The translations under genes were made by a program, and so were the position numbers. A stretch of DNA of 64,000 bases, taken from an uncultured delta proteobacterium (GTDB lineage Bacteria > Desulfobacterota > RBG-13-43-22). The stretch covers positions 384,001 through 448,000 of the forward strand of contig CAWJJC010000028.1 in the NCBI GenBank assembly GCA_963843145.1, read 5' to 3'. The notes beneath the pieces are model-generated. The model was given only the letters and a program-made list of their open reading frames with translations, did no database searches and had not been told where the DNA came from. Shown one piece after another: positions 1 to 64,000 of this stretch; the first letter of the stretch is position 1; each line of letters begins with the position of its first letter.

Positions 1-2
1 TC

Positions 3-134
3 AGCAAACTTTATGACTTGGAGTTGGCCGGGAAGCTGATCCTCCGCGGCTACGAGAAAGTCAGGGTCCTGGAAGGGGGTCTGGCGGCCTGGGAGGAAAG
101 GGGTTTTCCCGTGGAAGAAAAGGAGAAGGAATGA
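3..134 (+). CDS. Rhodanese-like domain protein, C-terminal part (truncated by window edge)
   Basis: Frame 3 reads ...ELAGKLILRGYEKVRVLEGGLAAWEERGFPVE, the rhodanese C-terminal L-x-GG-x-x-x-W signature; TGA overlaps the next ATG (ATGA). Confidence 0.75.
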   Translation, partial: SKLYDLELAGKLILRGYEKVRVLEGGLAAWEERGFPVEEKEKE

Positions 135-634
135 TCGGGCCTTACCTCCGGGGAATGTTGACGAGCAAATATTTAGCTTTCGCACTCCGGTTGTGCGTGG
201 GAGGATTTTTCCTTTACGCCAGCATGAGCAAGATCGTTTACCCGGCTCAGTTTGCGGAAGCAACGGCCGATTACCGACTCTTGCCCTACTGGCTGCTTAA
301 TCCGGTGGCGGTGTTTTTGCCGTGGGTGGAGTTTGTCTGCGGGCTGTTCCTGGTTATCGGATTCACCTCGAGGGCTTCCGTCGTCTTTATTGGATTATTG
401 CTGGTGATGTTCAATATTATGGTACTGATCAACATGTACTGGGGGGCCTCCATCAGTTGCGGGTGTTACGATACTGTCGGTGAGCCCATCGGCTGGAAGA
501 AAATCGCTGAAAACATTCTTTTGCTGATCTTTACCATCCACATCTACTATTTTGATCGACTCTTACAGTTTCGCCGGGGAGGCCGGACTGATCCGGCAAA
601 AATCATGGTCCCTTCTCCTAATACTTCACGATAG
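131..634 (+). CDS. MauE/DoxX family membrane protein
   Basis: Four hydrophobic segments, LPWVE and I-S-C-G-C motifs. Confidence 0.85.
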   Translation: MIGPYLRGMLTSKYLAFALRLCVGGFFLYASMSKIVYPAQFAEATADYRLLPYWLLNPVAVFLPWVEFVCGLFLVIGFTSRASVVFIGLLLVMFNIMVLINMYWGASISCGCYDTVGEPIGWKKIAENILLLIFTIHIYYFDRLLQFRRGGRTDPAKIMVPSPNTSR

Positions 635-643
635 GGGTCTCCC

Positions 644-988
644 ATGGGTGTAACTCCAAAATCCTTTTTTCATTATCGGTTGCCGTCTCTTTTTCTGCTA
701 TTGATCCTCGTAACCGCCTGCGGCTCAAAAAACGAAGTCGCCGGAAACTATCAGGCCTCGGGAAGAGACTTCCCCGGAGAGGCCACGACCGTTCTGGAGC
801 TCAAGGCCAATGGAGACGGCGCCTGGAAATCAGGCGGTGAAGAAATACCCTTCTCCTGGTACCTCAAGGGCGCTGAGCTTAGAATTAACACCAAAGGGGG
901 CGGAGTCATCGTCGGCGACATCGAAAGGGATACTATTCGCCTTACCCTTCCAGGCAGCAAGCAGTTAACTTTTCGGAAAATCAGGTGA
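644..988 (+). CDS. Hypothetical lipoprotein
   Basis: Hydrophobic signal ending in lipobox VTA-C. Confidence 0.65.
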   Translation: MGVTPKSFFHYRLPSLFLLLILVTACGSKNEVAGNYQASGRDFPGEATTVLELKANGDGAWKSGGEEIPFSWYLKGAELRINTKGGGVIVGDIERDTIRLTLPGSKQLTFRKIR

Positions 989-1044
989 CCAATGCTTTAT
1001 CCGATTACTGAAGGCCTGAAATTCGGCTTTACCGGCAGAGAAAC

Positions 1045-1806
1045 ATGGATTGGGAAAACGACCCGGCCTATTACGGTAAAATACTAACCGGCCATTACAG
1101 CCAGGCGCTTAAAGAGCGGGTGGCAAAATGTATAGCCAATAATCGCGCTTTCGAAGATACGGGAAACCCCGCTATCTGTTATATCGCCGCCTGGCATGAA
1201 AAAGATCGCATCATCTGGTACGAATTCGCCAGCAGTCGATTAAGCGAGTTGTTGGGTTGTGAAGCTTGTCAAGTAGCTGAAGTCTTCCGCCGCAGCGTGG
1301 TCGAGCGGCGCGTCTACAAATACCAAACGGATGAACCTGGAATAAAAAAAGAAATCATCCGCCGACCGGAACTGACCAGTTTCCGAAAACAGTTGCGCGA
1401 GGAGGTAAAAAAGACCGGTGTTATCGAGGCGGTTTATAAGCTTTCTTTATCCGCCGGTCGTTCTTTTTGGCTGAAGGATCAGGCCGAGATAGAAAGGCAT
1501 CCGAGGGACCACTCCAGCATCTCCCTTGGCTGCCTGACCGAGGTCTCCAAAGAAATGGAAGCCGCGGAAGAACGGGAGAGGCTGGTGGTAGAGCTTCAGG
1601 ATGCTTTATCCAAGGTCAAACAGCTTAGCGGTTTGCTGCCCATCTGTGCTTCCTGCAAAAAAATACGGGACGACCAAGGATATTGGAATCAGATCGAGGA
1701 ATATATTCGGAATCACTCCGAAGCCGATTTCAGCCACGGCCTTTGCCCCCCCTGCATCGAAAAACTTTATCCCGATTATGTTAGAAATAAAGGCAACAGG
1801 GATTAA
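1045..1806 (+). CDS. PAS-like sensor with C-terminal Cys/His metal-binding tail
   Basis: C-terminal LLPICASCKKIRDDQGYW...FSHGLCPPC motif common in deltaproteobacterial signalling proteins. Confidence 0.7.
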   Translation: MDWENDPAYYGKILTGHYSQALKERVAKCIANNRAFEDTGNPAICYIAAWHEKDRIIWYEFASSRLSELLGCEACQVAEVFRRSVVERRVYKYQTDEPGIKKEIIRRPELTSFRKQLREEVKKTGVIEAVYKLSLSAGRSFWLKDQAEIERHPRDHSSISLGCLTEVSKEMEAAEERERLVVELQDALSKVKQLSGLLPICASCKKIRDDQGYWNQIEEYIRNHSEADFSHGLCPPCIEKLYPDYVRNKGNRD

Positions 1807-1884
1807 ATGGTGCCATTTCAATTGGTAATTATTGAAGCTTTTTTTGACAACAGATCTCCTAATAATAAAAAATGAGGGCAAAGA

Positions 1885-2349
1885 ATGTATTTCGAGGAAT
1901 TTGTGGTTGGTGCTGAATTCGCTACTGGCCCGCGGCAGATAATCGATGCCGAGGTGACCGCTTTTTTGGATCTCTCCTTGCTTAAGAACCCGATTTTCAT
2001 GGATGACCAGGCCGCCCGGACAGTTGGGCACCCCAAACGCATTCTTCCGGCCCCGTTATTAATTAGTATGGCCATGGGCTTATGTCAGCAACGGGGGCTT
2101 TTCGACCATATGGTCGCAGTCTTGGAGTTCGAATACGTCAAGTTCCAGAGACCCAGCTATCTCGGGGATTCGGTCCAGGTAAAAAGCCGGGTAGTCCTGG
2201 CTCGACCGACCAAGAACCTTGGCCGGGGACTGGTCAAAATACGTTTTGAGCTCCACAATCAACGCCGGGAGTCCGTATTGGAAATGCAGGCGGTATATTT
2301 GATGGTGCGCCGGCCACCCGAGAAATCTATTTTGCCAACCACCCCTTGA
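1885..2349 (+). CDS. MaoC family dehydratase (hot-dog fold)
   Basis: YFEEF.VG, NPIFMD..A and F..P.Y.GD motifs. Confidence 0.8.
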   Translation: MYFEEFVVGAEFATGPRQIIDAEVTAFLDLSLLKNPIFMDDQAARTVGHPKRILPAPLLISMAMGLCQQRGLFDHMVAVLEFEYVKFQRPSYLGDSVQVKSRVVLARPTKNLGRGLVKIRFELHNQRRESVLEMQAVYLMVRRPPEKSILPTTP

Positions 2350-2384
2350 AGAAGCTATAGGGCTTATTAAGAAAATCTCCTTGC

Positions 2385-3223
2385 ATGGACAAGCTGATCA
2401 TTACCGCGGCCTTAACCGGCGCCGCCCCAACCAAGGAGCAAAACCCCGCCGTCCCTTACAGTCCGGAGGAAATCGCGACCGAAGCCCTGCGGTCCTGGCG
2501 GGCCGGAGCCGCTATCGTGCATATCCATGTTCGCGATCCCCAAAGCGGGAAGCCGGCCTTTGAAAAGGAACTCTTCGCCGAGGCGGTGGAGCGAATCCGG
2601 GCGGAGAGCGATGTGCTCATCAACCTGACCACCAGCGCTTTTAACCTGGAAGGACCGGAAGTGGGGCTCCGGCGCCTTATGCCTTTGGAACTGGAACCCG
2701 ACCTCTGCTCCCTGGATGTGGGCAGCCTCAATTTCCGGGGGGACGGGTCTTCAGCAATCCGCCGGATTGGGTGGAGACAGCCGCCTCCGCAATGCGGAAG
2801 GCCGGCGTGAAACCCGAACTGGAGGTCTTCGACCTGGGGCATATTCGCCAGGCCATCGATCTGGTGAAAAGGGGGCTTCTGGACGATCCGCCCTATTTTC
2901 AAATCTGTTTGGGAGTACCCTGGGGGATAAACGGCGACTTGGAGGGACTCCTGGCCATGAAGAACCGCCTGCCCATAGATTGTCAGTGGTCCGTAATGGG
3001 AGTAGGACCCAATCAGCTCCCGTTGACCACCCAGGCGTTGCTGATGGGTGGTCATATTCGAGTGGGATTTGAAGACAACCTCTACCTGAGCCGGGGGGTG
3101 AAAGCCGACTCCAATGCCCGGTTTGTGGAACGGTCCGCGGCCCTGGCGAAGCTGCTGGACCGGGAGGTGGCTTCCTGTGACGAGGCGCGGCAGATCCTTT
3201 GCTTGCCCCGGAACGAGAAATAA
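2385..3223 (+). CDS. Beta-keto acid cleavage enzyme (BKACE/DUF849, Kce-like), split by a 1-nt deletion in the G-run at 2737-2742
   Basis: IITAALTG, AGAAIVHIHVRD, KPELEVFD and GGHIRVGFEDNLY motifs lie across two ORFs; adding one G restores NFRGGRVFSNPPDW. Confidence 0.85.
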
Positions 3224-3309
3224 TAACTGTTCGCCATGAGGGGAAAAGCAAATGTTCAAGGCGGGCATCCCGAAGCATGAAAATAGGCTTTAAACGGGTC
3301 GAGTCGGTT

Positions 3310-3399
3310 CGTCATTCCGGACAAGCGAAGCGCGATCCGGAATCCAGGGCTCAGTTAAGCCTCAAAGGAACTGGATGCCGGATCGAGTCCGGCATGACG
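3310..3399. repeat. Palindromic REP/MITE-like element (GTCATTCC...GGAATCCAG...CTGGAT...GGCATGAC family)
   Basis: Nested inverted repeats; relatives at ~30174 and 49114. Confidence 0.7.
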
Positions 3400-3462
3400 G
3401 CAAAAACAAATGCCCAAGGTGGCGCCTGACATTATTTTCGTATTAAAAGGGAGCCAATATTC

Positions 3463-4395
3463 ATGCAGGAAGTCGGAATTATCGGCGCCGGAACCATGGG
3501 CCACGGCATCGCCCAATGTTTCGCCGTCAAAGGGTGGCAGGTAAGGCTTTACGATGTCAACCGAGAGGTCCTCCGCAGCGCTCCGGCCCGCATCCGGTCT
3601 AATCTGGAACTTTTTCTGGAAGCCGGGTGGGCTAAACCGGAGGCCGTCGATGCAGCCCTTCAGAATATTGCTTTAGTCGAAGACCTGCCTTCGACCGTCC
3701 TGGACCTCGGGCTGATCATCGAGACGGTTAGTGAGGAACTGGATCTCAAGCGCCGTCTCTTTGCGGAATTGGAGAAACTGACCCGCCCGGAGACCATCCT
3801 CTGCAGCAATACCTCGGCCCTGAGCATTACTTCCATCAGCCGGGGCCTGAAGCATCCGGAACGGGTCTTGGGTACCCATTTCTGGAATCCACCCCATATC
3901 CTGCCCTGCGTGGAAGTAATCAAAAGCGAAACCACTTCCTGCCGGATTTTTGAAGAAGTCGTCTTCCTGTTGGCCGGTTTGGGAAAGGAACCGATCCGGG
4001 TTCTCCGGGATGTGCCCGGGTTCGTGGGCAACCGCATGCAGCACGCCCTGCAGCGGGAGGCCATGAACTTGGTGGACCAGGGGATTGCCGCGCCGGAGGA
4101 GGTGGACCGGGTGGTCAAATTCGGCTTTGGCTTGCGCCTGGCCCTGATGGGACCGTTGGAGCGGTCCGACTGGGGTGGGCTGGACATCACGTACCAGGTC
4201 CAGAAATATCTTCTGCCCTATCTCTGTAATGATACCAACCCTTCGCCGCTGCTGAGCCAAAAAGTGGCTGCCGGGGAGTTGGGAGCCAAGACCGGACAGG
4301 GCTGGTTTGACTGGCCGGAGGAGAAAAAGGCTCGGGCCATTCAGAAACGAGACCGTAAATTGATGGCGCTGATCCATTTTCTAAAGGAACCTTGA
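3463..4395 (+). CDS. 3-hydroxyacyl-CoA dehydrogenase family protein
   Basis: GAGTMG Rossmann motif, SNTS, HFWNPP, PGFVGNR, LGAKTGQG. Confidence 0.9.
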   Translation: MQEVGIIGAGTMGHGIAQCFAVKGWQVRLYDVNREVLRSAPARIRSNLELFLEAGWAKPEAVDAALQNIALVEDLPSTVLDLGLIIETVSEELDLKRRLFAELEKLTRPETILCSNTSALSITSISRGLKHPERVLGTHFWNPPHILPCVEVIKSETTSCRIFEEVVFLLAGLGKEPIRVLRDVPGFVGNRMQHALQREAMNLVDQGIAAPEEVDRVVKFGFGLRLALMGPLERSDWGGLDITYQVQKYLLPYLCNDTNPSPLLSQKVAAGELGAKTGQGWFDWPEEKKARAIQKRDRKLMALIHFLKEP

Positions 4396-4438
4396 CTTCT
4401 CCGATTGTTTTAGTTAGACTAGTCTTATACTAGTCTAA
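4392..4438 (+). promoter_or_regulatory. Sigma70 promoter with antitoxin operator palindrome
   Basis: TTGACT-17-TAGACT; perfect 10-bp inverted repeat TTAGACTAGT-N5-ACTAGTCTAA (4414-4438) just upstream of the TA operon. Confidence 0.7.
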
Positions 4439-4458
4439 AATCTCGGAAGGGAAAAGCG

Positions 4459-4698
4459 ATGGAACCCATTGGGGCCTACGAGGCCAAAACCCATCTTCCC
4501 AAACTGCTGGAACGGGTGGCGGCGGGAGAAAAGTTTCTGATTACCAAACATGGGCTTCCCGTGGCGGTTTTGCAGTCCCCGGCACCTCAAAGGAAATCCG
4601 ATCCCCGGGAGATCATTGCCGAACTACGCAAATTCCGTAAAAAAAACAGGCTTCGGGGCCTTTCCATTCGTGCCCTGATTGAGGAAGGTCGGCGGTAA
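4459..4698 (+). CDS. Phd/YefM family antitoxin
   Basis: IGAYEAKTHLPKLL...ITKHG.PVA motif. Confidence 0.9.
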   Translation: MEPIGAYEAKTHLPKLLERVAAGEKFLITKHGLPVAVLQSPAPQRKSDPREIIAELRKFRKKNRLRGLSIRALIEEGRR

Positions 4699-5121
4699 AT
4701 GGGCTTGGACTTGGTGATCGACAATTCGGTGGTCATGGCTTGGTGCTTCCAGGATGAGGTCGGTCATGAGGCGGATTCCATCCTGGATGGACTGGAACAG
4801 GGAAAGGCCTTCGTCCCTTCCATCTGGCCTTTAGAGGTTGGTAATGTACTGCTGGTGGCCGAACGACATCGTCGCTTGGGTGAAGGGGACAGCGCCCGCT
4901 TTTTGGCGTTGTTGTCCGAACTGCCGATCATTGTGGATCAGGAACCTCCGGAAAGGATGTTTAAAGAGATTCTGGCCCTGGCCCGACAGCAAAAAATCTC
5001 CACCTACGATGCCTCCTATCTGGATCTGGCTATGCGGAAAGGGCTTCCTCTGGCGACCCTGGACCGAAAACTTACCGCCGCAGCTCAAAGAAGCCAGGTT
5101 CCACTGTTCAAAACCGATTAG
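4699..5121 (+). CDS. vapC: VapC PIN-domain toxin
   Basis: VIDNSV, WPLEVGN, YDASYLDLA, LATLD acidic PIN motifs; directly follows antitoxin. Confidence 0.9.
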   Translation: MGLDLVIDNSVVMAWCFQDEVGHEADSILDGLEQGKAFVPSIWPLEVGNVLLVAERHRRLGEGDSARFLALLSELPIIVDQEPPERMFKEILALARQQKISTYDASYLDLAMRKGLPLATLDRKLTAAAQRSQVPLFKTD

Positions 5122-5190
5122 TTCTATTTTTGGGCCACGGTTTAACTTGCGGATTAATCCGTTTCCTTGTCCCGTGCCGGGGGAGTCTCC

Positions 5191-7875
5191 ATGGACCAGC
5201 GAAAAGTCTTGTATCTGATCGACGGCAGTTCGTATATCTACCGGGCCTTTTACGCCATTGCCCACCTGTCCAACAGCAAAGGGATGCCCACCCAGGCCAT
5301 ATACGGTTTCGTCCAGATGGTGAACAAGGTTCTGGAGGAGCAGGAACCCCAATACCTGGCCCTGATCTTTGATGCCAAAGGGCCCACCTTTCGGCACCAG
5401 ATTTTTCCGGAGTACAAGGCCAACCGGCCCCCCATGCCGGAGGCCCTCCAGGTCCAGATTCCCTATATCAAAGCGGTCAGCCGGGGCTACGGCTTCCCCA
5501 TCTTGGAGAAGGAGGGGCTGGAGGCCGATGACCTGATCGGCACCCTGGCTTTGGAGGCGGAGAGAAAAGGGTTTGAGGTGGTCATCGTTTCCGGCGATAA
5601 GGACCTGATGCAGCTTATTTCCAAAAAGGTCTGGATGTGGGACACCCTGAAGGATCAAGTCTTTGACTTGAAAACCGTCCAGGAACGCTTCGGCACCACC
5701 CCGGATCATGTTCCCGACGTGATGGGCCTGTCGGGCGACAGCAGTGACAATATCCCCGGTGTTCCGGGCATCGGGGAGAAGACGGCGGTAAAACTGATCC
5801 AGGCCCATGGTTCCCTGGATAAGCTGCTGGAGAACCTGCCCAACGTCGCTCCCCCCAAGGTGCGGGAAAAAATTACCGCCTTTCAGGAACAGGCCCGCCT
5901 GTCCCGTCGGCTGGCAACTATCGACACCGGGGTTGTCCTGGATCTTTCCGTGGAGGAACTGAAGCCGGGGGCGGCGGATACGGAAAAATTAAAGGCCTTG
6001 TTTACTGAACTCGAGTTTAAAAAATTTCTGGACGGGTTGGGGGAGGTGGCGGAGGTGCGCGACCACCCCCGGGACTATCAAGGGGTTTTCGACCTGAAAG
6101 ACCTGGAGGGAATTATTGAACAAATCAAGAAAGCCGGCCGGGTGTCCCTGGACCTGGAAACGACCTCGCCGGACCCGATTCGGGCCGAGATTGTGGGTAT
6201 CGCCCTCTCCTGGAAGGAAGGTGAGGGGTTTTATCTCCCCGTGGGGCACACCTATTTAGGCGTCCCCGATCAACTACCGCGGGACCGGGTGCTGGCCGAT
6301 CTGACCGACCTGATTCAAGATTCCCGGATCGAAAAGATCGGTCAGAATATCAAGTACGAATGGCTAGTTCTGCGCCGCTACGGGTTGGATTACCAGGGGA
6401 TCGCCTTCGACACCATGCTGGCCTCCTACCTGCTCAACCCCGGCCGTCGGGCTCACAACCTGAATCAGATCGCCTGGGAACACCTCAATCAAAAACTGAT
6501 CACCTACAAGGAAGTGGTGGGCTCGGGTCCCAAGGCCTTGAATTTCAGTGCCGTGCCGGTGAACCGGGCCGTGGAGTACGCGGCTGAGGATGCGGAGGTC
6601 ACCCTGACGCTGGCGGACTTGCTGGGACCGCTGCTGATCAAAGAGGGGTTGGACGATCTGTTCAGGGAAATGGAAATGCCTTTGATCACCGTGCTGGCCG
6701 AAATGGAGTGGCAGGGTATTCGGATCGACAGCCGGTCTCTCAGCGATCTGTCCAAGGAGTTAGAGGGGAAATTAAATCAGATCGAGGAGCAGGTCTACAC
6801 CCTGGCCGGGGAACGCTTCAATCTCAACTCCCCGCAGCAGATGAGCCGGATCTTGTTCGAAAAACTGCAACTGCCCGCCGCCAAGAAAACCAAGGGGAAA
6901 AGCCACAGTTCCACGGACGCCGAGGTCCTCCGGGACCTGGCCGTGCAATACCCGATCGCCGCGGAAATCTGGAACTATCGAACCTTAAGCAAGCTGAAAT
7001 CCACCTACGTCGACGCCCTACCGAAGCTGATCAACCCGGAGACCGGACGGCTGCATACCTCCTTCAACCAGACCGTGACGGCTACCGGTCGGTTGAGCAG
7101 CAGCGAGCCCAATCTGCAGAACATTCCGGTACGCACCGAGGAGGGGCGCCGCATCCGACAGGCCTTTGTGGCCGAACCCGGTTGGGTGCTGCTGTCGGCC
7201 GACTATTCCCAGATCGAACTGCGGGTCATGGCCCATTACAGTCAGGACCCCAACTTGATGGCCGCCTTTCAAGCCGGGGAGGATGTGCATACCCGCACGG
7301 CCGTCGAATTGTTCAACGTGCCTTCCGATAAGGTGACCGCGGATATGCGTCGCCAGGCCAAGGTGATCAATTTCGGGATCATCTACGGCATGAGCGCCTT
7401 CGGTTTATCCAAGGAATTGGGGATCGGGGCCCGGGAGGCCCAGGAGATGATCGACCAGTATTTTCTAAAATATGAAGGCGTAAAACGCTTTCTGGATCAG
7501 ACGCTGGAGGAAGCGCGGGAAAACAGGTTTGTCACCACCCTCTTCAACCGGCGCCGGATCATCGAGGAAATCAACAGCTCCAACCGGGTGGCCCGCCAAT
7601 TCGCCGAACGAACGGCCATCAACACCCCCATTCAGGGGAGCGCCGCCGACCTGATCAAGATGGCCATGATTGTGATTGACCGGGAAATGAAAAAGCAGGG
7701 TCTGCGGGCCCGTATGCTCCTTCAGGTGCATGACGAACTGGTGTTCGAAGCCCCGGAGAAGGAAGTCGAGGCGCTGAAAAAACTGGTCAAGCAGCACATG
7801 GAAGCGGCTATGGAATTGCGGGTCCCGCTGCTGGTGCAGATCTCCACGGGGCGGAATTGGGCCGAGCTTAAATAG
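5191..7875 (+). CDS. polA: DNA polymerase I
   Basis: LIDGSSYIYRAFYA, EADD, TGRLSSSEPNLQNIP, ADYSQIELR, LQVHDELVFE. Confidence 0.98.
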   Translation: MDQRKVLYLIDGSSYIYRAFYAIAHLSNSKGMPTQAIYGFVQMVNKVLEEQEPQYLALIFDAKGPTFRHQIFPEYKANRPPMPEALQVQIPYIKAVSRGYGFPILEKEGLEADDLIGTLALEAERKGFEVVIVSGDKDLMQLISKKVWMWDTLKDQVFDLKTVQERFGTTPDHVPDVMGLSGDSSDNIPGVPGIGEKTAVKLIQAHGSLDKLLENLPNVAPPKVREKITAFQEQARLSRRLATIDTGVVLDLSVEELKPGAADTEKLKALFTELEFKKFLDGLGEVAEVRDHPRDYQGVFDLKDLEGIIEQIKKAGRVSLDLETTSPDPIRAEIVGIALSWKEGEGFYLPVGHTYLGVPDQLPRDRVLADLTDLIQDSRIEKIGQNIKYEWLVLRRYGLDYQGIAFDTMLASYLLNPGRRAHNLNQIAWEHLNQKLITYKEVVGSGPKALNFSAVPVNRAVEYAAEDAEVTLTLADLLGPLLIKEGLDDLFREMEMPLITVLAEMEWQGIRIDSRSLSDLSKELEGKLNQIEEQVYTLAGERFNLNSPQQMSRILFEKLQLPAAKKTKGKSHSSTDAEVLRDLAVQYPIAAEIWNYRTLSKLKSTYVDALPKLINPETGRLHTSFNQTVTATGRLSSSEPNLQNIPVRTEEGRRIRQAFVAEPGWVLLSADYSQIELRVMAHYSQDPNLMAAFQAGEDVHTRTAVELFNVPSDKVTADMRRQAKVINFGIIYGMSAFGLSKELGIGAREAQEMIDQYFLKYEGVKRFLDQTLEEARENRFVTTLFNRRRIIEEINSSNRVARQFAERTAINTPIQGSAADLIKMAMIVIDREMKKQGLRARMLLQVHDELVFEAPEKEVEALKKLVKQHMEAAMELRVPLLVQISTGRNWAELK

Positions 7876-7938
7876 GGCGACACAAGCCGGGGTCTGTTCG
7901 TCGGGAGGCCCAGGGGAAAAACAACCGCCCATTAAACG

Positions 7939-8060
7939 GTAGGGCAGGCGTCTCGCCTGCCGGCCTGGCAATGAGGATCGCTGATTAATTGACCGTGGTC
8001 AGGTTTGATACCTAGGTGACTTGGGAAACCGAGAAGGTCGGCGGGGACACCGAACCTGCG
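7939..8060. repeat. REP-like hairpin (GTAG-GGCAGGCG-TCT-CGCCTGCC) with degenerate partner
   Basis: GTAG tetranucleotide followed by a perfect 8-bp stem, typical of REP elements. Confidence 0.5.
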
Positions 8061-8099
8061 AAAGACAAGACACAAGCATAGTCCCTCTAAGTTTGAACG

Positions 8100-8438
8100 T
8101 CAGGTCGGCACCTGCCATTTCAGCCCCGGGAACCTGGCATAGTCGCGATCGAGGGTAATCCATTCACAGCCCGACTCGATGGCCAGGGCCGCGAACCAGG
8201 CAAGGTTGCCGCGGGCGTTCGCCTCGAGGCACAGGCGGGTAAATATGTCTCAATGGCGTTCCCCCGGTTGGATGATCAGACCGTGGGGTTGGGCTAACAG
8301 GATTTCACAGAATCCGACAACCTCATCCAGGCCACTCGGTTCCTTAAACACCTTCGGATGGGTGGTAATTCGAATAAGGCCGCTCAAAATCTGGGGTGAC
8401 AACCCAAAACGTCCCTCACCGTTGAACACCCCCTTCAG
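8100..8438 (-). pseudogene. vapC: VapC PIN toxin pseudogene
   Basis: Reads ...SGLIRITTHPKVF...PGERH*DIF...ARGNL-AWFAALAIESGCEWITLDRDYARFPGLKW; N-terminus missing, Trp codon changed to TGA (8250-8252), conserved xxD before AWFAA deleted. Confidence 0.8.
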
Positions 8439-8582
8439 TATGTCAAATAGAAAAAACCGGCCCGGTACGGGTAAATAAATTTGATTGATATTATAGTAAA
8501 AATCCGATAAAAAGATAGGTGATTCAGATTACAAAAAGAGAGTCATCGTTAACCCTCACCCTGGAGGAAGCCGATCCAAACC

Positions 8583-8620
8583 AAAGCCTCGTTCTAAATT
8601 CTTAAAACGGGGCTTTTTTT
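8583..8620 (+). terminator. Rho-independent terminator
   Basis: AAAGCCTCGTT...AACGGGGCTTT stem followed by T-tract. Confidence 0.65.
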
Positions 8621-8669
8621 ATGCGGAGAGGGATTTGTTTCGCCTGGGTCCGGTTTATAAACAAGAAAG

Positions 8670-9010
8670 CTAAAGAGCCAGGCTTAATCTAAGTGCCCGG
8701 TCAACCTCTTCCATTTTCTTCTCTTCAATGATGCCCAATCTTTTTTCCAGTCGATCTTTGGAAACCGTGAGGATTTGGCCGGTTTTTATGATGGAGGGTT
8801 TAGTCAATCCTCCCTGGGGTGGTTCGATCAAGACATTCATGGGATAAATTCTGATGGTGGCCGAAAGGGCGGCGACAATCGTGGTGGAGGCATGTTCATT
8901 GCCAATATCGTTTTGAATAACCAGCGCGGGCCTTTTCCCCGCCTGTTCGCTTCCGCGACCAGGATTCCAGTTGACCAGCCAAATTTCACCGCTTCGGGGA
9001 AAGTTTTCAT
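8670..9010 (-). pseudogene. mazF: MazF/PemK family toxin, frameshifted near start (missed by ORF track)
   Basis: GEIWLVNWNPGRGSEQAGKRPALVIQNDIGN...QILTVSKDRL...VDRALRLSL; the ATG at 9010 is 1 nt out of frame (341 nt total). Confidence 0.85.
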
Positions 9011-9069
9011 CGCAACATTTCCATTTCTATATATTAAACGGGACTTTCTGGTTAGGAAAGGTCATCGAA

Positions 9070-12000
9070 ATGACACCGACAAAAAATAACCCAATCAGAA
9101 GCAATCGGCCGATTCTCCGGAAAGCCGTTTCCCGGGAGCGTCTGTTCAAACAACTGGACCGTTTACTGGACGGCCCGGTCATCTGGGTCTCCGGCCCGGG
9201 TGGCTGCGGCAAGACGACACTGGTCAGTTCCTATCTGCAGGACCGGAGAATTCCCAACCTCTGGCACCAGGTAGCAGAGGCTGATAAGGACCCGGCCACC
9301 TTTTTTTACCGACTTGGGTTCTCTTTTAGCGATGCCTTTCCCCGTCGAAAAAACCCCCTGCCCCTTTTTGGCCCCGAATATCTCCAAGGCATCCCCGCCT
9401 TTGCCCGGCGCTTTTTCCAGGAGGCCTTCAGCAGATTAAAACCAGGGACGATTCTGGTTTTAGACAATTTCCAGTTCATTCCGGAGAATTCGATAATCCA
9501 GGAGGCTATTCTACTGGGAGTGAACGAATTCGCCCAGGGCAGGCTTCTGGTGCTGATCAGCCGGGGTGCCCCGCCTCCATCCTGGATCAGGCTCCAGGCC
9601 AATCAGGTATTGGGCCTGTTGACCTGGGAAGACCTGCGCCTGACCTTGGAAGAATCGGTGGATATCGTCCGATTGAGACCCGATCGGGACATTCCAGGGG
9701 AAACGATTCGGCAGGTTCATGCTTTGGTTGACGGCTGGGCGGCTGGGTTGATCCTGATACTGCAAGGCCTCAGGCAGGGGATGGTTCTCAAAAAAATTGA
9801 TGATATCACCCGGGAGGGCATCTTCCAATATTTTGGAAAGGAGATTTTCGACAAAACCAGCCCGGAGATAAAGGATTTTCTCCTCCGGACGGCTTTCCTG
9901 CCTCAAATGACCGTTGGGATAGCGGAAACGCTGACCGGCCTTCCCCAGGCTGGTTCCATCCTGGCCAGGTTGATGCGGAACAATTATTTCATCGATCAGC
10001 GATACCTAAAAGAGCCGGTCTACCAGTATCACCCCCTGTTCAGGACCTTTTTGCGAAAGCAGGCTAAGTCGCATTTCTCCCCGGATACGTATAAGGACTT
10101 TAACCGGAAGGCCGTTCACCTGCTGGAAACAGATGGACAGATCGAAGAAGCCTTTATTTTGGCCCGGGAGGCCGAGGACCGGGAAGTGATGATGCGTATC
10201 ATCCTCCAGAATGCTCAAATCCTCCAGTTTCAGGGAAGGTTCCAACTGCTACGGGAATGGCTGGAAGGGCTGCCGAGCGATCTGATTGAACAGGATGCTT
10301 GGCTTCTTTTCTGGCAGGGAGCAGCCCAATCCCATTTTGATTTGATTTTATGCCGGGATCTTCTGGAGCGGTCTTATGAAAAATTCAAGCAAAAAGGGGA
10401 AATAGTCGGGATGCTTTTGGCCTGGTCCGGCATCGTTTTACTCATTGCTCATTTCCTTAAAGCTAGTGATCAGTTGGATTATTGGATTGATGAACTCAAG
10501 ATCCATGTTCGGGATCCCTTTCAGGAATTTCCTTCTCCCTGGATTGGAGAGCGAGTTTCGACGAGTTTGTTTTGCGCCCTAGTCCAGAAACAGCCCGGTC
10601 ATCCGGAGATAGAACTCTGGGCGAGTCGAGCCCTGTCCCTGACGGAAGACTTCCGATATTATAAAGACATTAGAGGTGTTTTTTTATTCTATCTGGTTCT
10701 TTTCAGACTCTCTGTCGGCCACTTAGAAAAGGCCTCCCTGGCGTTGGAAATGTTCAACTCATTTACGCAAACCCTGGAAGATCAGTCCCCCCTTCGTATA
10801 TCTGGCATCATGGCCCAGGCGATGTTTTTTCAGGTAGCGGGCTTCCCTGAAAAATGCATTAAGTCCGTTTCCGAGGGCCTTGAGTTTTCCCGAACATTCG
10901 GCGAGGCTGGGACTATTGGAAGTAATTTTTTGTTTTTCCAGGCCATCCAGAATTCACTGAATATGAATGATACCGAAAAGGCGTGCCAGTTCATTAGCCA
11001 GTTATCCACTTCCATGAATAACCCAGGAGTGGGAAACAAGGCGATGGCTAGCCGTGACCAGTGCTTTTATTTTTACACCTTGGCCAGAGAAGAACTTATC
11101 CGCGGAACATACGATCATGCCGCCATTCATGGGGAACAGGCCCTGCGGTTCGCGATCGACACCGGCGCCCCATTCTTCATCGGGACCGCCTATCTGCTGA
11201 ACGCCGTTATTTTGAATCGCCGAGGGATGGATGATAAGGCCCGGGAACACCTTTCCCAGGGCCTGGCCATCTCCCGGCAGATCAAGAGCCTAATCCTGGA
11301 ATTCAATGCCCGGCTGCAGCAGGCCTATGTGGCCTTCAAGAGCCGCGAGGAAATCAAGGGCCTCAGGTCTCTTCGGGAAGCGTTGACCCTGGGGAAAGAA
11401 GAGAAGTTTTTGAATACCTACATTGACTGTCCGGCTGATACCGCCTTTCTCTGCCAGAAGGCGCTGGAAGAGGGGATCGAGGTGGAATACGTCCAGGAAA
11501 TCATCCGCCGGAGAAGGCTGGCGCCTGAAAATCCTCCAGTCCATCTGGAAAATTGGCCCTGGCTGCTGAAGGTGTACACCTTGGGACAGTTCGTCATTTA
11601 TAAAGATGGGCAGCCCCTCCGCTTCTCGCGCAAGGCCCAGAAAAAACCTCTCGAACTGCTCCAGGCCCTGATCGCCGCCGGGGCCAAGGGCATCCGGGAT
11701 GAGGAACTGGCCGATGTCCTCTGGCCGGAGGCCGACGGGGATGCAGCGGCCCAAACGTTAAAGACCACGCTGTATCGGCTTCGCCTGCTGATCGGTAAGG
11801 ACGAGGTGGTGAAAGTCCGCGAAGGGCGGGTGACCCTGGACGACCGCCATTGCTGGACCGATGCCTGGGCCTTTGAACAGCTTATCGGAGAGGCTGATCG
11901 GAGCAATTCCCAGGCCGCCCTCCCGCTGCTGGAAAAGGCCGTCGGGTCATACCAAGGCCCTTTTCTGGGCCGGGGGATGGAGGAGCCCTGGCTGCTGTCC

Positions 12001-12297
12001 GCCGCGGAAAGGCTGCGCAGCAAATTCCTGCGCGGGGTGGAGAGGTTGGGCTCCCTCCGGAGCCAAAAAGAAGAATGGAAGCAAGCCCGGGAATGCTACC
12101 TGAAGGGTCTGGAGGTGGACGGCCTGGCCGAGGAATTCTGCCGGGGCGCCCTGGTCTGCTGCCGGAAACTGGGTTTGCGGGCCGAGGGGTTGTCGCTTTA
12201 CAAGCGTTTTGAGAAAAGGCTTAAAACGGAGCTAGGGATCGAACCGGACGCTCGGACCAGGGTTGTCAGGGACAGTTTGCTGGGAGAGGCAGGATGA
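9070..12297 (+). CDS. MalT-like STAND ATPase transcriptional activator with TPR region and C-terminal wHTH-BTAD (SARP-like) module
   Basis: R.RL, GPGGCGKTT, LVLDNF, GWAAGL, YQYHPLFR; C-terminal LG.F, LWPEADGD, LYRLR, Y.GPFL; ATG 9070 has an RBS. Confidence 0.88.
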   Translation: MTPTKNNPIRSNRPILRKAVSRERLFKQLDRLLDGPVIWVSGPGGCGKTTLVSSYLQDRRIPNLWHQVAEADKDPATFFYRLGFSFSDAFPRRKNPLPLFGPEYLQGIPAFARRFFQEAFSRLKPGTILVLDNFQFIPENSIIQEAILLGVNEFAQGRLLVLISRGAPPPSWIRLQANQVLGLLTWEDLRLTLEESVDIVRLRPDRDIPGETIRQVHALVDGWAAGLILILQGLRQGMVLKKIDDITREGIFQYFGKEIFDKTSPEIKDFLLRTAFLPQMTVGIAETLTGLPQAGSILARLMRNNYFIDQRYLKEPVYQYHPLFRTFLRKQAKSHFSPDTYKDFNRKAVHLLETDGQIEEAFILAREAEDREVMMRIILQNAQILQFQGRFQLLREWLEGLPSDLIEQDAWLLFWQGAAQSHFDLILCRDLLERSYEKFKQKGEIVGMLLAWSGIVLLIAHFLKASDQLDYWIDELKIHVRDPFQEFPSPWIGERVSTSLFCALVQKQPGHPEIELWASRALSLTEDFRYYKDIRGVFLFYLVLFRLSVGHLEKASLALEMFNSFTQTLEDQSPLRISGIMAQAMFFQVAGFPEKCIKSVSEGLEFSRTFGEAGTIGSNFLFFQAIQNSLNMNDTEKACQFISQLSTSMNNPGVGNKAMASRDQCFYFYTLAREELIRGTYDHAAIHGEQALRFAIDTGAPFFIGTAYLLNAVILNRRGMDDKAREHLSQGLAISRQIKSLILEFNARLQQAYVAFKSREEIKGLRSLREALTLGKEEKFLNTYIDCPADTAFLCQKALEEGIEVEYVQEIIRRRRLAPENPPVHLENWPWLLKVYTLGQFVIYKDGQPLRFSRKAQKKPLELLQALIAAGAKGIRDEELADVLWPEADGDAAAQTLKTTLYRLRLLIGKDEVVKVREGRVTLDDRHCWTDAWAFEQLIGEADRSNSQAALPLLEKAVGSYQGPFLGRGMEEPWLLSAAERLRSKFLRGVERLGSLRSQKEEWKQARECYLKGLEVDGLAEEFCRGALVCCRKLGLRAEGLSLYKRFEKRLKTELGIEPDARTRVVRDSLLGEAG

Positions 12298-12330
12298 AGG
12301 AGATGGAAGATGGAAGAGGGAGGATGGAAG
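12293..12330. repeat. Short purine-rich heptamer tandem (GATGGAA-like)
   Basis: GATGAAG GAGATGGAAGATGGAAGAGGGAGGATGGAAG. Confidence 0.45.
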
Positions 12331-12354
12331 AAAAAAACAGACAGGCCGGAGGCT

Positions 12355-12492
12355 ATAGCGGTGAAGGAAGCCTTGACCAGCCTCAAGGGTATGGTTCCCA
12401 AACCTGAAAAGAAATTGTCGTTGGAGGAGATGGACGAGGCTATTGCCCAAGAAACCAACCGGTGATCGGGTTGGACGCTAATGTCCTGACCC
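12355..12492 (+). pseudogene. Relic of AbrB-type antitoxin C-terminus plus first codons of a VapC
   Basis: SLKGMVPKPEKKLSLEEMDEAIA...TGA overlapping GTG-IGLDANVL (PIN N-terminal motif), then the frame is lost. Confidence 0.7.
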
Positions 12493-12730
12493 TTTGATCA
12501 AAAAGCGGCGGAAGACGATCTGTTTCGCCTGGTCCCGCTTTGATCTGCCCGGCTTGGTCGACCACTTCCACTCCGGTTACCCTGCTCCCACACATCCAAC
12601 AGGATCTGCTTCGCTTGATCAACCCTACCTAGAACTGTTCTCTTTCTTCTCTCTTCTCCCCACTTCTTCCCCGAGTGCAGCAGCCGGAAAAAATGTTAAC
12701 TTTTTCACTTTTTTTCTATTTTCTCCCCAA

Positions 12731-12750
12731 TCTGTCACCTATCTGTAACC
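12731..12750 (+). promoter_or_regulatory. Putative SARP/wHTH binding site (11-bp-period direct repeat)
   Basis: TCTGTCACC-TA-TCTGTAACC upstream of the small gene following the BTAD regulator. Confidence 0.5.
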
Positions 12751-12874
12751 TTCCACCTGTTATTCAAGCAGTAAAAGACCATTTCATTTCAAAATTAAAA
12801 AGACTCAATCCTTAATCGTCCTTATGGGTCCGTAGATTCAGGCAGAGTTAGCCTGCCGGGTCAATGGAGGGGTC

Positions 12875-13069
12875 ATGAATCCGGTCGTCAATTACATCAT
12901 TCGGATCTACCGGTGCGAAAAGGACCGACCCCAAAGCCTGGTGGGGGTCGCGGAAGAGGCGGGGACAAAGGGGAAAAAGGCATTTCAGAGCTATGATGAG
13001 CTTTGGGACATTTTGAATGCATCTGGAAAATCGGCATCTGCCGATTCTTCAAAAAAAAGCGACACTTAG
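12875..13069 (+). CDS. Small hypothetical protein
   Basis: GGAGG RBS; YIIRIYR...LVGVAEE...AF..YDELW.IL. Confidence 0.7.
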   Translation: MNPVVNYIIRIYRCEKDRPQSLVGVAEEAGTKGKKAFQSYDELWDILNASGKSASADSSKKSDT

Positions 13070-13190
13070 AAATGACATTATAACGCACCTTCGGAGGGAA
13101 GAAGAAAGGAGGTGAGGGGCTTGGTTCTGTCGGCAGGGTAGATGTTGGATACCAATAACCATTAATGAACTCATTAAAGGAGGGAACATC

Positions 13191-13898
13191 ATGAATAATT
13201 TAAGAAGAACGAAGTGCTGCTTTATCGTAGCCGTCATCGCGCTTCTGGCTGTGTTCGTGGCCGCCCCGGTCGGGGCGGGAAACTTGAACTGGAAGCTCCG
13301 CGGGGATTATGCCTATAATGTGGCCGCAACATGCGCACACGCTGTATGCGGCCCAGACCAAGCAGGAATATACGACTGCCAAGACGAATCCACTCGGGGG
13401 TTCGACCCAGCAACTTTAGCGCTAAGAGTACCAGGATCACAAAAATCGTACAGCTATAACGTCCAGGGTGTAATGCACTTTGACGGCCATGGGAATTTTA
13501 CCCTTAAGGGAGAGGTTCTGAGTATTCGTACTAGTCTGGGCATTAATCCGCCTGATATTCCCGTGGCCCAGTTCGACCTGGATGTCGACGGCACCTACGT
13601 AGTAGATTCTGTAGGCAACGGACTGTTTGTTGCCATCACACCTTCCACCTCCTACACTGTCACGATCAAGTCGGGACCCTATAAGGGATTTATAGAAAAT
13701 GTTTCTGGGTCTATCACTTTACGGGGCCGGTTGGACACTGTCGAAGGGAGCAGCACCGTGATCATAAGCCAAACGGTTCCGGAAATAGAAGAATTAGAGA
13801 TGATTGTGCCCGCGTTGGGTATGAACGAACAAAGAATTTGTAATCCCACGGGAAGTATAGTGCAGCTTTCACCAAGGAGAAACTGGTTCTCAAAATAA
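13191..13898 (+). CDS. Secreted beta-rich hypothetical protein
   Basis: GGAGG RBS, Sec-type signal peptide, terminator downstream. Confidence 0.75.
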   Translation: MNNLRRTKCCFIVAVIALLAVFVAAPVGAGNLNWKLRGDYAYNVAATCAHAVCGPDQAGIYDCQDESTRGFDPATLALRVPGSQKSYSYNVQGVMHFDGHGNFTLKGEVLSIRTSLGINPPDIPVAQFDLDVDGTYVVDSVGNGLFVAITPSTSYTVTIKSGPYKGFIENVSGSITLRGRLDTVEGSSTVIISQTVPEIEELEMIVPALGMNEQRICNPTGSIVQLSPRRNWFSK

Positions 13899-13952
13899 GA
13901 AACGGACCTACCGAAACCTAAAAAATAGCCATAAAAGTCCGTCTGCAATTCC

Positions 13953-13987
13953 GGCAGGGCCGTCCTCGGCCCTGCCTTCCTTTTTTT
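13953..13987 (+). terminator. Rho-independent terminator
   Basis: GGCAGGGCCG-TCCT-CGGCCCTGCC followed by T-tract. Confidence 0.8.
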
Positions 13988-14047
13988 CCGGGGAATGGAA
14001 CCCATGGCAATATCTTTTATGACTGGAACTGGTGAGGTAAATAGGGT

Positions 14048-14896
14048 CTATTGAATTCCCATTCGAAAGCGGTACCCCTGAAATCGAAAGACGATGCCCT
14101 TCGGAAATATTTCCTCCACCCGCATCCCTTCGGTTGAAACCTGTCCTTCCTGGAGAAGCTGCTCGTTGACCTGAACCAAGCGGCTCTGCGGATCGGGGCT
14201 GTAAACGTGAGCCGATATCTTCAACGGCGGCAGGGCGCTGCGGACATCGGCCGGCAGGTCGTTCAGGTTGAAAACCCGGTCGCTTTGCAGCACCGCCATT
14301 TTTGACGCCTTCTGGGGCGGCACCTTGGCCTGATCGGAAGTGGAGGCTTTTTTATCCGGAGGCGGCGGAGTTTTTGCCGGTTCGGTTGCCGGCACCCGCG
14401 CTTGGGGCGGTCCGGGAGAGTGCGGGTCCACCGGACTCTTGGGTGTCGCCGGAAACGAGGGTCGTTTCTCGGCAGGTATTGCCGTCTTGACCGGGGCGGA
14501 AACCGGCAATTTCTCCGGAGGGGAGATAGAGGTTTTCCGGTCCTCCGGCCCCTTGGATCCCGCCGGAGTCGGGGTCCGCTCCGAGGCCTTCTTCCGGCGG
14601 TCTGCGTCCTGGGCGAGAGAGGTTACGGGGGGGAGGACGGCCGTGGGGACCGATTTGACGAGGGCTCGCTGGGGGAGCATCGGGGCGGACCGGGGCGGTC
14701 GGTACGGTCCCCGGAAAACAATCCACCAGACCAGGACCAATGCGTTGAGGATCAGGCCCACCGCGACCAGGGTGAGCCAATGGGCCCTGGGGCGGGTTTC
14801 CGGCACCGTTGCGTCCGTCAGGGTCAGGGTTGGCCGTTCTTCCGCCTGTTGTCTATTCCGTTCGAGTTTTTTCAGGGCTTCCAGGATATAGGACAT
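14048..14896 (-). CDS. gspB: General secretion pathway protein B (GspB/ExeB)
   Basis: MSYILEALKKLE, one TM helix, Pro-rich linker, LKISAHVYS.DP.SRLV.VN...L.EG C-terminal domain. Confidence 0.85.
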   Translation of the reverse strand: MSYILEALKKLERNRQQAEERPTLTLTDATVPETRPRAHWLTLVAVGLILNALVLVWWIVFRGPYRPPRSAPMLPQRALVKSVPTAVLPPVTSLAQDADRRKKASERTPTPAGSKGPEDRKTSISPPEKLPVSAPVKTAIPAEKRPSFPATPKSPVDPHSPGPPQARVPATEPAKTPPPPDKKASTSDQAKVPPQKASKMAVLQSDRVFNLNDLPADVRSALPPLKISAHVYSPDPQSRLVQVNEQLLQEGQVSTEGMRVEEIFPKGIVFRFQGYRFRMGIQ

Positions 14897-14917
14897 ATCT
14901 AGCAATAGAGAATAAGT

Positions 14918-15316
14918 TTAAAAGGCTACCAGGTCCAGTTTGGTGAATTTTTGGATTGTTTTAAAGTGGTTGTCCAGGGTTAGTATACGCAGCCGGTTTT
15001 CAACGGCCATCTGGGCGATCAGCAGGTCAACCACGCCGATTGTGTTTCCTTTTTTGGAAATCGAAAAGCCCATTTCCCCTGCCATTCGATAGCTTTCGGG
15101 TTTGGGGTCAACCATTTTGATTACGGAGAATAACTCGTTGATGACCGTCAACTCTTTAAGGCTTTTCCCGCCGCGAAGCAGTTCCAGGAGGACGATCCCG
15201 GACCCGACCGCCTTCTGATCTCGAAGATACCCGGACACCAGATCAAAAACTGGTTCATTCTTTTTACGGAAGAATTCGATCCAGGCGGATGTGTCGATTA
15301 AAATGCTACCGTTCAT
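14918..15316 (-). CDS. vapC: VapC PIN-domain toxin
   Basis: LIDTSAWIEFF, ELLRG, DLLIA, LTLDNHF. Confidence 0.9.
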   Translation of the reverse strand: MNGSILIDTSAWIEFFRKKNEPVFDLVSGYLRDQKAVGSGIVLLELLRGGKSLKELTVINELFSVIKMVDPKPESYRMAGEMGFSISKKGNTIGVVDLLIAQMAVENRLRILTLDNHFKTIQKFTKLDLVAF

Positions 15317-15500
15317 GGCGGGCTTTTTCCCAGTCGTTATTAAAATCAAGTTTTCCGGCCGAACCTATAATTTTTTCAACTTTTTGTTTTCGAATCAATT
15401 CGGTCAGGGCCTTATGAATTGTTTCCGTTTTTGTCCGAGATCCGGTTAAGCGGATAGCCTCCTCGAGTAATTCTTTTGATATGTTCAATGTTGTTTTCAT
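15306..15500 (-). CDS. vapB: VapB family antitoxin (RHH)
   Basis: MKTTLNI..ELLEEA..LTG..TKTETI..AL; overlaps vapC start. Confidence 0.88.
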   Translation of the reverse strand: MKTTLNISKELLEEAIRLTGSRTKTETIHKALTELIRKQKVEKIIGSAGKLDFNNDWEKARHER

Positions 15501-15585
15501 GATCCATCCCGATTCTTATATTTTATACATATAATATAATGGAAGGATACATATGGCAATATCTTTTTGAAGGGAATATTTGGTC

Positions 15586-15617
15586 TTGACAAGTATGATT
15601 TAAGATACTAAAATCAT
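15586..15617 (+). promoter_or_regulatory. Sigma70 promoter of marR with overlapping operator palindrome (probably leaderless mRNA)
   Basis: TTGACA(15586)-17-TAAAAT(15609); inverted repeat ATGATTT-N9-AAATCAT (15595-15617); ATG only 5 nt after the -10 box. Confidence 0.7.
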
Positions 15618-15619
15618 CC

Positions 15620-16069
15620 ATGTCCTCAGAGCCTGCAAAAATAGCCGGTCAGATCCGCCGAGTCATCAACCGGTCCATGTTCCTGGAGAAGCGGACCATT
15701 CTGCACCATGAGGCCCTGCGGCTCTTTCCCTCGGAAATTCACCTGTTGCAGGTCATCGACGAATCTCCGGAACTGAGCGCCGGGGAAATGGCTCGGAAGT
15801 TGGGTATCAGCATTGGCGCCGTGTCCCAGACGCTGAACCGCCTGGAAAAGAAAGGGGTTATCCTAAAGAGCAAGGCCCCGGCCCTTAAAAACAGGCTGTC
15901 GGCCAGGTTGACCGAGGTCGGGCAAACCGCTATCCGGCAATTTGAGCAAGGGCAGGAAGTCACGATGAAGGCTTTTTCCAGCTACCTGGGCGGATTGTCA
16001 AACGGAGAAAGAAAGGTCATCGAGGGATTTCTATCCCACTTGGAGGAATTCTTGAGACGCCTGGAGTAA
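15620..16069 (+). CDS. MarR family transcriptional regulator
   Basis: LFPSEIHLL, winged-HTH GISIGAVSQTLNRLEKKG, LTEVG. Confidence 0.9.
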   Translation: MSSEPAKIAGQIRRVINRSMFLEKRTILHHEALRLFPSEIHLLQVIDESPELSAGEMARKLGISIGAVSQTLNRLEKKGVILKSKAPALKNRLSARLTEVGQTAIRQFEQGQEVTMKAFSSYLGGLSNGERKVIEGFLSHLEEFLRRLE

Positions 16070-16117
16070 TTTTTTTTGGACTATGTTTATAGTATCTAAA
16101 ATCAAAGGAGGATGATT

Positions 16118-16861
16118 ATGGGAAACAGATTGTTGGCCGGTGTTGGGCGTACCCTGGTGGGGGTGCCTCCCATTCTTTGGGAGAAACGAATTGAAAAGGC
16201 GAGGCAGAAGAAAATAAATTCCATTCGATTTATGTCCCCCGAGCATCGCCTGGTTCATCATTATGTGGTCGGGGAGTTGCCGCGTATCGGAGGACCGATA
16301 TCGGCGGAAAAGGTGTCCCAGGATCTGGCCTTGTCCCTGGAGCGAACCCTAGATATTTTGCGCGAGTTGGAGGAACACCTGACCTTTCTTTGCCGGAACG
16401 AGGAGGGGCAGGTCGTCTGGGCCTACCCGGTGACCGTGGAAAAAACCCCGCACCGAATCATCTTCGAATCGGGGGAGCGGTTGTATGCCGCTTGAGCGGT
16501 GGACGCGTTCGCGACGCCCTTCGTGCAAGGGCAACTGAGGCAGGAAAAGGTAGTCATTCGGGTTGACACGGAATGCGCCCACTGCAAAAGTCCGATGCAG
16601 TTGGAGATCGACAGCGATATGAATTGCCGTTGCCCGGAAACGGACTGTAACCCGATTATCTTTGTCCCCGACGTGGATTTCGGTCACCTGAAAGATCCCA
16701 ACATCATCGAGGCCTTTTGAAAAAAAAGTGTGTTCTTCCGGTCGGAAGAACATGCTCGGGCGTATCGAAGGAAAGAGCATCGAATCCGTGGTGCGTATTT
16801 TACCACCAGTCAGATCGCCTATTTAAATAAAGCCATTCAGAGCGCCATCTTTGGTTGGTGA
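16118..16861 (+). CDS. Organomercurial lyase MerB-like protein with two in-frame UGA codons (predicted selenocysteines U126, U201); 247 aa
   Basis: One frame: wHTH...WAYPVTVEKTPH...LYAA-TGA-AVDAF...CAHC...IIEAF-TGA-KKSVFFRSEEHARAY...FGW-stop; the UGAs align with MerB catalytic Cys96 (C-x-x-D99) and Cys159 (FC..VHFF.S); SECIS-like hairpins follow both; AGGAGG RBS 6 nt before ATG 16118. Confidence 0.85.
16516..16532 (+). promoter_or_regulatory. Putative bacterial SECIS hairpin 1
   Basis: GCCCTT-CGTGC-AAGGGC; loop starts 26 nt after UGA 16493-16495, with G at loop position 2. Confidence 0.55.
16727..16756 (+). promoter_or_regulatory. Putative bacterial SECIS hairpin 2
   Basis: AGTGTGTTCTTCC-GGTC-GGAAGAACATGCT 13-bp stem; GGUC loop 19 nt after UGA 16718-16720. 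Confidence 0.75.
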
Positions 16862-16879
16862 ATATCGGACCGGAAGGAA

Positions 16880-17371
16880 TTAATCGGAGAATCGCTTTGA
16901 ACTGCGATTATCCCCCAAGAGCCTTTTCTTGCGAACCGACTGAATAGCTCCATCCAGACCTTGAAGGAAGAGGGATCGATCTTTCTTTTGGAATGGCGGC
17001 GGTCCGCCGGCCAGGGATCCGGCATCGCGTAATTGGGAAAGGAGATCGCGGGTGGCCAGGGCATCCCCGATGTTCTCTTCGGTAAAGGGGCGGCCTGTGG
17101 GCCGGAGCACCAGGGCCCCCTTCCCCAGGCAGCGGGCGGCCAAAGGGATATCCCCGGAGATGACAATATCATCCGCTTCCAGGTGATCGACGATATAGTT
17201 ATCCGCCGCGTCAAAGTGATTGGTGACGATGACCAGTTCAATCCAGTCCTCCACCGGGGTGCGCATCCGGGAATTGGCCACCAGGATGACCCGTAATCCG
17301 TAGCGTTCGGCCACCCGGTATATTTCTTCTTTCACCGGACAGGCATCGGCATCGACAAAGATATCTAGCAA
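16880..17371 (-). CDS. YaiI/YqxD family protein (UPF0178)
   Basis: IFVDADACPVK, DAAD.YI, DIPLAA, GGPPPF..KDR..F; TTG start. Confidence 0.9.
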   Translation of the reverse strand: MLDIFVDADACPVKEEIYRVAERYGLRVILVANSRMRTPVEDWIELVIVTNHFDAADNYIVDHLEADDIVISGDIPLAARCLGKGALVLRPTGRPFTEENIGDALATRDLLSQLRDAGSLAGGPPPFQKKDRSLFLQGLDGAIQSVRKKRLLGDNRSSKRFSD

Positions 17372-18105
17372 GAAGGGTCCTTCCGCGGGCGACTTTTTTT
17401 GGGTCGGGGCGCCGGCAGCGGCCCCATCGATCGCCGGTCGCGAATCGGGGCCAGCCAGATGGTGTGTCGTCTCCCGCCCAGATGGCCCCAAGGCCGCACC
17501 TCCTCCACCCCGAAATCCGCGCGGCGCAGGCGCTGGGCAAAAGCCTGATCGGGTCCGGCTGACCAAACGGCCAGTATCCCGTCCGGCCGCAGGGCCCTCC
17601 GAATGACCTCTAGACCGGTCCCGTCGTAGAGCCGGTTATTGCCTTTACTGATCAGGTCCGCGGGGCCGTTGTCCACGTCCAGCAAAATGGCGTCGTAAGC
17701 CTGGTATTCGGATTGGAGTATTTTGACGACGTCCTCTTCCCGGACACGGACCCGTGGGTCTTGAAGTGGGTTGCCGGCCAAATGGGCCAGGGGGCCCCGG
17801 AGCCAGCGGACCACCGCCGGCACCAGTTCGGCCACCACCACCCGGCCCTGAGGTCCGATCTGGCGCAGAACCGCCGCCGTCGTGAACCCCAGACCCAACC
17901 CCCCGACCAGGATTCGGGGGCTGGCCCGGTCGGCGATCCGGGCGCAAGCCAAATCGCCCAAGGCGTCCTCCGAACCGTGGGCGGTGCTGTTCATGATTTC
18001 CCGGCCCTCCATCCGGATCGAAAACTCCTCCCCGCGCTTATACAGACACAGCTCTTGGTCGTTTCCGGGTACCGACGCGGAATCGAGCAATTCCCAGGGA
18101 ATCAT
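17365..18105 (-). CDS. Spermidine synthase-like SAM-dependent methyltransferase
   Basis: MNS..HGSE, LVGGLGLGFT, DAILLDVDNGP, LAVWS. Confidence 0.85.
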   Translation of the reverse strand: MIPWELLDSASVPGNDQELCLYKRGEEFSIRMEGREIMNSTAHGSEDALGDLACARIADRASPRILVGGLGLGFTTAAVLRQIGPQGRVVVAELVPAVVRWLRGPLAHLAGNPLQDPRVRVREEDVVKILQSEYQAYDAILLDVDNGPADLISKGNNRLYDGTGLEVIRRALRPDGILAVWSAGPDQAFAQRLRRADFGVEEVRPWGHLGGRRHTIWLAPIRDRRSMGPLPAPRPKKSRPRKDPSC

Positions 18106-18205
18106 GGCCGTTTCACCAAAGCAGCGGATGACGGTTTAAAGGCCAACAGGGACAGATCAATTATTAACGGCCTCATAACTGTATTTGAACGGGGTGTTCT
18201 TTTTA

Positions 18206-18309
18206 TCTCTCGCCCGCTTCGCTCGAGTTCTCAGAGGGCGCAGAGAAAGATGAATGTATTTTTTGAAAAATTATTTATTCTCTGAGATCTCTGTGTGCTC
18301 TGTGAGAGA
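18206..18309. repeat. Imperfect palindromic intergenic repeat (CAGAG/CTCTG-rich)
   Basis: CTCAGAGGGCGCAGAGAAAG...TTCTCTGAGATCTCTGTGTGCTCTGTGAG. Confidence 0.45.
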
Positions 18310-18511
18310 TCGTCTTTTGTCTTTGCTTGTGACTAAGCGGCGTTAAGGAATCCTATCAATATTATTTTGGGACCGTTAATAAGACCTTCTATAAATACGT
18401 TACCAGAAGTGCAGCCCGAAGGCAAGCCGCCGGGGTTGTCATTCACCTGCGCTGCCTGCGGGACCGGGGTGTCCGATTTGCGGACCCTCCGCTTGTTTGC
18501 CGGATCGAGGA

Positions 18512-19315
18512 TCACTTGCCGTGAGTCAGGGCGATCTTCTCGAACATGGTCACCAACCCCACGCAGAGCGAATAGATCGATTCGATTTTGAGGTTTTCTT
18601 CCGCGGTGACGTCAAAGAACAGGTGCAGTGAAGAATCCATACCGTCCTCGCTTTTCCAGTAACACAATAAAACGGGCAGTCGGGGCAGGGGATGGATGAC
18701 TACGGCGATATCCGAATTGAAGCGGTCGGGCGCGGGTTCACCCGCGAAAATTTCAATAAGCAGTTCCAGGAGTTCGGTATATTCGTCGATGACTTTTTTT
18801 AACGGCTTTTCGCAACGCTGTTCGAAAAGACGCCACCAGTCCGCTCCGCCCTTGGTGTCTCTAAGCGGAAGCCACTCCCCTCGGGGCTCTCGGCCGGCGC
18901 AATCCAGGAGATAGTTCAAAATCGGAATAGAAACCCACCGGTTCACGTGGCAATCGGAATGGATGACGCCTTCGGCATCAACGCTGAAAGGCTTGCCTAA
19001 ACAGGTGAGCGTCAATTCCCCCTGGTGGTAAATAGCGCCGCATCGTTCCGCGGCCTCGCCCAGGTCGATTTTCCGGATTCGCTGCCGCAGGTTTTCCAAC
19101 GCCTTCTGGCTGTCCCTTTCAATTGAGCCTCCTTCCCCGACGCCTCTCCGGGACTCAGTCGAGCTTTCCTCTTCCAGATAAGGGCAGTCGCCGAGCGTTT
19201 TTTTGCCCTGGAATACCGCCACTGAAAAAGCCAGGCAACTGGCTTGGCGGCATTCCCGGCAGTTTGTCTTGGGAAGCCGGTTCAAGACCTCCAAGTGACT
19301 GGTTATGCGGGTCAT
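18512..19315 (-). CDS. Fe-S domain plus DUF3786 protein
   Basis: N-terminal LPKTNCRECRQASCLAF...CPY Fe-S motif; PLPRLP...W...LFFD C-terminal domain. Confidence 0.8.
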   Translation of the reverse strand: MTRITSHLEVLNRLPKTNCRECRQASCLAFSVAVFQGKKTLGDCPYLEEESSTESRRGVGEGGSIERDSQKALENLRQRIRKIDLGEAAERCGAIYHQGELTLTCLGKPFSVDAEGVIHSDCHVNRWVSIPILNYLLDCAGREPRGEWLPLRDTKGGADWWRLFEQRCEKPLKKVIDEYTELLELLIEIFAGEPAPDRFNSDIAVVIHPLPRLPVLLCYWKSEDGMDSSLHLFFDVTAEENLKIESIYSLCVGLVTMFEKIALTHGK

Positions 19316-19340
19316 GGTCTTTTCTCCGTGGCTAAAAGAT

Positions 19341-19739
19341 TCAGGGATTCGAAATGCGGACGGTGAACACCACGGTTTTATCGGAGGGCGTGGCCTCCCA
19401 GGATCTCTTGTAGGTCAACCTTATCTCTGTAGTTCCCGCTTTGAGGGCCTTGAAGTGATAACGCTGCTCTCCACCCGATCCCGGACGCTGAGGGTAGGCC
19501 GGCTGGTAGGGGCTGCCGGTGAGTTCGAGATAGGAACGGTCGAAGTGTTCGTTGCCCCTCCAGGTGTATCCGGTCGTTTCATTGGCCTCGAGCCTGATCG
19601 TGAAAACCCTCCCCACCTTGGCCTGGATGTTCAGGTCCTTTTCGGAATAGAGGGCGCCGCCCTTTACCCCCGAGGTGGTGGCAGCGCAACCCAGGATTAG
19701 AAACATTACCACGATTCCGATACTGATTACCAGGGGCAT
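19341..19739 (-). CDS. Protease inhibitor I42 (chagasin) family lipoprotein
   Basis: Lipobox LGC, NETTGYTW, GSGG, Y.RSWE motifs. Confidence 0.85.
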   Translation of the reverse strand: MPLVISIGIVVMFLILGCAATTSGVKGGALYSEKDLNIQAKVGRVFTIRLEANETTGYTWRGNEHFDRSYLELTGSPYQPAYPQRPGSGGEQRYHFKALKAGTTEIRLTYKRSWEATPSDKTVVFTVRISNP

Positions 19740-19896
19740 TGTCTTCTCATCCTTTCTCTCCTTTTCTCCAACGTTCACCTCTGCCCGGCCGCCTGAAACA
19801 TACCGCTCGTCTTTCACCGTTTTGGACTGTTTGAATAGGTGGCTGCCCGGCTCAGTAGCGATGCCCTTGACGGCGAAGTTTGGAGCCATAGCAGGA

Positions 19897-20847
19897 TTAT
19901 CCCTGTCTGGATTCCAGGGCCTTGACCAAAGCCCTGATGGTGGTGTTAAACGGAGTTTCGATTCCGGCCTGTCTCCCGTACTCGATAAACTTCCCGTTGA
20001 TGAAATCGATTTCCGTCCGGCGCCGCTGTTCCACGTCCACCAGCATGGAGGGTTTATGATGGCCCGCGCTTTCCATATATTCCCTGGCGAACGAATAAAA
20101 GTCCCACCCTACGGCGATTTCATTGGCCCGGGCCACCCGGATGCACTCTTTCAGTAAGGAATCGATTAATTGGAATATAATCGGATCCTCCAAGGCCTGC
20201 TTCATCGTTTGACCGGTGACCGCGCAAACCGGGTTCATGCAGGCGTTCATGACCGCTTTCCGCCAGACCAGGGGGATAATCTGATCGGTGTGTTCGGTGG
20301 CCAGTCCCGAGCGGGTCAGGGTCTCGGCCAGGGCCTTAGCCGAAGGCCGAGTTTCCGGGGCCAGCTCCTGAAGGTAATGAGGGGGATGATGAAAAACCAG
20401 CCGGACCCGGCCTGGTTGAATCAGCCCGCAGCCGTAATTTACCACGGCCCGCATCACCGGGGCCCGCCCTAAGACCCGGGCGACTTCAACTTCCGTGTCG
20501 ATCCCGTTTTGCCAACTCACTACGACCATTCCCTTTCGGTAAAAAGTCTCGATCGCCGAAGCGATCAGCGGAATGGCCGAGGCCTTGACGGTCAGGAATA
20601 TTACGGCCGGACGGTATTGGGCCAGTTCGTCGACATGAATGCAGGTGGCGAACACTTTTTGTTGCAGCCTGGCCGCACCTTCGATGGTTATCCCCGGATC
20701 AAGAGCAGGTTTAATCAGGTCCGGGTTGATATCGCAGAGGATGACTTTTTCCCCTTCCTTGGCCAGAAAAGCGGCCAGGGTGCAGCCCACCGGCCCGGCG
20801 CCTATCACCGCTATCGTGCTGGGAACTAAAATTCCTTTCGGTTTCAT
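19897..20847 (-). CDS. panE: 2-dehydropantoate 2-reductase (ApbA/PanE family)
   Basis: GAGPVG, QNG, W.K...N, SML.D...RRTEIDFING. Confidence 0.85.
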   Translation of the reverse strand: MKPKGILVPSTIAVIGAGPVGCTLAAFLAKEGEKVILCDINPDLIKPALDPGITIEGAARLQQKVFATCIHVDELAQYRPAVIFLTVKASAIPLIASAIETFYRKGMVVVSWQNGIDTEVEVARVLGRAPVMRAVVNYGCGLIQPGRVRLVFHHPPHYLQELAPETRPSAKALAETLTRSGLATEHTDQIIPLVWRKAVMNACMNPVCAVTGQTMKQALEDPIIFQLIDSLLKECIRVARANEIAVGWDFYSFAREYMESAGHHKPSMLVDVEQRRRTEIDFINGKFIEYGRQAGIETPFNTTIRALVKALESRQG

Positions 20848-20859
20848 GGGAGGCCCTTT

Positions 20860-21291
20860 CTACGAATACTCAAAAGAAGTGGGATCCAGCAGTCTGATCC
20901 CGTGCCCTTGAAGCAGGGCCATAGCCCTGTCGCTATCGTTGAAGCGGAAAATCATGATCGCCTTTCCGGTGGGGGCGCCGACCAGGCCATAGGCGTAGTT
21001 GATGCTGATCCCTCCTTCCAGAAGTGGTTTCAATATCCGGGCCAAGCCGCCCGGTTGATCTTCAATTTCCACGGCGATCACTTCGTCCACCCTGGCGGGC
21101 ATATTCCCGGTCATCAAGATCTGCATGGCCAGGGTGACATTCGAGACCAGTAGGCGAAGGACTCCGAATTCCCCCACATCGGCTATCTGTAGGGCCCGGA
21201 TGCTGATCCCGGCTTCCCCCAAGGACTGAGCGACCTGAAATAATCGCCCCGGGGCGTTTTCGATAAAAACGGATAGTTGCTTAATTTTCAT
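20860..21291 (-). CDS. Tandem ACT domain protein
   Basis: QLSVFIEN.PGRL, D.PGGLA. Confidence 0.88.
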   Translation of the reverse strand: MKIKQLSVFIENAPGRLFQVAQSLGEAGISIRALQIADVGEFGVLRLLVSNVTLAMQILMTGNMPARVDEVIAVEIEDQPGGLARILKPLLEGGISINYAYGLVGAPTGKAIMIFRFNDSDRAMALLQGHGIRLLDPTSFEYS

Positions 21292-21477
21292 GTTTCCTCC
21301 TTTTTATAGGCTTTTCCCTCTCGGCTGGCGCCGAAGAGAGAGGATTGGGGAAGCGTATTCCCATTCTAAATCAGATCGTCTTTTTTTGACCACAAAATCT
21401 TTTAGGTGGATTATAATTTCGACAAACCCCCATGCTCAGGGCGGGTACCCGTGAAGCAGGAAAAAAACAGACCCCGG

Positions 21478-21574
21478 GTCATTGCGAGGAGCGAAGTGAC
21501 GAAGCAATCCCCCAGTTGGCTTATAACGCCCCCCAAGCCCTACCGGGGGATTGCTTCGCTTCGCTCGCAATGAC
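21478..21574. repeat. Palindromic element GTCATTGCGAG...GAAGCAATCCCC / GGGGATTGCTTC...CTCGCAATGAC
   Basis: Long terminal inverted repeats; degenerate copy at ~48235-48305. Confidence 0.75.
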
Positions 21575-21615
21575 ACACTTGTTTGGGCTTATTTTCGTAT
21601 TATAAGGAGAAGATC

Positions 21616-22492
21616 ATGATTGAAGATTGGTTGGCCAATGCCTATGAAGGGATGTCCCGGCGGCAGTTTCTCGCGCGGATGAGCGCTGCGGGTTTCGGCC
21701 TGGCCGGATTCGCGGTCGCCGCCGATCCGGTGGAGGGCGAAGTCATCACCACACCTGCCCAGGGACTGGAAACGGCCGCAGGGGAAGTTCCCCGTGGCGA
21801 TTTCCAGATTCCGATCTACGAGGCCCGTCCCGCTGCTCCAGGGAGGTATCCGGTCGTGCTTGTCCTCCCCGAGATTTTCGGGCTGCATGCTCACATCCAG
21901 GATGTCACCCGCCGGTTCGCTCGGGAAGGCTTCCTGGGCCTCACCTTTGAGCCTTACGCACGGGAAGGCGGCGTTCTGCAGCTTCCCGACCTGGCCGCCG
22001 TGCGGAAGGTGACGGATCGGATTCCGGACGCGCGGGTCATGGAGGACCTGGACGCTCTGGTGGCCTATGCCCGGCGGCACCCGGCCGGGCAGGGGGATCG
22101 GATCGGGGTGACGGGTTTCTGTCGCGGGGGAATGTACACCCTGCTCTTTCGCGGCCCATAGTCGCGGGCTGAAGGCCGCTGTTGCCTGGTACGGCCAGAT
22201 CCGGCCTGCAAAAATCCCGGGCGTCCGTTCAGCCGGACCCCTCGATCTGGCCGCGCAGATTAAAATACCCGTCCTCGGCCTATATGGTGAGGCGGACCTG
22301 GGGATTCCTGCGGACGACGTCAGGGAGATGGAGGCGGCCCTCAAGGCTTCCGGCACAGCGACCGAGTTCGTGCTTTACCCTGAGGCGCCGCACGCCTTTT
22401 TCGCGGATTATCGTCCCAGCTTTCGGCCGGAAGCGGCCGCTGATGCCTGGCGCCGCTGTCTGGCCTGGTTCAATAAATACTTGAAAGTTTAA
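21616..22492 (+). CDS. Dienelactone hydrolase family protein with Tat-like signal, split by a +1 T near 22147
   Basis: SRRQFL, EIFG, GFCRGG nucleophile, then frame change to AAVAWYG...GLYGEAD...[12 protein letters not shown]. Confidence 0.85.
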
Positions 22493-22498
22493 CCAGGA

Positions 22499-23038
22499 TC
22501 ATTCCTTCCGGGTTAAAGTCATCTCCATCATCTTTTCTTCTTTGCCCCCCTTGGCGGTGATGAACATTTCATAGGCCACAGTATTGTCATTAATGATCCT
22601 GGAGACACTACGCCAAGTCATGGGACCCCGGACCGGGTCGTCGTAGCGGCTTACCTGGGTAATGGTCTTGCCATTCGGACTGGCAGTCCCTTCAAAAAAA
22701 TAGATACCGGTGCTCATGGAGTCGATCCAGGTTGACACGTATTTCTTGGTATGGTTGTCATACCCGATGACATTGATGCCTTTGAAGGTACTTCCCATCA
22801 TCTTGCCGGTATATACCTGCTCCAGGAATCGTCCATCAAGGATCATCTTTTGTTTGCAGGTACCTGTGGATTCGACGGGGGGCTTATCGGGTTCCATCCA
22901 GCCCTTGGTCTTAGTAATCCAACTTCCCGCCTGACGCGCCAGTCGCTTGTGCGGCGCGCCCGGAGTTCCCACCTTCTGATAGACTTTCATGATCGCCTGC
23001 ATGTCCATCTTGCCTGCCTGTTTTTTCTCTTTTGCCAT
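22499..23038 (-). CDS. DUF1579 domain protein
   Basis: PGAPHK.L...GSW, GYDN..KKYVSTWIDSMSTG. Confidence 0.85.
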   Translation of the reverse strand: MAKEKKQAGKMDMQAIMKVYQKVGTPGAPHKRLARQAGSWITKTKGWMEPDKPPVESTGTCKQKMILDGRFLEQVYTGKMMGSTFKGINVIGYDNHTKKYVSTWIDSMSTGIYFFEGTASPNGKTITQVSRYDDPVRGPMTWRSVSRIINDNTVAYEMFITAKGGKEEKMMEMTLTRKE

Positions 23039-23241
23039 CGCAAACCTCCTTATGGATGTGGCCACCCGGGTCCGCCGCCGGACTGCGGCCTGGTGAACAA
23101 GTTAATACCATCCGGCGTAGTTTCCCCTTCGAGATTATCTTTTAATTCTTACTCATTATCCCAATTAAATAAATGGTGTAAACCGTGTATTTATTAAGAA
23201 AAAAAAGAGTATTTTTCTTTGAAAAAGGACGGTTCAACCGC

Positions 23242-24582
23242 TCAGGAAGGAAAACACCGGGCGAATTGTTTCATCAACCGCGGGGAGCCCTTGATGCGGA
23301 TCTTCCGTTGGATCAGGGCCGGGAGGAGGCCTTTTTCTTTGGCCAGAAAATCCACCCAAGTCCGGCTGTCCGCCGTGAGCTGCAGGTCCGCTTTTCCCAC
23401 GTGGCCGGGTTGAACCAAAATCTGTTGGTCTTTGATGACCGCCGTGCCGGTCAATTCTTCAGCCCCGGTAAAAGTGAAATGGTAGGTGGCGTTCATTCCT
23501 TCGGATTGCCCCCGCTGAAAAATCAAGGGCAGGCTTTCTAAGAAACTCTTCGCGGAGCCGGCCCGAAGGCCGTTGCCGATCAGCCTGGCTTTCTTATGAG
23601 GAAAACGCTTGGCCAGGTATTGTTCGGCATCCGAACCGGGTACTACAAAGATGGCTTCTTCTTTGTTTTGAAAAGGTTTGACCACCTCGTCCAAATAAGT
23701 TTGGCGGTCGTCCAGAAAAGGACCGATGACCTCCTCCCCGGCGGGACAGACAGCCAGGCAGTAGGAGGATTTGTTGCATATGCCGTAACTCAGGGACTGC
23801 CACATGGAGGTCGTCTCGGGATCGCCGACTTTCCGGCGATAAGCGGCCACGTCCCGGCTGGTGACCACCCGCTCCACCCAATCCTGAAAACCACCCAACC
23901 GGTCGCGGTAGTTGTGGGTCAGACAGGCGGTAAAATTGAAATGACCGTCCGGGGAGATGGCCCCGACCGGGCAGACGGCAACACAAAGTCGGCATTCCAC
24001 ACAGGGGTTATAATCCAGGGGTTGGTCATAGGCGGTGGCTTCCCGGTCCAGCAGGATGGTGCCTAAAACAATAAAGCTGCCGAACCGGGGATGGATCACC
24101 AGGCGGTGGTGCCCAATCTTTCCCAATCCCGCGGCCTCGGCGATGGTTTTGTGGGAAATCGGCCACATCTTCCCGGGCCATTTGGCCATATTCATGGGAA
24201 ACCCGCCCGAGAGGTAAAGTGCCCGGATGCCGTCCACTTCCAGCCTGCCGGCCAAACGGCGAGCCGCTTCGTTGATTTTTTCAAAGGTCCGCAAAAACTC
24301 CAGATCGGATACGTCCCGGGAGGGGCAACGGATATTCTCACGATTCATCTTGCAGACCAGGCTGACCAGGCTTTTTGTCCGGGGAAAGATCTCCAGGATG
24401 TCCGCGCGCTGATCATTTATTTCCGGGCGGTTCAGTTCGACGACGGCGGCATCGTCGGCACCGGCTTCCAACGCCAGGGTTTTAAGCCGAACGGCATCTA
24501 TTTTTTCCTGGTTCAGGGGAAGAGAATGGGCGGAGGCCTTCTCCCGGTAGCGTTTTACCGTCGGGTGCTCGTTGAGTTGCAT
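23242..24582 (-). CDS. QueG/reductive-dehalogenase-like 4Fe-4S protein fused to SCP2 sterol-binding domain
   Basis: SHK..AEAAGLG..G...L.IHPRFGS, CxxCxxCxxxCP, second C...CP; C-terminal SCP2 (KIRIKG...F..CF). Confidence 0.75.
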   Translation of the reverse strand: MQLNEHPTVKRYREKASAHSLPLNQEKIDAVRLKTLALEAGADDAAVVELNRPEINDQRADILEIFPRTKSLVSLVCKMNRENIRCPSRDVSDLEFLRTFEKINEAARRLAGRLEVDGIRALYLSGGFPMNMAKWPGKMWPISHKTIAEAAGLGKIGHHRLVIHPRFGSFIVLGTILLDREATAYDQPLDYNPCVECRLCVAVCPVGAISPDGHFNFTACLTHNYRDRLGGFQDWVERVVTSRDVAAYRRKVGDPETTSMWQSLSYGICNKSSYCLAVCPAGEEVIGPFLDDRQTYLDEVVKPFQNKEEAIFVVPGSDAEQYLAKRFPHKKARLIGNGLRAGSAKSFLESLPLIFQRGQSEGMNATYHFTFTGAEELTGTAVIKDQQILVQPGHVGKADLQLTADSRTWVDFLAKEKGLLPALIQRKIRIKGSPRLMKQFARCFPS

Positions 24583-24608
24583 CGGATGATCTCCCTTTTT
24601 GGTCGAGG

Positions 24609-25046
24609 TTAGGCTTCCCAGACCTCCGGCGGAACCATGCCCATAGACTGATATTCGATTCGGTACGGAGTGATTTTGCAGACCACATAATTGGGGTCGT
24701 CCGGTCCGGAAAATACATTCTTGAGGTGGTCGAACCAGACCGTTTTCTTACTTCGATCATCGGTCAGGATTTCCGCCCGGCCCTGGATCTGTAAATAGGA
24801 TTCAGCCGTTTCCATGGTAGCCACACCGGTGGTCAGGTGGACCTCCGGGTTTTTCTTGATCTGGGCAACTTTCCGGGAACCCAGGAAGGTGGCCATCCAG
24901 AGGGTCAGGTCTTCATCGGCGAAAGGAGTGACATAGCGGACCCAGGGTTTACCATCTTCAGTCAGCGTTCCCAGGGCGCAAAGGGTCGGTCCGGTTAATT
25001 TAGCCAAAATTTTCTTTTTAAGTTCCTGGGTGGGTGATTGGGCCAT
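24609..25046 (-). CDS. Pyridoxamine 5'-phosphate oxidase-like FMN-binding protein (general stress protein 26-like)
   Basis: T..GKPWVRY, SRKV.QI..NP.V, F.GPDDPNY. Confidence 0.85.
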   Translation of the reverse strand: MAQSPTQELKKKILAKLTGPTLCALGTLTEDGKPWVRYVTPFADEDLTLWMATFLGSRKVAQIKKNPEVHLTTGVATMETAESYLQIQGRAEILTDDRSKKTVWFDHLKNVFSGPDDPNYVVCKITPYRIEYQSMGMVPPEVWEA

Positions 25047-25094
25047 TTTCTTCCTCCTTTTTCTATATTTATAAGAAACATTAATAAATATCGA

Positions 25095-25682
25095 TTAACT
25101 GATTAATATATAATTAAAAATAGATTTGAGATGATTTTCAAGAGGGGCAGGACCCTTGACCGCTTTCATGTGCATGAGGGCCCCATGCCAGCTATAAACC
25201 AGGAAATAGGCCGCCTCTCGCACCTCCAGGCCCTTTGATAAATCTCCGGATTCCTGTGCTTCGGCCAACACGCCAGCGTATAAATCCACCATAGCATCCA
25301 GCCCTTGCCTGAGCTTTTCCCTGAAAGCCGGGCTTAAGTCCCCCATTTCCTGGGCCAGGTTGCCTATCGGACAGCCATAAGCAAAATCTCTCGATTTGAA
25401 GAATTCAATAAACCAGCCGAGGAAATTCCTGACCCGGTCCAACGGCGGAACAGAGCGGTCCTCGAGGGCCTCCCTGGCTAGCTTTGAATAAAATTCCATA
25501 AAATAATCGATTACTTGAATGCCAAAATCTTCTTTGTTCTTGAAATAATTATAAAATGATCCCTTGGGCACTCCTGCCGCCCGTAGCACTTCCTGAACGC
25601 CGGTATGATTGAACCCTTTGAGGTGGATGATCTCGGCGCCGCACTCTAAAATCCTGGTTTTGGTATCTTCCTTCATTGTCAA
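25095..25682 (-). CDS. TetR family regulator (NemR/LmrA type)
   Basis: AGVPKGSFYNYFKNKE helix-turn-helix; GCPIGNLAQE. Confidence 0.9.
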   Translation of the reverse strand: MTMKEDTKTRILECGAEIIHLKGFNHTGVQEVLRAAGVPKGSFYNYFKNKEDFGIQVIDYFMEFYSKLAREALEDRSVPPLDRVRNFLGWFIEFFKSRDFAYGCPIGNLAQEMGDLSPAFREKLRQGLDAMVDLYAGVLAEAQESGDLSKGLEVREAAYFLVYSWHGALMHMKAVKGPAPLENHLKSIFNYILIS

Positions 25683-25721
25683 TTCGCTTATGCCTATTTT
25701 TTATTTTAGCGATTGACCATA

Positions 25722-25750
25722 ATAATAGACCGGTCGTCTTAATATGTCAA
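25722..25750 (-). promoter_or_regulatory. TetR promoter with NemR-like operator
   Basis: Minus-strand TTGACA-17-TATTAT; spacer holds the palindrome TAGACCGGTCGTCTTA. Confidence 0.7.
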
Positions 25751-25913
25751 TTAATTTCTTATCGGAAGGGAAGCTGGATTCCAACCTCTCGTTAGATGAA
25801 GGATCGGAATCCAGCTTCTTAAGCTATTTCTGGCCTCCGTCCGGAGTTTATCCCGCGGACGGCAGGATCGGAGTGGCGAGGTGGTTCATCCCGCCCATAG
25901 CAAGAGACCGGCT

Positions 25914-26636
25914 TTATAGACTGTTGATACGCTGCAGGTCGATCTCCTTCAGGACTTGAATCCCTTTCGTCTTCATGGTTTCGAGGGCCTTCGCTGTAGT
26001 GTCGGGCGCTACGCCCTTGCTCAGACCTTCGATGACGACAACTTTGTAGCCGTTGGCGGCGGCATCGACGGCGGTGGCCAGGACGCAGTAATCAGTGGCT
26101 AGTCCATACACCACCAGCTTCTTGATGCCCGCCGCTTTGAGGATGGAGTCCATCTCGGTCTTGGCCCCTCCGTCATCCTGGAAACCCGAGTAGCTGTCGA
26201 ATTTCGGGTTCTGACCTTTCTTGACGATTGCCTGAAAGATGTTGTTGTCGAGGAGGACTTTGGCCCCATCGGTTCCCTGGACGCAATGGGGCGGCCAAAG
26301 GACCTGGGTCTTGCCGTTTACCTTAATGACCTCGAACGGTTTCTTGCCCACATGGTTAGTGGCGAAGGAAATATGAAGGGCCGGATGCCAGTCCTGGGTT
26401 CCGTAGATGGGAAAGCCTTCCTTTTTTAAAAGGGCCGTGGCCTCCGTCACCTTCTTGACGTAGGCTTCATCCGCCCCGTTGACCGCCAAGGATCCGTTCT
26501 TCCAGGTGGTGAAATCACCCTGCAGGTCGACCACAATCACACCTGTTTTCTCCCCAGCGGAAATTGCTGACAGGGGAGCCAGGCAGAACAACACCGACAG
26601 AACCGTACACCATAAGAAAATTGCTACGTTTTTCAT
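25914..26636 (-). CDS. pncA: Nicotinamidase/pyrazinamidase with N-terminal signal peptide
   Basis: VDLQGDF, DWHP..H, WPPHCVQGT, YSGF, GLATDYCV. Confidence 0.88.
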   Translation of the reverse strand: MKNVAIFLWCTVLSVLFCLAPLSAISAGEKTGVIVVDLQGDFTTWKNGSLAVNGADEAYVKKVTEATALLKKEGFPIYGTQDWHPALHISFATNHVGKKPFEVIKVNGKTQVLWPPHCVQGTDGAKVLLDNNIFQAIVKKGQNPKFDSYSGFQDDGGAKTEMDSILKAAGIKKLVVYGLATDYCVLATAVDAAANGYKVVVIEGLSKGVAPDTTAKALETMKTKGIQVLKEIDLQRINSL

Positions 26637-26713
26637 TGTTCTTCCTCCTTGTTCTTATTGTAAAACCATGATTTGGCGCGATAGGCTTCCCCGATGAGGA
26701 TACTCCACCGCAG

Positions 26714-28718
26714 CTATTCCCAGTCCCCTGGGCGCTCTTCGGGCCTTTGCGCCGAGAACCCATTAGCTGCCGCTACTCCAAACGGCCAGGAGGCCCGAAT
26801 GGTTGTTCCTGCTTCTCCGGATTCGACGGCAAAAGCTCCATTCGAGAGCTCCGCCCGTTCCCTCATGGTGGATAGGCCGAATCCTCTAACGACCTCGCTC
26901 AGCTCAAATCCCCGGCCGTTGTCTTGAATAGTCAATTCTATTCCATCGCCCATTTTTTGGAGAGAGAGACAGACCCGGTTGGCCTGACTGTGCTTGGCGA
27001 TATTGTTCAGCGCTTCCTGGGAAATGCGAAAGATCGGGGTCTTCAGAGAATCTGGCAATTCCTCTTCCGCCAGGCCGATTTGGCCTTCAACCCCGATAGA
27101 GGAATAGGTTTTTTGAAACTCTCGGCAGAACCAGTTCATGGCGGAAATGATCCCCAGGTCATCAAGAATGGCCGGTCGCAAATCGGCCATGATCCTTCGA
27201 GTTTCCACGATGGTTTGTTGAACTGCCGCGACCAGACCGTGCAAGGATTCGATTGGTGTCTGGCCCTGCTCCATATCGGCCTGAGTCTTTTCTATGCTGT
27301 ATTTGATAGCGGCCAGGGAAGAGGCAATGCTATCGTGAAGCTCTCCCGCAATCCTCTTCCTTTCCGTCTCCTGGGTAGTCAGGCACTGAGAGGCAAAAAA
27401 CCGCACCTGTTTCTCCGATCGGCGCAGCGTTTCTTCCAATCGCCGGCGTTGGAGAATTTCTTGCTGCAGCTTACCGACGGCTTCCGTTAATTCCGCCGTT
27501 CTTATCTGAACCCGTGCCTCTAGGTCGGCATTGATTTGCTCGACCTCCCGGCGGGCTTCGACGGCGTCTCGCATGAGGTTGAGCGCGGCCAGCCGGGAGG
27601 CGCGCAAGTCTTCTTCAGCCTGTTTGCGCTCCGTAACGTCGAGAAAAACGACTCCAAAACATCCTTTCTCGGTCTGGAAAGCGCTTACCTCAAAATGCCG
27701 CCCCAGGGCCTCGCTCCATTGGTCGAAGTGGGCCGGCTGACCGGTCAGGGCGACCGATCCGTACCGCTCCACCCAGAGGCTTTCCGCATTGGGGCAGGAC
27801 CTCAGAGAGTGTTCGCCCCACGAGGTCTGCGGCCTTAAGCCCGGTCAGACGCTCGAAACCCGGATTCACCTGCAGGAAGCGGTAATCGCAGGGCCGGCCC
27901 TCGTCGTTACAGATGATTTCGTGGACGGCGAAGCCTTCGGTCATGGTTTCAAACAGCTTTCGAAACCGATCCTCGCTTTGCGCGAGTTCCCGGAACAGGG
28001 TCCGATAGGGGCGCTGGAGGCCGGTTTCAATAATGGCCTTATACAGCAGGGCATAAGCCACGATTTTCAGGAAATGCCCCAGCTCATTGAACAGGCCGTA
28101 TACGTTTCCATACCAGGTGAAGGACAGTTCCGAGACGATGCTCACGCCAATGGCGGCTATCACCAAGCGCAGCACCGAAGGGTCCAGGTGCTGCCGTCGC
28201 CGGGAGACGAAGAAGATCGCCCCGGCCAGCAAAACGCAGATGAGGTATTCGCTGGTGATTTTAAAAACCGTTAGACCCTGCCCCTCGACGAAACAGGCCG
28301 GGAACCATCCGCCGAACACCATAAACAGCAACAGCGCCGTTATCAGGCCGTAGGCCGACAGCAGCCTCAGGGCGCTAACCCGTCGCGTCAGGAATAGGGG
28401 CGCCACTACCAGCGACACCGCCTCCAGGCCTCGCGCGGCAATCCACAACTGCGTCGGCAAGTCGGCCGTTGCGCCGGGGAACACGCCCATGCCCTTGTAA
28501 GCCAGCAGGTGAAGGAGGTCGAAGGCCCCTACTGTCAGAAAGGCCACACCCAAAAACAGGAAAAAACCGTGGGTTAGGAGCCGGCGGGAATTCCAGGCCA
28601 GGATGAACATTCCCCAGGCCACTAAAACCGAAAACAACTCCGCCAAGCTATGAAACAGCAGATAACTAACACGACCCGTCAGCCATAACCCGACCGTGCC
28701 GATGACTACCGCCAGCAT
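26714..28718 (-). CDS. MASE3-PAS sensor histidine kinase (NarX/HisKA_3 type), split by a +1 base in the run at 27791-27794
   Basis: YLLFHSLAELFS and D..H.LAYKGMGVF (MASE3); ERKRIAGELHD, QEALNNIAKHS, DNGRGF. Confidence 0.85.
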
Positions 28719-28875
28719 AATGAAGCCTTTGTCTGTGGCCCTTTTCGGCGCAATGGCGGCCTTCCTAATGGATTTTTCAGAGGGATCCTGCGAAACTTTG
28801 GTTCGGCCGACTTTCCCCCGGGCTTTGGGCGGTGAATTGGTTCGTTCCGTTCTTCCGGTCCTTCATGAGCACAAC

Positions 28876-29304
28876 TTATGAATCCGCTGATTGGGGGAGC
28901 ACCGGCTTGATATCGACTAGCGGCGTTCCATCGATCGCCTCCAGCGGTCCCACCTTGATTCTGTTCCCGGCGATTTCCAGAACCGTAACGCGATGTAATC
29001 CCAGTGGATTGGGCCTGTGGGGAGACCGGGTGGCAAAGACGCCGGTCAGGGGCCGATTCGGATCCCGACGCGGATGGACCTTCAGCTTGTCGCGCTGCGC
29101 CTGGTGAAGCCAGGTGATTAAGACCATCTCATCGCCCGGCGCAATCCCTTCGAGTCCCTCGGCAACCTCCGCCTGCACTTCGAGCCAGGCGTCGGGCGCC
29201 CCTTCAGATCCCTGGCGGGGCGCCGCCTCGCGACCAGTCAGGTCGGAGCGGATGACCCCAATGGGTTTGATCGTAAAGCTGGTTTCGATCATAGCGCTGC
29301 TCAC
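28876..29304 (-). CDS. tsaA: tRNA (m6t6A37) methyltransferase TsaA/TrmO family
   Basis: PIGVIRS, GVFATRSPHRPNPLG, DGTPLVDIKP. Confidence 0.88.
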   Translation of the reverse strand: MSSAMIETSFTIKPIGVIRSDLTGREAAPRQGSEGAPDAWLEVQAEVAEGLEGIAPGDEMVLITWLHQAQRDKLKVHPRRDPNRPLTGVFATRSPHRPNPLGLHRVTVLEIAGNRIKVGPLEAIDGTPLVDIKPVLPQSADS

Positions 29305-30065
29305 GGGAAAATCTGACCTGTGGGACGTATCGTCACTTCGTTCACGTTGACGTGCGGCGGCAACCTGAGGAGCCAGTGAATACCATCCGCGATGACCTGG
29401 GGTTCAAGAAGTTGGCCGAAGGAAGCGACGGCCTTACTGAAATTTTCCTCGTCATACCCGGCCACGGCCTGAAATTCACTGACGACGATGCCCGGCAGCA
29501 CCAGGGAAACGCGTACCCCCTGGGGGCAAACCTCACGGCGAAGCGATTCGGCTAGCGCACCGACAGCGAACTTGCTGGAACCGTAGAACCCGCTGAAGGG
29601 CGAAATATTCCGGCCCACCGCTGAACCAATGACCACGATGTCCCCGCGTTTTTGTTTGACCAGGTATTGCCCCGCCCGCCGCATCAGGCAGGCCGCGCCG
29701 AGCACATTGACTTGGTATAGGTCCCGCCACTGGGATTCATCGCTGCCGAGGATACCGCCTGCCAGTCCGCGACCGGCATTGATGACCACAATGTCAAACG
29801 TGCCGCCGCCTTCATTCCAGGCCAAGGTTCGCTCGATCAATCGATCGATATCCTCCTGAACGCCCGCATCGCCCGCCACGGCCAGGGCTATGCCCCCGTG
29901 GGCGGCAATTTCCGAGGCCACCTGATCCAGCCGGTCTTGTCGTCGGGCCTGGATGACTACCGCCGCGCCGGCCCTGGCCAGGGTAGCCGCCGTGGCCCGT
30001 CCTATTCCGGAACTGGCTCCGGTCACAATGGCCGTCTTGCCTGTAAGAAAGCGTTCTATTTCCAT
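29301..30065 (-). CDS. SDR family oxidoreductase
   Basis: TGASSGIG, NAG, Y..SK, P.HVNVNEV.IRP. Confidence 0.9.
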   Translation of the reverse strand: MEIERFLTGKTAIVTGASSGIGRATAATLARAGAAVVIQARRQDRLDQVASEIAAHGGIALAVAGDAGVQEDIDRLIERTLAWNEGGGTFDIVVINAGRGLAGGILGSDESQWRDLYQVNVLGAACLMRRAGQYLVKQKRGDIVVIGSAVGRNISPFSGFYGSSKFAVGALAESLRREVCPQGVRVSLVLPGIVVSEFQAVAGYDEENFSKAVASFGQLLEPQVIADGIHWLLRLPPHVNVNEVTIRPTGQIFP

Positions 30066-30174
30066 AAATTCCTCCTCGGCGGCGTGCCAGGTAGAGTTTG
30101 TTTTTAAGGTTTTAGGTGGCCGGACCCGAAGCCGTCACCTTAAGCCCTTTAGTCCGGGAATCAAACGCTGGCTG

Positions 30175-30624
30175 TCATTCCAGCGGAAGCCGGAATCCGG
30201 CGCTGGAATTGGGTGAAGACGGGTCTCGCCTCCAGAGGCGATCCCCGCTCCAGGCCCCTCCTCCAGCTAAGGCCAGATAAAGGAACACAAAGCACAAGAC
30301 AACGGCCAGGTCCCCTCCATTCCTCAGGGGCCAGAACCCCTTGGGCGCGTGCACCAGGAAGTAGGCCGCGGCCATTTCTCCTGAGAGGATGAAGGCTACG
30401 GGACGGGTGAAAAGCCCGAGCAAAATAAACAGCCCGCCGAAAAATTCCAGCACCCCGGCCAGGCCGAGCAGAGACATCAGCGGGGGCAAGACGGCGTGCT
30501 CGGGGGAAAGGAAACCGAAGAGCTTCTGTGCCCCGTGCTGCATAAAGAGGAAGGCCGTAACGATCCGCAGGACGCTCAGCAGGCGCGACGACCACCGGGA
30601 ACAAAATGATTCGAGATAAAGCAT
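30175..30624 (-). CDS. DoxX family membrane protein
   Basis: HGAQKLFGF, GLFTRP.AFILSGEMA.AYF..H; the C-terminus runs into a repeat. Confidence 0.88.
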   Translation of the reverse strand: MLYLESFCSRWSSRLLSVLRIVTAFLFMQHGAQKLFGFLSPEHAVLPPLMSLLGLAGVLEFFGGLFILLGLFTRPVAFILSGEMAAAYFLVHAPKGFWPLRNGGDLAVVLCFVFLYLALAGGGAWSGDRLWRRDPSSPNSSAGFRLPLE

Positions 30625-30929
30625 AAACACCTCCTCGTTGGTCTATTTGGACGCGTCCTTTATGTGGCGGGATCTGTTATCACGCGGGATGACTTAATAG
30701 AAAATAGGCTTTCCTTCTAAGCATTTGTTTTTCATTTTGTCATTAAATCAGATCATTGTCAAATAAACTGGTGTCCAGGCTTAAATGAGCCATTCGGCGA
30801 AATTAGGCAAAGAAGGCGGGCGGTTAGGAGAGGAAGGGAGTCCCCCCTTGGCATCGGGTTTCCTGGGGCCCGACCTTTTGGGCCGGGTCTTTTTAGTTAT
30901 TTAATCGATTTTATCCGAGGAGTTTGCCA

Positions 30930-31020
30930 TTTGTGGGAGCACCGGCTTGATTTCGACTATCGGCGTTCTTTTCATCGCTTCCAGCGGTCCCAGCCTGATC
31001 GTATTCCCGACGATTTTCAG
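30930..31020 (-). pseudogene. Degenerate copy of tsaA 3' end
   Basis: GGGAGCACCGGCTTGAT.TCGACTA.CGGCGTTC...TCCAGCGGTCCCA matches 28890-28980. Confidence 0.75.
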
Positions 31021-31108
31021 AATGAACCGCGAAGGGTTTCAGTTGACCAAAAGGGACTTATTGTAATAACATCTCTAATCACGGTCAGGAAATTAAAAAG
31101 GAGGAGCC

Positions 31109-31681
31109 ATGGATCTTTTTACCGCCATTAAGGAAAGACGCAGTTGTAGAAGCTTTTTGAGTGATCCGATAGAGGAGGTCACCCTGGAGAAGATCATAGA
31201 AGCCGGGACCTGGGCGCCCTCGCCGATGAACGCCCAACCCTGGGAATTCATCGTGGTCACCAGCCCGGAGATGAAAGAGAAGATTTTCGCGGAGGCGGAG
31301 CGCTGTCGCCGGTGGGCTTTGAGCGCCAGCGGCTGGAAGTGGTTGGACAAATACCGGATCGAATTCTTGAAATCCGCTCCGGCGCTGGTGGTGGTGGTCG
31401 GCGACCCCAAAAAAACCGGGGTCGACCAATTCATGGAGGACGGTTCGGCGGGCTATCAATACGCCTGCGCTGCGGCCGTCCAGAATATGATGCTGGCCGC
31501 CCAGGCCCTGGGCTTAGGCAGCCTTTGGTTTACGTTGTTCGACCGAAAAAATGTGGGCGCAGCCTTAGGCGTCGTCCCCGAGAAAAAGGTGCTGTCCCTC
31601 GTTTGCCTGGGCAAGCCGGAAGGGGGAGGGACTTCGGTGCCGCGCAAACCGGCGGCAGAAAAAATGACCTACCTCCGGTAA
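31109..31681 (+). CDS. Nitroreductase family protein
   Basis: RRSCRSF, APSPMNAQPWEF, QNMMLAAQALGLGSLW. Confidence 0.92.
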   Translation: MDLFTAIKERRSCRSFLSDPIEEVTLEKIIEAGTWAPSPMNAQPWEFIVVTSPEMKEKIFAEAERCRRWALSASGWKWLDKYRIEFLKSAPALVVVVGDPKKTGVDQFMEDGSAGYQYACAAAVQNMMLAAQALGLGSLWFTLFDRKNVGAALGVVPEKKVLSLVCLGKPEGGGTSVPRKPAAEKMTYLR

Positions 31682-31715
31682 GGGAAACCGGCCTTGGCCC
31701 GCGCTATCCTTCCTT

Positions 31716-32951
31716 TTACCCGCTGGTTTGTGCGGCCCAAGAAGGAGGTGATCCCGGTGGAGAAGATTCTTTCGTAACCGCGGAGCCCGCGGTTTTCAAG
31801 GCCACTGCGCTTATTCTCGGTTCAGCCAGCCGAACAATGCGAATGGCCCGGCGCCGCTCTACGGGAAAATATAAAATAAAGCTGGCGCCTTGTCCTGGTT
31901 CGGATTCAACTTCGATGCGGCCTCCGTGAATGTCCAGGATTCGTTTGACCGTTGCCAGATCGATTCCGGCCCCATTGTCCTTGGTGCTGAAAAACGGGTT
32001 AAAGATAAAAGGAAGGTCCCTCTTGAGTATCCCGATCCCGTTGTCGGTTACCCTGACCCAATAGTGCTGGCCGTTCGTTCCGCTCGTAAAGGTGATCTCC
32101 CCGAATTCTTCCATGGCCTCAATGGCATTTTCAATCAAAATCATAAAGGCCCTCACCGAAAGATTTCTATCCACCCGCAGGGAAATTTCCGTAAGAGACT
32201 TGTTGACGCTGATGGTTTTGCTTTTCAGTGGGTGGGCAAATAACCGGAGGGCCTCCTCGATGAGCTCTTCCAGTGGTTCATTGGTGAAAGAGGGCTTCGG
32301 CAGCGTAGCAAAGGAATCGGTTTTTTTCACCAGCCGCTCTATTTTTTGCAGGTCGCTTAAAATGTACCGGTAATACCGCTCGTTGTCTTCGTTTCGCTCG
32401 CAGGCGGCATGGAGCTTCTTGCAGTAGCCGCCGATACCGGCCAGGGGGTTCCGAAGTTCGTGGGCCACTCCTCCGGCAATTTGGACCAGATCGGCATAAT
32501 GGCCATCCAGAAGGATTTTTTCGAGTTGCTTCTTCTGGTCAATATTCTGGATGCAGATGAAAATCAGGGCGTGCCCCCGCTCGGGCGCACACATGGCCTG
32601 CATATTGATGAAGGCGAAGAAACGGGTCTGGTCCTTTCGCTGGAGCATCAGCTCGCCCTCAAAGGGACAATTCTTTTGGGCCAGGTCCATCAAATTGGAA
32701 AATAGATAGGTTACATCCTCCGGTGTAAATAGGAGGGAAAGCATTTCTCCTTCCATCTCGTCCGGGGTAAACCCAAAGAGGTTTTCCACTACCGGACTGG
32801 TGAAACAGATGCGACCGCTCAGGTCGGTGACAATAACCGCCTGTTTGAGGCAGGCCAGAATGCTTTCCAGCATTTCCCAAGAGTCACAATACGTTAGCGG
32901 CCAGGCCAAGTTGGTATTTTTATTCATCGGGTACTCCTTCTCGGTTGCCAA
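31716..32951 (-). CDS. PAS sensor histidine kinase
   Basis: AHELRNPL, ENAIEA, DNGIG, FNPFFSTK..GAGIDL. Confidence 0.9.
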   Translation of the reverse strand: MATEKEYPMNKNTNLAWPLTYCDSWEMLESILACLKQAVIVTDLSGRICFTSPVVENLFGFTPDEMEGEMLSLLFTPEDVTYLFSNLMDLAQKNCPFEGELMLQRKDQTRFFAFINMQAMCAPERGHALIFICIQNIDQKKQLEKILLDGHYADLVQIAGGVAHELRNPLAGIGGYCKKLHAACERNEDNERYYRYILSDLQKIERLVKKTDSFATLPKPSFTNEPLEELIEEALRLFAHPLKSKTISVNKSLTEISLRVDRNLSVRAFMILIENAIEAMEEFGEITFTSGTNGQHYWVRVTDNGIGILKRDLPFIFNPFFSTKDNGAGIDLATVKRILDIHGGRIEVESEPGQGASFILYFPVERRRAIRIVRLAEPRISAVALKTAGSAVTKESSPPGSPPSWAAQTSG

Positions 32952-33008
32952 GCAACGAAAAAGAAAAGGGGGTTTCCCTTAGCAGGGGGTTGGCCTTTGC
33001 GGGGCCCA

Positions 33009-34082
33009 TCACAGCTCCGACGCTAAGGTAGGTTTAATCAATCCCAGGGTTCCCAGAGTGGGTTCGATTCCCTGATCGGTGAAAAGCCGTGAATCCGTCC
33101 CCAGCCTGGAAAGGGCGAGGCTGGTTATCTGTCCTAACCGCTCGAGAAAAAATTCTTCCCGATGGGTGAGTTGTTGTTTAATGGTATTGATCCAGAGGTA
33201 GAGGGTGCCCAGTTTTTTGTGGTCAAAGGATAGGGGTACGGTCTCCAAAAGGTTGGGCTGGGACTTTTGCCCGAAGGCCCCTCGGTCTTCAGCGTTCCCG
33301 AAGGGTTTCCCGGCCTTCAAGGATTTTTTGATGGCCGGAAACCGGGCCAGGTCCAAGACGATGGGTTCCGTTTCCGGAGAATCGTTGGAGGAAACCATTA
33401 ATCCGCTTTTCTCCCGGGAATCCACAAAAATGGCCGAACAGCGAACGATGGAAAATTTTTCGCAGATGATCCGGGTCAGTTGCAGCAGGTAGTCGGAAAA
33501 GCGTTTCCCCTGACCGATGGACTGGGCCACCTCGGTCAGCGCCTCCAACTCCAGATAGTCTTCCCTCAGGATCTCCTTTTCCTGCAGAAGACGGTTATAG
33601 GATTCGATCATGCCGTAGAAGAAAAAGGTCACAATAAATAGAAAGGGAAAGCGGAGCAAGGTCCCGGTACTCCAAAAATCGTTCGGGGATTTCAGATAAA
33701 GGGAAGTCCCGTAGATGACCAGAATTAACCCGAAGGCGGAACCGATCAGTTTGAGTCGCCTCGAGGTGGCGGCCAATAAAAGAATCAAAAAGTAGATGAC
33801 ATAGAATTCCGAATCCGATTGCGCGGCAAAAAAAAGGGCCAGAGTGGTCAATAAGATATCAAGGGAAAGAATATAAAAAAGAAAACGTTTCTTTCGAAAG
33901 AGGGTTTTGGGAAAAAAAGTCAGTCCCAGGTTGCTCAAGGCGTATAGGGAAAAGCCGAAGATAAATGAGAGGGGCAGGTGCTCTTGCGAGAGGCTGAAGA
34001 GGAGGACATAGCCGACGATGATGATCAGCGCCCAACGCAGCAGCAAGATGGTCCTTTTGTTATATTCTTCTTTTAGCAACAT
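33009..34082 (-). CDS. Membrane protein with C-terminal GAF-like domain
   Basis: About six TM segments, coiled coil, GAF-like VPL...LG.L.L; no output domain visible. Confidence 0.65.
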   Translation of the reverse strand: MLLKEEYNKRTILLLRWALIIIVGYVLLFSLSQEHLPLSFIFGFSLYALSNLGLTFFPKTLFRKKRFLFYILSLDILLTTLALFFAAQSDSEFYVIYFLILLLAATSRRLKLIGSAFGLILVIYGTSLYLKSPNDFWSTGTLLRFPFLFIVTFFFYGMIESYNRLLQEKEILREDYLELEALTEVAQSIGQGKRFSDYLLQLTRIICEKFSIVRCSAIFVDSREKSGLMVSSNDSPETEPIVLDLARFPAIKKSLKAGKPFGNAEDRGAFGQKSQPNLLETVPLSFDHKKLGTLYLWINTIKQQLTHREEFFLERLGQITSLALSRLGTDSRLFTDQGIEPTLGTLGLIKPTLASEL

Positions 34083-34109
34083 ACCGTTTTCCCCCCCCAA
34101 TAGAAGGTT

Positions 34110-34922
34110 TCAGGTCAGCTTGGCCCTTAATTTTGAACGGACCTGCGAATGAATTTGAGATACCCGTCCTTCGGAACAGCCTAGAATGTGGCCGATTTCA
34201 CTTCCGGAAAGTTCTTCGTAATAGTAGAGGGAAAGGAAGGTCTGCTCCCGCTGGGTGAGTCGATCAATGGCCTGGGCCAGGTGTTGTTTTAGATCCAGCA
34301 GAATGACCTGGAAGGACGGATCTTGTCTTTCATCCGCCGGTAAGGCCTCCAGCATCCGGTCGGATGGATCACTGTCGGAGGGGCGCGGGGTCATTTTCAG
34401 GTTTTGCGCCGAAAGCCCATAGGCCTCCTTGACCAGCTTGTAAAAAAGATCCAGGGTTTTGCCGAGCGCCTGGGCCACTTCTTCGTCTTCAACCGGATAG
34501 CCTTTGGCCTGCTCCAATTCCCGCACCGTATTTTCCAGAAGCATTTTTTTCTGGCGGACGGATCGCGGGACCCAGTCCAGGGCCCGCAGTTCGTCCAACA
34601 TGGCCCCCCGGATGCGGTATTCCGCGTAGGTGGAAAAATTCACTTTTTTGTCCGGATCAAATTTTTGCAGGGCATCCATCAAACCGATCATCCCGACACT
34701 GATTAAGTCCTCTAGCGCAATATGATCCGGTAACCGCCTGACCAGTCGCTGGGCCACAAATTTTACCATAGGGCTGTGCTTGAGGATTAAGGCTTCCCGA
34801 TCGCTAAGGGAAATAGGGAGGGCCTCGCAGACCGGCGGGGGCGTCTTCCCTTCTAATTTGTTGTATCCGCTTACGGTGGCTTTCACGTGTTCCTCCTGTT
34901 GGGTTCTCTGACCAGGTAGCAT
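34110..34922 (-). CDS. fliA: FliA/WhiG family sigma-28 factor
   Basis: DL...G.IGL.DA..KFDP, YAEYRIRGAMLDELRALDWVPRSVR, LYYYEEL...EIG.IL..SE.RVSQIHS; start may be GTG 34886. Confidence 0.9.
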   Translation of the reverse strand: MLPGQRTQQEEHVKATVSGYNKLEGKTPPPVCEALPISLSDREALILKHSPMVKFVAQRLVRRLPDHIALEDLISVGMIGLMDALQKFDPDKKVNFSTYAEYRIRGAMLDELRALDWVPRSVRQKKMLLENTVRELEQAKGYPVEDEEVAQALGKTLDLFYKLVKEAYGLSAQNLKMTPRPSDSDPSDRMLEALPADERQDPSFQVILLDLKQHLAQAIDRLTQREQTFLSLYYYEELSGSEIGHILGCSEGRVSQIHSQVRSKLRAKLT

Positions 34923-36137
34923 TTATACCCCCCGGCTGGTTTCCAAAACGGTAGTTTGGTTGATCAATCCCTGATCGCAGGGGGGGATCTCCGGATAATG
35001 TGGAAGTAGACTTGACCGTTCATCCCGTGGCGGTCCTAGGACCTTCCCCCCATCCGAGTGATTGGGCAAGCCGGTTGTTTGACCCTCTAGTTTTTCCCAG
35101 GCCAGGCCGAAGTCCTTCCCCTTGAACAGGATCAAACAGGCTTCCACCACCCGGGGATCATAAAGCACGCCTGCTTGGGCCTCAATTTCCTCCAGGGCCT
35201 TGTCGATTCCCAAAGCCGGTCGGTAAGGCCGGTGGGACGCGATGGCCTCCACCACGTCGGCCACCGCCAGAATTCTGGCCTCCAAGATAATCTCCGCCTT
35301 CGACAAGCCTTGAGGATATCCGCTCCCGTCGATCCTTTCGTGGTGCTGATGCACGATATCGGCTATCGGCCAGGGGAAATCAATGGGCTCCAGCAACTGG
35401 TACCCCAATTGAGCATGGGATTTGACGATGGCGAATTCGATGGCTGATATTTTCCCCGGCTTGCTGAGGATCTCGGCGGGTATAAATATCTTGCCGACAT
35501 CATGAACCAATCCGGCCATGCGGATTCCTTCGGTCTGAGGACGGGGAAGCCCCAGCTCGCCGGCAATCGCTGCGGCCAGTTTAGACACTCTTTGCTGGTG
35601 ACCGGCGGTATAAGGATCCCTTATTTCTACGGTTGAAGCCACCAGATTGATGGTTCCGGTGATGGATTTTTGCAGGTCATTTACGGTGGTCAGCAGATCT
35701 TGGGTTCGTTCTCTGACCTTGGTTTCAAGGTTCTGAAGGTAGCGCCGGTTCTCAATCTCCAATTCGCGGCGGCGGAGGGCGTTCGACACCTGGATCATCA
35801 GTTGATTCAAACTAAAGGGTTTAATCAGGTATCCATAGGCGCCGATGGCCAAGGCTTCCTCCGCAGTCCGCAGGTCATCTATCCCGCTTTCCATGATAAT
35901 GACCGTATCGGGATATCGATGGGCGACAAATTTAATCAATTCGAGGCCGGATTCCCCGACCAGATTGATATCGCTGAGGATCAAGGAAAAGATCTGGCGC
36001 TGCAGGAGAGCCCGCGCTTCTTTGGCATTTCTGGCCAACTGGCAGATATAACCATGCGAACGGAGCTCTTTAGCAATGAGCCGGAGTATATTTTCCTCGT
36101 CCTCTACGACCAAGATTGGATGTGAATCCATTTTCAT
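34923..36137 (-). CDS. Response regulator with HD-GYP c-di-GMP phosphodiesterase domain
   Basis: Receiver domain plus RDPYTAGHQ, HDVGK, HHER.DGSGYP. Confidence 0.92.
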   Translation of the reverse strand: MKMDSHPILVVEDEENILRLIAKELRSHGYICQLARNAKEARALLQRQIFSLILSDINLVGESGLELIKFVAHRYPDTVIIMESGIDDLRTAEEALAIGAYGYLIKPFSLNQLMIQVSNALRRRELEIENRRYLQNLETKVRERTQDLLTTVNDLQKSITGTINLVASTVEIRDPYTAGHQQRVSKLAAAIAGELGLPRPQTEGIRMAGLVHDVGKIFIPAEILSKPGKISAIEFAIVKSHAQLGYQLLEPIDFPWPIADIVHQHHERIDGSGYPQGLSKAEIILEARILAVADVVEAIASHRPYRPALGIDKALEEIEAQAGVLYDPRVVEACLILFKGKDFGLAWEKLEGQTTGLPNHSDGGKVLGPPRDERSSLLPHYPEIPPCDQGLINQTTVLETSRGV

Positions 36138-36185
36138 GTCATCTCCCGATACGTTGCCTCTTAGACTTGTTATATGGAAATATAC

Positions 36186-36200
36186 TCAAGAACCATGCCA
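36186..36200 (-). promoter_or_regulatory. Sigma54 (-24/-12) promoter
   Basis: Minus strand TGGCAT-GGTTC-TTGA ~50 nt upstream of the HD-GYP start. Confidence 0.6.
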
Positions 36201-36286
36201 GGAAAGGCAAATAGAGACAAAGGCAGGATTAACGAGGAGTTATTGAAGCAGGCCCGAGGGGGTTGAACTCGATATCTGGTTATGAA

Positions 36287-36322
36287 CGAGACGATTGGTC
36301 TCATTTCTGAGAAATATGAGAC
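36287..36322. promoter_or_regulatory. Putative enhancer-binding (UAS) sites
   Basis: Clustered GAGAC/GTCTC palindromes (GAGACGATTGGTCTC, TCTCATTTCTGAGA) ~90-120 nt upstream of the sigma54 promoter. Confidence 0.45.
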
Positions 36323-36325
36323 GGA

Positions 36326-37657
36326 TTAATTATTTTGGTTTCTTATTTTTTTCAGTTTCCGATAGAGCGTCGCCCGGGAGATCCCCAGGGCTTTGGCCGT
36401 TTGGGCGACTTCTCCTTGATGCTCCTTCAGGGTTGATAAGATGGCCGAGGCCTTGACCCCCTGGGTGTCTTCAGGAGGGGTCCCGGGACTGGAGAAAGGT
36501 TTGGTGCCCAATAAGCCGGGAAAATGCTCCTCTGCCAGGGGGGCGCCCCGTGATAGCAAACAGGCCCTTTCCAGGATATTTCGTAATTCCCTGATATTTC
36601 CGGGCCAGGGGTATTGTTGCAACAGCTTGATTATTTTCGTCGGCACCCTGATCTCGGATTTTGCCAGTGAAGCCAGGAGGTGGGAGACCAGTCCCTCCAT
36701 ATCTTCAAGCCGCCTCCGTAAAGGAGGAATTTGAATGGGAAACACCTGTATGCGGAAAAACAGGTCCTTGCGGAATCGCTGTTGGGCAATCTCTTCTTCC
36801 AGATTTTTATTGGTCGCGCACAACAGCCGGAAGTCACTGTGGCGGGATTTCACATCTCCAACCCGACGGAACCATTTATCTTCAATGACCTTAAGGAATT
36901 GGGCCTGAACCTCCAAGTCCATATCACCGATTTCGTCCAAGAAAAGGGTGCCCCGATCGGCAATCTCGATCAGACCCTGCCGGTTCTGGATGGCCGAGGT
37001 AAAAGCCCCGCGAACCACACCGAAAAGTTCGCTGGCCATCAGTGCTCCTTTCAGACCGGAACAATTCACTTCAATCAAAGGTTCGGATCCGCGCTGGCCG
37101 TGTTGGTGTATCCATTGGGCCAGCAATCCCTTTCCGGTTCCGGTTTCTCCCAAAATTAATATCGTGGAGTCATTCTCAGCCGCCAGAGAGGCGAGTTCTT
37201 TGACCAAGGCCATGCCCGGACTCGGCCCCCAAAAAAAATTCTCCCGGTAGTTCGATCGTTCTTTGGCCGTCCGCTGCCGGCGCAACGCGCCCCATTCTAG
37301 AGCCTTTTGGAGAAAAATCTGCAGGCCGGCCATTTCTACCGGCTTGGGCAGAAAATTATCCGCACCCCGGCGCATGGCTTCCACGGCTTTCGGGATGTCG
37401 CCTTCCCCGCTGATGACAATAATGGGTAGCCCGGGATAATTTTCCCTGAGTTCCGGTATCCAATCCAGCCCATTGCCGTCGGGAAGGTTTAAATCGAGCA
37501 AGAGGGCATCAAAGCGCCGGTTCAGGATGGTTTCCCGAGCTTCTTTCAAGGAGGAGGCTTCAGCGACGATAAAGCCGGCTTCAGCCAGGAATTTAGAAAA
37601 CAATACCCGGATTGCCGGATCATCATCGACCACTAGAATTTGAGGATTCATCCTCAT
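36326..37657 (-). CDS. Sigma54-dependent NtrC-family response regulator
   Basis: Receiver domain, GETGTGKG, GAFTSA, FLDEIG, WPGNIREL, Fis helix-turn-helix. Confidence 0.92.
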   Translation of the reverse strand: MRMNPQILVVDDDPAIRVLFSKFLAEAGFIVAEASSLKEARETILNRRFDALLLDLNLPDGNGLDWIPELRENYPGLPIIVISGEGDIPKAVEAMRRGADNFLPKPVEMAGLQIFLQKALEWGALRRQRTAKERSNYRENFFWGPSPGMALVKELASLAAENDSTILILGETGTGKGLLAQWIHQHGQRGSEPLIEVNCSGLKGALMASELFGVVRGAFTSAIQNRQGLIEIADRGTLFLDEIGDMDLEVQAQFLKVIEDKWFRRVGDVKSRHSDFRLLCATNKNLEEEIAQQRFRKDLFFRIQVFPIQIPPLRRRLEDMEGLVSHLLASLAKSEIRVPTKIIKLLQQYPWPGNIRELRNILERACLLSRGAPLAEEHFPGLLGTKPFSSPGTPPEDTQGVKASAILSTLKEHQGEVAQTAKALGISRATLYRKLKKIRNQNN

Positions 37658-37764
37658 CCCCCTTGAAGCGCAAAAGGCGGGTTTCTGCCGACCGAGTCTT
37701 GAACGGAAGTTCGGAAGCGATGGCGTCCTGGTCCTTCAATCGCCTCCGGCCTTTTCCCCGGCAG

Positions 37765-38772
37765 TCACTCGAATTTGAACGTCCCTTTTTTAAACAGGCG
37801 CAGACAGGCATCCACAACCCCGGGGTCGTAGAGTACGCCCCGGTTTCTGAGAATCTCATCCAACGCGAGATCGGTTCCCATGGCCGGGCGATAAGGCCGG
37901 TGGGAGGCCATGGCTTCCACCACGTCGGCCACACACAGGATCCGTGCCTCGAGAAGAATATCCTCTCCCGAAAGCCCCTGGGGATAGCCGCTGCCGTTCA
38001 TTTTCTCGTGATGCTCTAATACTATTCGGGCAATCGGCCACGGAAACTCAATATCGGCTATGATAGCATAGCCGGCTTGGGGGTGCGTCTTGATAAGGTC
38101 TATTTCATTTTCCGTTAACCTGTTCGGCTTGCTCAGTATCTCCGCAGGCACGGATATTTTTCCTAGATCATGAATCATTCCGGCCAGGCGAATCCCTTCT
38201 ATGCGGTCTTTCGTCAGGTTCATTTCCGTTGCCAGGGCAGCGGCAAGATCGGCCACCCGCCGCTGATGGCCCGCGGTGTAAGGGTCCCGGGCTTCAACTG
38301 TCCGGGTCATCGCCTGTATGATCCCCTCCAGGGCCTTTTTCAGTTTGGCGGTTCGTTCCTCCACCCTCTGCTCAAGCTCCTGGCGGTACATTCGGTTGGC
38401 GATCTCCAACTTCCGCCGCCGCAAGACATTCCGGATATTAATGATGAGCTCATGGAGATTAAAAGGCTTTAAAACATAACCCGAGGCCCCCAATTGGATG
38501 GCGGCATCGGCAATTTTAGAATCATCCACCGCCGTCACGATGATGACCGCAGTGTCCCCATACTCCGTCGCGATATGTCTGGCCAAATCAATGCCGGATT
38601 CCCCCGGCATGTTCACATCGCAGAGAGCCAGATTGAAGGTTTGTTCACCAAGGCATTTTCGGGCTTCCGCCGCATTAGCGGCCAAGGTACAGGCATGACC
38701 GTTCGTCGAGAGTGTTCGGTCCAGCAAGCGACGCATCTGTTCTTCGTCGTCAACGATCAAGATACTTGCCAT
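37765..38772 (-). CDS. Response regulator with HD-GYP domain (paralog)
   Basis: Receiver domain plus RDPYTAGHQ, HDLGK, HHEK.NGSGYP. Confidence 0.92.
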   Translation of the reverse strand: MASILIVDDEEQMRRLLDRTLSTNGHACTLAANAAEARKCLGEQTFNLALCDVNMPGESGIDLARHIATEYGDTAVIIVTAVDDSKIADAAIQLGASGYVLKPFNLHELIINIRNVLRRRKLEIANRMYRQELEQRVEERTAKLKKALEGIIQAMTRTVEARDPYTAGHQRRVADLAAALATEMNLTKDRIEGIRLAGMIHDLGKISVPAEILSKPNRLTENEIDLIKTHPQAGYAIIADIEFPWPIARIVLEHHEKMNGSGYPQGLSGEDILLEARILCVADVVEAMASHRPYRPAMGTDLALDEILRNRGVLYDPGVVDACLRLFKKGTFKFE

Positions 38773-38774
38773 GC

Positions 38775-38960
38775 TCTATCCTCAACCATTATCTTCCGAT
38801 CGCGCGGGGTTTTTGGGAGCAGGTCCTCGTCGATCGGCCTGGAAGAGCAGCCGCCGAACCCGTGGGACAGGATTGCCTTTCGACCGCCGGTCAGAGCGCT
38901 GGAGGTGACGGTGATTACCGGAATGTCCCGCAGGGTGTCGTCCTGGCGAACCTCCTTGTG
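38775..38960 (-). pseudogene. Decayed CheY/DivK-like receiver C-terminus
   Basis: Reads DDTLRDIPVITVTSSALTGGRKAILSHGFGGCSSRPIDE, a degenerate IPVIA.TA.A..GD.....GF.GY.SKPID; no start or N-terminus. Confidence 0.55.
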
Positions 38961-39437
38961 GGCCTACCTGGACCCTAATGCATCGTTAAATTATACTGAT
39001 CCGCGAGACAAAAGCAAGGGAAAAGCCTGGGAAAACCGCGGACTGCGGTGGCAGGGGATATGCCGCTAGGGCCTGAAGAGGAATGATCAGGGACAGAAAG
39101 TCAGCGTGAATTTGGTGCTGTAATGGCAGTTGAAATTGCCTGAAAGATCATCGTAGGCCTATCCCTAGGTGTTGGGACACCTCTGATGTACGGCGGTTAC
39201 CCATAGTCATCCGGTCCTCCGTCTCCATCGACACTCTGGTCTCAGAGACCGTTTTCGCCCTGGGCATCGCAGCCCCGTTTAGGCCAGAAGGTGCAACTAT
39301 TTTTCACGGTCAGAGAAGGGGCACCGGAACTTCCAGGGCCAGATTCTATAAATTGCCTAAAAGGGAAAAAAAGAAAACGACAGATTAAGCGGGTAGTCAA
39401 ACCATCCATCGGCAGAAACGGAAAAAGGGGTTACAAG

Positions 39438-39698
39438 ATGAAGAATAAAATAAGAATGGATACCAAGAAGCGAAAAAAAATCTCGCCGCAGCTCGGGGAG
39501 GTGGACCCGGTCGGACGAAGGGAGTGCCTTTGCCTCCAGTGCGGGATATCCAATTATCTCGTACTGGCAGATCTGCCTCCGGATGCCTGGGAACCTTCGG
39601 AAACCAAGGTGTTGGCCGGCATATTTTGTTCCGAGTGCGGCGGCCCCTTGCTGGTCCGAGGGGCCGCCGGAGAAGAGCCTTTTTACCCAACCCAATAA
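39438..39698 (+). CDS. Small putative zinc-ribbon protein
   Basis: CLQCG...CSECGG pair; AAGGGG RBS. Confidence 0.5.
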   Translation: MKNKIRMDTKKRKKISPQLGEVDPVGRRECLCLQCGISNYLVLADLPPDAWEPSETKVLAGIFCSECGGPLLVRGAAGEEPFYPTQ

Positions 39699-39831
39699 CC
39701 GGCGAGTCCGAAAAGGGTTTCCGATACAGCGGCCACCAGGTTCAGAGTGGGGTCGTACCCTTCAGCGGCTCGGCCTATGATCTGCTGTAGGCGGCGGTGG
39801 CCCTGCCGGCCGTTTTTAGCAACCTTGCGGA

Positions 39832-40176
39832 CTAAAAAAAGTTGGTCCGATAAAGATACCAGATTTCCTCTTCTTCGTCCTCGTGCAGCAGGATAAACGG
39901 CCTGGCGCCCAAATGGCACAGGAAGTTGGGAGCGGAGCCGAACAGGCGACAGATGAAAGGCCGGACCGGGTAAATGGTGCAACCCCGGTCGGAGACATAG
40001 GGGCAGGTAGTGCCCTCGGCTAACTTGAAAATTATTCCGTTGTTTTTTAGGTACTTTTTGATCCGCTGGGTTTCTATCTTGGTCTGGGAAGGTATTCCAA
40101 AGGCCTGACAGCAGGCCGTACAACCTGGGAGGCAAGGGACCCCGGGGATCAGGGCATAAAGATCCTGGATTTTCAA
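39832..40176 (-). CDS. YkgJ family cysteine-cluster protein
   Basis: C..GCTACC, CPY....CTIYPVRPFICRLFG. Confidence 0.85.
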   Translation of the reverse strand: MKIQDLYALIPGVPCLPGCTACCQAFGIPSQTKIETQRIKKYLKNNGIIFKLAEGTTCPYVSDRGCTIYPVRPFICRLFGSAPNFLCHLGARPFILLHEDEEEEIWYLYRTNFF

Positions 40177-40191
40177 ATGAGGATGGAGTCC

Positions 40192-40935
40192 TTAAGAGAG
40201 CAGTTCCTTTAGATCCTGCCAGTGGGAGATGCGAGGGACGTCGAACTCGGGTTCATCCTCCCGGGCCGCGGTGTAGCCCGGAAAGGTCGGGACCTGGTTA
40301 TCCCGGACATAGGTCATCCAAACCGGGTTCAGCCCGGCTTCTTTGGCCCCTTGGATGTCCGATTCCAAGTCGTCCCCGATAAAAAACATTTGATCTCCTT
40401 CTACCCCCAATTCGCTGATCAGTTGTTCGAAAACCGAGCAATGGGGTTTCCGGTATCCCAGATCCCCGGAGATCAAGATTACCTCAAAAAAAGAAGTCAG
40501 CCCAAAGTAGTCCAACAGGCCGCGGGCCGCGGGCGGGTGGGTGAAATTGGAGAGTAAGCCCAGTCGGTATTTGCCCTTCAGACCGGCCAACATCTCGTCC
40601 GTCCCGGGGATCAGGCGGCAGAAGGGATAAAAGGCCGAGAAGTAGGCTTCCACGGCCGCGGCGACCCGGGCATCCTCCGGAACCAGGGGATACCCCATTT
40701 CCGTTAACGCCGCGCTGATCCAGAACCGATTGTGGGTTTCTCTTCCTTCCCGGTGGGCTTCTTTGATGAAGCGAATCGCCGCCTCGCGATAAACGGTCTG
40801 GAACCGGGCCGGATCAAGATCCAGACCGTCGGCGCGGAGGTTGTCGGTGAGTCGGGTTATCGCCTCCCCTACGGCCCCGGGTCCGGCCATGATCAGGGTG
40901 TTGAAGAGATCAAACCCGATCGCCTTGATAGCCAA
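40192..40935 (-). CDS. HAD family hydrolase
   Basis: FDLFNTL, LSN, KP, IGDDLESDIQGA. Confidence 0.88.
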   Translation of the reverse strand: MAIKAIGFDLFNTLIMAGPGAVGEAITRLTDNLRADGLDLDPARFQTVYREAAIRFIKEAHREGRETHNRFWISAALTEMGYPLVPEDARVAAAVEAYFSAFYPFCRLIPGTDEMLAGLKGKYRLGLLSNFTHPPAARGLLDYFGLTSFFEVILISGDLGYRKPHCSVFEQLISELGVEGDQMFFIGDDLESDIQGAKEAGLNPVWMTYVRDNQVPTFPGYTAAREDEPEFDVPRISHWQDLKELLS

Positions 40936-40939
40936 TCGT

Positions 40940-41389
40940 TTACTCTATTCTTCTCAGGTTAATGGTCAGGTTTTCCTTGGCCCCCGGGTAAACGTCGATA
41001 AATCGCATATAATCCCGGTAGCCCCCTTTCTTGGCCTCCACCTTGTGCCGCCCCGCCAACACCCCTTCCTCATAGGTGTTGTCTTCCCGGGGATCCACCT
41101 TGTGTCCGTCGATATACACCGCCGCTTCCGAAGGTTCGACTTCGATAAAAATCCAGCCGGAACCCTTGGCCCCTTTGGTGCCCTGATAATTGTCCGGGAT
41201 CGGGGGATAATAGCCGGGTGGATAATGGTTGGGGTAATATTGGACCGGGGTCAGGGCAGGGGGATTGATCGAGGGGACATCGATCAGAGCGACTGCCTGC
41301 ACCGTTCCGCCAGAACCCAAAATCAGCAGAGCGAGAATCAAGAGAACAGAGGAAACGACAAAGTGAACATTGGTTACTCGGAAAAACAT
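40940..41389 (-). CDS. PEGA domain secreted protein
   Basis: Signal peptide; V.P..A.VYIDG...G.H.VE..K.GY. Confidence 0.8.
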   Translation of the reverse strand: MFFRVTNVHFVVSSVLLILALLILGSGGTVQAVALIDVPSINPPALTPVQYYPNHYPPGYYPPIPDNYQGTKGAKGSGWIFIEVEPSEAAVYIDGHKVDPREDNTYEEGVLAGRHKVEAKKGGYRDYMRFIDVYPGAKENLTINLRRIE

Positions 41390-41472
41390 AGTGCCCCCCT
41401 CAGGGATTATCAATACCGGGTGAGAATAGGATCCGAAGCTCAGCCCCGCAGGCCTCGAACCGTCCAATCTAA

Positions 41473-41802
41473 TTATTCCAGGACCTCCATCAACTTGCCG
41501 CAGCAGGGAGGAATCCGGTCCCCCTTCTTGAGGTCCGCATATTTGTTGCAGGTCTGGCAGTAGCAGCGGCCGTCTTTATCCATATACACCTCCGCGTATT
41601 CACCGGCTCCTTTCACTTCCAAGCCTTCAATGGCGAAGCGGGCAAATTTGTTTTTCTGGGGGAGGAATTCGCCGACCGGGACCAACTTCTTACTGAAACG
41701 GACACAGTCGATCATGATTTTCCACAGCGCTTCGATTTTTTTGGTTTCGTCGGCGTTTTCCGGAGTAAATTCCACCAAATTCTTTTCGATGTTGATCTGC
41801 AT
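41473..41802 (-). CDS. Hypothetical protein with C-terminal CxxC...CCG metal site
   Basis: GGAGG RBS; CQTCNK...PPCCGKLME resembles the desulforedoxin motif. Confidence 0.7.
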   Translation of the reverse strand: MQINIEKNLVEFTPENADETKKIEALWKIMIDCVRFSKKLVPVGEFLPQKNKFARFAIEGLEVKGAGEYAEVYMDKDGRCYCQTCNKYADLKKGDRIPPCCGKLMEVLE

Positions 41803-42031
41803 TGGTCTACCTCCAAGTCATTATGGGTTGATTATGATCAATATAAGGGATGCCGCTCAAAAGGTCAAGGTAGGGTTAAAAAGACCTTTAACCGGGTAGC
41901 CATGTCAATAGCCTGGGCGCCGGGCCTTGTCAATCAAAGGAAAGCCGAGTCTTTGGCCACTGGATGCTTTTTCATAGGGAACCAGCCGGGTTGATGGTAT
42001 AGTGCTCTCAGGTAACTCTACCTAATCAAAG

Positions 42032-43009
42032 GTGATGAATATGCCCGATGAAATCTATCCCGATCTCTACCGGCTGGAAATCCCCCTGCCGGAGAGCCCG
42101 CTCAAAACCCTCAATTCCTATGTCCTCAAGAGTCCGGACCGGAACCTGATCATCGACACCGGACTCAATCGTCGGGAGTGCCTGGAGGCCATGCAGAGCG
42201 GCCTGGCGAAGTTGTCCGTCGATCTGAACCGAACCGATATTTTCATCACCCACTTGCACGCCGACCACTTCGGGCTGGTTAACAAGCTGGCCACGGATTC
42301 CAACCGCATTTTTTTCAGCCGTCCCGAAAAGGAGCTGATCGAATCCTGGGAAGGCTTCGAGGCCATGATCGCCTACGGCGGCCGAAACGGTTTTCCGGAA
42401 GAGCAATTGCGGGCCGCCCTGGATAAACACCCGGGGAAAAAATACGGCACCCAGTGGATACCGGACCTGAGCCTCCTGGACGACGGGGACGTCATCGAAT
42501 GCGGTCGTTATTCTTTCCGTTGCGTCACCACTCCCGGTCACACCCTGGGGCATATCTGCCTCTACGAGGCCGAGCGAAAGATTCTCATTGCCGGCGACCA
42601 TATCCTGGACGACATCACCCCCAACATTCAATGCTGGACCGATATTCAGAATCCATTAAAATGGTACCTGGCCAGCCTCGATAAAACGGCGGCCCTGGAA
42701 GTGGACCAGGTCCTGCCGGGACACCGGCGGCTCATCCGGGACCATCGCTCCCGGATCGACGAGCTGAAGAGGCACCATGAAAATCGGTTGGCGGAAGTCC
42801 TGGAAATCCTCAAAAGCGGACCCCAGAGCGCTTATCGTGTTGCCTCCCGGATGACCTGGGATATCAAGTGTGATTCCTGGGAGGCCTTCCCGGTGACCCA
42901 AAAATGGTTTGCCACCGGGGAAGCCATTTCTCATTTGAGATATCTGGAGGAGGAGGGTAAACTTCTAAAAGGGCAGGAAGGCGGAGCCATCCGATATAGT
43001 TCATCTTGA
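42032..43009 (+). CDS. MBL-fold metallo-hydrolase
   Basis: THLHADH, TPGHT.GH, GDH.L..ITPN, PGH. Confidence 0.9.
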   Translation: MMNMPDEIYPDLYRLEIPLPESPLKTLNSYVLKSPDRNLIIDTGLNRRECLEAMQSGLAKLSVDLNRTDIFITHLHADHFGLVNKLATDSNRIFFSRPEKELIESWEGFEAMIAYGGRNGFPEEQLRAALDKHPGKKYGTQWIPDLSLLDDGDVIECGRYSFRCVTTPGHTLGHICLYEAERKILIAGDHILDDITPNIQCWTDIQNPLKWYLASLDKTAALEVDQVLPGHRRLIRDHRSRIDELKRHHENRLAEVLEILKSGPQSAYRVASRMTWDIKCDSWEAFPVTQKWFATGEAISHLRYLEEEGKLLKGQEGGAIRYSSS

Positions 43010-43027
43010 ATAGAGGGGCACCCACCC

Positions 43028-44371
43028 ATGCAAAATGATGGTCAAGACGATAGTAATGGAAGGAAAGGTAAAGGGCGAACTGCTCGGCCTGGGAGGCGAT
43101 TGCCCGTCCTGATTACTTTGGGGCTGATGGTTTTCCTCTTTTGGGGACAGGATTGTCCGGCGGCAACGAATGACTTATTCCTGGAGGCGAGCTTGCCCGA
43201 TCGACTGGAGCAAGCGAATCCGCCTTTTGTTAAGCGTTCAAGAGTGGCGCAAATCAACTGGCAGGCCTTAGAGGCCGGAGCGGTTCAAGAAAACGACGAA
43301 AAGGGGAAGAAGACTGTTCGGTTGAATCTATTTCCGGACACCGCTTATACGGCTTGGGTCCGGCGAACCGAGGTCACCCCCAACCGGGAAACAATCTGGC
43401 AGGGAGGGCTGGAAGGGAACCCGGCCAGCGAAGTGACCCTGGTAACGAAGGACGGCCTCTTGGTGGGTAATGTCAGTTCTCCCGGGGGAAGGTTTCAGAT
43501 CCGCTTTCTGGGGGAGGGATTCCACCGCATTCGAGAAGTGGATCCCGGCGGCTATCCAAAGGAGGGGGATCCCATTCCGATCCTGGCGGTGGAGAATTCG
43601 GAGGAAAAAGTTCCCGAAAAGAATGAAATCTCGGGTTTATTCCAAAAGCTTTTTCTTCCGCTGGTTCTTAAGCCCCCGATAGTCGATGTAATGGTGGGGT
43701 ATACCTCGAGGGCTCTGGCAGCGGCCGGAGGAATTTCGGCCGTCAACGCCTTGATTGCCCTGGCGGTGAGTGAAACCAATACCGGTTATGCCAACAGCGG
43801 GATCGACCAGCGGATCAATCTGGTCCACACCCTGGAAGTGGCCTATTCCGAAGCCTTTTTTGATTGGGATATCACTCTGGACCGGTTGCAGGGAACGAAC
43901 GACGGATTCATGGACCAAGTGCATCCCGCGAGAGACGCCCACCGGGCGGATCTGGTGGTGCTCCTGGTAAACGATGGGCAATCATGCGGACTGGGATACC
44001 TCATGGGGACACCCCAGATATCCTTTGCTCCTTGGGGATTCAGCCTGGTCAATTGGGAATGCGCCACCGGGAATTATTCACTGGCCCATGAAATGGGGCA
44101 CAATATGGGTTGCGAACACGATCGGGCCAACGCGGGAGGTTCGGGGAGTTATCCCTATTCCTTTGGATATCAGGCCCCGGACCATTCTTTTCGGACCATT
44201 ATGGCCTATGACTGCGACTACCCGGGGGGCTGTCCTCGAATCAACTACTGGTCAAATCCCGAGGTCTTCTATAACGGCCGTCCCACCGGAGTGGTTTTTA
44301 CCTCCCCCGTTTCCGCCGATAACCGGCGGACTCTCAACAACACGGCTCCTTTTGTGGGTAATTTTCGTTAA
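43028..44371 (+). CDS. Secreted reprolysin-like (M12B-type) zinc metallopeptidase
   Basis: HEMGHNMGCEH zinc motif, TIMAY Met-turn, prodomain. Confidence 0.85.
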   Translation: MQNDGQDDSNGRKGKGRTARPGRRLPVLITLGLMVFLFWGQDCPAATNDLFLEASLPDRLEQANPPFVKRSRVAQINWQALEAGAVQENDEKGKKTVRLNLFPDTAYTAWVRRTEVTPNRETIWQGGLEGNPASEVTLVTKDGLLVGNVSSPGGRFQIRFLGEGFHRIREVDPGGYPKEGDPIPILAVENSEEKVPEKNEISGLFQKLFLPLVLKPPIVDVMVGYTSRALAAAGGISAVNALIALAVSETNTGYANSGIDQRINLVHTLEVAYSEAFFDWDITLDRLQGTNDGFMDQVHPARDAHRADLVVLLVNDGQSCGLGYLMGTPQISFAPWGFSLVNWECATGNYSLAHEMGHNMGCEHDRANAGGSGSYPYSFGYQAPDHSFRTIMAYDCDYPGGCPRINYWSNPEVFYNGRPTGVVFTSPVSADNRRTLNNTAPFVGNFR

Positions 44372-44430
44372 GTCCTAACTAAATTTGGCGTTCGAGATTC
44401 GGCGTTTGTTTTGTTGGGGGGAGAGTGGAA

Positions 44431-44985
44431 TTAGACCGTTAGCCCCTCGCGGATATACCGCGCCCCCTCCTGCAACGCCGCGGAGTTGATGGGGATCATC
44501 TTGTGATAGCGCTTGTCCAGGGCCTTGGTCAGGGAATGGATCAACGCGTCTAAGGAGACCACCCGACTTTCTTCCACAATGGCGCCCAGCATGGCCATGT
44601 TGGCCATGTGGCTGTCGCCGGCCTTGGCGGCCAGTTCCATGGTGGGGATCGGGACGATCTTCGGACCATCCCAAGAGGCCTCTTGGGGATCGATCAGGGA
44701 AGAATTAACAAATACCGTTCCTCCCGGCTGGACCATGGGCCCGAACCGGAGCAGGGATGGTTTATTCAGCACGGCCGCCGCGACCGGGTGGTGGATAATC
44801 GGGGAGCCGATTTCCCGGTCCGAGACCACCACCGTGCAATTGGCCGTTCCGCCCCGCATTTCCACGCCGTACACCGGCATGTAGGTAACCTGCCGCCCCT
44901 CTTCCATGGCGGCATAGGCCAGAAGGTTGCCGATGAACATGACTCCCTGCCCCCCAAATCCGGCGATAATAATATCGAAATACAT
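44431..44985 (-). CDS. 2-oxoacid:ferredoxin oxidoreductase gamma subunit
   Basis: AGFGGQGV, P.YG.EMRGGTANC. Confidence 0.92.
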   Translation of the reverse strand: MYFDIIIAGFGGQGVMFIGNLLAYAAMEEGRQVTYMPVYGVEMRGGTANCTVVVSDREIGSPIIHHPVAAAVLNKPSLLRFGPMVQPGGTVFVNSSLIDPQEASWDGPKIVPIPTMELAAKAGDSHMANMAMLGAIVEESRVVSLDALIHSLTKALDKRYHKMIPINSAALQEGARYIREGLTV

Positions 44986-45726
44986 CTAAGCCTCCTTCTC
45001 TTTGAAAACGCCCAACGGGAAATAGGGGATCATTTCGTTCTGTATCCGCTGGTTGGCCTTTTCCGGGCTCATCTTCCAGTTGGTGGGGCAGCTCGACAAG
45101 AATTCGATAAAGGCAAAACCGAGTTTGTTGATTTGGACTTCAAAGGCTTTTTTTAACATCTTCTTGGCCGTCATCAAGTGTTTGGGGGTATGGACCGCCA
45201 CTCGGGCGGAGAAGGCCGTTCCCTCCAACACGGCCATGATCTCCGCCATTCTTATCGGATAGCCTTCGTTGTGGAAATCCCGGCCGTAGGGGCTGGTGGT
45301 GGTGGACTGCCCCAGCATGGTGGTGGGGGCCATCTGTCCCCCGGTCATGCCGTAAACGGTATTATTGACGAAGATGATGGTGACCCCTTCTCCCCGGTTG
45401 GCGCAGTGCAGGCTTTCGGCGATGCCTATGGAGGCCAGGTCTCCGTCGCCCTGATAGGTAAAAACGAAATTATCCGGGCGGGCCCGTTTGATGCCGGTGG
45501 CCACCGCCGCGGCTCGGCCGTGAGGAGACTCGCAAACATCCACGTCAAAATAATCATACATGAAGACCGAACAACCCACCGAGGCGGCGCAGATAGTCTT
45601 TTCCCGGAGATGGTAGGTATCAATACATTCCGCCACCAGGCGGTGAATGATCCCGTGATGGCAGCCCGGGCAAAAATGGAAAGGGACATCGATTAAACTC
45701 TCGGGGCGTTTGAATACTTGTTTCAT
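44986..45726 (-). CDS. 2-oxoacid:ferredoxin oxidoreductase beta (TPP-binding) subunit
   Basis: [32 protein letters not shown]. Confidence 0.92.
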
Positions 45727-46778
45727 TTTGAATACCTTTTCTTTATTTCATCGAACAATTCATTCGGCGTCGGAATCGACCCGGGCGGGCGTCCGTAAAA
45801 ATTCACATCCGCCCCTTTGTCCACCGAGAGCTTGACGTCTTCCACCATCTGGCCGGTGTTCAGTTCCACCACAAAAAAACGGCGGATGCGGCGGGACAGT
45901 TCCCGGAGGGGTTCTTCCGGATAGGGGTACAGGGTGATGGGGCGGAAAAGTCCGACCTTCATCCCTTGCTCCCGGGCCATATCGATGGAGGACTTGATGA
46001 TTCGGGCCACGGACCCGAAGGAGACCACCACCAGGTCGGCGTCTGCGATCAAATAGGTCTGGTATTCGATCTCCGCCTTCATGCGCTGGTATTTCTGGAA
46101 GAGATTCCAGTTGTGCACGGTCAACTCCCCCTCGGTCAGATAAAGGCTTTTCAGATACTGGGCTTTGCGGCCCACGGCCCCGGTCAGGGCCCAGGGCTTG
46201 GGAAATTCTTTGGGTTGGTAAGGGCGCAGAGTGACCGGTTCCTTAATCTGCCCCAGCAAGGCATCGCCCAGGACCATCACCGGGTTCCGGTACTGGTCGG
46301 CCAGGTCAAAGGCCTTCATGGTCAGGTCGTAATTCTCCTGGGCGGAAAAAGGGGCCAGGACCAGTGTCCGATAGTCTCCGTGGCCGCCCCCCCGGGTGGC
46401 CTGAAAATAATCCCCCTGGGAAGGGGAAATACCCCCCAGGCCCGGTCCGCTGCGGCTCATGTTGACGATGACCCCCGGGATCTCGGAACCGGCCATATAG
46501 GAGATTCCTTCCTGCTTTAGGGAAATGCCCGGACTGGAGGAGGAGGTCATGGCCCGGGCGCCCGTGGCCGCAGCGCCCAGAAGCATATTGATGGAGGCAA
46601 CCTCGCTCTCCGCCTGGATGAAGGTACCTCCGGCCAGTGGCAGGTGCCGGGACATGTATTCCGGGATGTCGTTCTGGGGAGTTATCGGGTAGCCGAAGTA
46701 AAAGCGGCATCCGGCGGCAATGGCCCCCATGGCAATAGCCTCATTTCCCTTTATTAAATCAGTGCTTGGGTTAGTCAT
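45723..46778 (-). CDS. vorB: 2-oxoacid:ferredoxin oxidoreductase alpha subunit (VorB-like)
   Basis: [36 protein letters not shown]. Confidence 0.9.
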
Positions 46779-46826
46779 TTGAACCTCTTCTTTGACACCA
46801 CGATTTTGAACCATTTGGACCTGGTT

Positions 46827-46964
46827 AAACTCGAAATCCAAAATTCGAAATCCGAAACAAGCTCAAAAGTTCGAAATTAAAAAGACCGAAACCAAAACGT
46901 TTTGAATGTTTGATATTTGGTCATTTGAAGTTGTTTCGGATTTCGGATTTCGAGTTTCGAATTT
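46827..46964. repeat. Heptamer-based (CGAAATC/GATTTCG) palindromic element inside the oxidoreductase operon
   Basis: AAATCCGAAACAAG...TTGTTTCGGATTTCGGATTTCG; sister copy at 62051-62203. Confidence 0.75.
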
Positions 46965-46975
46965 AAATTATCTCA

Positions 46976-47179
46976 TTACTTCCAAACTTCTATTACGACG
47001 TCAGGACACATCTCGGCGCAGAGGGCGCAACCGGTGCAGGACGCCTCTTCTTTCAGGCAGGCCACGGTATAGCCCTGGTCGTTGATCCGGTCGCTTAAGG
47101 CTATGATTTTTTTCGGGCAGGCCAAGACGCAGAGTCGGCAGCCTTTACAGCGTTCTTCTTGAAAAGTGACTTTGGGCAT
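46976..47179 (-). CDS. 2x[4Fe-4S] ferredoxin (delta subunit)
   Basis: CKGCRLCVLACP and CTGCALCAEMCP. Confidence 0.92.
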   Translation of the reverse strand: MPKVTFQEERCKGCRLCVLACPKKIIALSDRINDQGYTVACLKEEASCTGCALCAEMCPDVVIEVWK

Positions 47180-47204
47180 AAAACGATTCCTCAAAAATTC
47201 TTGG

Positions 47205-48143
47205 TTAGGGATTGGCCGCAATAAAGGACTGGAAGGTCTTGACATCTTCCACGTTGGAAGCGGTATAGACAAACTCCTTGGGGAGGCATTTTTTCACTAA
47301 TCCCAGGAGGACCTTCTTGGGGCCCACCTCCAGAAAGCGGGTGAATCCGTCCGCTCGCAGTTGCTGGACGATATTGACCCAGCGGACGGGACTTCCCATC
47401 TGTCGCCCCATGATTTCTTTGATTTGTCCCGCATCCTGAACCGTATGTCCAGTCACATTTAAGTAGATCGGGCATTGGGGGAGCTGAAAGGGTAGGGCGG
47501 CCAATTCTTTCTGAAAAGACTCCTGGGCCTCCCGCATGAGCGGGCTGTGCCAGGCCCCGCTGACGGCCAGCGGAACCGCCTTCCCTCCCCGTTCCGCCAC
47601 CAGGCGGCAGGCCGCTTCCACCAGGGGCTTTGATCCGGAAATGACCGTCTGTTCCAGGGTATTGAAATTGGCGGCGCCGATGGCCCCCTGGCCCTGCAAT
47701 CCGGCCAGGATGGAATCTAATTGCTCCGTGGACAACTCTATAACGGCCGCCATGGCGCCCGGAACTTTTTGCGCCGCCTGGTCCATGAGCGCCCCGCGTA
47801 TTTTGACCAGCTTCAAGGTGTCCTCGAGGGATGTGACCCGGGCGGCATACAGGGCGGTATATTCGCCCAAACTGTGGCCGGCCACGGCGGCCGGCCGAAA
47901 CCCCAGGTCTTCCAGCACGGCCAGCGCGGCCAGATTGACCGCGGTCACCGCCGGTTGGAGGTTTCGAGTCAGGGTCAGTGCCTCCAGAGGTCCCTCGAAG
48001 CACAGCTTCCGGAGGGGCAGCTCGAGCAGCGCTTCGGCCCGCTCAAACGCTTCGCGGGCCGCGGGGTATTGATCGTGGATTTCCCGGCCCATGCCCACAT
48101 ACTGGGAACCCTGCCCTGGAAATAAGAATGCCCTATCGGCCAT
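47205..48143 (-). CDS. fabD: Malonyl CoA-ACP transacylase
   Basis: FPGQGSQ, GHSLGEY, VSGAWHS. Confidence 0.95.
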   Translation of the reverse strand: MADRAFLFPGQGSQYVGMGREIHDQYPAAREAFERAEALLELPLRKLCFEGPLEALTLTRNLQPAVTAVNLAALAVLEDLGFRPAAVAGHSLGEYTALYAARVTSLEDTLKLVKIRGALMDQAAQKVPGAMAAVIELSTEQLDSILAGLQGQGAIGAANFNTLEQTVISGSKPLVEAACRLVAERGGKAVPLAVSGAWHSPLMREAQESFQKELAALPFQLPQCPIYLNVTGHTVQDAGQIKEIMGRQMGSPVRWVNIVQQLRADGFTRFLEVGPKKVLLGLVKKCLPKEFVYTASNVEDVKTFQSFIAANP

Positions 48144-48553
48144 GCCCCACCTCCGTCGGAAAATCTAATTTTATAAACGTAGACCGGCCTAAATTCAAGA
48201 AAAAAAAGGCTTAGCTGCGAACTTGATCCGGGGGCAGCAATCCCCCCGATTGGGCTTGGGGAGCGTGGTACATTAATGGGGGGATTGCTTCGTTCTGACA
48301 ATGACCAGTAATCCGGATATTTTCATGCTTCGAGGATACCCTACCCGTGGAAGCCAGTATAATAATTAGCATGAATGGTGCCTAATGTCAAAATTGTCCC
48401 TCCCAGGATCTGAGTTCACCCAGGAATTGTTTAAATAGGCGAATATTGCCTAGCAACTCCCCCCCAGGATCAGGTCCGATTTAACCATCCATCCTGATTG
48501 ACTTTTATTTGCCTTTGGACTATTCTCGATTTTGAAACAAAAAGGAGCCATCC

Positions 48554-49087
48554 ATGTCCCGACCCCCCCAAAAAGAACGCCTTTTCTCCAGCCGTGAGAT
48601 TCAGAAAAGGGTGGGAGAACTGGCCCGGACCCTTTCCCGGGATTATAGGGGCCGGGAACTGGTCCTGATCGGAGTCCTGAACGGGGCCTTCATCTTCCTG
48701 GCCGATTTGGTGAAACGAATGACCATTCCGGTCCAGATAGATTTTGTTCGCTTGTCCAGTTACGGCAGCGGCAGTGAGAGCCAGGGCCGGATAAAAGTGA
48801 TCAAACCGACGGAATTTTCCCTGGCGGGGAAGTCGGTGCTGATAGTGGAGGACATCATTGATACCGGCTTGACGCTGGATTTTTTGTGCCGGTCCTTAAA
48901 AGAGCAAAATCCGGAGTCTGTCCGCATCTGCGCTTTGGTCGATAAGAGCGAACGGAGGAAACTGCCCGTGTCCATCGATTATGCGGGGTTTGTCGTTCCT
49001 TCGGGATTTATTGTCGGCTATGGCCTGGATTTCAATGAACAGTATCGGCAGCTTCCGGCTATTTATCGTTTGTTATCTTTTGGGTAG
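48554..49087 (+). CDS. hpt: Hypoxanthine phosphoribosyltransferase
   Basis: VLIVEDIIDTGLTL, FIVGYGLD. Confidence 0.95.
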   Translation: MSRPPQKERLFSSREIQKRVGELARTLSRDYRGRELVLIGVLNGAFIFLADLVKRMTIPVQIDFVRLSSYGSGSESQGRIKVIKPTEFSLAGKSVLIVEDIIDTGLTLDFLCRSLKEQNPESVRICALVDKSERRKLPVSIDYAGFVVPSGFIVGYGLDFNEQYRQLPAIYRLLSFG

Positions 49088-49113
49088 ATTATTTATGGTA
49101 TACCGCTAATTTT

Positions 49114-49200
49114 TCGTCATTCCCGAATGTCTTTATCGGGGGGCCAGTGTTCTTTGAGAAAATCCTGGATTCCCGCTCAGAAGCGCTGCGGGAATGACGA
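49114..49200. repeat. Palindromic element TCGTCATTCCCG...CGGGAATGACGA
   Basis: 12-bp terminal inverted repeat; same family as 3310-3399. Confidence 0.75.
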
Positions 49201-49242
49201 CTTGGTTTGAATTCGTTTTTAATTTGAACTTAGGAGAACGTC

Positions 49243-50022
49243 GTGCAGATTCAATGTCCCCAATGCGAAACGACCTTCCAATTGGATGAAAATCAATTAG
49301 GGGAAAGCGGTTCCAAGGTGCGTTGCAGTCGGTGCGGTCGGATTTTTTGGGCCGAGGCCCCGGCTAAGAAGGAAGCGCCGTCACCGGAAGAGACTACCCC
49401 GGAAGAGTCCGACCTTCCGTCGGAAGAAGAGCTTATGACCGCCTTCCAAGGACCTCCCCAGCGCCGGGTCAGAGCAATGGTCGGGTTTTTCATGCTGTTG
49501 CTGCTTTTGGTCGTTACCGTCCGCTATTCCTATCTGCAACTCCTGGAACCCGACCAGGAATTCGGCGAAACGGTCAAGAAGGTATTTTTTCTGGACTCCG
49601 ATCCGCGGGGCGCTAAAAAAATTCGCTTGCAAGAGGTCAAGGGCTACTTCAAAACCAATCCCCTGGAGGGCCGTTTTTTCGTGGTGGAGGGGAAGGTGGT
49701 GAACGGCTACAGCAACCCCCGTGATTCTATCCATCTGCGCGGGAATCTGAAAAACGCCGCTCAGCAGGTGGTGGCGACCCGGGAAGTGGTGGCCGGTTGG
49801 AGTTTGAATCCGGAGGAACTGGAGACGTTGTCCTTCGCCGAGATCAATACCCTGGCCGCCGGCCAGCCGCAACGTTTTTCTTCCAAGATTCGCCTGGCCC
49901 CAACAGCCGCAGCCCCTTTCATGATCATCTTTCCCCCTTCACCACAACCGTTGGCCGAATTTTCCGTGGAAGTTGTCGATTCGAAAAAAAGTTCGGCGGC
50001 GGCCCAATTCACCCATAAATAG
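49243..50022 (+). CDS. Zinc-ribbon (MJ0042-like) DUF3426 domain membrane protein
   Basis: CPQC..F.L...VRCSRC, one TM helix, PFMIIF. Confidence 0.8.
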   Translation: MQIQCPQCETTFQLDENQLGESGSKVRCSRCGRIFWAEAPAKKEAPSPEETTPEESDLPSEEELMTAFQGPPQRRVRAMVGFFMLLLLLVVTVRYSYLQLLEPDQEFGETVKKVFFLDSDPRGAKKIRLQEVKGYFKTNPLEGRFFVVEGKVVNGYSNPRDSIHLRGNLKNAAQQVVATREVVAGWSLNPEELETLSFAEINTLAAGQPQRFSSKIRLAPTAAAPFMIIFPPSPQPLAEFSVEVVDSKKSSAAAQFTHK

Positions 50023-50025
50023 GCC

Positions 50026-51027
50026 ATGTCCGTTGCCCGCTGGATTCTGATCAATTGCCTGATCTTCTCGATTATCCTCCTGGGGGGGAGCGCAGGGTTC
50101 CTCGTCATCGAAGGGCCTCACTGGAGCCTGTTGGACGCCGTGTATCAGACCATAACCACCATATCCACCGTGGGCTTCATGGAGGTCCATCCCTTGAGTC
50201 CGGCCGGCCGGATCTTTACCATCTTTCTGATCCTGGCCGGCGTCGGTTTTATTTTTTATTTCCTAGCCCGGATGACCGAGATTGTGGTTGAAGGGACGAT
50301 TAAGGATATTTATGGGAGGCGGAAATTGGATAAGAAAGTGACGCGTCTGGAAGGGCACTACATCGTTTGCGGGTACGGCCGAATCGGTCGGACGGTCACC
50401 CAACTTCTGAAAGAAAAACCCCTGGAGGTGGTAGTCATTGAAAAAGACCCGGAATACATACCCCTGTTCCAGGAAAAAGGGATTCTCTATCTTATGGGTG
50501 AGGCGACCGATGAAGACGTTCTGCTCAAGGCCGGGATCAAGAGGGCCAAGGGCCTGGTGGCTGCCGTTTCCTCCGATGCCGACAATGTCTACATCACCCT
50601 GACAGCCCGGGGATTGAATGCCCAGCTATTTATCCTGGCCCGGGCCGCCGAGGAGGCCTCCGGCCGGAAGATGCTCCGGGCCGGGGCCGATAAGGTGGTT
50701 TCGCCTTATGACATCGGGGCGCGACGTATGGCCAATACCATCCTCCGGCCGACGGTCATCGATTTCATTGAACTGGCCATGCACACTAAGAGTCTGGATC
50801 TGGCCATGGAGGAGATTACCGTTCAGGAGGGTGCCCTGCTTCATGACGTTACCCTACTGGAGGCATCCATCCGCAAGGATTATAACCTGATCGTGGTGGC
50901 CATCAAGAAGCGTTCCGGCGAGATGATCTTTAACCCCTATTCCCAGACCAAAATCCATCTGGGCGATACCCTGGTCGTCCTGGGGGACCGGGAGAACGTG
51001 TCTTTGCTGGAGAAGAAGCTGAGGTGA
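50026..51027 (+). CDS. Potassium channel with TrkA-N/TrkA-C (RCK) domains
   Basis: TISTVGF selectivity filter, GYGRIG. Confidence 0.9.
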   Translation: MSVARWILINCLIFSIILLGGSAGFLVIEGPHWSLLDAVYQTITTISTVGFMEVHPLSPAGRIFTIFLILAGVGFIFYFLARMTEIVVEGTIKDIYGRRKLDKKVTRLEGHYIVCGYGRIGRTVTQLLKEKPLEVVVIEKDPEYIPLFQEKGILYLMGEATDEDVLLKAGIKRAKGLVAAVSSDADNVYITLTARGLNAQLFILARAAEEASGRKMLRAGADKVVSPYDIGARRMANTILRPTVIDFIELAMHTKSLDLAMEEITVQEGALLHDVTLLEASIRKDYNLIVVAIKKRSGEMIFNPYSQTKIHLGDTLVVLGDRENVSLLEKKLR

Positions 51028-51028
51028 G

Positions 51029-51883
51029 TTAACCGGACCCATAACTATGCAGGCCCGACAATATAAAATTAACCCCGAAATAAGTGAAAAGTACACAGGC
51101 AAAGCCGATAATGGAAAACCAGGCGATCCGTTTTCCGTACCAACCTTTCATCATTCGAGCATGCAATAACGTGGCATAGACCAGCCAGGTAATGAGCGAC
51201 CAGGTTTCTTTCGGGTCCCAGCTCCAGTAAGTCCCCCAGGCCGAATGGGCCCAGATGGCCCCGGTAGCGATCCCGACGGTGAGCAACAAAAACCCCACGA
51301 TCACCGTTTGATAAACCAAATCATCTAAAACCGACTGCTCCGGCAGAAAGCCTGTAGATTTTGCAGCGGAGGACTTTGCTTTTTCCGGTCTTTTGCCGCG
51401 GAGCAGGTACATGAAAGCCAATCCGCAGGAAACGGCAAAGGCGGCGTACCCTAAAAAACAGGTGATGACATGAGCGATCAGCCAGTTGCTCTTCAGGGCC
51501 GGCAGCAGGGGCTGGATCCGGGTATTCATATCCGGGGAAAAGGAGGCGTAGGCCATGGAAAGAAAGGCAAAGGGCAGGGTAAAGGCCCCAATGGTTTTCA
51601 GCCCGGTTTTGAACTCGATCCACAAGTAAATGAAGGCGATGGTCCAGGCAAAGAAAATAAGGGATTCGTAGAGATTGGAAAAAGGGGCGTGGCCGATCCC
51701 CAGTTGATAGGATTCAATCCAGCGCCAGATGATGGCCCAGGTTTGAAGAGCAAGAACAATCAGGGTGATCCAGGTGGCCAAACGGCCAAAAGCATCTCTC
51801 CGGAAAACCAGTAAGAGTAAATAGGCCAAGGCGGCGAATAAATAGCCGAAAGTGACGATACTCAGGATAAAAGAGCTGCTCAT
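51029..51883 (-). CDS. ccsB: System II cytochrome c biogenesis protein (CcsA/ResC type)
   Basis: WA..AWG.YWSWDPKETW (WWD domain), GLHSY. Confidence 0.95.
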   Translation of the reverse strand: MSSSFILSIVTFGYLFAALAYLLLLVFRRDAFGRLATWITLIVLALQTWAIIWRWIESYQLGIGHAPFSNLYESLIFFAWTIAFIYLWIEFKTGLKTIGAFTLPFAFLSMAYASFSPDMNTRIQPLLPALKSNWLIAHVITCFLGYAAFAVSCGLAFMYLLRGKRPEKAKSSAAKSTGFLPEQSVLDDLVYQTVIVGFLLLTVGIATGAIWAHSAWGTYWSWDPKETWSLITWLVYATLLHARMMKGWYGKRIAWFSIIGFACVLFTYFGVNFILSGLHSYGSG

Positions 51884-51893
51884 AGTAAATCCT

Positions 51894-51983
51894 CATGCCC
51901 GGAGCGGGCAACCACAAAGCATAAAAGACCTTTCATCATACTAAACCCCCATGCCCCGAGCGGGCGCCCTAAGGCATGAAAAT
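51894..51983. repeat. Tandem imperfect direct repeat CATGCCC.GAGCGGGC...GCAT.AAA
   Basis: Two ~35-bp units; loosely related sequences at ~21431, ~48320 and ~60130. Confidence 0.5.
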
Positions 51984-52019
51984 AACAGGGCCGAGATAAC
52001 TCCTTAACCGCATGATATT

Positions 52020-52065
52020 AATAATCAATAATCAATTGTTCATTATCAATTGATTATTGATTATT
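52020..52065. repeat. AT-rich heptamer hairpin AATAATC(x2)...GATTATT(x2)
   Basis: Perfect inverted repeat; second copy at 60206-60251. Confidence 0.75.
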
Positions 52066-52116
52066 GGCCTTTTTGCAGGTCATGGAGTCTATTTTCGTAT
52101 TAAACCACAATAAACG

Positions 52117-53478
52117 CTATTCATTCCCCCAACGGTTGACCAGGCGTTCCAGATTGAGGATAAAACCGGCCCGATTCTTATGGGCCGTTCCCCCAAAATC
52201 CAGTTCCATCCGGGTTTTCCCTTTGGGGTCCGTTTTCTCCCGGATCCAGACCCAGACCTGCTGATGGGAAAAATAAAAGGCCGCGATGAAGCCCAAGAGC
52301 ATCAGGCAGGAGCCGATCCAGATAAACCAGATGCCGGGATCCTGGTTGACCTGCAGTCCGGTGACGTACCGGGTTTTCATTCCTTCCACTTTGATCCGGA
52401 AGTCGGCCAGTTGATTGCCGTGAAACTCGGGGTGTTCGGCCAGGATCCAGCTATGTTCCACTTCCCGGCCGTCTTTAAGCAGGACCAAACCCAAGGCCGG
52501 GCCAAAGTTCGAAAGGTCATTGACAAACCGTTCCAGGGAAAGACTGTACGGGGTGCCGGGAATCTCCGTGATCTGCCCTTGGGCCACGGTCACTTTCCGG
52601 ACCTGGTCACCCTGAGCCAACGAGAGGTCCACGGTCGAGGGCACCCGATCCCAGGTGGCCTGATAAAAGGTAATTCCCTGATAGGTGAAAGGATCATTAA
52701 CCCGGATGGATGCTTTTTGAACCTCCCGGCCCCCTTCAAGAATGGTCAAGTCCGAGCGGTATTCCTTGGGCATCCCGTTTTCATAGAAAGAGACCAGAAA
52801 ACGGTCGCAACGAACGGAAAAACCAAGTGCCCGAAGTCCGCCGGAGTTGCTAATGGTAATTTTGTCTTTCGTTTCCCCTTCCTTCAAATCCATAAAGCCT
52901 TTAAAACCCCAAAGGGATCCGGCGATGGCCCCGGCAAAGATCACCAGGATGCTGAAATGGACTAAATAAACGCCCAAACGGGAGTACCGTCCCTTCTCGG
53001 CGTAAAAAGCCAGGCCTGAAGGGGCCTCCAGGGTCTTTACCGTCTTGAATTTTTTCCCCAACAGGGCGTGCACCCGCTCCCGCGAAGTGTCCAGGTCAAT
53101 GGACAGGCGCATTTTTTTTCGAAAGGGCAGGGTGTCAAATAAGCCGTCACTAACGGGGCGGGGCGGCGCCTGGATGACCTTCCAGGTACTCGAGAAACGC
53201 TTGAGGGAGCAGACAATCAGGTTGACGGATAAGAGCAGCAAGAGCCACTGAAACCACCAGGAATGATACATGTCCTGGAGCTGGAAAAACGCGAACAGCC
53301 TGGCGGTTGTCGGTCCAGAGCGTTGGACAACCATTTCTAAAGGCTCGCCCTGGGGCAAAACGGTCCCGATGATGGACGTGGCGGCCAGGGTGATCAGGAT
53401 CACGATGGCCAGTTTGACCGAAGCAAAAAAATCAATAATTTGAGCAAAAAATCCTTTGGGAGTCCGGTTTCCGGCCAT
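52117..53478 (-). CDS. resB: Cytochrome c biogenesis protein ResB
   Basis: SIIGT.LPQ, YHSWWF, LIVCS, VHFS, TGLQV..DPG. Confidence 0.92.
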   Translation of the reverse strand: MAGNRTPKGFFAQIIDFFASVKLAIVILITLAATSIIGTVLPQGEPLEMVVQRSGPTTARLFAFFQLQDMYHSWWFQWLLLLLSVNLIVCSLKRFSSTWKVIQAPPRPVSDGLFDTLPFRKKMRLSIDLDTSRERVHALLGKKFKTVKTLEAPSGLAFYAEKGRYSRLGVYLVHFSILVIFAGAIAGSLWGFKGFMDLKEGETKDKITISNSGGLRALGFSVRCDRFLVSFYENGMPKEYRSDLTILEGGREVQKASIRVNDPFTYQGITFYQATWDRVPSTVDLSLAQGDQVRKVTVAQGQITEIPGTPYSLSLERFVNDLSNFGPALGLVLLKDGREVEHSWILAEHPEFHGNQLADFRIKVEGMKTRYVTGLQVNQDPGIWFIWIGSCLMLLGFIAAFYFSHQQVWVWIREKTDPKGKTRMELDFGGTAHKNRAGFILNLERLVNRWGNE

Positions 53479-53619
53479 GATTGAATAGGGTACTCGTCGA
53501 TTCGTTTATTTGGCGCCCAAGCCATTAATGGGCAGGTAAGTTAAAATAATGCATCGGTTAAAAAAAACAACCCTTTCAACTAAGTTTCCAATTCGGGTCA
53601 ATCCCATTTATTCATTTGA

Positions 53620-55325
<1,706 letters not shown>

Positions 55326-55328
55326 GGT

Positions 55329-55547
55329 TTAACCCAACCGCTCACTTTTGAGCGTCTTCAGTCGATTCTGGATTTTCTGCACCAAGGCTTTAAGGTCGAG
55401 TTGCATACCGGACAAATCCTGATGGCGTTTATCCGCTACCCGTTGGATTTCTCCCAGCCAATATTGGACCACTTCCATTTCTTTTTTGGCCAATTCCTCC
55501 TGGATCCGCTGATTCATCTGGCGGATCACCGCAACGTCTAACGGCAT
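55329..55547 (-). CDS. Small helical hypothetical protein
   Basis: GGAGG RBS, apparently co-transcribed with queD. Confidence 0.65.
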   Translation of the reverse strand: MPLDVAVIRQMNQRIQEELAKKEMEVVQYWLGEIQRVADKRHQDLSGMQLDLKALVQKIQNRLKTLKSERLG

Positions 55548-55709
55548 AGGGCCCCTCCCGGCAATAGATTTTAAATGGCCATTTAATACCTGTATGTTAA
55601 CGTTAGGGAGCGTTTCCTGTCAACCGGCCATTTAACCTCTCCCGTCGGAACGGTTCTAACTTAAAGGGTTGACAGAGGAAATAAGAAAGGTTAAGGTAAA
55701 AGGCTAATT

Positions 55710-57383
55710 ATGAATACTAAAATTTTAAAAACCGGGTTGATTTTTCTTTTGGGGCTTTGTTTTTTTTGTCCACTGACCGTTTTCGGGGCGGCTGAAACCG
55801 CTAAAGTGGCTCTTCTGCCCTTGACCATCAACGCCCCCGACCGCCTGGACTACCTGCGCCAGGGCCTTCAGGACATCATGGCCTCCCGGATATCCTGGGA
55901 GGGGAAAGTTCTGGTGCTGGATAAGACGCTGGTGCAGAAGGCCTTGACCCAAGTCCCGGGGTCAATCGATGAAACCCGGGCCCTGGAGATCGGTAAAAAT
56001 CTAGGGGCCGATTACGTGATTTTCGGGAGCCTGACCATGGCCGGCACCAGTGTAAGCATTGATCTGCGGGTGGCCGACTTGAACAAAAAACAGGCGGGAG
56101 ATAAATTTTTTACCCAGGCCAAGGGAGTGGACGAAGTCATCCCCCGAATAAACGACTTGATCGAAGACCTCAATGAAAAAGTCTTTAAGCGGCCCCGAAC
56201 CCCAGCGGCGGCCGTTAAAGGTCCGATTGAGCTGCGGTCGGCCGCCGCCGGGGAGAAAGCGCCCATTGCCCTAAAGGATTTCACCTTGAAACCCCTGTCC
56301 CCTAAGATCAACATGAATGCCGGCGGTTTCGATCTGGCCGGTATCTGGCGGAGCAGCCTACTGCCATACGCCATGCGGGATTTGGCTTTTGGCGATTTCG
56401 ACGGGGACGGCAATCTGGAAACGGTGGTCATCAGTCAGAAAGCCGTTTATATCTACCGCTTCAAAGATGAAAAGTTTGAGCTGCTCAAGGAAATCAAGGG
56501 GGGGCGGAATGACAACTATGTCGGCGTGGATGTGGCGGATATCAAAGGTGCCGGAAGGCCCCAGATTTTCGTCAGCAACTTCCGCGAAGACGGTGATCGG
56601 TCACTGGTGGTCTCCTGGGACCAGGGCAATTATGCGGTCATCGCCGAAAAAATACCCTACCTTTTCCGGGTTCATCGTCTGCCGGGACGGGGCCAGGTTT
56701 TGTTGGGGCAGCAGCGGTGGGGGGATTGGGCCTTGGGCGGACCCATCAAGGTCCTTTCCTGGAAAGATAACCGCTATACCCCCACGGAAACCTTGAAACT
56801 TCCCGAGGGAATAAACATTTACAATTTCACCGTGGCGGATTTAAACGGGGACGGTTCTCCAGAAACTATTTATTTGAATGATAAGAATCAATTGGTCATA
56901 CTGTCCGATAAAGGGAAAATGGAATTCACCAGCTCCGCCCATTACGGGGGCACCGTAAATATGATTACCTCCAAGCAATTTACCACCGTCGATGCAGTCA
57001 GTGGGACCATCATGAGTGATCGGGTCGGACGGACCTATTTGCCGGCTCGATTGGTGGTGGTCCCGGGCATGACTCCGGGTAAAATGGAGATTATCGTCAA
57101 TAAGAATAAAGATTCCCTTTGGAATGTTGTCGACCGCTTTGAGTCTTTTACCAGCGGGGTGATTTATTCACTCACTTGGGACGGGACGGAAGTCAAAGAA
57201 GGGTGGCGGACCATGACCATCAATGACTACGTGGCCACTTACGGGGTGGAAGACTTCAAGAACAACCGCCAAAGACAGTTGGTCGTGGGCGTCGTTCAAT
57301 CCCAGGGGTTTCTTTTATTGTCCAGCGGGCGCAGCCTGCTGTATTGCTATGATTTAGGGTTGTTTAAGCCCGATAAAAAATAA
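55710..57383 (+). CDS. Secreted protein with TolB-N/CsgG-like domain and FG-GAP/VCBS repeats
   Basis: Signal peptide; GADYVIFGSLT; GDFDGDG, ADLNGDG repeats. Confidence 0.8.
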   Translation: MNTKILKTGLIFLLGLCFFCPLTVFGAAETAKVALLPLTINAPDRLDYLRQGLQDIMASRISWEGKVLVLDKTLVQKALTQVPGSIDETRALEIGKNLGADYVIFGSLTMAGTSVSIDLRVADLNKKQAGDKFFTQAKGVDEVIPRINDLIEDLNEKVFKRPRTPAAAVKGPIELRSAAAGEKAPIALKDFTLKPLSPKINMNAGGFDLAGIWRSSLLPYAMRDLAFGDFDGDGNLETVVISQKAVYIYRFKDEKFELLKEIKGGRNDNYVGVDVADIKGAGRPQIFVSNFREDGDRSLVVSWDQGNYAVIAEKIPYLFRVHRLPGRGQVLLGQQRWGDWALGGPIKVLSWKDNRYTPTETLKLPEGINIYNFTVADLNGDGSPETIYLNDKNQLVILSDKGKMEFTSSAHYGGTVNMITSKQFTTVDAVSGTIMSDRVGRTYLPARLVVVPGMTPGKMEIIVNKNKDSLWNVVDRFESFTSGVIYSLTWDGTEVKEGWRTMTINDYVATYGVEDFKNNRQRQLVVGVVQSQGFLLLSSGRSLLYCYDLGLFKPDKK

Positions 57384-57387
57384 TTCC

Positions 57388-57464
57388 GGCGGTGTAGCTC
57401 AGGTGGTCAGAGCATGCGGCTCATATCCGCAGTGTCCGGGGTTCAAATCCCTGCACCGCCACCA
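57388..57464 (+). tRNA. tRNA-Met (CAT), elongator type
   Basis: Cloverleaf GGCGGTG...CACCGCC-A-CCA; anticodon arm TGCGG-CTCATAT-CCGCA. Confidence 0.93.
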
Positions 57465-57534
57465 AATTTCAGAAAAGCCGATTTTTGGTTTGATCCCGGG
57501 AGCGGCTTCATCCCCGTTTTAAGAGACCTTGAAA

Positions 57535-57594
57535 ATGCGGATATTTTTTTCTTGTTTTTATTATTACTTTTATTCCGGCGTCTGCCCGGATTAA
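57535..57594 (+). CDS. Putative Phe/Tyr-rich attenuator leader peptide MRIFFSCFYYYFYSGVCPD
   Basis: 19 codons, 4 Phe plus 4 Tyr within 10 codons; hairpins and a terminator follow before the next gene. Confidence 0.65.
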   Translation: MRIFFSCFYYYFYSGVCPD

Positions 57595-57659
57595 GGGAGA
57601 CTGGAACCTCTTCTCCAGTAAAACCTGACCGGGACAGAGGCCGAAAGCGGCTGCCCCGG

Positions 57660-57692
57660 AAAAAAGCCCTGGGCCCCCTCAGGGCTTTTTTT
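57660..57692 (+). terminator. Attenuator-type intrinsic terminator
   Basis: AAAAAAGCCCTG-GGCCCCCT-CAGGGCTTTTTTT, 39 nt before the GNAT ATG. Confidence 0.85.
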
Positions 57693-57731
57693 ATTTGGCG
57701 AACAACTTTTTTACTTGATGGTGAGTAGGTT

Positions 57732-59360
57732 ATGCCTGTTAATGCTCCCTATACTAAAACCGGTCAGATCGCCAGGAAGTTTCAGCAGGCCGGTTTGGGA
57801 CTGAAAGAGATGCTGTCCTTAATCGAAATGACCTGGGAGGATAACCCCCAGGAATCTCCGCTGCTCCCTTCCAGTCAGGTCTTCGCGGATTTGGACCAAC
57901 TGATCCGTCACACCGCCCAAGGCAGCCGGATCAAACGTTTTCGGGCGGTTGACCGGAAGCATCCCTTTCAGGCCTTCGAGGTCTATACTCGGGAAGGGGA
58001 GATTTTGGGGTACCTGAATATGCTTTACTTCCGGAAACCGGTTCCCTGTTATTACCTGGTTTACGTGGAAATCGACCATCCTTTCCGGGGTCAGGGCCTG
58101 GGAGGTCGGATCATTGAAGCCTTCAAGGAGCTGGTGGAGAGCAAAGGCGCTCTGGGTTTACTCGACAACATCATCCCTCCCGATGACCCTACCTTTGATC
58201 TCTACACCAAGTTGGGCTGGAAACCCGTGGAGGCCTTTACCGGGACGATGGTGGGTCAACCCTCGGGACACTATCTGTTCTATCGTCCCGCTTCGATGAA
58301 GGTCAACAATCTGACCGAAAAACTGCCCAAGCTGCTTTTCAATCTCCAGAAGAAACGGCCGGTCATTGAGATGCGGGATAATGAGGAGATGGTTAAAAGG
58401 ACCATTCGGGAATTCAACCAGATCTACCTGGCGTTGGAAAAACTGTTTCAGGAGGAACTTCACCAAGGCCAGAGCACCCCCTTGATGCGATTTATGTTTA
58501 CCAAATTCACCACCCGATTTTTGCATTTTCGCCGAAGAATTCAGGACCTGCTGGGCTATACGGGGGGTGAGTCTCTGGAGCAAATTGCTTTTTCCGATTC
58601 GGTTAAAGGTTTGGTCATCCAGGCGTACAGTTTTAACTGGGAACCGGGCCTTAAGGTCAAGTCTTTTACCGAAGCATCTCTCTGGAACAGGCTCCCGGAA
58701 GAGATTCGAAAAAATCCTACCCGGGCCATCGAAGGACTTCCCTTGTACGGCCGGCCGTATTTGCGGGAATGGCTTAGAAAAACAGGCCGAAAGGAACCCC
58801 TGACCCTGACCATCGGCGATTTGCTGGACCTGGGTTTTGATCCCACCCGACTGCGGGAAATCGCCATCCAGGAAGAAGTTTTTATGTTGGAAAGAGTCAC
58901 GCCGTTGTTGTTCGCTGAAACTGAGGCTCGGGAGGCCGTCTTGAGAAAGGCGGGTCAGAAGGCCTTAAACTCCCGGATCCATGGTTCGCGTCTGCTGGTC
59001 AATCCCCCCCTGTTATGGATTAAGGAGCGGGGCAACGGCTATATTCTCAGAAAAAAGATTCCGGGTATCCACGGCGAAGAGGCCTTATCGCAACTCCGAA
59101 GTCAGGAAGCCCTAAAAGATCTGAGCCGGCAATTGCGAGTGGATAAAACCATTGAGCGGACCATCGGCGCGGTTCAGGACTTTTTAAAGTCCCACCTCCG
59201 GCTACCGGCCCTTTTGGCCCCGGCCGACTTAGCGGTTTTTGTTCCCTGGGATTTGCAGAGTAATCGACCGCTGGTCGCGATCGATGACCGGCTGCAGCCC
59301 TACCTGGAACAGGTCTGGCTGGCTGATTATAAAGAGACCGTGGTTCTTAAATTGGCTTGA
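57732..59360 (+). CDS. Large GNAT family N-acetyltransferase-domain protein
   Basis: YVEI...FRGQGLGGRI acetyl-CoA motif A, Y.KLGW; ~350-aa unknown C-terminal region. Confidence 0.75.
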   Translation: MPVNAPYTKTGQIARKFQQAGLGLKEMLSLIEMTWEDNPQESPLLPSSQVFADLDQLIRHTAQGSRIKRFRAVDRKHPFQAFEVYTREGEILGYLNMLYFRKPVPCYYLVYVEIDHPFRGQGLGGRIIEAFKELVESKGALGLLDNIIPPDDPTFDLYTKLGWKPVEAFTGTMVGQPSGHYLFYRPASMKVNNLTEKLPKLLFNLQKKRPVIEMRDNEEMVKRTIREFNQIYLALEKLFQEELHQGQSTPLMRFMFTKFTTRFLHFRRRIQDLLGYTGGESLEQIAFSDSVKGLVIQAYSFNWEPGLKVKSFTEASLWNRLPEEIRKNPTRAIEGLPLYGRPYLREWLRKTGRKEPLTLTIGDLLDLGFDPTRLREIAIQEEVFMLERVTPLLFAETEAREAVLRKAGQKALNSRIHGSRLLVNPPLLWIKERGNGYILRKKIPGIHGEEALSQLRSQEALKDLSRQLRVDKTIERTIGAVQDFLKSHLRLPALLAPADLAVFVPWDLQSNRPLVAIDDRLQPYLEQVWLADYKETVVLKLA

Positions 59361-59428
59361 CAGGCGAAGAGGGGTTCATTAATATAAAAAATTTAAAAAT
59401 TAAGCCGTTGCGGGAGAAGGCTGAGGGG

Positions 59429-59896
59429 TTGGGATCCGAGGGCCGGTGGTTCTGGGAACGTCTGATGGGCGAGGCCCTGGATCAGGCTCGGGAGGCTGCC
59501 CGGCAGGAGGAAGTCCCGATAGGCGCCATCCTGGTAGGTAACGGTGGTGAACGGCTGGCCGCCGCTTCCAATCATCCCCGGGGACTGGCGGACCCCACGG
59601 CCCACGCTGAAATAATCGTTTTGCGTCGAGCGGCCCGGGAACTTGATAATTACCGGCTTCCCGGGACCACTTTAGTCGTAACGGTCGAACCCTGCCTGAT
59701 GTGTGCCGGGGCCCTGATTCAGGCCCGGGTAGCCCGGATCGTTTTTGGGGCCTTTGATCCCAAAGCCGGAGCCTTGGGTTCTTTGTATGATCTATCCCGG
59801 GATCAGCGGTTAAATCATCGCCTGGAGGTAATCCCGGGAATCCGGGAAGCCGAGTGTCGTGAGCTGATTCAGGGCTTTTTTAAGACGCGAAGATAA
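59429..59896 (+). CDS. tadA: tRNA adenosine(34) deaminase
   Basis: EVPIGA, DPTAHAE, EPCLMC, D.KAGA, LNH; start uncertain. Confidence 0.93.
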   Translation: MGSEGRWFWERLMGEALDQAREAARQEEVPIGAILVGNGGERLAAASNHPRGLADPTAHAEIIVLRRAARELDNYRLPGTTLVVTVEPCLMCAGALIQARVARIVFGAFDPKAGALGSLYDLSRDQRLNHRLEVIPGIREAECRELIQGFFKTRR

Positions 59897-59901
59897 AAAC
59901 C

Positions 59902-59995
<94 letters not shown>

Positions 59996-60031
59996 AAATA
60001 GCCGAAAATGTTTTGTTAGCTTCAATTGAAC

Positions 60032-60125
60032 GGAGAGATGCCCGAGCTGGCTGAAGGGGCACGACTGGAAATCGTGTGTACGCCCAAAAGGTGTACCGAG
60101 GGTTCGAATCCCTCTCTCTCCGCCA
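60032..60125 (+). tRNA. tRNA-Ser (GGA)
   Basis: GGAGAGA...TCTCTCC-G-CCA; anticodon arm CACGA-CTGGAAA-TCGTG; long variable arm. Confidence 0.95.
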
Positions 60126-60205
60126 TTCATTTTTTCGGGGGCCCGCAATTGCGAAGCATGAAAAAATATTGCTCCTGCATAGTCTTTCCTATCTACGAAA
60201 AGACA

Positions 60206-60251
60206 AATAATCAATAATCAATTCCTAATTAAAAATTGATTATTGATTATT
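60206..60251. repeat. AT-rich heptamer hairpin, copy 2
   Basis: AATAATCAATAATCAATT...AATTGATTATTGATTATT. Confidence 0.75.
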
Positions 60252-60328
60252 GGGCTGATTGAGGTCTTCAATACTATTTTCGTTACCTTACACGTTACCC
60301 CTCACCCCTTACGCCTCACGGATTGGTT

Positions 60329-62038
60329 ATGTCTTATCTGGTTTTAGCTCGGAAATTCCGCCCTCAAGTTTTCGAAGAGGTCATCGGACAGCCTCATGTA
60401 ACCCGGACGCTGCAGAATGCCCTCAAAACCGGCCGAGTGGCCCATGCGTATTTGTTCAGCGGACCCCGGGGGGTGGGCAAAACCTCGGTGGCCCGTATTC
60501 TAGCTAAAGCCTTGAACTGCCAGGAAGGGCCGGGCCCCAATCCCTGCAACCACTGCCCTTCCTGCCGGGAAATCACCCAGGGGGGCAACCTGGATGTTTT
60601 TGAAATTGATGGAGCCTCCAACCGGGGGATTGACGATATCCGGGAATTGCGAGAAAATATCCGTTACTTGCCGGCCCGGGGGCGCTATAAAATCTATATT
60701 GTCGATGAAGTGCACATGCTGACCAAGGAGGCCTTTAACGCGCTGCTAAAAACGCTGGAGGAACCTCCCGATCAGGCGATATTTATTTTCGCCACCACCG
60801 AACTCAACAATGTCCCGCTGACTATTTATTCCCGCTGTCAGTCTTTTCATTTCCGCCGTATTTCCCCGGAAGCCATGGTCAAGCATTTGGTCCGGCTGGT
60901 GGAGCAAGAGCAGATTGCCTATCGGGAAGAGGCCCTGCGCCTGATTGCCCGTCAGGCCGAGGGCAGCATCCGGGATTCGTTGAGCCTGCTGGATCAAATT
61001 CTTTCTTTCTCACCGGGGGAGATCAACGAGGCGATCATCCAGGAGATTCTGGGCCTGGTGGATCGGCGTCTGCTCCTGGACCTGGGCCAGGCTGTTCTCG
61101 GCGGGGATCTGAAAAAGATCATGGCCTTGGTGGGTGAAGTCTACGAATACGGCTATGACCTGAAAGTCTTTTTCAAGGACCTGGTGGACGTTTTTCGCAA
61201 TCTGCTTCTGGTCAAAATGGGGCAGGAACAGGGGCCGCTCTTGGATCTTTCCACCGGGGAAATCGGCGAGTTAAAGGACTTGAGCGCCCCGGTTTCTCTG
61301 GATTATCTTCAAGACGGCTTGCATTTTCTAATCCAGTCGGAGGGCGAATTGCGGAAAACCGGGCAGCCCCGTTTGGCCCTGGAGATGATTTTATTGCGTC
61401 TGGCCCGGCTGCGAGAAGTGATTCCCATCGATGCGCTGCTTCAGAAACTCGAGCAGTTGGAACAGGGAACTCGGGGAGGGGAATCACCGGTATTCAATTC
61501 CCCTGAGAGGCCGGCCGCCGATTCATCACTCAAAGAGGAACGACAGGAATATCGCCAACCCCAACGGAAGGACGCCGCCCAAAGGCCGCCCATTTTGGAG
61601 GCCCCGGTTTCCGCCCCGCCCGAGCCTGATCCGGGTCCCGGCCCCCGGGCCGGCGGAATAAACCCGGAACGTTTGCTGGAGCATATTCGCAGGGAAAATT
61701 TACCCTTGGCAACTTATTTAGCCCAGGGGAAACTTCGAATCCTTGAAGACCAGACCCTGGAATGGGACTTTGAGGACAATGCCTTTCATTTGGAATTGAT
61801 GGAAGGGAATGGAAACAAAAAGCGGCTGGAAGAAATATGTCAGGCCTTTTGCGGTAAGAAGGTCAGGATTCGCCTGCTGGGGCGGGCTAAAAACGCTCTC
61901 AAAGGCAAACAATCGACACCGGCCCAGCAGACCCAAAAAAAACGGAAGGTGATCAAGGAAACCCTGGAACAACCCCCGATCCGCGATATCCTGGATATAT
62001 TTCAAGCCGAAGTGATTGACGTCAAGATCCCCGAATGA
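60329..62038 (+). CDS. dnaX: DNA polymerase III subunit gamma/tau
   Basis: LARKFRP, GPRGVGKT, EIDGASNRG, DEVHML, NALLKTLEEPP, SRC. Confidence 0.97.
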   Translation: MSYLVLARKFRPQVFEEVIGQPHVTRTLQNALKTGRVAHAYLFSGPRGVGKTSVARILAKALNCQEGPGPNPCNHCPSCREITQGGNLDVFEIDGASNRGIDDIRELRENIRYLPARGRYKIYIVDEVHMLTKEAFNALLKTLEEPPDQAIFIFATTELNNVPLTIYSRCQSFHFRRISPEAMVKHLVRLVEQEQIAYREEALRLIARQAEGSIRDSLSLLDQILSFSPGEINEAIIQEILGLVDRRLLLDLGQAVLGGDLKKIMALVGEVYEYGYDLKVFFKDLVDVFRNLLLVKMGQEQGPLLDLSTGEIGELKDLSAPVSLDYLQDGLHFLIQSEGELRKTGQPRLALEMILLRLARLREVIPIDALLQKLEQLEQGTRGGESPVFNSPERPAADSSLKEERQEYRQPQRKDAAQRPPILEAPVSAPPEPDPGPGPRAGGINPERLLEHIRRENLPLATYLAQGKLRILEDQTLEWDFEDNAFHLELMEGNGNKKRLEEICQAFCGKKVRIRLLGRAKNALKGKQSTPAQQTQKKRKVIKETLEQPPIRDILDIFQAEVIDVKIPE

Positions 62039-62050
62039 TTGCCTACCAGT

Positions 62051-62203
62051 AAATCCGAAATACGAAGCACGAAATCCGAAACAAGCACGAAGGTCCAAAA
62101 TCCAAAGGATCAAAACAAAACCTTTTCTATTTTGAAATTTGATCATTTGAATTTGTTTCGGCCTGCGACGAGCTCAGCCGTGTCGATTTCGGATTTCGGA
62201 TTT
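62051..62203. repeat. Heptamer-based (CGAAATC) palindromic element, copy 2
   Basis: AAATCCGAAATACGAAGCACGAAATCCGAAACAAG...GATTTCGGATTTCGGATTT; overlaps the arsC 3' end. Confidence 0.75.
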
Positions 62204-62909
62204 GATCCAACTCCAAATAGGGAATCAACTGGTTTCTCATGTCGTCGCGAAGTTTCCGGAAAAGGCTTTTCCAGCCGATGCCGAAGGTGGACAAGGTCAA
62301 GGGATCGGTGTACGGCAAGTGGACCCGGTTACCGTAGGCCGGATAAAAGGCGCACATCCGGTCGGCATCGGAGCATAGGGTGATGACCCGATCAAAGGTC
62401 AAGCCAGTAAAGAGATCCAGATGTTTGGCGGGCTGTTGGGCGGCATCGATCCCAATTTCCTTCAGGGCCTTGACGACCAAGGGACTGATTCCGGCCGGCA
62501 AAAATCCAGCGGAAAAGGCGGCCCAGCGGCCCTTAAGAAAATGATTGACCAGGGCCTCGGCCATCTGGGAACGCACCGCATTGCCGGTGCAAATGAAAAG
62601 GACTGTCTTCAGTTCGGCGGCCTGGGCGATTTTGAATTTTAGTAGTTGCCCATCCGGTACCCCGGTTCCGGTTTTATAAATCCGACAGCCGGAGGCGACG
62701 GTTCGGGCGCTTTCCGGTTCCAGATCCTGGCCATCAATGCGAATGGTCGGCGATCCGGGGAAAGCCTCTGCTTCGGCCTTGCCCGGGTCGGATACCTCCA
62801 TTTCTCTGGGGGACAGGTTCAATCCCAGGGACTGAAGTGTTTCCCGAAGGAGAACCCTGACCTTAGGCAGGTTTGGGCAGCCCGGGGTGTATAATAGTTC
62901 AAGGCGCAT
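62127..62909 (-). CDS. arsC: Fusion of thioredoxin-like (DUF2703-like GCP/GSPT/CRxY) domain and LMW-PTP-type arsenate reductase
   Basis: N-terminal LLYTPGCPN...FPGSPTIRIDG.D...CRIY; C-terminal FICTGNAVRSQMAE, SAG, VITLC..A...C, DP. Confidence 0.75.
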   Translation of the reverse strand: MRLELLYTPGCPNLPKVRVLLRETLQSLGLNLSPREMEVSDPGKAEAEAFPGSPTIRIDGQDLEPESARTVASGCRIYKTGTGVPDGQLLKFKIAQAAELKTVLFICTGNAVRSQMAEALVNHFLKGRWAAFSAGFLPAGISPLVVKALKEIGIDAAQQPAKHLDLFTGLTFDRVITLCSDADRMCAFYPAYGNRVHLPYTDPLTLSTFGIGWKSLFRKLRDDMRNQLIPYLELDQIRNPKSTRLSSSQAETNSNDQISK

Positions 62910-63026
62910 ACGTATTCCTTCTAACGTGATCCAACTCTTTCCTCTGCCACGCCGGGCCACCCCTGGCTGATCCTTTAGACCGATACCGTCCAAATTTTCG
63001 GAAACGTACTGGGACCATTTAGCCGT

Positions 63027-64000
63027 TCAGCCGAGGTGATTCGGGCTTAGGGGTTTTGGCTCCCGTTGATTAGGGAACCGGCCTCCTGACCGCCACCAGA
63101 TTATCCCGATCATGATCAGTGCCGCGCCTCCCAGGCTGTATTCAAAAATCTGGGACAACAAGTGCATGGCAAAAGAAATAAATATCCCCTGAGAGGTCTT
63201 AATACCTTGACCGGCCAATACCGTCCCCAGGATGCCCTCGTATAACCCAAATCCGGCAATCCCGCTGACGGGCAGGCTGGCCGCAACCTCGGAAGCCATG
63301 ATCCCGAACATTATTTTCAGAAAGGGAAGGGAAGGGCTGGATTCCAATAATGCCGCCATGACGGCATATAAAAGCAGATAAATCAGGGTATATTTGATGG
63401 CCCGCAGCAGAACGGAGAGGCCCAAGAGGGGCCAGAAGAGACGGGCTCGGCGCAGCGTTAGAAAGGAACGGCTGACCGCCACAAGTTCCTCGGTGACTCT
63501 TTTTAACCAGAGATGTCTTAGCTGATAGGAAAAGGCCCTTCGCTCGATCCAGGCGGAAAGCTTTTGAAATAAGGGTTCCAGAAAGATAATCGCTGTAATT
63601 CCACCCAAGGTGATGCCTATCCCCAGAACCCATAAAAGGGGGTGAACTGCCGAACCCCTGAGCCTTTCGATGGCCAGAACGACGGCCAGTATTGGCCCCA
63701 GAGCCAGCAGATCGAAGAGGGCGGCATAGGTGAAGGATGTGAGGCAGGCGGAGAAATCCACGGCAAAGATGCGGTTCAGGATCACCAGGTAGGATAGCGA
63801 TCCGGTTCGGGCCGGAAGAAAATCCACCAGCATATTGCGTACAGCCGTAACCAGGATCAAGCGGCCGAAAGCAGGAGTCCGAGGTGTCCCCGAGCCTTGT
63901 AATAACACCTGATAGCGCCAGGTTCGCAGCAGCAGCCCGATCCCATAGAGGCCGACATACAGGAATAGCAGGTCGGTCCGGATTTGCGACAGGAGCCTGG
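63027..64000 (-). CDS. Lysylphosphatidylglycerol synthase TM-domain (flippase-like) protein, 5' end beyond window
   Basis: RTWRY, N...D.LPAR.G, LP.SG..GFG.YEG; multiple TM helices. Confidence 0.8.
   Translation of the reverse strand, partial: RLLSQIRTDLLFLYVGLYGIGLLLRTWRYQVLLQGSGTPRTPAFGRLILVTAVRNMLVDFLPARTGSLSYLVILNRIFAVDFSACLTSFTYAALFDLLALGPILAVVLAIERLRGSAVHPLLWVLGIGITLGGITAIIFLEPLFQKLSAWIERRAFSYQLRHLWLKRVTEELVAVSRSFLTLRRARLFWPLLGLSVLLRAIKYTLIYLLLYAVMAALLESSPSLPFLKIMFGIMASEVAASLPVSGIAGFGLYEGILGTVLAGQGIKTSQGIFISFAMHLLSQIFEYSLGGAALIMIGIIWWRSGGRFPNQREPKPLSPNHLG

What the first reader, a model, noticed from the sequence alone, without database searches (positions are those of the whole stretch)
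16118..16861. Hidden double-selenocysteine MerB-like (organometal lyase) gene
Seen: ORFs 16112-16495 and 16499-16720 plus an uncalled tail to 16861 are one reading frame interrupted by two TGA codons (16493-16495, 16718-16720). Readthrough gives 247 aa: N-terminal wHTH, AYPVT...TPH, LYAA-U-AVDAF, CAHC, IIEAF-U-KKSVFFRSEEHARAY. Established: E. coli MerB uses Cys96, Asp99 and Cys159 in the contexts YAWC96ALD99 and SFC159CHVHFFAS. Both TGAs fall on these two Cys positions, and the Asp at +3 is kept. Inference: both metal-binding thiols are replaced by selenols. Two independent nonsense mutations landing on the two catalytic codons is very unlikely. From memory, a Sec-containing MerB relative (SaoL) is known in a clostridial system; I do not know of a two-Sec form under MarR control with no merA/merR nearby. 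It could be an anaerobic demethylase or sequestration protein for methylmercury or other organometals.
Basis: partly seen in the sequence, partly recalled or inferred. Interest (0 to 1): 0.95.

Follow-up and report, generated by a model that had tools for sequence, protein, structure and literature searches.

The report
Two-selenocysteine MerB-like organometal lyase gene
This is a real gene for a relative of the methylmercury-splitting enzyme MerB in which both metal-holding cysteines are replaced by selenocysteine, a form common in oxygen-avoiding sediment and soil bacteria that ordinary gene calling cuts into unrecognisable pieces.

Summary
Bases 16118-16861 (+) are one frame of 247 codons with in-frame TGA at 16493-16495 and 16718-16720.

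It is a selenoprotein gene, not a broken one:
- All 94 distinct orthologous loci examined have TGA at both sites.
- Each TGA is followed by a conserved hairpin with compensatory changes and frozen synonymous sites.
- The genome has selA, selB, selD and tRNA-Sec.

The protein belongs to the MerB family:
- It passes Pfam MerB and folds as MerB (Z 21-23).
- A profile alignment puts Sec126, Asp129 and Sec201 on E. coli MerB Cys96, Asp99 and Cys159.

It is not SaoL, the known one-Sec MerB relative. It falls below that model's cut-off, has no CU dipeptide, has no SAO locus, and forms a separate clade.

Wider picture: in 401 genomes of the phylum, 67 of 89 MerB-family matches carry two TGAs, in two clades. 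One clade includes a paralog in this same genome. Protein databases hold the family mainly as 125-residue fragments.

Function is inferred, not shown. The most likely role is protonolysis of a carbon-metal bond, probably methylmercury, at a diselenolate site. A tight metal trap is the main rival.

I found no description of a two-Sec MerB in the papers I could search.

The parts
15586..15614 (+). sigma-70-like promoter (TTGACA-17-TAAAAT) ahead of the MarR gene; likely drives both genes
   Evidence: 11 of 12 consensus matches. No promoter-like or terminator-like site was found in the 48-base gap between the two genes. This is a consensus match only, and the operon is inferred.
15620..16069 (+). 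MarR-family regulator gene (149 aa, no cysteine)
   Evidence: PF01047, 42.4 bits against a cut-off of 24.6. Orthologs of it sit immediately upstream on the same strand in 25 of 81 loci. The alignment shows no conserved Cys.
16107..16111 (+). ribosome-binding site GGAGG, six bases before ATG 16118
   Evidence: read from the sequence
16118..16861 (+). coding sequence of the two-selenocysteine MerB-like protein (247 aa plus TGA stop)
16493..16495 (+). TGA = Sec126, equivalent of MerB Cys96 (context YAA-U-AVD)
   Evidence: TGA in 94 of 94 distinct loci; aligned to Cys96
16517..16531 (+). SECIS 1: stem CCCUU/AAGGG with loop CGUGC, 21 bases after the TGA
   Evidence: all 5 pairs are kept in 26 of 26 sequences, with one compensatory U-A to A-U change.: codon entropy is 0-0.24 bit at codons 134-138, against about 1.5-2 bits at fourfold-degenerate codons elsewhere.
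16718..16720 (+). TGA = Sec201, equivalent of MerB Cys159 (context AF-U-KKSVFF)
   Evidence: TGA in 94 of 94 distinct loci; aligned to Cys159
16728..16755 (+). SECIS 2: 12-13 bp hairpin with loop GGUC, starting 7-8 bases after the TGA
   Evidence: -18.9 kcal/mol, z -3.94, and 1 of 200 shuffles folds as well.: the loop-closing pair is U-A in 15 sequences, C-G in 10 and broken in 1.: codons 206-211 are frozen.
16859..16861 (+). terminating TGA (no SECIS behind it)
   Evidence: the fold of the next 60 bases has z -0.49. Orthologs end within 0-14 residues of this point, 17 of 26 at TGA and 9 of 26 at TAA or TAG.

Best explanation
SHOWN: 16118-16861 encodes a genuine selenoprotein of the MerB family. 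SelB and tRNA-Sec would read two UGA codons as selenocysteine, each directed by its own hairpin just downstream in the mRNA. The two selenocysteines and an aspartate (Sec126, Asp129, Sec201) occupy the positions of MerB's catalytic Cys96, Asp99 and Cys159 in a MerB fold.

INFERRED: the protein binds an organometal cation, most likely methylmercury or another organomercurial, through the two selenolates. Asp129 then protonates the carbon, releasing the hydrocarbon and leaving the metal on a diselenolate site. The gene stands alone with a small regulator (MarR here) and has no mercuric reductase partner. The bound metal would therefore have to leave to sulfide, thiols or another acceptor.

My odds: real two-Sec selenoprotein about 0.97; carbon-metal lyase given that, about 0.6; methylmercury as the natural substrate about 0.35-0.4.
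For: Conservation of both TGAs:
- TGA stands at both sites in 94 of 94 distinct orthologous loci from several phyla.
- Protein conservation continues after each TGA to a common end.

SECIS elements:
- Both hairpins are conserved, with compensatory pairs.
- At site 2 the amino-acid change R/W (CGG/TGG) is matched by a silent Ser change (TCG/TCA). The pair is U-A in 15 sequences, C-G in 10 and broken in 1.
- Synonymous sites are frozen exactly under the two stems.

Sec machinery in this genome:
- selB 368.8 bits, selA 609.4 bits, selD 395.3 bits (itself with one TGA), tRNA-Sec 75.1 bits with anticodon TCA.

MerB membership and fold:
- Pfam MerB 57.4 bits against 27.
- AlphaFold2 model: pLDDT 90.0, pTM 0.88.
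- The top 11 Foldseek hits are all MerB or MerB2, E 5e-12 to 1.8e-7.
- VIA-align gives Z 20.4-22.8 and rmsd 2.7-3.0 over 196-206 residues.

Active-site positions:
- The profile alignment equates Sec126/Asp129/Cys153/Sec201 with Cys96/Asp99/Cys117/Cys159.
- Asp at +3 is kept in 93 of 94 loci; L048 has Gly.
- Related proteins carry Cys at site 1 (P0030, P0035, P0036, P0039, P0041, P0047) or at site 2 (P0028, P0031). This is the usual Sec/Cys exchange at a functional residue.
Against: - No activity, selenium incorporation or expression has been shown. No RNA run held the stretch.
- No MerA passes its cut-off in the genome (best 325.7 bits against 454.45), and no mer transport genes are nearby. 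The normal route for removing Hg(II) from MerB is therefore missing. From general chemistry (recalled), Hg-Se bonds are tighter than Hg-S bonds, so a diselenolate might not turn over.
- The neighbouring regulators have no conserved cysteine pair of the kind metal-sensing MerR or ArsR proteins use.
- Co-occurrence with the methylation gene hgcA is only modest. HgcA is over its cut-off in 13 of 26 carrier genomes against 106 of 375 non-carriers, and related genomes are not independent.
- Haft & Gwadz argue for SaoL that Sec at the metal site may mean a non-mercury substrate (section 13).
Confidence: 0.6

Rival explanations
1. A non-catalytic, very high-affinity trap or chaperone. The diselenolate site captures Hg(II), methylmercury or another soft metal stoichiometrically. 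This would protect other selenoproteins and corrinoid or Fe-S enzymes, or hand the metal to a partner, with no turnover as a lyase.
For: There is no MerA or other obvious acceptor. There is no conserved operon partner in 81 loci beyond a regulator. Asp99 is also a ligand of the bound mercury in MerB product complexes (recalled from the PDB entries listed), so its conservation does not separate binding from catalysis. Hg-Se affinity is very high (recalled).
Against: The full MerB fold and the residues around the site (Tyr123 for Tyr93, Asp129, Cys153 for Cys117) are kept over 24-78% identity. That is more than a two-ligand binding site needs. Making a two-Sec protein for one-time use is costly.
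Confidence: 0.22
2. A lyase or transferase for a different organometal or metalloid (organotin, organolead, methylated arsenic or a cobalt-carbon species), or part of a metabolic rather than protective process, as proposed for the SAO system.
For: Haft & Gwadz reason this way for SaoL (sections 13 and 30). The gene is chromosomal, widespread and sits among housekeeping-like neighbours, not on mer-type mobile elements. The link to hgcA is weak.
Against: No transporter, corrinoid or methyltransferase partner is conserved next to it. DUF3786 is not a conserved neighbour: 2 of 106 type A loci fetched. The only biochemistry known for this fold is Hg-C, Sn-C and Pb-C cleavage by MerB (recalled).
Confidence: 0.13
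3. A redox protein. The two selenocysteines cycle between diselenide and selenols, and the MerB fold is only a scaffold.
For: Most bacterial selenoproteins are redox enzymes (reviews).
Against: The two Sec are 75 residues apart and sit on the two metal-ligand positions together with the conserved Asp. There is no UxxC/CxxU-type motif and no thioredoxin-like fold.
Confidence: 0.04
4. Not a functional gene: a pseudogene with two nonsense mutations, a sequencing error, or TGA read as Trp or Gly under another genetic code.
For: Public protein sets show W at both positions in many full-length entries. Gene callers split the gene.
Against: TGA stands at both sites in 94 of 94 loci. Frozen synonymous sites and covarying hairpins lie behind both TGAs. 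The same gene ends at TGA here and in 17 of 26 orthologs. Complete Sec machinery is present. The W entries are best explained as TGA read by table 4 on short contigs; this is an inference, as I did not see their DNA.
Confidence: 0.01

Closest known systems
MerB organomercurial lyase (E. coli plasmid R831b; PDB 3F0O, 3F0P, 1S6L) and MerB2 (PDB 5C17)
   Same: Same Pfam family and same fold (Z 20.4-22.8). The catalytic positions line up one for one, including Asp99 and the structural Cys117. It is therefore expected to work like MerB: two chalcogenolate ligands on the metal and an acid that protonates the carbon.
   Different: Both catalytic Cys are Sec. Identity is 14-19%. It is far below the NCBIfam MerB cut-offs: 51.4 against 193 and 41.6 against 200. 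It has about 20 extra N-terminal residues, since the structural alignments start at model residue 21-25. It has no merA, merR, merT or merP context. It is chromosomal in strict anaerobes.
SaoL, the MerB-like selenoprotein of the SAO locus (NCBIfam NF040728; Haft & Gwadz, bioRxiv 10.1101/2022.07.06.499078; abstract and sections 12, 13, 25, 30 read)
   Same: A MerB relative of anaerobes that uses selenocysteine at the Cys159-equivalent ligand and is truncated in databases at that TGA. Neither sits in a mer resistance operon.
   Different: SaoL has one Sec, in a CU dipeptide, and keeps Cys at the Cys96 position. Here both ligands are Sec and the second lies in F-U, not C-U. The NF040728 score is 47.4 against a cut-off of 140. 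No nine-gene SAO neighbourhood is present. In the tree the one-TGA sequences fall outside the window-type group.
Second two-Sec MerB-like clade ('type B'), including this genome's own paralog at G000:C20 (L144:1285-2103)
   Same: Pfam MerB 73.9 bits. Two in-frame TGAs lie at the same two ligand positions. The same UCUUCCGGUCGGAAGA hairpin follows the second TGA.
   Different: Glu instead of Asp at +3 (Q-U-[AG]-F-E). It forms a separate group (support 99/98) that is sister to Cys/Cys proteins which also carry Glu. As far as I could find it is not described either.

Membership tests
MerB family (Pfam PF03243) | profile score above the gathering cut-off | tested here: met
   57.4 bits against 27, residues 106-239
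MerB family (Pfam PF03243) | MerB three-dimensional fold | tested here: met
   Model pLDDT 90.0. Foldseek top 11 hits are all MerB or MerB2. VIA-align Z 20.4-22.8 over 196-206 residues.
MerB family (Pfam PF03243) | acid residue equivalent to Asp99, three residues after the first ligand | tested here: met
   Asp129 aligns to Asp99. Asp is present in 93 of 94 distinct loci.
Organomercurial lyase MerB proper (NCBIfam NF009710, NF033555; EC 4.99.1.2) | equivalog score above cut-off | tested here: not met
   51.4 against 193 and 41.6 against 200
Organomercurial lyase MerB proper (NCBIfam NF009710, NF033555; EC 4.99.1.2) | cysteine thiols at positions 96 and 159 | tested here: not met
   Both positions are TGA (Sec) in all 94 loci.
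Organomercurial lyase MerB proper (NCBIfam NF009710, NF033555; EC 4.99.1.2) | mer operon context (merA, merR, merT/P) | tested here: not met
   No MerA over its cut-off in the genome. The neighbours are MarR, DUF188, a methyltransferase-like protein, DUF3786, VapBC and others.
Organomercurial lyase MerB proper (NCBIfam NF009710, NF033555; EC 4.99.1.2) | cleavage of Hg-C bonds | not testable with these tools
   needs an enzyme assay
SaoL (NCBIfam NF040728) | equivalog score above cut-off | tested here: not met
   47.4 against 140
SaoL (NCBIfam NF040728) | single Sec in a CU dipeptide, with Cys kept at the Cys96 position | tested here: not met
   Two Sec; the contexts are AA-U-A and AF-U-K.
SaoL (NCBIfam NF040728) | nine-gene SAO neighbourhood (ABC transporter, efflux pump, thioredoxin-like, DsrE-like) | tested here: not met
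   No such gene lies within about 7 kb in the window. None is a conserved neighbour in 81 loci. The Sao models themselves were not searched across the genome.
Bacterial selenoprotein gene | in-frame UGA conserved among orthologs, with coding conservation continuing downstream | tested here: met
   94 of 94 loci at both sites
Bacterial selenoprotein gene | SECIS hairpin shortly after each UGA | tested here: met
   The rule for spacing and a G/U-containing loop is recalled, not computed by a SECIS program.
Bacterial selenoprotein gene | selA, selB, selD and tRNA-Sec in the genome | tested here: met
   all are over their cut-offs
Bacterial selenoprotein gene | homologs with Cys at the Sec positions | tested here: met
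   (Cys at site 1 in six representatives, Cys at site 2 in two, and both in the canonical MerB-like rows)
Bacterial selenoprotein gene | selenium actually incorporated | not testable with these tools
   needs 75Se labelling or mass spectrometry

The most novel reading that the evidence does not exclude
Two-Sec MerB-like proteins are the missing mer-independent methylmercury demethylases of anoxic sediments and soils. They would be diselenolate lyases that work at trace methylmercury levels. They are carried by many of the same Thermodesulfobacteriota, Chloroflexota and Nitrospirota lineages that methylate mercury. They are invisible to merB surveys because gene callers cut them at the first TGA. 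If so, net methylmercury production in nature depends on selenium supply through both HgcA and this enzyme.
Probability: 0.3. Interest if true: 0.95.

Novelty: new variant of a known kind. Interest (0 to 1): 0.8.

Why it matters
How methylmercury is degraded without the mer operon in anoxic environments is an acknowledged gap. I read passages of the demethylation review PMC10114901. [quoted passage not shown]

This work gives a concrete, widespread candidate:
- 249 relatives in one-genome-per-species contigs.
- 710 representative clusters at E <= 1e-10.
- Two-TGA forms make up 67 of 89 MerB-family matches in this phylum.

It also shows why the family has been missed. By my hand count, about 98 of the 150 best database representatives stop at profile position 123-125, just before Sec126. 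The N-terminal fragments carry no Pfam label.

Chemically, an enzyme with both metal ligands as selenolates would be a natural test of how selenium accelerates or blocks Hg-C cleavage. It would also tie the selenium and mercury cycles together in methylating organisms. This genome also encodes a Sec-containing HgcA.

Tried and rejected
- Site 1 on its own: a single-sequence fold behind the first TGA was not significant (z +0.55). The hairpin only became clear from the 26-sequence alignment.
- Rfam: no family matched the region.
- Neighbour genes as a clue to function. The nearest upstream ORF is MarR-family in 21-22 of 77 loci and MerR-family in 12 of 77. The nearest downstream ORF is a 4HBT thioesterase in 8 of 76, and the rest vary. 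Neither regulator family has a conserved Cys pair, so neither names a ligand.
- DUF3786. It sits next to the paralog and 1.7 kb from this gene, but it is not a conserved neighbour: 1 of 13 type B loci, 0 of 17 other MerB loci, and 2 of 106 type A loci fetched.
- hgcA co-occurrence is weak: 13 of 26 carriers against 106 of 375 non-carriers. G297 has HgcA only as two sub-threshold pieces, and related genomes are not independent.
- Expression: no RNA holder was listed. Only Logan contigs could be laid.
- W at both sites: many public protein entries show W at both positions. I read this as table-4 gene calling, but I did not see their DNA.
- Odd relatives. P0012, P0032, P0033, P0040, P0044, P0070 and P0084 have G, E or S at site 1 and L, G or a gap at site 2. 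They are unexplained.
- Literature searches. Searches found no paper describing a two-Sec MerB.
  - The 2022 and 2026 selenoproteome reviews (passages) list only the SaoL-type entry.
  - The GOS paper and the ISME J 2016 paper have no MerB in their main text.
  - The Haft & Gwadz preprint has no mention of a two-Sec MerB relative: sections 12, 13, 25 and 30 were read, and the whole text was term-searched.
  - Not available to me: the final J Bacteriol version (PMC9879109), Haft & Tolstoy 2025 (PMC12013261), all supplements, and the search of earlier findings, which was closed. Any of these could hold a prior description.
Full report
**1. The observation**

Searches show a single reading frame on the + strand.
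- It runs from ATG 16118 to TGA 16859-16861, with GGAGG six bases upstream of the ATG.
- It is interrupted by TGA at 16493-16495 and 16718-16720.
- Table 11 splits it into ORFs 16112-16495 and 16499-16720 plus an uncalled tail.
- The upstream gene (15620-16069) is MarR-family.
- A strong sigma-70-like promoter sits just before the MarR gene. Nothing promoter- or terminator-like lies in the 48-base gap between the genes, so a two-gene operon is likely. This is inferred.

**2. It is a selenoprotein gene, not a broken one**

Conservation of the two TGAs:
- A search of 401 genomes of the same phylum found a homolog at E <= 1e-10 in 26, counting this genome.
- In all 26 full-length loci both aligned positions are TGA.
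- A second copy in G275 is frameshifted.
- A scan of one genome per species found 249 relatives. All 80 that were kept have TGA at both sites.
- Twelve loci are shared between the two sets, which leaves 94 distinct loci, all TGA/TGA.
- By their record titles, 60 of the 80 are deltaproteobacterial or Thermodesulfobacteriota MAGs (Syntrophus, Smithellaceae, Syntrophaceae, Desulfomonilaceae, Desulfobacterales and others). Nine are Chloroflexota or Anaerolineales, two are Nitrospirota and one is Rokubacteria. The rest carry vague or doubtful labels.

RNA structures behind the TGAs:
- Behind the first TGA, the stem CCCUU/AAGGG with loop CGUGC is kept in 26 of 26 sequences, with one compensatory change.
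- Behind the second TGA, a hairpin with loop GGUC is kept. Its closing pair is U-A in 15 sequences, C-G in 10 and broken in 1. The R/W amino-acid difference (CGG/TGG) is matched by a silent Ser change (TCG/TCA).
- In this window the second hairpin folds at -18.9 kcal/mol, z -3.94.
- Codon usage is frozen (0-0.24 bit) at codons 134-138 and 206-211. Fourfold-degenerate codons elsewhere in the gene show about 1.5-2 bits.
- The final TGA has no such structure. Orthologs stop at the same place, 9 of 26 with TAA or TAG.

Sec machinery in the genome:
- selB, selA, selD (itself with an in-frame TGA) and a tRNA-Sec with anticodon TCA are present.

Independent assemblies:
- Contigs from other soil-metagenome runs carry the same letters across both TGAs. 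The best holder may be the sample the window was assembled from.

**3. What the protein is**

- Pfam MerB passes its cut-off (57.4 against 27).
- The NCBIfam models for MerB proper and for SaoL are far below their cut-offs.
- An AlphaFold2 model built from 26 orthologs is confident (pLDDT 90.0, pTM 0.88).
- The model matches only MerB and MerB2 strongly. The Foldseek top 11 hits are all MerB or MerB2. VIA-align gives Z 20.4-22.8 and rmsd 2.7-3.0 over 196-206 residues, and the next fold scores Z 5.4.
- A profile-to-sequence alignment with E. coli MerB chains (E about 1e-11) puts Sec126 on Cys96, Asp129 on Asp99, the invariant Cys153 on Cys117 and Sec201 on Cys159. I counted the residue numbers from that alignment.
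- Asp is kept in 93 of 94 loci.
- More distant relatives carry Cys at one or the other position. Canonical MerB-like proteins carry Cys at both.

**4. Wider picture**

Census of the MerB family:
- The Pfam MerB model found 89 matches in 66 of the 401 genomes (my hand count of its table).
- 12 matches have no internal stop.
- 10 have one TGA. These are SaoL-like, plus the frameshifted copy.
- 67 have two TGAs.
- By coordinates, 22 of the 67 are the window type.
- Most of the other 45 belong to a second clade, which I call type B.

Type B:
- It has the motifs Q-U-[AG]-F-E and U-STMNFFRSEEH.
- It has the same GGUC-loop hairpins.
- This genome has one such paralog on contig C20.

Tree of 43 sequences:
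- The window type forms a group with 100/99 support, or 86/76 if the long-branched L048 is included.
- Type B forms a group with 99/98 support, sister to Cys/Cys proteins with Glu.
- The one-TGA sequences lie elsewhere.
- The tree is unrooted, so no order of events is claimed.

State of public protein sets:
- 2133 representatives match at E <= 0.001 and 710 at E <= 1e-10.
- About 98 of the best 150 stop at profile position 123-125, just before Sec126 (my hand count).
- In the first search the N-terminal fragments carry no Pfam label.
- Many full-length entries show W at both sites. I take this to be TGA read under table 4, but I did not see their DNA.

**5. How it probably works**

Shown:
- Two UGA codons, each with its own SECIS.
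- A MerB fold.
- A Sec/Asp/Sec triad on the MerB catalytic positions.

Inferred:
- The two selenolates bind an organometal cation and Asp129 protonates the carbon, as in MerB.
- Selenolates are better nucleophiles and bind mercury more tightly than thiolates (recalled general chemistry). This would favour capture and cleavage at very low substrate levels but hinder product release.

Points that bear on the inference:
- No MerA passes its cut-off in the genome, and no transporter or reductase is a conserved neighbour.
- The metal must therefore leave to sulfide, thiols or an unknown partner, or the protein acts as a trap. That is the main rival reading.
- The regulators give no ligand clue.
- The organism is a likely mercury methylator. 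It has HgcA at 464 bits against a cut-off of 275, with an N-terminal C-U made by an in-frame TGA as Haft & Gwadz describe.
- Across the phylum the link between this gene and hgcA is only modest: 13 of 26 against 106 of 375, and not corrected for relatedness.

**6. Comparison with what is known, and novelty**

- A selenocysteine-containing MerB relative, SaoL, is in print (Haft & Gwadz; I read the preprint's abstract and sections 12, 13, 25 and 30).
- SaoL has one Sec, in a CU dipeptide at the Cys159 position, keeps Cys at the Cys96 position, and marks a nine-gene SAO locus.
- The present family fails each of those features and forms a different clade.
- Five literature searches, passages of two selenoproteome reviews and a term search of the preprint turned up no two-Sec MerB.
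- NCBIfam release 20.0 has no model that it passes.
Prior description is therefore not excluded.
- I rate it a new variant of a known kind.

**7. Verdict**

The gene is real, and it is one member of a large, overlooked group of two-selenocysteine MerB-like proteins in anaerobes.

Its biochemical role is inferred from fold and active-site geometry only. Organomercurial lyase is most likely, a metal trap is next, and another organometal substrate is possible.

Interest is high for two reasons. The family offers a testable candidate for mer-independent methylmercury degradation. It also shows a systematic blind spot in merB surveys.

Noticed in passing
own genome G000:C20, L144:1285-2103 (+): A second MerB-family gene (Pfam 73.9 bits), also with two in-frame TGAs at the two ligand positions but with Glu at +3 (WFGQ-U-GFE; IPYS-U-STMNLFRSEE). 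It belongs to a separate two-Sec clade ('type B') that accounts for most of the other 45 two-TGA matches in the phylum sample. The GGUC-loop hairpin behind its second TGA is the same as in the window gene.
   Followed up: partly
own genome G000:C12, L133:1285-2412 (+): An HgcA gene (NF040863, 464 bits against a cut-off of 275). Its N-terminal extension is reached through one in-frame TGA, giving S-C-U-P-S. Haft & Gwadz report P-C-U-G-P as perfectly conserved in their 20 cases, so this is a variant motif. The organism is therefore a likely mercury methylator.
   Followed up: partly
own genome G000:C27:447576-448499 (L018): selD itself has one in-frame TGA, so it is a Sec-containing selenophosphate synthetase.
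   Followed up: no
window 18515-19315 (-): A protein with an N-terminal putative Fe-S domain (PF04060, as in the corrinoid Fe-S protein) fused to DUF3786. Another DUF3786 gene directly follows the type B paralog on C20. DUF3786 is not a conserved neighbour of either MerB-like clade.
   Followed up: yes
proteins P0012, P0032, P0033, P0040, P0044, P0070, P0084: Relatives of the window-type protein that have neither Sec nor Cys at the two ligand positions (G, E or S at site 1; L, G or a gap at site 2). They may be inactivated or repurposed forms. Their DNA was not seen.
   Followed up: no
proteins P0030, P0035, P0036, P0039, P0041, P0047, and P0010, P0022: Relatives with Cys at site 1 that end exactly before site 2. 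This would be a one-Sec form in the SaoL pattern inside or beside the window-type clade.
   Followed up: partly
G275:C7 (L049/L050): A second copy of the window-type gene in one genome is frameshifted just before the second Sec site. It is probably a decaying duplicate.
   Followed up: no
loci L077, L082, L084, L088-L090, L092, L096, L097, L103, L108, L118, L119, L125 (upstream genes) and L081 (a cluster member downstream of the gene): In 15 of 81 loci a 170-210 aa MerR-family regulator lies beside the gene, upstream on the same strand in 12-14 of them, in place of MarR. It has a conserved C-terminal domain (W-H-x-E-F-E-K...H-Q-E-F-L-E-G-L-G-I) and lacks the usual metal-binding cysteine pair. 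It stays below all NCBIfam MerR-type cut-offs.
   Followed up: partly
window 14921-15500 (-): A VapB antitoxin and PIN-domain VapC toxin pair lies immediately upstream of the MarR gene, on the other strand.
   Followed up: no
window 8971-12297 (+): A 1108-aa regulator with AAA_16, MalT-like TPR and a C-terminal BTAD domain.
   Followed up: no
window 59901-59992 and 60032-60121 (+): Two sub-threshold matches to the tRNA-Sec model (41.9 and 36.1 bits against a cut-off of 47). They are probably long-arm tRNAs such as Ser or Leu. They were not examined.
   Followed up: no
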